DNA from: Eledone cirrhosa
Taxonomy: Eukaryota
Reading direction: 5' to 3'
Assembly (NCBI GenBank): GCA_964016885.1
Contig: OZ024744.1
Coordinates: 29,636,001-29,700,000 of the forward strand
Length of the DNA: 64,000 nt
The position numbers and the translations under genes are program-made. Below, one piece after another: positions 1 through 64,000 of the stretch; the stretch's first letter is position 1, and the number at the start of each line of letters is the position of its first letter. Below the pieces are notes generated by a model. The model had not been told where the DNA came from. It searched no databases and saw only the letters and a list, made by a program, of their open reading frames with translations.

Positions 1-13
1 AAAAAAATATGCT

Positions 14-1306
14 TTGTCGCCGATTCGTTCGACAAATTTTACCTTTTATCCATCTTATATGGGTAAAAGAACTCAGCGCATATGGCTGGATGCGATGATG
101 CCAGATGTGGACTACTGCTGGCTCATAGCTGGCTTCATCGATCCAGCGAATGACAACGTGATTTCCATTGGGAAAACCACAGGCAATGCGTTCAGTGGAA
201 CAGGTATAGAACTTGTAGTGCAAATGAAGCCTGAACGCATTGCCCAAATACCCGACAGAATCCTATTAGAGGGCCACGGGTATATAAACATTAGCGTGGA
301 GGGGAGAAGGCCGTCCTGTCATATCTGTGCAGGCAGAGGGCACCTGAAGGCGGCTTGTCCCCAACTCAACAAGAAGAAAACCCTGCTACCAACACCAGCT
401 CCACCACCACCACAACAGATAAACAAATAACAAAACTCAGTCCCACCCAACCCGTCCCTCAGTAAAACTACACCACCACCACAACACAAACAGACACAAC
501 ACATTACCCAAAAACAAAACACAGTCCCACCCAACCCCTCACTCAATAAAACAACACAACCACCGCAGCCACAACACACAACACAGTCTAACATAGTGAC
601 ATCCATCTCCCCAACAAAGAAAACCAATACGGAAACATTACCAGCAAACATACCTCTTCCCTCCAACACTGAAGATAACCCAACGAATTCGGAGGAAGAA
701 ACGGAGTCCTTCAGACAGATCAAAAGGAAAAAAAGAAAACATGTGCAAAACACACAAGGCCAAACAACCCCTACCCAAATGTCAACACAATCCAACAAAA
801 CACAAAACACCCCTCCAGCAACAAACAAAACCAAACCTGCCCCTACCCTCTTCGAAACACTCACACCATCCGAAAAAAAGACATTACACTATACTTACAT
901 CAACAGAAACAATAATAAATTAAATGAACTCATAAACAATAACCCTTCGGTACAAACCGAAGGGGTAAACTTTGTTTCTTCAGAAAACTACCCACATTTA
1001 AAATTAATAAAGATCCCAATGAACATCTACCAAAAACTAAAAAAGGATTTTAAGGAGGACGCAGGACCACCTTCTGTCAAACCCATAAACCGCGTCCTCC
1101 TAAAAAGCTTTCCCCTCCCCTTCTCCTCCCCAACACAACTCCAAACACACCAACCCCACCACACACTGATGACCCCACACCACCACAAGACACCCCTTCA
1201 CCCAACACCCCCGACTCCATGGAAGTCGTGCGACCCGAACCCCGGGAAGCAGAAAGGTAAGTCTCTACACTCTCCTTTGGCTTTGCCGCCCACATGGATG
1301 TGTTAA
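14..1306 (+). pseudogene. LINE ORF1 (gag-like, zinc knuckle CHICAGRGHLKAAC), one in-frame stop
   Basis: ORFs 14-430 and 596-1306 are in the same frame, separated only by TAA at 428-430. The Pro/Thr/Gln-rich linker contains an ~84-bp internal duplication (431 vs 515). Confidence 0.8.
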
Positions 1307-4300
1307 GAGTAGGATGTTTGAATGCACGTGGCCTAGGCTCAACTTGGAAGCAAGCAAAGCTTCTAAATGACCTCAAGTCACGTGGTATAAATGTAATGGT
1401 TATCTGTGAGATTCGAATCAGCGTCGTGCGGCAGCTGACCCCTACCTTCGATGACTTTGAGGTGCACGCATCTCTCTGTCAACCTGGAGGTGGGGTGGGG
1501 TTGTCGTACTGCTGGAAAAACACCTGGGTCTCGCCGTACAGGTTGTTCACTCGGACCCGGGAGGTCGTTTGTTGGTGCTAGACGTTGGCAGAAGTGGAGG
1601 TGCGGCCTTGAGACTGGTCGCCGTCTACTCCCCTTTCGGATCTGAACGACCCGACCTCTTCCAGCGTCTGGAGACTTTTCTGGGAACGTCGCGTTCCCTG
1701 CTTCTAGCGGGGGACTGGAATGACATCCTAGATGCACGTTGGGACTATGCAGGGGCATGTCCTAATAGAGGGGGGGGGGCTGTAACAGCCTCAAGGCGTT
1801 ACTCGACCGTTTTAACTTGGTCGATAGATATCGACTAGATTTTCCAACTGTGCCAACCTGGACTTGGACGAACCACAGTGGCCAATCTAGATCGTACTTA
1901 GATAGATTCTTAGTTAGAAGTAAGGATAGGGACATATTAAGCTGTCCAGAAATGCTCACGTTTGGCTATACAGATCACAAATTAGTGACCTGCGTAGTCA
2001 ACCTTGAGAGAACACATTTCCAGAACCGGTTACTGGAAACTTAATTTGTCTTTACCGGCAAAAGAGGCTTACAGAGACCGAATTAGCAGATTAGTTAAGG
2101 AGAGGTGACGGGTGCAATCGTCAACAACCGATGGTGGGCATCTCTCAAAAGAGAGATTAGAAAAGAATCAATAAGTTATAGCAAGATGTTAGCTGCCGAT
2201 AGGAATAGGAACGAGAAAGAATTAACAGGTAAATTAGAAGAGGCAATCAAGAGCGAAGATGTGGCCAGAGTGCTGGCATCGAGGACGGCCTTGAGCCAGT
2301 TTTTCGATGTAAAGCACGAAGGCTGCGTCATTCGAAGTAAAATACGTGCTCTAGGTAATTAGGGGGCCAAAGCCGTTGGCTGGGACCGCGTAACAGAATC
2401 TAAGAGTGGAAATCGATCCACCATCGGTCTTTGCAAGACGAGGATGGGCGGGTGATCCGGGAGCCTAAGCAGATGTGCGAGGCCTTTCAAAGGCACTTTG
2501 CCCGATTGTTCGGGGGAGGCGGGGGTCCGGGCGGGGACGTGGATTTCGGTCCATCCTCGACGGCCTGCCGCGTCTCTCGAGCGAAGAGGCAGAATCCTGT
2601 GAGGGACCAATCTCGGCTGATGAGATCGGGGATGCGCTGAGCCAATGCAGCAAACGCAAATCTCCAGGTCTCGATGGTATACCTTACGAACTTTATTTGG
2701 CAATGCCGGTCTTCTTCTCCGAACTCCTCGAAGCAGTCTACTGCAATTGGCAGCAGAACGGGAGAATTCCTTGTTCTGTAGCCAAGGGCGTAGTCTCGCT
2801 GGTGAGGAAGGACGAGAACAAGGGGGATAGTATAAATAATTTTCGGCCCATAACCCTGCTAAACACAGAGTTAAAAAATTTGGCCAAGGTGTTAGCAAAG
2901 AGGTTGGCGCTTGTCGTGAGTAGCCTGGTGGGAGATGCGCAGACATGTGCTATCCCATCCAGGTCCATTCACGACAACCTCCACCTCATGCGATACATCA
3001 TAGAGAGGGTTGGCAACAAACCCGGCTTCGGTGGGGCCCTGATCAACTTGGATCAGTCTAAGGCGTTCGATAGGGTCGACCATGGTTACCTGGATGCGGT
3101 GCTAGCGGCGGCTGGGTTCGGTCCTGATTTCAGAGGCTGGATCACCGCCTTACATAGCAACCACATCTGTTCTAGGATCAAGGTGAACGGCTACCTTTCG
3201 AAGCCGTTCGAAATCACACGATCCATTCGACAGGGGTGCCCTCTCTCCTCCCTTCTGTACGTATTGACTCTCGAGCCTTTACTGAGGAAGTTGGAGTTGT
3301 TGCAGGGTATCCCCCTGGAACCAGGATTGAGCAAAGCGGTGTCGGCATACGCCGATGACGTAACAGTAATGGTATCGACCGACTCGGAGATCGAGGCGAT
3401 TGGTACCTTACTGGAGGAATACGAAAGGTTGTCAGGAGCGAAACTGAACCGGGAAAAACCCATCGGGCTGCAACTCGGAACGTGGAGAGGCAGACCGATG
3501 CCTCCCGACGGTGTCGTCGGACACTGGACGGAGAGCCCGGTGAAGTTGCTTGGGGTCTGGTTTGGACCGGACCTCCAGGTGGAAAAGAACTGGGGCGAGG
3601 TTACGAAGATGGTGTTTGCACTGACCCAGAAATGGGCCAAGTGTAAGCTGTCCCTGAAAGGTCGGGCGGAGGTGGCGAACATTTACATAGCGTCCGTCAC
3701 CTACTACCGCCTGACTGTCGTGCCTTGCCCTAAGGAAACACTCACCACCATGGAACGCATGCTCTTTCAATTTCTTTGGAAAAAGCGCCCTCATATGGTG
3801 AGAAGATCCATCTGCTGCCAACAACCTTCGAAAGGAGGGCTGGGGATGCCGTGGTTGATGATGCGTAGGCACGCATTAAGGCTACGGCACCTACAGGTAT
3901 TCCTCACTGGTCAACCGGTGTTGGCTCCGTTCGTGAGACGAACCTTTCCGAGACTCGTCTCGCTCACCGAGCTACAGTCCTGGGTCAAGCAAAGATCCGG
4001 AAAACTGGGCGACTGGCACACTGAGTGTGCCCAGGCGCTCAGGGCTCTCTGGCAAGCGGACCCGGCCATCGGTGGAGAATCCACCTCGTCATTCTATAGA
4101 GGGCTGGTGGCTAGCAGGGGCGATGACACCCTTGGAGAGTCGCTGGACATGGAAGAGGACGAACTGGCCAGCCTGTTCGGTAGGACTTTCGGCCCGGGAC
4201 CAATGGACAACTTCCAGAAGTCACTGGCCTGGCAGTGCTACCGGGGACTCTACCCGTTCGAGAGAGGCTCTACAGACACGGGCGCCCGGGCAGGGATCCC

Positions 4301-4741
4301 TCGAAAAAGATTTGCCCTAGATGCGTGCGTCACAAAGAAACCGTTGCGCACGCATTGGTGCAATGTCTGGGAGTGGCTGATCTGTGGGGCTACGCCGAAC
4401 GACTGCTGTCGCGGGTGGCGCCGATTCGATTGACCGCCGAATCCATGATGACAATCAAGCCGCCTCCCCTTTTCACAAAGGAAGCAAAGGCGGTTTTTCT
4501 GTGCGTAATAGCCATGTTGAAAGAGGTTATTTGGTGGACACGATTGAAAGGTCTAAGGTCAGGCAACTTCCTCTCTGGCCATAGTCTGGTCTACTTCTTC
4601 CGATATCACTTCGGAAGAAGGATAAGAATGGAGAGAGAGGTGCTTGGCCACAGGCAGTTTTATGAAAGGTGGGTGATAGTGGCGAGAATGGCTCGTGTAA
4701 ATGGGCCTTCACTGTATACTATCCTGTGGGTAAAGAAGTAA
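1294..4741 (+). pseudogene. LINE ORF2 (APE-RT-zinc finger), frameshifted
   Basis: APE motifs LNARGL, VYSP, AGDWN, SYLDRF, TDHK are spread over several frames. RT motifs KSPGLDG, NFRPITLLN, DQSKAFDRV, RQGCPLS, AYADD lie in 2475-4433, and CPRC..HALVQC in 4235-4741. Confidence 0.93.
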
Positions 4742-5060
4742 AGGAGAGGGGAGCACCTTCTCCATGTGCTCCCCGGGCAAAGGATTGCACACTTCACGTC
4801 ACCTCCCTTTTAAGGTTGTTTTCGATTATTTTCATTTTATACCCTTTTTACTCGGTTTTATGTAAACTCCCCCTTTGTATTTGTCCCTTCTTTTTATGCC
4901 TTTATGGTAAATAAAGAAATATATCTATCCATTCATCGTTATACACACACACAAGTATACATACATACATATATACACACACACATATATATATATAACA
5001 AATAGTTTATCGCTCTACATGGCTGAATACAATATATGTAATCTAAGTTTTTCGAATATT

Positions 5061-5234
5061 AATAATTGTTTCTACTTTAGGCACAAGGCCAGCAATTACC
5101 CAGTGCATTACTGGTACTTTATTTTATCGACCCCGTAAGGATGAAAGGCAAAGTCAACCTCGGCGGGATTTGAACTCAGATCGTAAAGGGACGTAACTAT
5201 GCTGGAAAGTATGGCGTCCGACCCTCTACTGATA
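5061..5234 (-). mobile_element. tRNA-derived SINE (cephalopod-like family)
   Basis: Minus strand has a B-box (GAGTTCAAATCCC). The body gaccccgtaaggatgaaaggcaaagt and tail ggcacaaggccagcaatt recur many times in the window. Confidence 0.85.
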
Positions 5235-5534
5235 TATTAATAATAATATTTGATTCGTTCGTAATTATGCAAATAGCCTCATTTAAACTATGTCAATAGA
5301 ATGACGACATCATTCTTGCTCTTGTGTTGGCATGTGAACAGAACTGCAGACACAAATGTCTCTGGGTAGCACCCTTCACCAGTACAGTATACTGCTTACC
5401 TGCCAACTATCATAGTTAGTGAAAATATATATTTTCTAAAATATATAATGACTGATCGGCCTGATTTGCATATTAGCAGACCCATTGATCAGCCAGATTT
5501 GCATATTTAAATATATATATATATATACATACAT

Positions 5535-5566
<32 letters not shown>

Positions 5567-5657
5567 GGGCGGGGGTCGACTGTATGTACATATATATATA
5601 TGTATGTATATAAATACATGTATATATATACACACATACAGTCGACTCCCCCATGTA

Positions 5658-5710
<53 letters not shown>

Positions 5711-5715
<5 letters not shown>

Positions 5716-6170
5716 TGTATATATAGTGTATTTTGCAATACACTGTATGCTTAATTAAAAGCATTTCGAAGACCTTATGCTATTGTTTTAGAGTAGTAAA
5801 CAGTCTCACTTACTTTAAATTTTCAGCAAACAAGGGGAGATAAAGCTGACAGAGCTCTGTTTCGTACTGATTGGCACTTATCAAAACTAAGTACTCCACC
5901 TGTTTGCTGAAAATCATGAATGTTTGATTCTTATAGAATTCTAGTAATAATCAGGAACTGATTATACTGAGCGGTTGCCGGTCAAGCAGAAATTGAAAAT
6001 AAGTACCACACAGTATGAAACAGAGCTCTGTCAGCTTTATCTCCCCCTGTTTGCTAACAATTTAAAGTAAGTGAGACTGTCACTACTCTAAAACAATAGC
6101 GTAAGGTCTTCAAAATGCTTTTAATTAAGCATACAGTGTATTGCAAAATACACTATATATACATTCATAT
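5711..6170. repeat. Tail-out palindrome with HHR-like motif on each arm
   Basis: ~160-bp inverted arms (5711-5869 / 6012-6170) flanked by TA repeats. Each arm reads CTGATTA...GAAACAGAGCTCTGTC outward from the centre ATAATCAG-GAA-CTGATTAT. Confidence 0.8.
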
Positions 6171-6712
6171 ATATATATCGCTATTTCAGAGCACCAATTC
6201 TAACATATATATATATATATATAAATAAAGTTAGTCCTTCATCAGTGATCTTCCAACCTTCATTGGTATTTCATCGCTTTAAAGACCATATACCTCCGGT
6301 TGGTGCGAGAAACGGCTAAAGAAAGTCGTTGGGACACGTAAATAAGGGGAACGAGCGAGACTGTAAACAAACAAAGATGGTAATGCAACAGAAAGTGAGG
6401 AAGAAAGAGTCAAGTCCCAGATTTCCATGAATATAAGTTCAGTGAAATCGTGATCGAGAGAGAATAAAGACCATCAAACCTAGTCGAAATGTGAGCAAGG
6501 AAGGCATTCCGTACAGGTCTAACGGGAGGAAGAAGGAGTCTAGTCCCTGAATTCGGTGAACATAAGTTCTGTGAAATCGTAGACAAGAGAGAAAAAAGGA
6601 ACAACCAGCCTGGTCAAGCGTGCGCGAGAAAAGAATTACGCACAGGTCAAACGGGAGGAAGTAGGAGAGGTAGTAGCAGAGAGTGAGTGAGTGAAGGGTG
6701 AGGAAGAGGCTA

Positions 6713-6746
<34 letters not shown>

Positions 6747-6765
6747 TGAGAGAATGGGGGGAAGA

Positions 6766-6863
6766 GCTTCTACAGGACTAGAACTGTTTTATTCGAAGGA
6801 AATCATCAGGAAAGCTTTCTTGGTGATTTCCTTCAAATGAAACAGTTCTAGTCCTGTAGAAGC
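6766..6863. repeat. Short palindrome of two degenerate HHR motifs (same family as 23395-23521)
   Basis: Inverted arms around AAAGCTTT. The left arm keeps CTGATGA but has AAAA for GAAA; the right arm keeps GAAACAG..CTGTA but has TTGGTGA. Confidence 0.75.
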
Positions 6864-6864
6864 C

Positions 6865-6927
<63 letters not shown>

Positions 6928-7203
6928 CTTAGATAGATAAATAGATAGATAGATAGAGGTGTCGTGTGTATTACAACCGGACCTGTGTGTCAGTGACGTC
7001 ATTGCTGACGAAATTACGAGTGGGTGCTGTTTTATTGTTTTTATAGGTGTGGGGAAAAGGTGTGGAGCGGAAAAGGTGCAAAGCGGAAAAGAAACTGGGG
7101 TTAACCACGCCTTGTTTGTTTGTTTTTTACAGGGGCGACATCAAGTGCATGTCAACGTTCATGAGGGTCGGGCTTTCTTTGAATCGATCATGCCAAGTTT
7201 TCC

Positions 7204-7543
7204 TACTCTCAGTGCCCAAATAATTGGGGGAGATGGAATGTGGAGGGGTGGGGGTAATTTTTCTAGGTTGTCTCTATTTTAAAAAACCATAATTAGTCAT
7301 TTAGTTTAGATATTGAGACCCCAACCCAGGCTATTTTATAACGTATGTTATTTCTAGTAATCTACTTTTGGGGTAATGTTTAATGTTTTTTTAATGTATA
7401 AAGAAAACTAATTGTCGCAGGAATGCTACTACTTAAAATAAAATTTCGCCAGAGATAGATTAGCAAAACTTAATAAACAGGAAGGTTGGAAAAATATGAA
7501 AAATTAATAAGCAGGAGAGGGGTTATTCGAAACCAGAGAGTAC
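7204..7543. mobile_element. Possible old MITE
   Basis: Imperfect terminal inverted repeats TACTCTC..AATAA / TTATT..GAGAGTA around an AT-rich interior. Confidence 0.35.
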
Positions 7544-8121
7544 ATTCTAGCTCACATTCAAACAGCGGTACGTGACTCAATATTATGTCCTAATTCTACC
7601 CTTGTTGACTTTGAGTACACCACAAACCTAGGTAGACCACAAACCTAGGTACTGCTACCCGTTACACAGAGAAGAGGAAAATATCCAAATAACGAACAGT
7701 TAACTGACCACGCCTTTTTCCTGTCAGTCACCGTCGAGATGTCTGGTAACCTCAGTCCCCGGACTGCCGTTTTGTTCTGCAAAATTGGGAGGAGTATACA
7801 AGCCACCAGGGGAAGGAGTGAGATGGTGTGGCTGAGCCAGCGGGTGTCGCTGGCTGTTTTTCGTAGCAGTGTTTTCACCACGGCTGAGATATACCTCTTT
7901 CACTGGGGTGTAGTGTCTGCTGTTCCCTTTTCTTCTCTTTATCTTATTTCGCTCTGTAATTATTTGTGTGTGATTTGTTTTCCTTACAAACTTTAAATAA
8001 TCCACGGCACAGTTTGATATTACAGTAACTCCACAACTTACCAACAAGTTACGTTCCAAGAGGCCGTTACTTGATTGTTTGTAAGTTGATCGTCTAATAC
8101 AGTATATACCAGTAATATATG

Positions 8122-8192
<71 letters not shown>

Positions 8193-8194
<2 letters not shown>

Positions 8195-8798
8195 CAGGTC
8201 ACCAGTTGGTGCTACTGGTAACATGTATCCCAGTACAACCTGTCCCATGGTCGGGTCGTTGGCGACTAAACTGGCAACCCCACCAAGGTTTCTTGGTGAG
8301 GAGGGTGACTTTGGACATCCTGCAGGACTAAAAACAAAACCTGTCAAAGGGCGAAGGAACTCTTAAGAGTCAATGGCCATCCAAAATCACCGGGAGAGAT
8401 GACCCCTTAGCCTTTGTCAAGGCAGAATTCTAGGAGAAGGAAAACTCTGATATAACACCTGCAACCCTGATGATATCCAATGATGTTGACTTGTTCTTCT
8501 TTTTGGTAAATATCATCTTGGTTAAGAGAGTGGGAATGGCTTTGTGCAGTGCCTTTGCTCACTATAAAAGCTTCACGGCACAGGCATTGCTTTATATCTG
8601 GAGATCTCTCTGCACTTGTCGTCACATGGTACCATGGGCCCAGCACTATGTGTCAATAATTGTCACAAGTGTAGTGTTTGTACCAAAGTTTTCAAGTCGC
8701 TGGCCGGACTGAAAAGTCACACTCGTTCAGCGCATCGGTAGGGGTTCTCCTACATGGATATAAAGTAGTGGTTGTACTCGAAAACGAGTTGGCAGCCA

Positions 8799-8800
<2 letters not shown>
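8193..8800 (+). mobile_element. Short non-autonomous RTE-related element
   Basis: 5' part matches the reverse complement of 40120-40262 and 41140-41270. The 3' end GCAGCCA(C/T)C-(TA)n resembles the RTE end at 11842. Confidence 0.6.
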
Positions 8801-8865
<65 letters not shown>

Positions 8866-8994
8866 AGCAAAGAGTTATTTAATTGGTTGATTATTCAACA
8901 AATGTATTCATAACAGATTAAAAGCACTCTACAATATTTTTCTGGAGTATAATATCAATGATATTAATGGAAACTATCTTTATAAAACCATATT

Positions 8995-9053
8995 TATTTT
9001 ATTATATTTCAAGGGTACCGACAATTTTTGGTACACTCTCATCAGATAAAATA
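8995..9053 (-). ncRNA. Minimal type I hammerhead motif
   Basis: TATTTTAT-CTGATGA-GAGTGTACC..GGTACCCTT-GAAA-TA-TA-ATAAAATA gives an 8-bp stem I and an intact core. Relatives at 40440-40504 (+) and 48681-48745 (-). Confidence 0.75.
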
Positions 9054-9079
9054 CAAAACTTGTTTTATAGATATTCAAA

Positions 9080-11840
<2,761 letters not shown>

Positions 11841-11841
11841 T

Positions 11842-13430
11842 GATGGCTGCAAACTCTGCCAAGAGTATTGCAATCGCTTGTTAGATTCAGATGTGTGACG
11901 CTCGGATATGGCTTTTCAAGCCTGCTAGAGACTTGCACTCCTTCGCACACTAACGGCAACCATGGATCTCCCTGGATTGAGGTCCTGTATCAGGTTGCCT
12001 GTGAACCCTTACAACACCGTGGAGAACATAGTTCACTGGTTGTCTTTGAACATGGCTGCGACTGTGGCTCCTGAGACCAGATTTTCTCAAGCAAATTAGT
12101 CCACACTCAGGGCACTTCAATTCAATGGAGACACCGATCGTTTCGAGAGATACACCAGAGCATTGCTAACTCACATCCCGTTTGATCTTCTCGTGCTCTA
12201 TGCGCCTGTCCTCAAAATTATGGACCCCATCATTCACCATTCCACGCCAAGTTTCTCTTTCAAGAGCTTCTATCTCCCAGTCAGCCATCATCAAACCAGT
12301 TTTTTTCAATGAGTCCTTTACACAATCCTTGAGTCAGAGCTTTGGCTTGTGAGGTTGTCTCTTTCCCTCACAAAGCTCCCCATACAAGAGTTGTTTTGGG
12401 ATTCGATCATCCTCAATTCTGCAGAGGTGTCCAGTCCATCGTAAACGCCGTTGGTGGATGATACTCTCAATGCTCCGACACTCACTTTTCTCAAGGACCT
12501 CAACATCACTCACATGCATCTGCCACTTGATACCAAGCATCTTTCTGAGACACTGCTTGTGAAACCGTTCCAGTCTGTGAATATGCCGTCTGTAGGTGAC
12601 CCATGTCTCACATGCATACAGCAAAGCTGACAGTACACATGCAGCATACACTCACACCTTGGTCCTCATTGTGATTCCTCGCCTGCACCAAATGGTCGTT
12701 GAGCCTTCCAAATGAACCACTTGCCTTACTAACACGTAGACCAACTTCTGCATCCAGAGAGCAGGTCACACTCAGAGTACTCGCCAAATACACAAATGTG
12801 TCAGCAACTTTCAGCTTTTGACCGTATACGTGTATGGAGTGTTCATTGAAAACTTTATCCGGAGCAGGTTGGTACATGACGACAGTCTTCTTCAGACTGA
12901 TTGTCAGTCCCAAAGCACTGCACGCATTGGAAAAAGAATCCATAAGGTTTTGCATGTCACTTTGGGAGTGTGCAAAGAGATCAAAATCATCTGCACATAA
13001 AAATTCTCTGATCAAGGTCCTCAGTACCTTAGTGTTGGCAGTGAGACGCCTAAGGTTAAACAGCTTGCCGGAAGTGCGATATCTGAGATAGATACCGTGT
13101 TGACAATCCTTGAAGGCCATGAAGGCCATCGCGAAATAAAAGGCAAACAAAGTTGGTGCAGGTATATCACCCTGCTTGACACCATTTTCAACCGAGATTT
13201 GCTCAGACAGTTTACCTCCAACATTCCCCCATGCCTGCATGTCATCGTGGAAGAGTTTCAAAATGTTCACAAACTTTTCAGGACAGCCCAATCTCTCTAA
13301 ATTAACCCACAAAGTCTTCCGATTAACGGTATCAAATGCCTTGGTCAGATCGATAAAAACTTGGTATAAGTCCATGCGCTGCTCAATGCATTTCTCTTGA
13401 AGTTGTTTGGCCGAGAATATCATGTGAACA
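11842..13430 (-). mobile_element. RTE-clade LINE, 5'-truncated, decayed RT and C-terminus
   Basis: MIFSAKQLQEKCIEQ, FIDLTKAFDTVNR, GVKQG, ADD, LLYACETW, RLRWTGH, RIPKQLLYGEL; CxxC-type motif near 12100; 3' end abuts (TA)n. Confidence 0.92.
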
Positions 13431-13990
13431 GTGAGGTATTTATAACATGTTATATCTGCAGTTGTCGAGCAATCAGTCCATGAAACGAGTTTGGTAGAAG
13501 TAGTTGTTCAACTGTTAGTACACCATTTTCAAGGACAAATTGTTTCACTTTAACGGATCAAGGGGAAACAATTTGTCTTCCGATATGTATATCTGTATAT
13601 ATAAAACTGATGTTGTCTGTGTGTGTGTCCTCATTTTTGCAAAGTCTATACAAATCCACATTTCTACTCCGATTTACTTCAAACTTGCATTTATATATTC
13701 CTTGCGGTCTAAAGATATTAACTGCAGCTTTTATTTTTCAATTTTCTGTTGTTAAAGGGGTGTTAGGCGCCGGTTATCCATCTACGTCGCGCTCTTATAA
13801 TATCTGTCTGTATGCCTGGCTGTCTGCATTACGACATTCTGACGAACATTGATGACGTATTATGTTCGCTATTATCCATCCGTTCATTGCCAGGGAACGT
13901 CTTCACGAACCAAAGTATCGTCTTCCTGTGTTCCTTCGGCTGCAACGTTTTACGAAATATTTACTTCTGCGTTCACAGATTGATGTTTTT

Positions 13991-14041
13991 AGTTTCAGAA
14001 GATCCCGTTAAGGGTGAAAGCAACGATTCTTTGCTTAAACT
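13991..14041 (+). ncRNA. Hammerhead-like motif, U4A core variant
   Basis: AGTTT-CAGAAGA-TCCCGTTAAGGGT-GAAAGCAA-cgattct-TTGCT-T-AAACT; stems I and III pair fully. Second copy at 56528-56578. Confidence 0.65.
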
Positions 14042-14058
14042 TTAATCTGTTATTTTAA

Positions 14059-14154
14059 TCTATATATGTATATATATAAAACTGAGGAAGGATGTATGTA
14101 TGTATGTATGTATGTATGTATGTATGTATGTATGTATGTATGTATGTATGTGCG

Positions 14155-14242
<88 letters not shown>

Positions 14243-14806
14243 CCGAGAAGTACCCAACCAATCTTTTTCAAATTTTACATATGTATTACTTATATTTCAG
14301 GGAGTTATGCACATAAAAAAACATTCTACTTTTTGATCCCCTAAGGCCCGCATTAGGTGAAAAACTGCGTTTTTCCAGCTTTTTAGGGTTTTTTTTAGGC
14401 GTTACGTCAGACCGATTTCCTTGAAATTGTAACTATGTATTAGTCAGTCTCTTCTTCATACCGTGAGCAAAAACAATCCAACTTTTTTATGGCCTAGAGC
14501 CCGCATTAGGTGAAAAACTTCATTTTCTTCAGCTCTTTAGGGCTTTTTTGAGGCGTTACGTCTAGCCGATTTTCACGAAATTTCAAGGCATATTATGCAC
14601 ATAAAAAAATTCATTTTCTTGATCCCCTAGGTGAAAACCTGTCTTTTTCCTTCTTCGTCGAGGAAAATCTTAGATTATCCAGCCATCAGATTATTCGGTT
14701 TATTTTCTTTATATATTGTCCAGGCATGCAGTTTTTCCACGATAGGTCTGTTGGTGGCCCGCGTTCCAAAATACCTTATCCCGTGCAACGCCGGGTACCA
14801 CTGCTA

Positions 14807-14807
<1 letters not shown>
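14059..14807 (+). mobile_element. Non-autonomous Helitron
   Basis: Starts A|TCTATAT..ATAAAA followed by (GTAT)n/(GT)n. Ends with subterminal hairpin CCCGTGCAACGCCGGG and CTAG|T; internal ~150-bp degenerate tandem repeats. A similar 5' end occurs at ~13592. Confidence 0.75.
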
Positions 14808-14874
<67 letters not shown>

Positions 14875-14944
14875 TATACTATATTATACTATACTAAAAG
14901 AATAAAGAAACAAGGATTCATTGTTACATCATAACATATTTAAT

Positions 14945-15036
14945 AACATATTACATATGCTTCACTATCGATCAGCTCGAGGAAAGACCTATTATTGATC
15001 GAAACTGACTGTAATCGAAAGATCATCAGATATGTT
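14945..15036 (-). ncRNA. Hammerhead motif with ~59-nt stem II
   Basis: AACATAT-CTGATGA-(59 nt, TCGATTA/TGATCGA)-GAAG-CATATG-TA-ATATGTT; 7-bp stem I. Relatives lie in palindrome 17599-17850. Confidence 0.65.
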
Positions 15037-15179
15037 CCTATGTGATCTCGTCTCCGATTCTGCGCGTGAAGTTCTGTAGCTATTACATATATACAGCTCG
15101 TTCTAACAGCGTGGTATTCTGCGTTTGCTCGTTGGTTCATTATCTCATCATCATCATCAGTCTATCCCCGAAGTAACGT

Positions 15180-41529: not shown

Positions 41530-44500
41530 ATAATGATTTCTACATTGGGCTCGAAGCCAGCAATATGTGGCAAGGGGGAAGTCGATTGAATTAACCCCAG
41601 TATTTGACTGGTACTTAATTTTATCCACCCCAGGATGAAAAGCAAAGTTGACCTCGTTGAAATTCGAAACCAGAATGCAGTGTGCCAAAGTGAAATATTG
41701 TAATGTATTTTATCCGATTCTGCCAATCTACCGTCCTAAGTCAGATGTAATAATTGGCTTAGTGGTAAGGGTGTTGGACTTACGATCATATACCCGTGGG
41801 TTCGATTCCTAGACTGGGTTATGTGTTGTGTTATGGAGCAAAACACTTCATTTCATGTTGCTTCAGTATACCTAGCAGAAAATAAGTACCAGCAATAGCC
41901 GAGGAGTTTAACCCTGCGATGGACTCGCACCCTGTACGTGTGGGGGGGGGGGGGGGATCTTGTACTCTCAGTCGCTTCACGCCACGGAAATCGGGATAAG
42001 CCCCGGCCTGACAAGCCTATGGGCTTGAGATAGACTTTAGATTTTTAGAATTTAGGTACAAGGGCAACAATTTGTTGGGAGGGAAAAACCGACCCCAGTA
42101 AATCGACTAATATTTTTATCGATCTCAGAAGCATTACCTCGGTCGAATTTGAGCTCAGAATAGAAATATTACAAAGCATATTGTTCGATCGATATTGGCA
42201 ATCCCTTAAGTCATCTGTAATAATTTTGATAAAATGTTATTTAAACGATCGGCAAGAACCCAGACTTCATTCACTTACCGAGGGGGTGGAACTCGTTAAA
42301 TTGGACCAAAGAAACAATGTTTCCATTGCTCTTCCCATTGTTGGTACTATCTAATGGTCGGAAATCCTGACAGAAAAAGCAACATGAAATAAAGAGTCTT
42401 GTTCAAGGACATAACGCGTCGTCCGGTCTGCGAATCAAACTTGAAACCTCGCGATAGCGAATTCAATTCCCTAACCACTAAGTCACGCGCTTTAACACTC
42501 GCTTCATTATGTGTAATAATGATTTCAACTTTAGGCACAATGCCAGTAATTTGAAGGGGAGGGGGAAAGTCGATTAAATCGACCTCAGTGCATTACTGGT
42601 GCTTTATTTCATCAACCACGGAAGGATAAAAGGCAACGTTAACCTCGACAGGATTTGAACTCAGACCGTAAAGGACTGTAACTCTATGCTGCAAAGCATG
42701 GCGTCCGACCCTCTACCGATGCTGGCAATCCACCGCCTTTTTATTATGTGTAATAATGGTTTCTTATATAGGCACAAGGCCAGCAATTTTGAGGGGAGGG
42801 AAAAGTCGATAAAATCGACCCAGTGCGTGACTGGTACTTTATTTTATCGACCCCTTAAGTATGAAAGGCAAAGTTAACCTCGGCGGGATTTGAACTGAGA
42901 TCATAAAGAGCCGTAACTCTATACTGCAAAGCATGGTGTCCGACCCTCTACCGATACTGCCAATCCACCGCCCTTTTATTATGTGTAATAATAAAAGCTT
43001 ACCAACTGTCAACTAAGTTGTGCTGACATATGTCCTCACGAGTTCCTTCGGATTCTAGATTTCACCGAATATATTTGTTGTATTTCTAACAGAGAAATTG
43101 GTAGCTGTGGTAATGCCTGAATCTAAACTGAATAAAAATAATTCCTCGTACTCTCCGTCTCGACCAGTTTGACTATATCGTGAATAACAAAATATGTGTG
43201 AAAGTAATATGCCGTCGTTCCGATTCCTGAAAAGATTCAGGAAGCTCGGTTACATTGGTATAATGGATCATGGCTGGCTGCGTAAGTATGTAGCGAAAGA
43301 AATGTTCCATCGTTTCCTCTCACTGACATGGCCATTCTTATGAAAGAGAACGCAGAGGGAGGTCATCGACCTTTGAGCAAAAAATAACCAGCGTTCGATA
43401 AATAGGCTGTCATGGAACGAGGACAGAGAGAGAATTTTTAACTTTTAATTTCTATGGTGATAGTAATGACGGACGATAGCCTGCCACCTTCTATTTCAGT
43501 ATAACACATAAAACAAAGTATCTTCAACAAAACTTCAACAACACGGTATTCATTTACGAATGTTTACATACAACATTATACTTTTATGATTAGTAGTAAT
43601 CATATTCCTTTTCTAACTGAAGTGAAGTAAATTTTATATCTAACCGACATTAACTATTCTGTCCTGTATTTTAAACAACAACTACTAAATTCACTTCATT
43701 TCAAGTATATGCTGGAAACTTTTCTGTGTATCTTTATCTCAAGTCTTTATTTCAGACTTTATTTCACCAGTGAATCACGCTCGAATCGACGAAATAAAGA
43801 TGGGATGGTCACAGTTGGAACATCTTAGGTCGGTTTGTATAATTAAATGTGTTTCAGCAACATATACACCATCGCTACCCTCAATTATACAATCTTGGAC
43901 AGAATGAGAGAACGTTCTGTCTGTCGCTCCCCTCCACCTGAGGGCAAACATCAATAATAACAACATTATTGATGGATCTAAGGACAGTGGATTGGTAGAA
44001 TTGGTAGAGCGTCAGATAAAATGTTATTACTGTAATCTGTTCTGGTTCCTTACATTTTGAATTCAAATCCCACCGTGATCAATGTTGTCTTTCATCCTTC
44101 TGGGGTCGACAAAATATTGTGTCAGTCATGTACCGGGGGTTGATTTAATAAGACAAACAAAATGTCTGGGTTTGTGCCTAAATTAGAAATCAAGGTGGTG
44201 GAATAACTGAATCGATAGAGCGTCAGACGACATACTTTGCGGTATATAATTACAACTTTCTAGGTTCTGAGTTCAAATCCCATCGAGGTCAGTTTTACAT
44301 TTCATTCTGTCGGGGGTCGTTTAAAATAAGTTGAAACAAGGAGCCGCATTAATAAAATGGCTAAAAATAATGACTATGTCTTGAAGACAAAACAAAAAAA
44401 TAAATAAATAAAACTATATTATTGTTGAGTATTATTTTCCTGACCTCATCAGCGAAGTATACAGCATTCACTGCACTTGTTGAATAGTGAAGAGAGAATC

Positions 44501-45115
44501 ACTTTGAAAAACAATAGTCAAGTGTTCACATGTTAGTTTAGCCTTTCATCCTTACGGGGTCGATAAAATAAAGTACCAGTAATACACTGGGATTAATTTA
44601 ATCGACTTTCTCCTCCCACAAAATGGTTGGTCTTGAGCCTAAATCAGAACCTATTATTATTTAGTTAGAGGAGAACAAAACAAAAATATGAATAAATAAT
44701 TTGGCAAGTAGGCAAGCTTAATATAAGCTGCTTCTACGCAGGTTTTTTACTGTGAAAAATAATCTAACAAGGTACAAGTGACGGAATAAGTGTTAGCTTT
44801 GCCTGTACCAGTTAAATACTGAGGTCGATATAATCGGCTTTCTCTTAAATTGATGGAGCTAACGATACAATTACTATACGGTCCCTCGATCTGCTAAAAC
44901 CACAGCCAAATCTCTCTTAAATTACGCCCTAATGGATAATGAGGTCCCGGGTGCCCTGCACATAGGAAAAACGTCATGATTGGGATGTCATTGACCATTG
45001 ATGATGTTTGGCCCTGGGATAAACAACAACAACAGTAATTGCTTCTAATTTAGGCACAATTTTGGAGGGGAGGGGTAATTTGATTGAATCGACACTAGTA
45101 CTTAACTGGTACATT
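41530..45115. mobile_element. SINE-rich region (about 10 copies/fragments)
   Basis: Copies at 41530-41735 (-), 41755-42040 (+), 42360-42495 (-), 42515-42990 (tandem pair, -), 43985-44330 (+, two), 44535-44660 (+) and 45035-45115 (-). Confidence 0.8.
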
Positions 45116-45134
45116 ATAGTAGTGATCACTGAAG

Positions 45135-45925
45135 GATCATCACCATCACCATCACCATCACCACCTTCTTCTTCTTCGCCCACACCATCGCCACCACCAA
45201 AATAATAACAATAACAATAGCAACAACAACAACACCATCAACAATAATAATAACACCACTGCCACTGCCAACAACAATAATAACAACAGCAACATCAACA
45301 CCATCACCACCACCATCATCAACAACAACAATAATAATAACAACAGGAACAGCCTCAATAATAACAATAACACCACAACCAACAACAACAACACCACCAA
45401 CACCACCACCACTAACAACACCACCAACACCAACACCACCAACACCAACACCACCACCACCAACAACACCAACACCACCACCAACAACAACACCACCACC
45501 ACCAACAACAACACCACCACCACCAACAACACCACCACTACCACCATCAACAACACCACCACCACCAACAACACCAACAACACCACCACCAACAACACCA
45601 ACAACAACACCACCACCACCAACAACAACGACAACAACAGCACCACCACCACCACCACCAACATCAACAACAACAACAACAACAACAACAACACCACCAC
45701 CACCACCATCAACAACAGCAACAACACCACCCCCACCACCAAAATCAACAACAACAACACCACCACCAGCACCATCAACAACAACAACATCACCACCACC
45801 AGCACCATCAACAACAACAACACCACCACCATCAACAATAACAACATCACCACCACCACCATCAACAACAACAACAACACCACCACCACCATCAACAACA
45901 ACAACAACAGCAACAACAATAACAA
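45135..45925. repeat. Mixed (AAC)/(ACC)/(AAT) trinucleotide repeat
   Basis: Direct inspection; explains the poly-L/V ORF. Confidence 0.95.
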
Positions 45926-48310
45926 AAAAGGATTCCTCTAAGCTGTCTCTTTATCTGGTATAAACATCCCGTCATTTTTTTATACCAAATCGATAGAAAC
46001 CACACCTGGTCCCATCATACAAAACTTTATTTTAAACTCCTTATATTTATGTATGAATTTTATTAAAAACACCTTTGTTAAGCAATGCTCCAGACACCAA
46101 GTTATCACAACAAAAACCTTGATTGTATTCAAAATTATCTGTGTTTATGTCTTGTAACTTAACGGTTCGACAAAAAGAGATCAATAAAATACATACCAGA
46201 CTTGAAAAATTGAAAAAAAAAAAGTACTGAAGTCAATATGAGCGATTAAAATTGGAAACGCTACCCCAGTATGGCCGCAATCAACTGAAAACAGTAAAAT
46301 AATTGAATGTTCCCTGTGTTTACTGTCTATTTCACGTAGCTTATCGATCTTTATTTTTCGAACATATTTTATCGATCTCGATCTTTGTTCGAAAAATAAA
46401 GATCGATAAAATATGTATTTGAGTCTAAACGTGTCAAGTAAAAACCCTTCAAGACATGATCCAGCATGACCTCAGTCTAATGACTGAAACGACATTGGCA
46501 AGGCACTCATCTGGGACGCGACATACATCAACACTTTTTTCGGTGGAAACCTGGTACATTCGTTGCCCGACAAGCTGAAGATTGCAAACTGTTGAAGTAT
46601 CGAATGTATTCCAATAGGTTTCTCGTTGAGCCTATAGCAATGGGGACTACTAGCGTCCTTGCTCCCAGAAGCACACCTCCTTACTCACTGCTATCGGGGT
46701 GGAGTTGACCACTCGCAGGAGCGATCTTCATGACACCAACTTGCTTCCAGCCAAACATATAGTGGTAGAGATTCCTGGTGTTCTGGGACTCGAGCCACCT
46801 CTCTACTCTCAGCTGTCAAGATAGAGTCAGCCACATAAAAGAGTGGGCCGCCTCACCAATTGGAATGACTATTTCAACGCGTTACCCACGCTACCATCCG
46901 GGACAACACTTTTTTTCTATTCTGTCTTTCGCTGGGGGCCATGAGGCAGCATACATCTGGGGTTCTGCACGCCAGAGAGCGTTTTCGCACACTGTCCAGT
47001 CATATATATAATTGAGGCAGCGATGGCATAGGTTGCTGATATATATATAATATACAAGTTATTTGTTAAATGATAAGCCACATTTCATTATTAATTTTGT
47101 TATTTTTATAACATTGCTTTTTTAATCGAAACTTGAGCCAAAACAGACCTAGATCTTACAACAACAAACCAGTAAAAGGGAGTGTCTATTGTTAGAAATA
47201 TGGTAATGAAAGTATTGAAAATAAGGAAGGACACATTAAACAATGCAGTCGTATATACACACACTGGGTGTATATAAGATGGGATGGTAAAGGCTGGGAA
47301 ATCTTAGGTCATAGATCGCCTGGATCACAACTGACCTGCTCTTAAACAATAGCAACAACAATGACACCGACCTTAGATACGAAAATATATAAAATTGTAT
47401 TTGAATAGACACACACACACGCACACGCACACGCACGCACACACACACACACACACACACAAATAACTCACATAAACAATTTGCACACACATATACAGTC
47501 GCAAAAACTCACACACACACACACATATATATGGAGTCAAAGTGAGAAAACAGGCATTGTATAGCAAGCAATACAAAGGTATTATATAGGTAATACATAA
47601 ACTCTTAAGGCAAGATCTTCTTCGCCTACTTATTCCTCAAACTTTCTTTCCAGGGGGTCCTGTCTGAAGCAACCGTCTCCAATTGATCTGACTGGATCCA
47701 ACCATCTTGCTCGGGGTCTACTCCCGGGTCTTTGCTTTTACACGTAAAATCTGTCCACCGATTCTTTCCTGAGTCATTCTAACCACAAACCCGTAATATC
47801 GGAGCTATGATTTCTCAGATCAGAGAAGTAGTGGCTCAACTGGAGTAGCTCTGATCTCTGAGCTACGCACCCTATCAAATAACATTACTCCAAAGACCCT
47901 TCGAGGAACTTCATTTCAACCACTTGTATTCGTGTTCCAATTCTTTCGATCATTACCCAAGATTTATGATGTTATTTTACTGATTTAGAAGTTTTTTTTT
48001 ATTGTATACTCTATTGTAATCTATTTTATTAATTAAGCAGTTTGGTTTCTGATTTAGGCACATGGCCAACAATTTTGTGGGAGAGGAAAGTCGATTATAT
48101 CTACGCTAGTACAAGAAGAACTCCGTGTCTCTTCAACAAATTTGGAGGTTCAAAATTATTCATAATCAATTATTCTGAAAATAAATAATAGAAATATAGT
48201 CACTGTTTTTATGAAGACAAGAGTGACAACGGAAGTAAAAAAAATATGCATAAAATTAGCAGTTGAAAATTGCGAACAAATATCGTCCGCACGCTGTATA
48301 TATATATTTT

Positions 48311-48350
48311 CCGAGGTGAGGATCCGCTAAGGTGAAACAATCGTTCTCGG
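48311..48350 (+). ncRNA. Degenerate minimal hammerhead motif
   Basis: CCGAG-GTGAGGA-tCC gctaa GGt-GAAA-CAATCG-TT-CTCGG; 5-bp stem I, C3 replaced by G. Confidence 0.55.
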
Positions 48351-48492
48351 TATGGTGAACTAACTGTTGTGTAACCACTTCTACCTAACTCGTCCCTTGG
48401 ACTGAGTACTCTACCACTACGGATATTACCTTCCAGTGTTCTACCACTATATATATATGTACAAAATACTGTCTCTCTCTAACGATATATAG

Positions 48493-48623
<131 letters not shown>

Positions 48624-48635
48624 TATATATATATA

Positions 48636-48893
48636 ATACGATATATTAACAAATGAAAACTATATTTATAAAACCATATTTATTTCATTATACATATTTC
48701 AAGGTCACCAAGATAAATTATGGTGTGCTTTCATCAGATAAAATATAATATAGACCAGTTTTATAAATAAATATTGACATACCCTTAAAGAATGCAACCA
48801 TTACTATTGGAAGCTCCCGGTGTCCTTGAAATATGTATAATGAAATAAATATGGTTTTATAAATATAGTTTCCATTTGTTAATATATCGTATT
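48636..48893. repeat. Tail-out palindrome; left arm has an intact HHR core (48681-48745, -)
   Basis: Arms 48636-48704 / 48824-48893; same family as 8995 and 40440. Confidence 0.75.
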
Positions 48894-48988
48894 TTTACTC
48901 CAATAATTTGTTGAGTGCTTTATATCAGTTATAAAAATATTTGCTTGTTGTATCCCAACAATTTAAATAGAACTTCTACACACACATA

Positions 48989-49020
<32 letters not shown>

Positions 49021-49064
49021 AATATAAATATATATACATATATGTATATATATATATATATACA

Positions 49065-49149
<85 letters not shown>

Positions 49150-49157
<8 letters not shown>

Positions 49158-50365
49158 GTTAAAAATGTGCATCCACATATGTATACTGAAATACTAGTAT
49201 GCATATGAATACACACACGTATACATATGTAGATGTACCAAGTTTTTCACTGGTCACTTTACCGTGAGTGTCCAGCTATTCTGTATGTAAACACACAGAC
49301 AAACCGGTTTTTAGAGTCATACTGGTTTTTGAGGAAACACCTTTCCTCTATTCTCCAGAAAGCCAGACAAGGAGTATTGAACTAGTTTCGTTGTTGTTAC
49401 AACTCATCAGCAATATTTACCTATCTACCGGCCTTTCTGGAGAATCGTAAAAGCACATATCGTTATATGCTTTTTCTATGAAAATTAGTAGTGGGAAGAC
49501 TAATTTGCATAGAGTGTGAGTACGTACCGGTTCAACGGAGTCGATAAAAACAAATAACGAAACGAAATTAAATTTCGTTTCGTTTGTAACTCACTTTTGT
49601 ATGACTGACGCTTAAACAATTAAGTTAAAAATGTACATCCACATATGTATACTGAAATACTAGTATGCATAGGAATACAGACACGTATACATATGTAGAT
49701 GTACCAAGTTTTTCACTGGTCACTTTACCGTGAGTGTCCAGCTATTCTGTATGTAAACACACAGACAAACCGGTTTTTAGAGTCATACTGGTTTTTGAGG
49801 AAGCACCTTTCCTCTATTCTCCAGAAAGCCAGACAAGGAATATTGAACTAGTTTCGTTGTTGTTACAACTCATCAGCAATATTTACCTATCTACCGGCCT
49901 TTCTGGAGAATCGTAAAAGCACATATCGTTATATGCTTTTTCTATGAAAATTAGTAGTGGGAAGACTAATTTGCATAGAGTGTGAGTACGTACCGGTTCA
50001 ACGGAGACGATAAAAACAAATAACGAAACGAAATTAAATTTCGTTTCGTTTGTAACTCACTTTTGTATGACTGACGCTTAAACAATTAAGTTAAAAATGT
50101 ACATCCACATATGTATACTGAAATACTAGTATGCATATGAATACACACACGTATACATATGTAGATGTACCAAGTTTTTCACTGGTCACTTTACCGTGAG
50201 TGTCCAGCTATTCTGTATGTAAACACACAGACATTCATATGCATACTAGTATTTCAGTATACATATGTGGATGTACATTTTTAACTTAATTGTTTAAGCG
50301 TCAGTCATACAAAAGTGAGTTACAAACGAAACGAAATTTAATTTCGTTTCGTTATTTGTTTTTAT
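49150..50365 (-). mobile_element. Retrozyme-like tandem array 1 (466-bp unit, ~2.3 units + inverted piece)
   Basis: Units start at ~49153, 49619 and 50085; HHRs at 49373-49417 and 49839-49883; inversion at ~50233; flanked by (TA)n. Confidence 0.88.
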
Positions 50366-50382
50366 ATATATATACATATATG

Positions 50383-50412
<30 letters not shown>

Positions 50413-50414
<2 letters not shown>

Positions 50415-51122
50415 ATGTATAAAAATCAATACAATATAATTACCTCATTACCAGAGGTTTCCCGAATGAGGCGAATACGAAAGAAACGTCTTCATTCGTT
50501 CGTCAGACGAGGCAATATAAAAAACATGGGTAAATACTTGGAAAGTCTCGTCAAGAAAATCAAAAAAAAGATATAGACAAATGAATTAGAATATGAAATA
50601 TATAATAATCTTTCAAGAAATATAGTTAGGTGTGTGTATATGTATGTATATACGCTCACAGATGTGCATATATGTGTATGCACATATGTATACGTATAGT
50701 GAAAAAGTGTGCGTAAATATAAAATTTAGGGCAAATGTATCTGTATGTCTGTAATCTACAGACAGAATAGATACATCATAAGAATATGAAGGCACGCGCA
50801 TAAACACACCTACACACACATACACTTAGATGCGGAAGTAAAAGAGGTAAGGGAGTGTAATAATTAAAGGAAAGTATCAATCTCGATATATTTATAAAAA
50901 TGGAACAATAATTTAGAAAGAAAAAATTTAGAAAGAAAAAATTAAACAAAAGAAGACAAAAAAGGGTTCATACATACACAGACACGCATATTGACCTGTT
51001 TGCATGCACACACATAAAAATGAGTAAGTAAAAAAGGTGGGGGGGGGGGGGGGAGAAGAAAAAAGGAACAAAACATAAAACCTAGATGTCAAAACACGGA
51101 TATAAAGACACATACACATACG

Positions 51123-51172
<50 letters not shown>

Positions 51173-51265
51173 CACGCACGCGCGTGCACGTACGTAGTCG
51201 CTCATGTAGATATATAGAAAGTATACACACATTAAGGCGTTCAGCCATATTGATACAGGGTGTAA
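50413..51265 (-). mobile_element. Non-coding PLE-end-like element with hammerhead (50443-50512); duplicated at 62714-64000
   Basis: CCTCGT-CTGACGA-aCGAATGA...TCATTCGg-GAAACC tct GGT-A-ATGAGG; near-identical copy with HHR at 62744-62813. Confidence 0.8.
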
Positions 51266-51297
51266 AATATATATATATATATATATACATATATGTT

Positions 51298-51329
<32 letters not shown>

Positions 51330-51341
51330 TATAAACATATA

Positions 51342-51459
<118 letters not shown>

Positions 51460-52748
51460 GGTAAATATGATTAGTTGTCTGTCAGAAATAGAAAAATCAT
51501 TTACAAAACTACGCTGGAGCATCAAAAACAAAAGCAACAATATACGCACACACATATACAACACACATCCCAACAACAACAGACACACAGACACAAACAA
51601 CAATAACAACAACACACACATCAACAACAACAACAATAACAACATACCCAGAAACAACAACAACAGACACGCAGACACAAACAACAATAACAACCCACAA
51701 AACAACGATAACACACACGGAGACAACAACAACACACATCAACAACAGCACACATCAACAACAACAACACACACGCATTCAATGCCTCTCACCACCACCA
51801 CAATCTTAACAAACACACAGACACAGAAAACAAGTAATGACAGTAGCACAGAAATCACAGAAATAAGGGAAAGTAATAGGATTAAAAGGAGAAGGGAGAC
51901 TAAGGACAAAGAGAATAACCAAGACGAACACACAGACACACAAAATAGGGTAGATAACAACATTGAGCCAGTGGAAAGAGACAGGAGTAATTATGAGAGA
52001 CATAGAAACAACCATGAGGCTGTTGGTGGAAATAGAAATAGAAACAACACAACTAGCAATAACAATAGCACTAGTACACATAAAGCAGCAGCCTGGACCT
52101 CTCCGTTTTATAATCCCTCCGATAAATCATTCGACCTGCGACGAGTCCACGCCACGACTTTACCATTTAACAAACGCACGCAGTTGCCGTCGCAGGTCGA
52201 TGAACAAACAGAAGCACAATTTAGTATAGCTAGATCCGAACTTAGAAATATTATAGAACAGTATAGCAAGAAGCATAATAGAATAGAGGCCCAGCAACTG
52301 GGAGAAAAATCTGCAAATGGCTTGCGTAAGCTCATGCAGCGCTCACTTAATGGAGAGATAGCATGCTTTCCAACAGACAAGTCTGGCAGAATGTCGGTTG
52401 ACAGCCTGCCAAACTACATCCAGGCAATGCAACCCCACATCACTAACACAAGAGAGGTAACACCACAGGAGCATGAGGATAGAGAAAAAGCCCTCAATGC
52501 CCATATGGTGATGTGGACGAATATAATGCAGCCCAACAAAAGGACTGCCAACAACTTCCAGGCCTGGAACAATGACGTGCCGGAGTTGTATGGGCTTCGA
52601 AAAGACCATAAAACGGGCTGTGACCCTGTCGCGGGACCACCAACACGGCCAGTCTGTGGAGCTAACATTGCTAGTAACTACAGACTGTCCTACTTCCTCT
52701 CCCTGATCACATGCCCCATCATTGAGATGTCCCCAGATGTATGTGACA

Positions 52749-52948
52749 NNNNNNNNNNNNNNNNNNNNNNNNNNNNNNNNNNNNNNNNNNNNNNNNNNNN
52801 NNNNNNNNNNNNNNNNNNNNNNNNNNNNNNNNNNNNNNNNNNNNNNNNNNNNNNNNNNNNNNNNNNNNNNNNNNNNNNNNNNNNNNNNNNNNNNNNNNNN
52901 NNNNNNNNNNNNNNNNNNNNNNNNNNNNNNNNNNNNNNNNNNNNNNNN
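52749..52948. other. Assembly gap (200 N)
   Basis: Run of N. Confidence 1.
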
Positions 52949-54808
52949 TGTCCCTCTATCCATCTATTGACGTGGATTTTGCTGTGGAGAAATGCGTAGA
53001 AATGATCAGCGAGAGCAAGGTTGAGTTCCGTGGGATTGATACCAGTGAGCTGGGACTTCTACTTAAGCTTACCCATAGTAATAGATTACCTAGACACATA
53101 TGACCTTAGCAACCTGTGCCCTACAAGACCAGCAAGAGGCAGACCACCTACCCATTACCTCAATGGCAAGAAAACCCACACAGATAGATGGAACGGGTGG
53201 ACCAGAGCCATACGGACACCCGAAAACCACGATGAACTGAAGAAAATGATTGCACATGCTGTAGGGGCCAGCATAAAATTAACCCTTAAGGAATATATGT
53301 TCAAATTTAATGGAAAAACATATGCCCAAGAGGAAGGAGCAGCCATTGGTGTTAGCATTGCAGGCGACATAGCTAACTTATTCATGGTATGGTGGGACAG
53401 TAGACTAAAAACTTAACTTAATAGAGAACATTTAGAAGACAGCTTAACCCTGAAAATGTACTCCCGCTACGTAGATGATATAAACATCGTAGTTAAGACA
53501 CCCCACTAGAGAACAGTCAGGAACTAGAGAAAAACACAATGGAAAGCATCCAGCAAATAGAAAACTCCATCCACCAGAGCATTAGAGTTTACTATAGACT
53601 ACCCAAGTAGACACCCAACCATCGATTACCTGTACTAGACACAGAGCTCTGGTTAGATACCATTAACAACCAAAAACAAATCCTCCATTCCCATTATGCC
53701 AAAACCATGACTTCCAACATCTGATCCACCCGAAACTCGGCCATTCGGACCATACCAAAATCAACATACTGATTGCGGATTTGGTACGGGTGATGAGAAA
53801 TGTGTCCCGCATGTGCAACCCCGAAGAACTAAAGAGACACATACAACACTTCATCCACCGTATGCAGTTCTCTGGCTACAATCAGAGAGATAGAATCAGA
53901 GTGTATAGAGGAGCCAGAACCAAATGGGAAAAAATGGTAAGTAATGACATAAATGGGACCTGCCCCTTGTATAGGAGCAAATTTTGGAATAGAGTAGAAA
54001 GAACTAGGAACAAGGCCAATAGAATAAACTCATGGTATGATAGCAATAAATACCAGAGTGTAATGTTCATCGATACAACCCCTAGAGGCGAACTAGCCTA
54101 CAAATTTAGAAGGGCCCTAAATAAACATAAACTCAATATTAAGATAGTAGAAAGACCAGGTACCTCCGTAAAAACACTTATTAGCAAGACATACCCGTTT
54201 CAAAGACCCTCATGTAGAGATAAGAAATGTATAACCTGTAAAATAAGCCCCCATATTAACTGTAAAACTAGAAATGTAGTGTATAGCATAAGATGTACTG
54301 AAGGACAATGTAGAAACAAAAATATAGTGTACATAGGTGAGACAGCTCGTAGTATAGGGGAACGGATAAATGAACACTGGCGAGACCTTCAAGATAATAA
54401 AGAATCATCTGTACTCTACCAACATGCTAAGATAGAACACAAGGGTAAATTAGAGAACATAGAAATAAAAATAGAATCTACACACAGAAAAGATGCAATG
54501 TTTAGACAAATTACAGAGGCAATAAACATAAAAGAATTACAACCAAAATTAAATAGAAAATATGAGTGGAACAGCAACATCACAACTTACAATTAAGGAC
54601 AAAATGAAAACACACACACACATAGAACAAACAACCAACCAATAACATGTAAATAAATAAATAAATAAACAAATAGATAAATGAACACAAACACACACAG
54701 ACACCCGGATGTGGCGCATGCGCAAACTGAGCACACAACACACACACAGAAACAAAATGGCGTAGGACAGAAGAAAGGAAAGGCACAGAAACAAAGAAAG
54801 GAATCCCC

Positions 54809-54855
54809 AGTCACTGAAGAGGTCACAGAGTGTGTGTGACGAAAGGAATATGACT
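54809..54855 (+). ncRNA. Hammerhead motif in 3' UTR of PLE 2
   Basis: AGTCA-CTGAAGA-g-GTCACA gagtgtg TGTGAC-GAAA-ggaa-TA-TGACT. Confidence 0.75.
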
Positions 54856-55013
54856 ATATATAAACAACTATCTGGTTGTGGAACCAACCAACCAACCAGA
54901 AATTTATAGATTTGTAGATTTGTAAATTCATAAATTTATAAATATATAATAAATTGAAGTGAAAGCAACTGGTGCGTGTGTTTCTTATTGGCAACATGAC
55001 CCTCCCAAAGTAT

Positions 55014-55189
<176 letters not shown>

Positions 55190-55242
55190 ATATATATATA
55201 TGTATATATATATATGTATATATATATGTATATATATATATG

Positions 55243-55273
<31 letters not shown>

Positions 55274-55306
55274 GTATATATATATATGTATATATATATG
55301 TATATA

Positions 55307-55517
<211 letters not shown>

Positions 55518-56692
55518 AGATTTATAAATTTGTATAAATTTGTATAAATATATATATAAATGTGTAGATTTGTAAATTTATAAATTTATAAATATATAAT
55601 AAATTGAAGTGAAAGCAACTGGTGCGTGTGTTTCTTATTGGCAACATGACCCTCCCAAAGTATAACAGTATCGGTTTCAACACACGATTTCAGATAAAGA
55701 ATCTTGCTAAACAAATTCACCTTCTCGTACGTATATTCGACTGTTATAGCGTATAATTTTTACATATCCTCGTATTTAGGGTTTGGCTATGTGTATACGG
55801 GAGTTTTGCGTCCGCGTGAGTGTGCAGGTTCGTACGTATGGTGGGTGTGTGTGTATGTGTACTTCTTGTTTTAGTTGACGTACGTCTCCGAACATTCGCG
55901 TATTTATATGTAGGTATGCGTGTGCGCTTCTTATATACGTATTTATTTACTTATATACGTTTATATAATTATTTATTTATTTGTACACAAGCATACACAC
56001 ACACACACATATTTATATGTGCGTGGTTTTGTATACCCATGGTAAGGTTTTGCGTATGCTTGTGTATGTACGTATCTGTTTCCGTGTATGTATTTATTTG
56101 TTTCTATTACTTCTGTATTGTATTTATTTTCTTTGTTCTTAACTCTGTAGCGGAGATTCATTTGGTCTCCTAGTTAGAATTTTAGTCTACGATTTCTGCT
56201 ATACCATTTACGTGGTTTTGTCTTTGAGTGCTATTGTTCTCCACGCTCCACATATGACTTATTATCTTCGTTTTTTCGTTCATCGCCAGAGAACGTCTCT
56301 ATGCACCACCTAAGAGAACATTAGTCTACGACCTCTTTTATACCATTAACGTGGTTTTGTCTTTGCGCGTAATTATTTTTCACCGCTCCTATTAATGACG
56401 TATTATTCGTTTTTTCCCGTTCTTTGCCAGCGAACGTTACCACGAACCAAAGTATCGTCTTCCTGTCTTCCTCCGGTTGCAACGTTTTTTGAAATATCCA
56501 GTTCTGCGTTTACAGATTGACTTTGTTAGTGTCAGAAGATCCCGTTAAGGGTGAAAGCAGCGATTCTTTGCTTAAACTTTAATCTGTTATTTTAATAAAT
56601 ATTTGGTCTACGGTTCTTATATATTTGATATATATTTTCCATATCGAACCCTCTTTGGATTTTAGTCTTAAATTTTATTATTATTACTATAC

Positions 56693-58683
<1,991 letters not shown>

Positions 58684-58694
58684 CATATATATAT

Positions 58695-58998
58695 TGGAAA
58701 GTGAGGTTTTTTTACAAAATGAAAAATAACCGAGGTGTCCTACACGAGTGAAAGTATAAAGAAAAAGAGATGAAATCGAAAATGCAACTGAAGTCTTATT
58801 TTTTTTAAAAATATATATATGTATTTGGTTCCTTTAACGGTTTCGCAGTTCTTCTGCTTTTCAAAAGGTGAGTTGAGATGGAGGGTCTGTGGTTTTTCTC
58901 TGTGGTTTTTCTCAGTGAGAAAAACCACACACCCTCCATCTCAACTCACCTTTTGAAAAGCAGAAGAACTGCGAAACCGGTAAAGGAACCAAATAAAT
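58695..58998. repeat. Tail-out palindrome with two U3:A8 hammerheads (58831-58868 -, 58949-58986 +)
   Basis: Inverted arms around 58900-58915; CCTT-TTGAAAA-GCAG aagaa CTGC-GAAA-CCGG-TA-AAGG. Confidence 0.8.
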
Positions 58999-59002
58999 AT
59001 AC

Positions 59003-59041
<39 letters not shown>

Positions 59042-59042
59042 A

Positions 59043-59113
<71 letters not shown>

Positions 59114-59199
59114 CATATATATACATATATATATATATACATATATGTATATATATATATATATACATATATATACATATAAATATATATACATATATG

Positions 59200-59257
<58 letters not shown>

Positions 59258-59305
59258 CACATATATATATATATATACATATATTTATATATATATATAT
59301 ATATA

Positions 59306-60409
59306 AACTCTTTTACTCTTTTACTCTTTTACCTGTTTCAGCCATCCGGCTGAGGCCATGCTGGGGCACCGCCCTTGTTGCTACATATTTTATCTCCAGC
59401 CTGTATAGGTTGGCCACTGGTGTAGGAGGGAGTTTGTTGCTGCTGCCCTTAGGTTTCCCTCGTGTCTTGCTGTGGGCTCATCCGGGATCCTGGATAACAA
59501 GGTGTCGAGATGTTTCTTAAAGACATCCACCTCCACGTCATGCAAGTCTCGCAGATGCCTCGGCAGCCTGTTGAAGAGTTGAGGGCCCTTGAATCCCAGG
59601 CTATTGCAATACCTGCTCCTTATTCTAGATGTGGAAGACGGGACCTTTGGCACCACACAGTGACGTCCTGTTCGACGGTTGGTCCAGCTCCCAATGCCAA
59701 AGTTTGGTGCTAGTCCCTCCAGGATTTTCCACATGTAGATCACTGCGTATCTCTCCCGTCTTCGCTCCAAGGAGTAGAGGTTCAGTTCCTTCAGCCTCTC
59801 CCAGTAGCTTGTCTCCCTCATCTTGGCAATCCTCTTGGTGTAGCTTCGCTGGATTGCCTCAAGCTCTGTGGTTAGTTTGACACTATGGGGTGACCACAGC
59901 TGGGAGCAGTAGTCCAGGCGGCTTAGGACAAAAGTCCTCCACAGTGTCAACATGGTGTCTCGATCTCTTGTAAGGAAAGTCCTCAAGATCCAGCCAGCGA
60001 ATCGTCTACATGCTGTCGCCACCTTCATGATGTGTGAAGAAAAAGATGCATCATCGCTCATGTCTATGCCCAGGTCTCGTATCGATTTTGACACGGGGAT
60101 ATCGGTCCCTCCTGGTCCTGTGTAGCTGTGTTCCGCTATATTTGTGTTTGTGTTTGCAGGTTTGTATTGTAGGGCTTGGAATTTGCCAGCATTAAACTGC
60201 ATGTTGTTTTCTTCCGCCCATCTGTATATGGCATCCAGATCCTGCTGTAAGAGGGCAGCGTCAGCCGGGTTTTTGATTGCCTGTGCTACCTTAGTGTCAT
60301 CAGCATAGCTATTAAGGGATGTTGTTGCATGCACCACAGAGGGCATGTCCGAGAGAGCCACCAAAAACAGTAGTAGTCCCAGGACTGTCCCCTGAGGCAC
60401 CCCACTTGT

Positions 60410-60410
<1 letters not shown>
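59306..60410 (-). mobile_element. CR1-group LINE, 5'-truncated, open RT C-terminal half
   Basis: [50 protein letters not shown]; tail (GTAAAAGA)3. The N-terminal YI part of the listed ORF is microsatellite. Confidence 0.92.
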
Positions 60411-60441
<31 letters not shown>

Positions 60442-60547
60442 CATATATGTATATATATATATACATATATGTATATATATATATATATATATATACATAT
60501 ATGTATATATATATATATACATATATGTATATATATATATATATACA

Positions 60548-60587
<40 letters not shown>

Positions 60588-60593
60588 TGTATA

Positions 60594-60627
<34 letters not shown>

Positions 60628-60732
60628 CATATATATACATATATATATATATACATATATGTATATATATATATATACATATATATACATATATATATAT
60701 ACATATATGTATATATATATATATATACATAT

Positions 60733-62637
<1,905 letters not shown>

Positions 62638-63526
62638 AGTATTGAAATTTCCGTTGGAAACAGAAAAGGTCATAGAAGTGAAGAGTGCTCTATGTAAGTA
62701 TCAGAGCAAAATTTAATGTATAAAAATCAATACAATATAATTACCTCATTACCAGAGGTTTCCCGAATGAGGCGAATACGAAAGAAACGTCTTCATTCGT
62801 TCGTCAGACGAGGCAATATAAAAAACATGGGTAAATACTTGGAAAGTCTCGTCAAGAAAATCAAAAAAAAGATATAGACAAATGAATTAGAATATGAAAT
62901 ATATAATAATCTTTCAAGAAATATAGTTAGGTGTGTGTATATGTATGTATATACGCTCACAGATGTGCATATATGTGTATGCACATATGTATACGTATAG
63001 TGAAAAAGTGTGCGTAAATATAAAATTTAGGGCAAATGTATCTGTATGTCTGTAATCTACAGACAGAATAGATACATCATAAGAATATGAAGGCACGCGC
63101 ATAAACACACCTACACACACATACACTTAGATGCGGAAGTAAAAGAGGTAAGGGAGTGTATTAATTAAAGGAAAGTATCAATCTCGATATATTTATAAAA
63201 ATGGAACAATAATTTAGAAAGAAAAAATTTAGAAAGAAAAGATTAAAGAAAAGAAGACAAAAAAGGGTACATACATACACAGACACGCATATCTCACAAA
63301 AGAAACGCAAAAATATACATGCTTATATACACACGCACACTTACACATCCATACGTTCGATACGTACATACACACACACACACACACATACTTACATTCA
63401 CGCATATTGGCCTGTTTGCATGCACACGCATACAAATGAGTAAGTAAAAAAGGGTCGAGAAGAAAAAAGGAACAAAACATAAAACCTAGATGTCAAAACA
63501 CGGATATAAAGACACATACACATACG

Positions 63527-63925
<399 letters not shown>

Positions 63926-64000
63926 TATATATATATATATACATACATACACGCACGCGCGCGCACATACGTAGTCGCTCATGTACATATATAGAAAGTA

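What the first reader, a model, noticed from the sequence alone, without database searches (positions are those of the whole stretch)
58949..58986. Minimal hammerhead family with a compensatory U3:A8 core (UUGAAAA)
Seen in four copies (17142, 58831, 58949, 63729): CCTT-TTGAAAA-GCAGaagaaCTGC-GAAA-CCGG-TA-AAGG. It has stems I and II, G10.1-C11.1, a palindromic ACCGGT stem III and a GUA site. Established: positions 3 and 8 form a tertiary pair, and C3U/G8A double changes can retain activity. A palindromic stem III is typical of HHRs that cleave as dimers. Inference: the double substitution indicates selection for catalysis.
Basis: partly seen in the sequence, partly recalled or inferred. Interest (0 to 1): 0.8.

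Follow-up and report, generated by a model that had tools for sequence, protein, structure and literature searches.

The report
Hammerhead variant in a Penelope retrotransposon
The motif is a hammerhead-ribozyme-shaped RNA with an already described U3-A8 core, carried in the end repeat of a young jumping gene with over 10,000 copies; it likely cuts only weakly, and nearly all inserted copies run through it uncut.

Summary
The motif is real: perfect at 58949 and 63729, one change each at 17142 and 58831. The four copies are three insertions of one element. It lies in the pseudo-LTR of a young Penelope-like retrotransposon (RT, CX4CxxC linker, GIY-YIG; Neptune/Nematis type), 10,814 near-exact matches genome-wide. 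Most short copies examined are head-to-head palindromes in (TA)n, with the Penelope 'tail' on one arm. U3-A8 is published: natural hammerheads (Perreault 2011), and the same UUGAAAA core in a schistosome Penelope-like element (Cervera 2014). The copies do not show selection. Positions 3 and 8 change singly (61 and 40 copies), never together, as neutral decay predicts, and older subfamilies amplified with weaker stems. Three leads: U3 can pair with A17 (a predicted trap like C3-G17); 5' ends are about threefold commoner around the predicted cut, but the peak is broad and confounded; the parent has ORF1 overlapping RT-EN at a -1 slippery site. Cleavage is untested. A new member of a known kind.

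The parts
58949..58986 (+). Type I hammerhead motif, U3:A8 core. Helix I 58949-52/58983-86; core 58953-59; helix II 58960-72; palindromic ACCGGT 58976-81; predicted cut after A17 at 58982.
58831..58868 (-). Second copy on the opposite arm of the same insertion; helix III palindrome broken (ACCGTT)
58688..58900 (-). Long arm of a head-to-head pseudo-LTR insertion; carries the ~65-nt tail and ends in (TA)n
   Evidence: (97% to parent L062)
58915..59006 (+). Short arm of the same insertion; runs into (TA)n about 10-20 nt after the motif
63729..63766 (-). Perfect copy of the motif
63653..63927 (.). Second inverted insertion. The - arm 63653-63802 has the motif and no tail; the + arm 63803-63927 starts downstream of the motif and has the tail. 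(TA)n on both sides.
17142..17179 (+). Copy of the older CTCTAC subfamily; helix I has 3 contiguous pairs
16587..17251 (+). 3' fragment (3' UTR plus pseudo-LTR) of the same element, 88% to parent L062

Best explanation
The motif is a type I hammerhead-shaped RNA with a U3:A8 core that sits in the pseudo-LTR of a young, >10,000-copy Penelope-like retrotransposon, and it likely acts as a slow ribozyme that would need a second copy or the element's protein to cut. SHOWN: the parent unit (~4.7 kb) runs motif, tail, ORF1 (400 aa), RT-GIY-YIG frame (775 aa), 3' UTR, motif, tail. The window copies are 5'-truncated pseudo-LTR pieces in (TA)n, and inserted copies span the intact site. INFERRED from PLE work: a tandem transcript carries two motifs whose ACCGGU palindromes pair into a 6-bp helix III; the element's RT starts at two sites about 75 and 140 nt downstream of the cut, both on TATA words; cutting the 3' motif would remove those starts, so templates must be uncut there. 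PREDICTED: U3 pairing with A17 and the short helices keep the rate low. The 58831/58949 pair would be inert, because a read-through transcript folds into one long hairpin. Odds: motif in a PLE pseudo-LTR about 0.95; measurable cleavage in a forced dimer about 0.55.
For: Parent structure: 484-bp direct repeats at 98% flanking an RT-EN region. Both motifs are present in L062 and in 4 of 20 further parents (L121, L126, L128, L129). Pfam RVT_1 and GIY-YIG. Copy count 5454+5360, control 0. 27 of 29 palindromic loci have one tailed and one untailed arm, matching the inverted copy and tail of PLEs (PMC8557442) and the two RT starts (PMC11167929). The same ends next to (TA)n appear in two other organisms' contigs. 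Descriptor shuffles 0 of 30,000. The dimer fold gives helices I, II and an intermolecular III at -21.1 kcal/mol. The published PLE alignment holds the same UUGAAAA core in S. mansoni beside CUGAAGA in S. japonicum. U3-A8 cores are described as natural and active in vitro (PMC3088659). A second, unrelated U3-A8 family of 197 matches is in this genome. 23 of 30 ORF1-bearing copies extend past the 5' cut site and 0 of 30 start at it.
Against: There are no cleavage data, and no RNA was examined. No hammerhead row was seen in Rfam. The motif lacks the extra nucleotide between 9 and 10.1 that most published min-HHRs have. Older subfamilies amplified with a 3-bp helix I, a 3-bp helix II and even G10.1-U11.1, and ViennaRNA does not form helix I in them. 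In the 281-nt context helix I has probability about 0.04. In one related organism's run, position 3 is C in 21,300 of 21,579 depth with no change listed at position 8; coverage dips there, so this is unresolved. [quoted passage not shown]
Confidence: 0.72

Rival explanations
1. Vestigial ribozyme: the lineage inherited a hammerhead, the U3/A8 state drifted in under AT pressure, and it no longer cuts; the element spreads without it.
For: HHR cleavage was not needed for insertion in vitro, and no RNA reads ended at the site, in the anole PLE (PMC11167929). Naiads thrive without canonical HHRs (PMC8557442). Older subfamilies have weak, uncompensated stems. Some mutations are shared by both arms of one insertion (5 rare shared against 112 unshared variants in 42 arm pairs), which fits mutant donors being mobile or arm conversion. 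C3 with possibly A8 dominates one other organism's run.
Against: All core positions, loop II and the palindrome are identical across five subfamily majorities, though with about 11 differences in 107 nt this is not significant by my hand estimate (p about 0.2). Two unrelated families in the genome both have U3 with A8. No change at position 3 or 8 is listed for six other organisms' runs, apart from a trace at position 3 in one.
Confidence: 0.3
2. Efficient ribozyme under selection: the motif cuts tandem transcripts into unit-length RNAs that are the normal templates.
For: The core is intact and U3-A8 is a permitted pair (PMC3088659). The youngest subfamily has the best-paired helices I and II. 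Estimated 5' ends are about 3-fold commoner at offsets 0 to +2 than at six control offsets (25 against 20 junctions at unequal exposure, p 2e-4).
Against: At least 10,814 copies span the site intact against about 75 estimated to start at it. 0 of 30 ORF1-bearing copies start there. The excess is not sharp: offset -4, upstream of the cut, is as high (105, CI 36-219) and +1 is at background (27). Five of six control patterns start with C, which is rare in the partner sequence, so microhomology or RT stalling at the helices can explain it.
Confidence: 0.15
3. Chance resemblance: an AT-rich repeat end that only looks like a hammerhead.
For: Short motif, no folding z-score, no hammerhead row seen in Rfam.
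Against: 0 of 30,000 shuffles give the descriptor, and the motif lies where PLE hammerheads are reported, in both pseudo-LTRs (PMC4209133).
Confidence: 0.03

Closest known systems
PLE minimal hammerheads with U3-A8, Cercyon family of Schistosoma mansoni (Cervera and de la Pena 2014, PMC4209133; about 1,300 hits)
   Same: Type I, in pseudo-LTRs, U3-A8 core; the S. mansoni(4) row has the same UUGAAAA letters; opposite-strand pairs 100-700 bp apart were also reported.
   Different: Here helix III has a 4-nt palindromic insert, there is no extra nucleotide after A9, helix II is only 4 bp, and position 17 is A (U and G in the two schistosome U3-A8 rows). No cephalopod row appears in the part of the alignment that I read.
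Shrimp, mosquito and Drosophila PLE hammerheads with a small palindromic helix III (same paper)
   Same: Short palindromic helix III, proposed to act as a dimer; the Marsupenaeus row has a 4-bp helix II, no extra nucleotide and A17.
   Different: Those rows have C3-G8.
Poseidon element PAc of the green anole (Frangieh 2024, PMC11167929)
   Same: Hammerhead in the pseudo-LTR upstream of two RT start sites that define the tail; AT-rich targets.
   Different: C3-G8 core, no linker Zn-finger, one ORF; the 30-40-bp tail cited for PLEs compares with about 65 bp here; starts there are described as non-homologous to the target, whereas both ends here fall on TATA words.
Neptune/Nematis EN+ Penelope-like elements (Craig 2021, PMC8557442)
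   Same: RT, CX2-5CxxC linker, C-terminal GIY-YIG, (TA)n insertion, inverted 5'-truncated copy, tail.
   Different: The parent here has a 400-aa ORF1 overlapping the RT-EN frame in -1. A Fundulus Neptune has two non-overlapping ORFs (PMC12602865).

Membership tests
Type I hammerhead ribozyme (PLE type) | Core YUGANRA...GAAA...UH with a Watson-Crick 3-8 pair | tested here: met
   UUGAAAA, GAAA, UA; U3-A8
Type I hammerhead ribozyme (PLE type) | Helix II closed by G10.1-C11.1 | tested here: met
   All four window copies; G-U in the oldest subfamily
Type I hammerhead ribozyme (PLE type) | Helix I and a palindromic helix III for dimer folding | tested here: met
   4 bp helix I and ACCGGU in the young subfamily; dimer fold; 3 bp and not predicted to form in older subfamilies
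Type I hammerhead ribozyme (PLE type) | Extra nucleotide between 9 and 10.1 (consensus of min-HHRs) | tested here: not met
   Absent here; also absent in two rows of the published alignment, so not obligatory
Type I hammerhead ribozyme (PLE type) | Match to an Rfam hammerhead model | tested here: not met
   No row among 150 of 284 listed or among 6 of 6 at E<=10; the C3-G8 466-bp family nearby gives sub-threshold HH9 hits
Type I hammerhead ribozyme (PLE type) | Self-cleavage after NUH | not testable with these tools
   The genomic 5'-end proxy was inconclusive
Type I hammerhead ribozyme (PLE type) | Covariation of positions 3 and 8 within the lineage | tested here: inconclusive
   0 doubles among 61+40 singles; 2 C3-G8 copies genome-wide, both derived; organism D unresolved
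EN+ Penelope-like element | RT with DKG motif and C-terminal GIY-YIG | tested here: met
EN+ Penelope-like element | Pseudo-LTRs, inverted 5'-truncated copy, tail on one end | tested here: met
EN+ Penelope-like element | Single ORF | tested here: not met
   ORF1 plus a 775-aa RT-EN frame in -1 overlap; one fusion protein would follow if the frameshift is programmed (untested)
Neptune/Nematis clades | CX2-5CxxC linker before GIY-YIG | tested here: met
   C-x4-C-x2-C read in the L067 translation; definition from PMC8557442
Neptune/Nematis clades | Placement in an RT tree with named references | not tested
   No named Neptune or Nematis sequence was retrieved
Non-LTR retrozyme | Non-coding tandem units of a few hundred bp, each with an HHR | tested here: not met
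   Dispersed or inverted copies with a coding parent

The most novel reading that the evidence does not exclude
This lineage carries a deliberately throttled hammerhead: U3 is trapped by A17, so most RNA stays uncut and keeps its downstream RT starts, while a few percent is cut in vivo and leaves the excess of 5' ends seen at the site. With over 10,000 copies, the family would give a genomic footprint of PLE hammerhead cleavage in vivo, in an element whose RT-endonuclease is made by -1 ribosomal frameshifting.
Probability: 0.15. Interest if true: 0.65.

Novelty: new member of a known kind. Interest (0 to 1): 0.3.

Why it matters
As a ribozyme variant it is ordinary: U3-A8 cores and PLE hammerheads are published. 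Its value is as test material. What hammerheads do in EN+ Penelope-like elements is still open (PMC8557442, PMC11167929), and this young, very abundant family with many open RT-EN frames allows a per-base map of 5' ends and a simple U3/A8/A17 cleavage series. The apparent -1 frameshift between ORF1 and RT-EN is a side finding that PLE specialists may care about more than the core variant.

Tried and rejected
Rfam: no hammerhead row seen for this motif; the miRNA rows at 58858-58959 come from the inverted repeat. A C3-G8 ancestor in the genome: 13 hits of a loose canonical-core pattern against 6 control hits; only L076 and L077 share helix II. L076 groups with the old U3-A8 subfamily, and L077 is a scrambled arm whose other arm is U3-A8. 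Per-category mutation rates among 165 copies (core 0.7%, flank 2.6%) were rejected as evidence of selection, because many loci were chosen by patterns or scores that require the core. An intron from the GUA donor-like site to a YCAG about 50 nt downstream: 2 deletion copies, neither at the exact junction, so no support. No RNA holder listed. Metagenome scans found nothing. Earlier findings: none. The repeat finder output was swamped by (TA)n, and a fuzzy-regex script timed out. Papers not held: Lunse 2017, Przybilski and Hammann 2007, Nelson and Uhlenbeck 2008, so I have no measured rate for U3-A8 or for U3 with A17. Supplement file 1 of PMC4209133 could not be searched and may list more motifs.

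Full report
1. Observation. The copy at 17142 has ACTT in helix I and the copy at 58831 has ACCGTT in helix III. A strict type I descriptor finds two U3-A8 and four C3-G8 motifs in the window, none in 100 window shuffles, and none in 30,000 shuffles of the element end. The motif is real and not chance. No hammerhead row for it was seen in Rfam.

2. What carries it. The window is G000:C28:29636001-29700000 of a 3.0-Gb genome. A 35-letter pattern with positions 3 and 8 free matches 10,814 times, control 0. Among 29 loci picked by similarity to the 58900-59000 junction (so biased towards palindromes), 27 are head-to-head pairs with one arm ending about 75 nt after the motif and the other about 65 nt further, mostly running into (TA)n. 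Same-strand pairs led to the parent. L062 has 484-bp direct repeats at 98% around an RT-EN region, period 4,915 bp. Of 20 further loci taken from the 100 best RT matches, 4 hold both motifs about 4.7 kb apart. The protein has RVT_1, GIY-YIG, DKG and a C-x4-C-x2-C linker, which PMC8557442 (passages read) assigns to the Neptune and Nematis clades. The nearest named relative is an Octopus bimaculoides protein at 74% over 55% of the query, which suggests a cephalopod host. 93 copies match the ORF1-start pattern exactly. The inverted copy and the one-sided tail are known PLE signatures; PMC11167929 (parts 1-2 of 4 read) ties the tail to two internal RT starts.

3. Is U3-A8 a sign of selection? Among otherwise perfect copies, position 3 differs in 61 (35 C, 15 G, 11 A; all with A8) and position 8 in 40 (17 G, 13 C, 10 T; all with U3). 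None is C3-G8; about 0.06 would be expected (letters counted by hand). That is neutral decay of dead copies and says nothing about the parent. Older subfamilies (1,851 matches) show U3 in 99 and A8 in 99 of the first 100 listed. Only 2 copies genome-wide have C3-G8 with this helix II, and both look derived. Across five subfamily majorities the core, loop II and palindrome do not change, while helices I and II are weaker in the older ones without compensation. I count about 11 differences in 107 nt between oldest and youngest, so an unchanged core is not significant. In contigs of 7 organisms' runs, six list no change at position 3 or 8, apart from 605 of 1.2 million depth at position 3 in organism A. 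Organism D has C3 in 99% of laid depth with position 8 unresolved, because depth falls there. Better support for a real 3-8 pair comes from across families: an unrelated motif at 5844-5888 has 197 matches, A8 in 98 of the first 100 and U3 in all 5 distinct loci read, while other window families are C3-G8.

4. How it likely works. Shown: layout, copy number, ends, and that inserted copies span the site. Inferred: two motifs on a tandem transcript pair their ACCGGU palindromes (dimer fold -21.1 kcal/mol with the core held open), as proposed for PLE motifs, whose in vitro activity was low (PMC4209133, parts 1-2 of 4 read). A cut at the 3' motif would remove both RT starts, so that motif must be uncut in templates. 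23 of 30 ORF1-bearing copies also run through the 5' motif and none starts at it. Predicted: with U at 3 and A at 17, helix I extends by a U3-A17 pair in the monomer and dimer minimum-energy folds (1.4 kcal/mol lower per dimer). This parallels the C3-G17 trap proposed for minimal hammerheads (PMC3884650, part 1 and passages read). The second U3-A8 family has C17, and the two schistosome U3-A8 rows have U17 and G17.

5. A genomic proxy for cutting. I estimated 5' ends at 11 offsets from whole-genome counts and the first 30 loci of each: -51: 31; -23: 14; -14: 23; -6: 14; -4: 105; -2: 84; 0: 75; +1: 27; +2: 66; +6: 15; +41: 10. Offsets 0 to +2 exceed six controls 3.0-fold (p 2e-4). The p-value leaves out -4 and -2, whose patterns use different letter filters, and it counts both arms of one insertion separately. 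The zone extends upstream of the cut and follows GG and TA words, so cleavage, RT stalling at the helices and microhomology all remain possible. At most a few percent of copies end there.

6. Comparison with what is known. Natural C3-G8 to U3-A8 covariation was reported by Perreault 2011 (passages read). About 1,300 U3-A8 motifs were reported in S. mansoni PLEs, and the supplement's alignment (file 2, part 2 of 3 read) shows the same UUGAAAA core. It works like those motifs and meets the sequence tests for membership; activity is untested. My searches (listings only, except for the papers named) showed no title or abstract on this family or on a U3 with A17 core, but Lunse 2017 and two biochemical papers on the 3-8 pair were not available.

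7. Side finding. In 19 of 20 parent loci the RT-EN frame begins in a T TTT TTA heptamer region. In 9 of the 10 that hold the ORF1 start, a 400-401-aa ORF1 ends just past it, in the -1 arrangement. The L067 translation shows no Met before the DKG motif. This is the HIV-type slippery sequence (search listing); the downstream fold is weak (-9.2 kcal/mol). Programmed frameshifting is inferred, not shown. Searches listed no Neptune frameshift paper; PMC12602865 (passages read) describes two non-overlapping ORFs.

8. Verdict. Observation confirmed; interpretation partly supported. A new member of a known kind, interest 0.3.

Noticed in passing
L129:2280-5716 (G000:C2:151607600-151615100); also L121-L140: The parent element has a 400-aa ORF1 overlapping a 775-aa RT-EN frame in -1 at a T TTT TTA heptamer (19 of 20 loci); a likely programmed frameshift.
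   Followed up: partly
window 5844-5888 (-): Second, unrelated U3-A8 hammerhead family (UUGAUAA core, long palindromic helix III, GUC site); 197 matches, some inverted pairs and some 320 bp apart in tandem.
   Followed up: partly
window 49152-50233, 56903-58101, 58099-58619: 466/467-bp tandem repeats, each unit with a C3-G8 type I hammerhead, ending in an inverted unit; retrozyme-like. The 58688 insertion lies next to it across a (TA)n run.
   Followed up: no
window 38427-38472 (+) and 32766-32811 (-): Two identical C3-G8 hammerheads in inverted orientation around the RT-endonuclease-like frames at 33454-36030.
   Followed up: no
window 8995-9053 (-), 48681-48745 (-): Further CUGAUGA hammerhead-like motifs with an 8-bp helix I.
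   Followed up: no
window 51461-54596 (+): Another Penelope-like RT/GIY-YIG remnant, with an assembly gap of N inside.
   Followed up: no
L062:6003-6075 (element ends): Both recurrent 3' ends fall on TATA words inside the element, and the 58915 arm ends at a third TA run; this suggests priming by homology to (TA)n targets.
   Followed up: partly
L072, L075, L078, L074, L080: Old, decayed motifs with C3-G8 and the same ACCGGT palindrome but other stems; possibly sister families.
   Followed up: no
window 58860-58872 (+) and 58978-58985 (+): AAG/GTGAGT, a donor-like site antisense to the motif, and CG/GTAAAG, a donor-like site at the cut; no spliced genomic copy found for the second.
   Followed up: partly
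run X6 (organism D) on L062:6180: Position 3 of the motif is C in 99% of laid depth; position 8 unresolved.
   Followed up: partly
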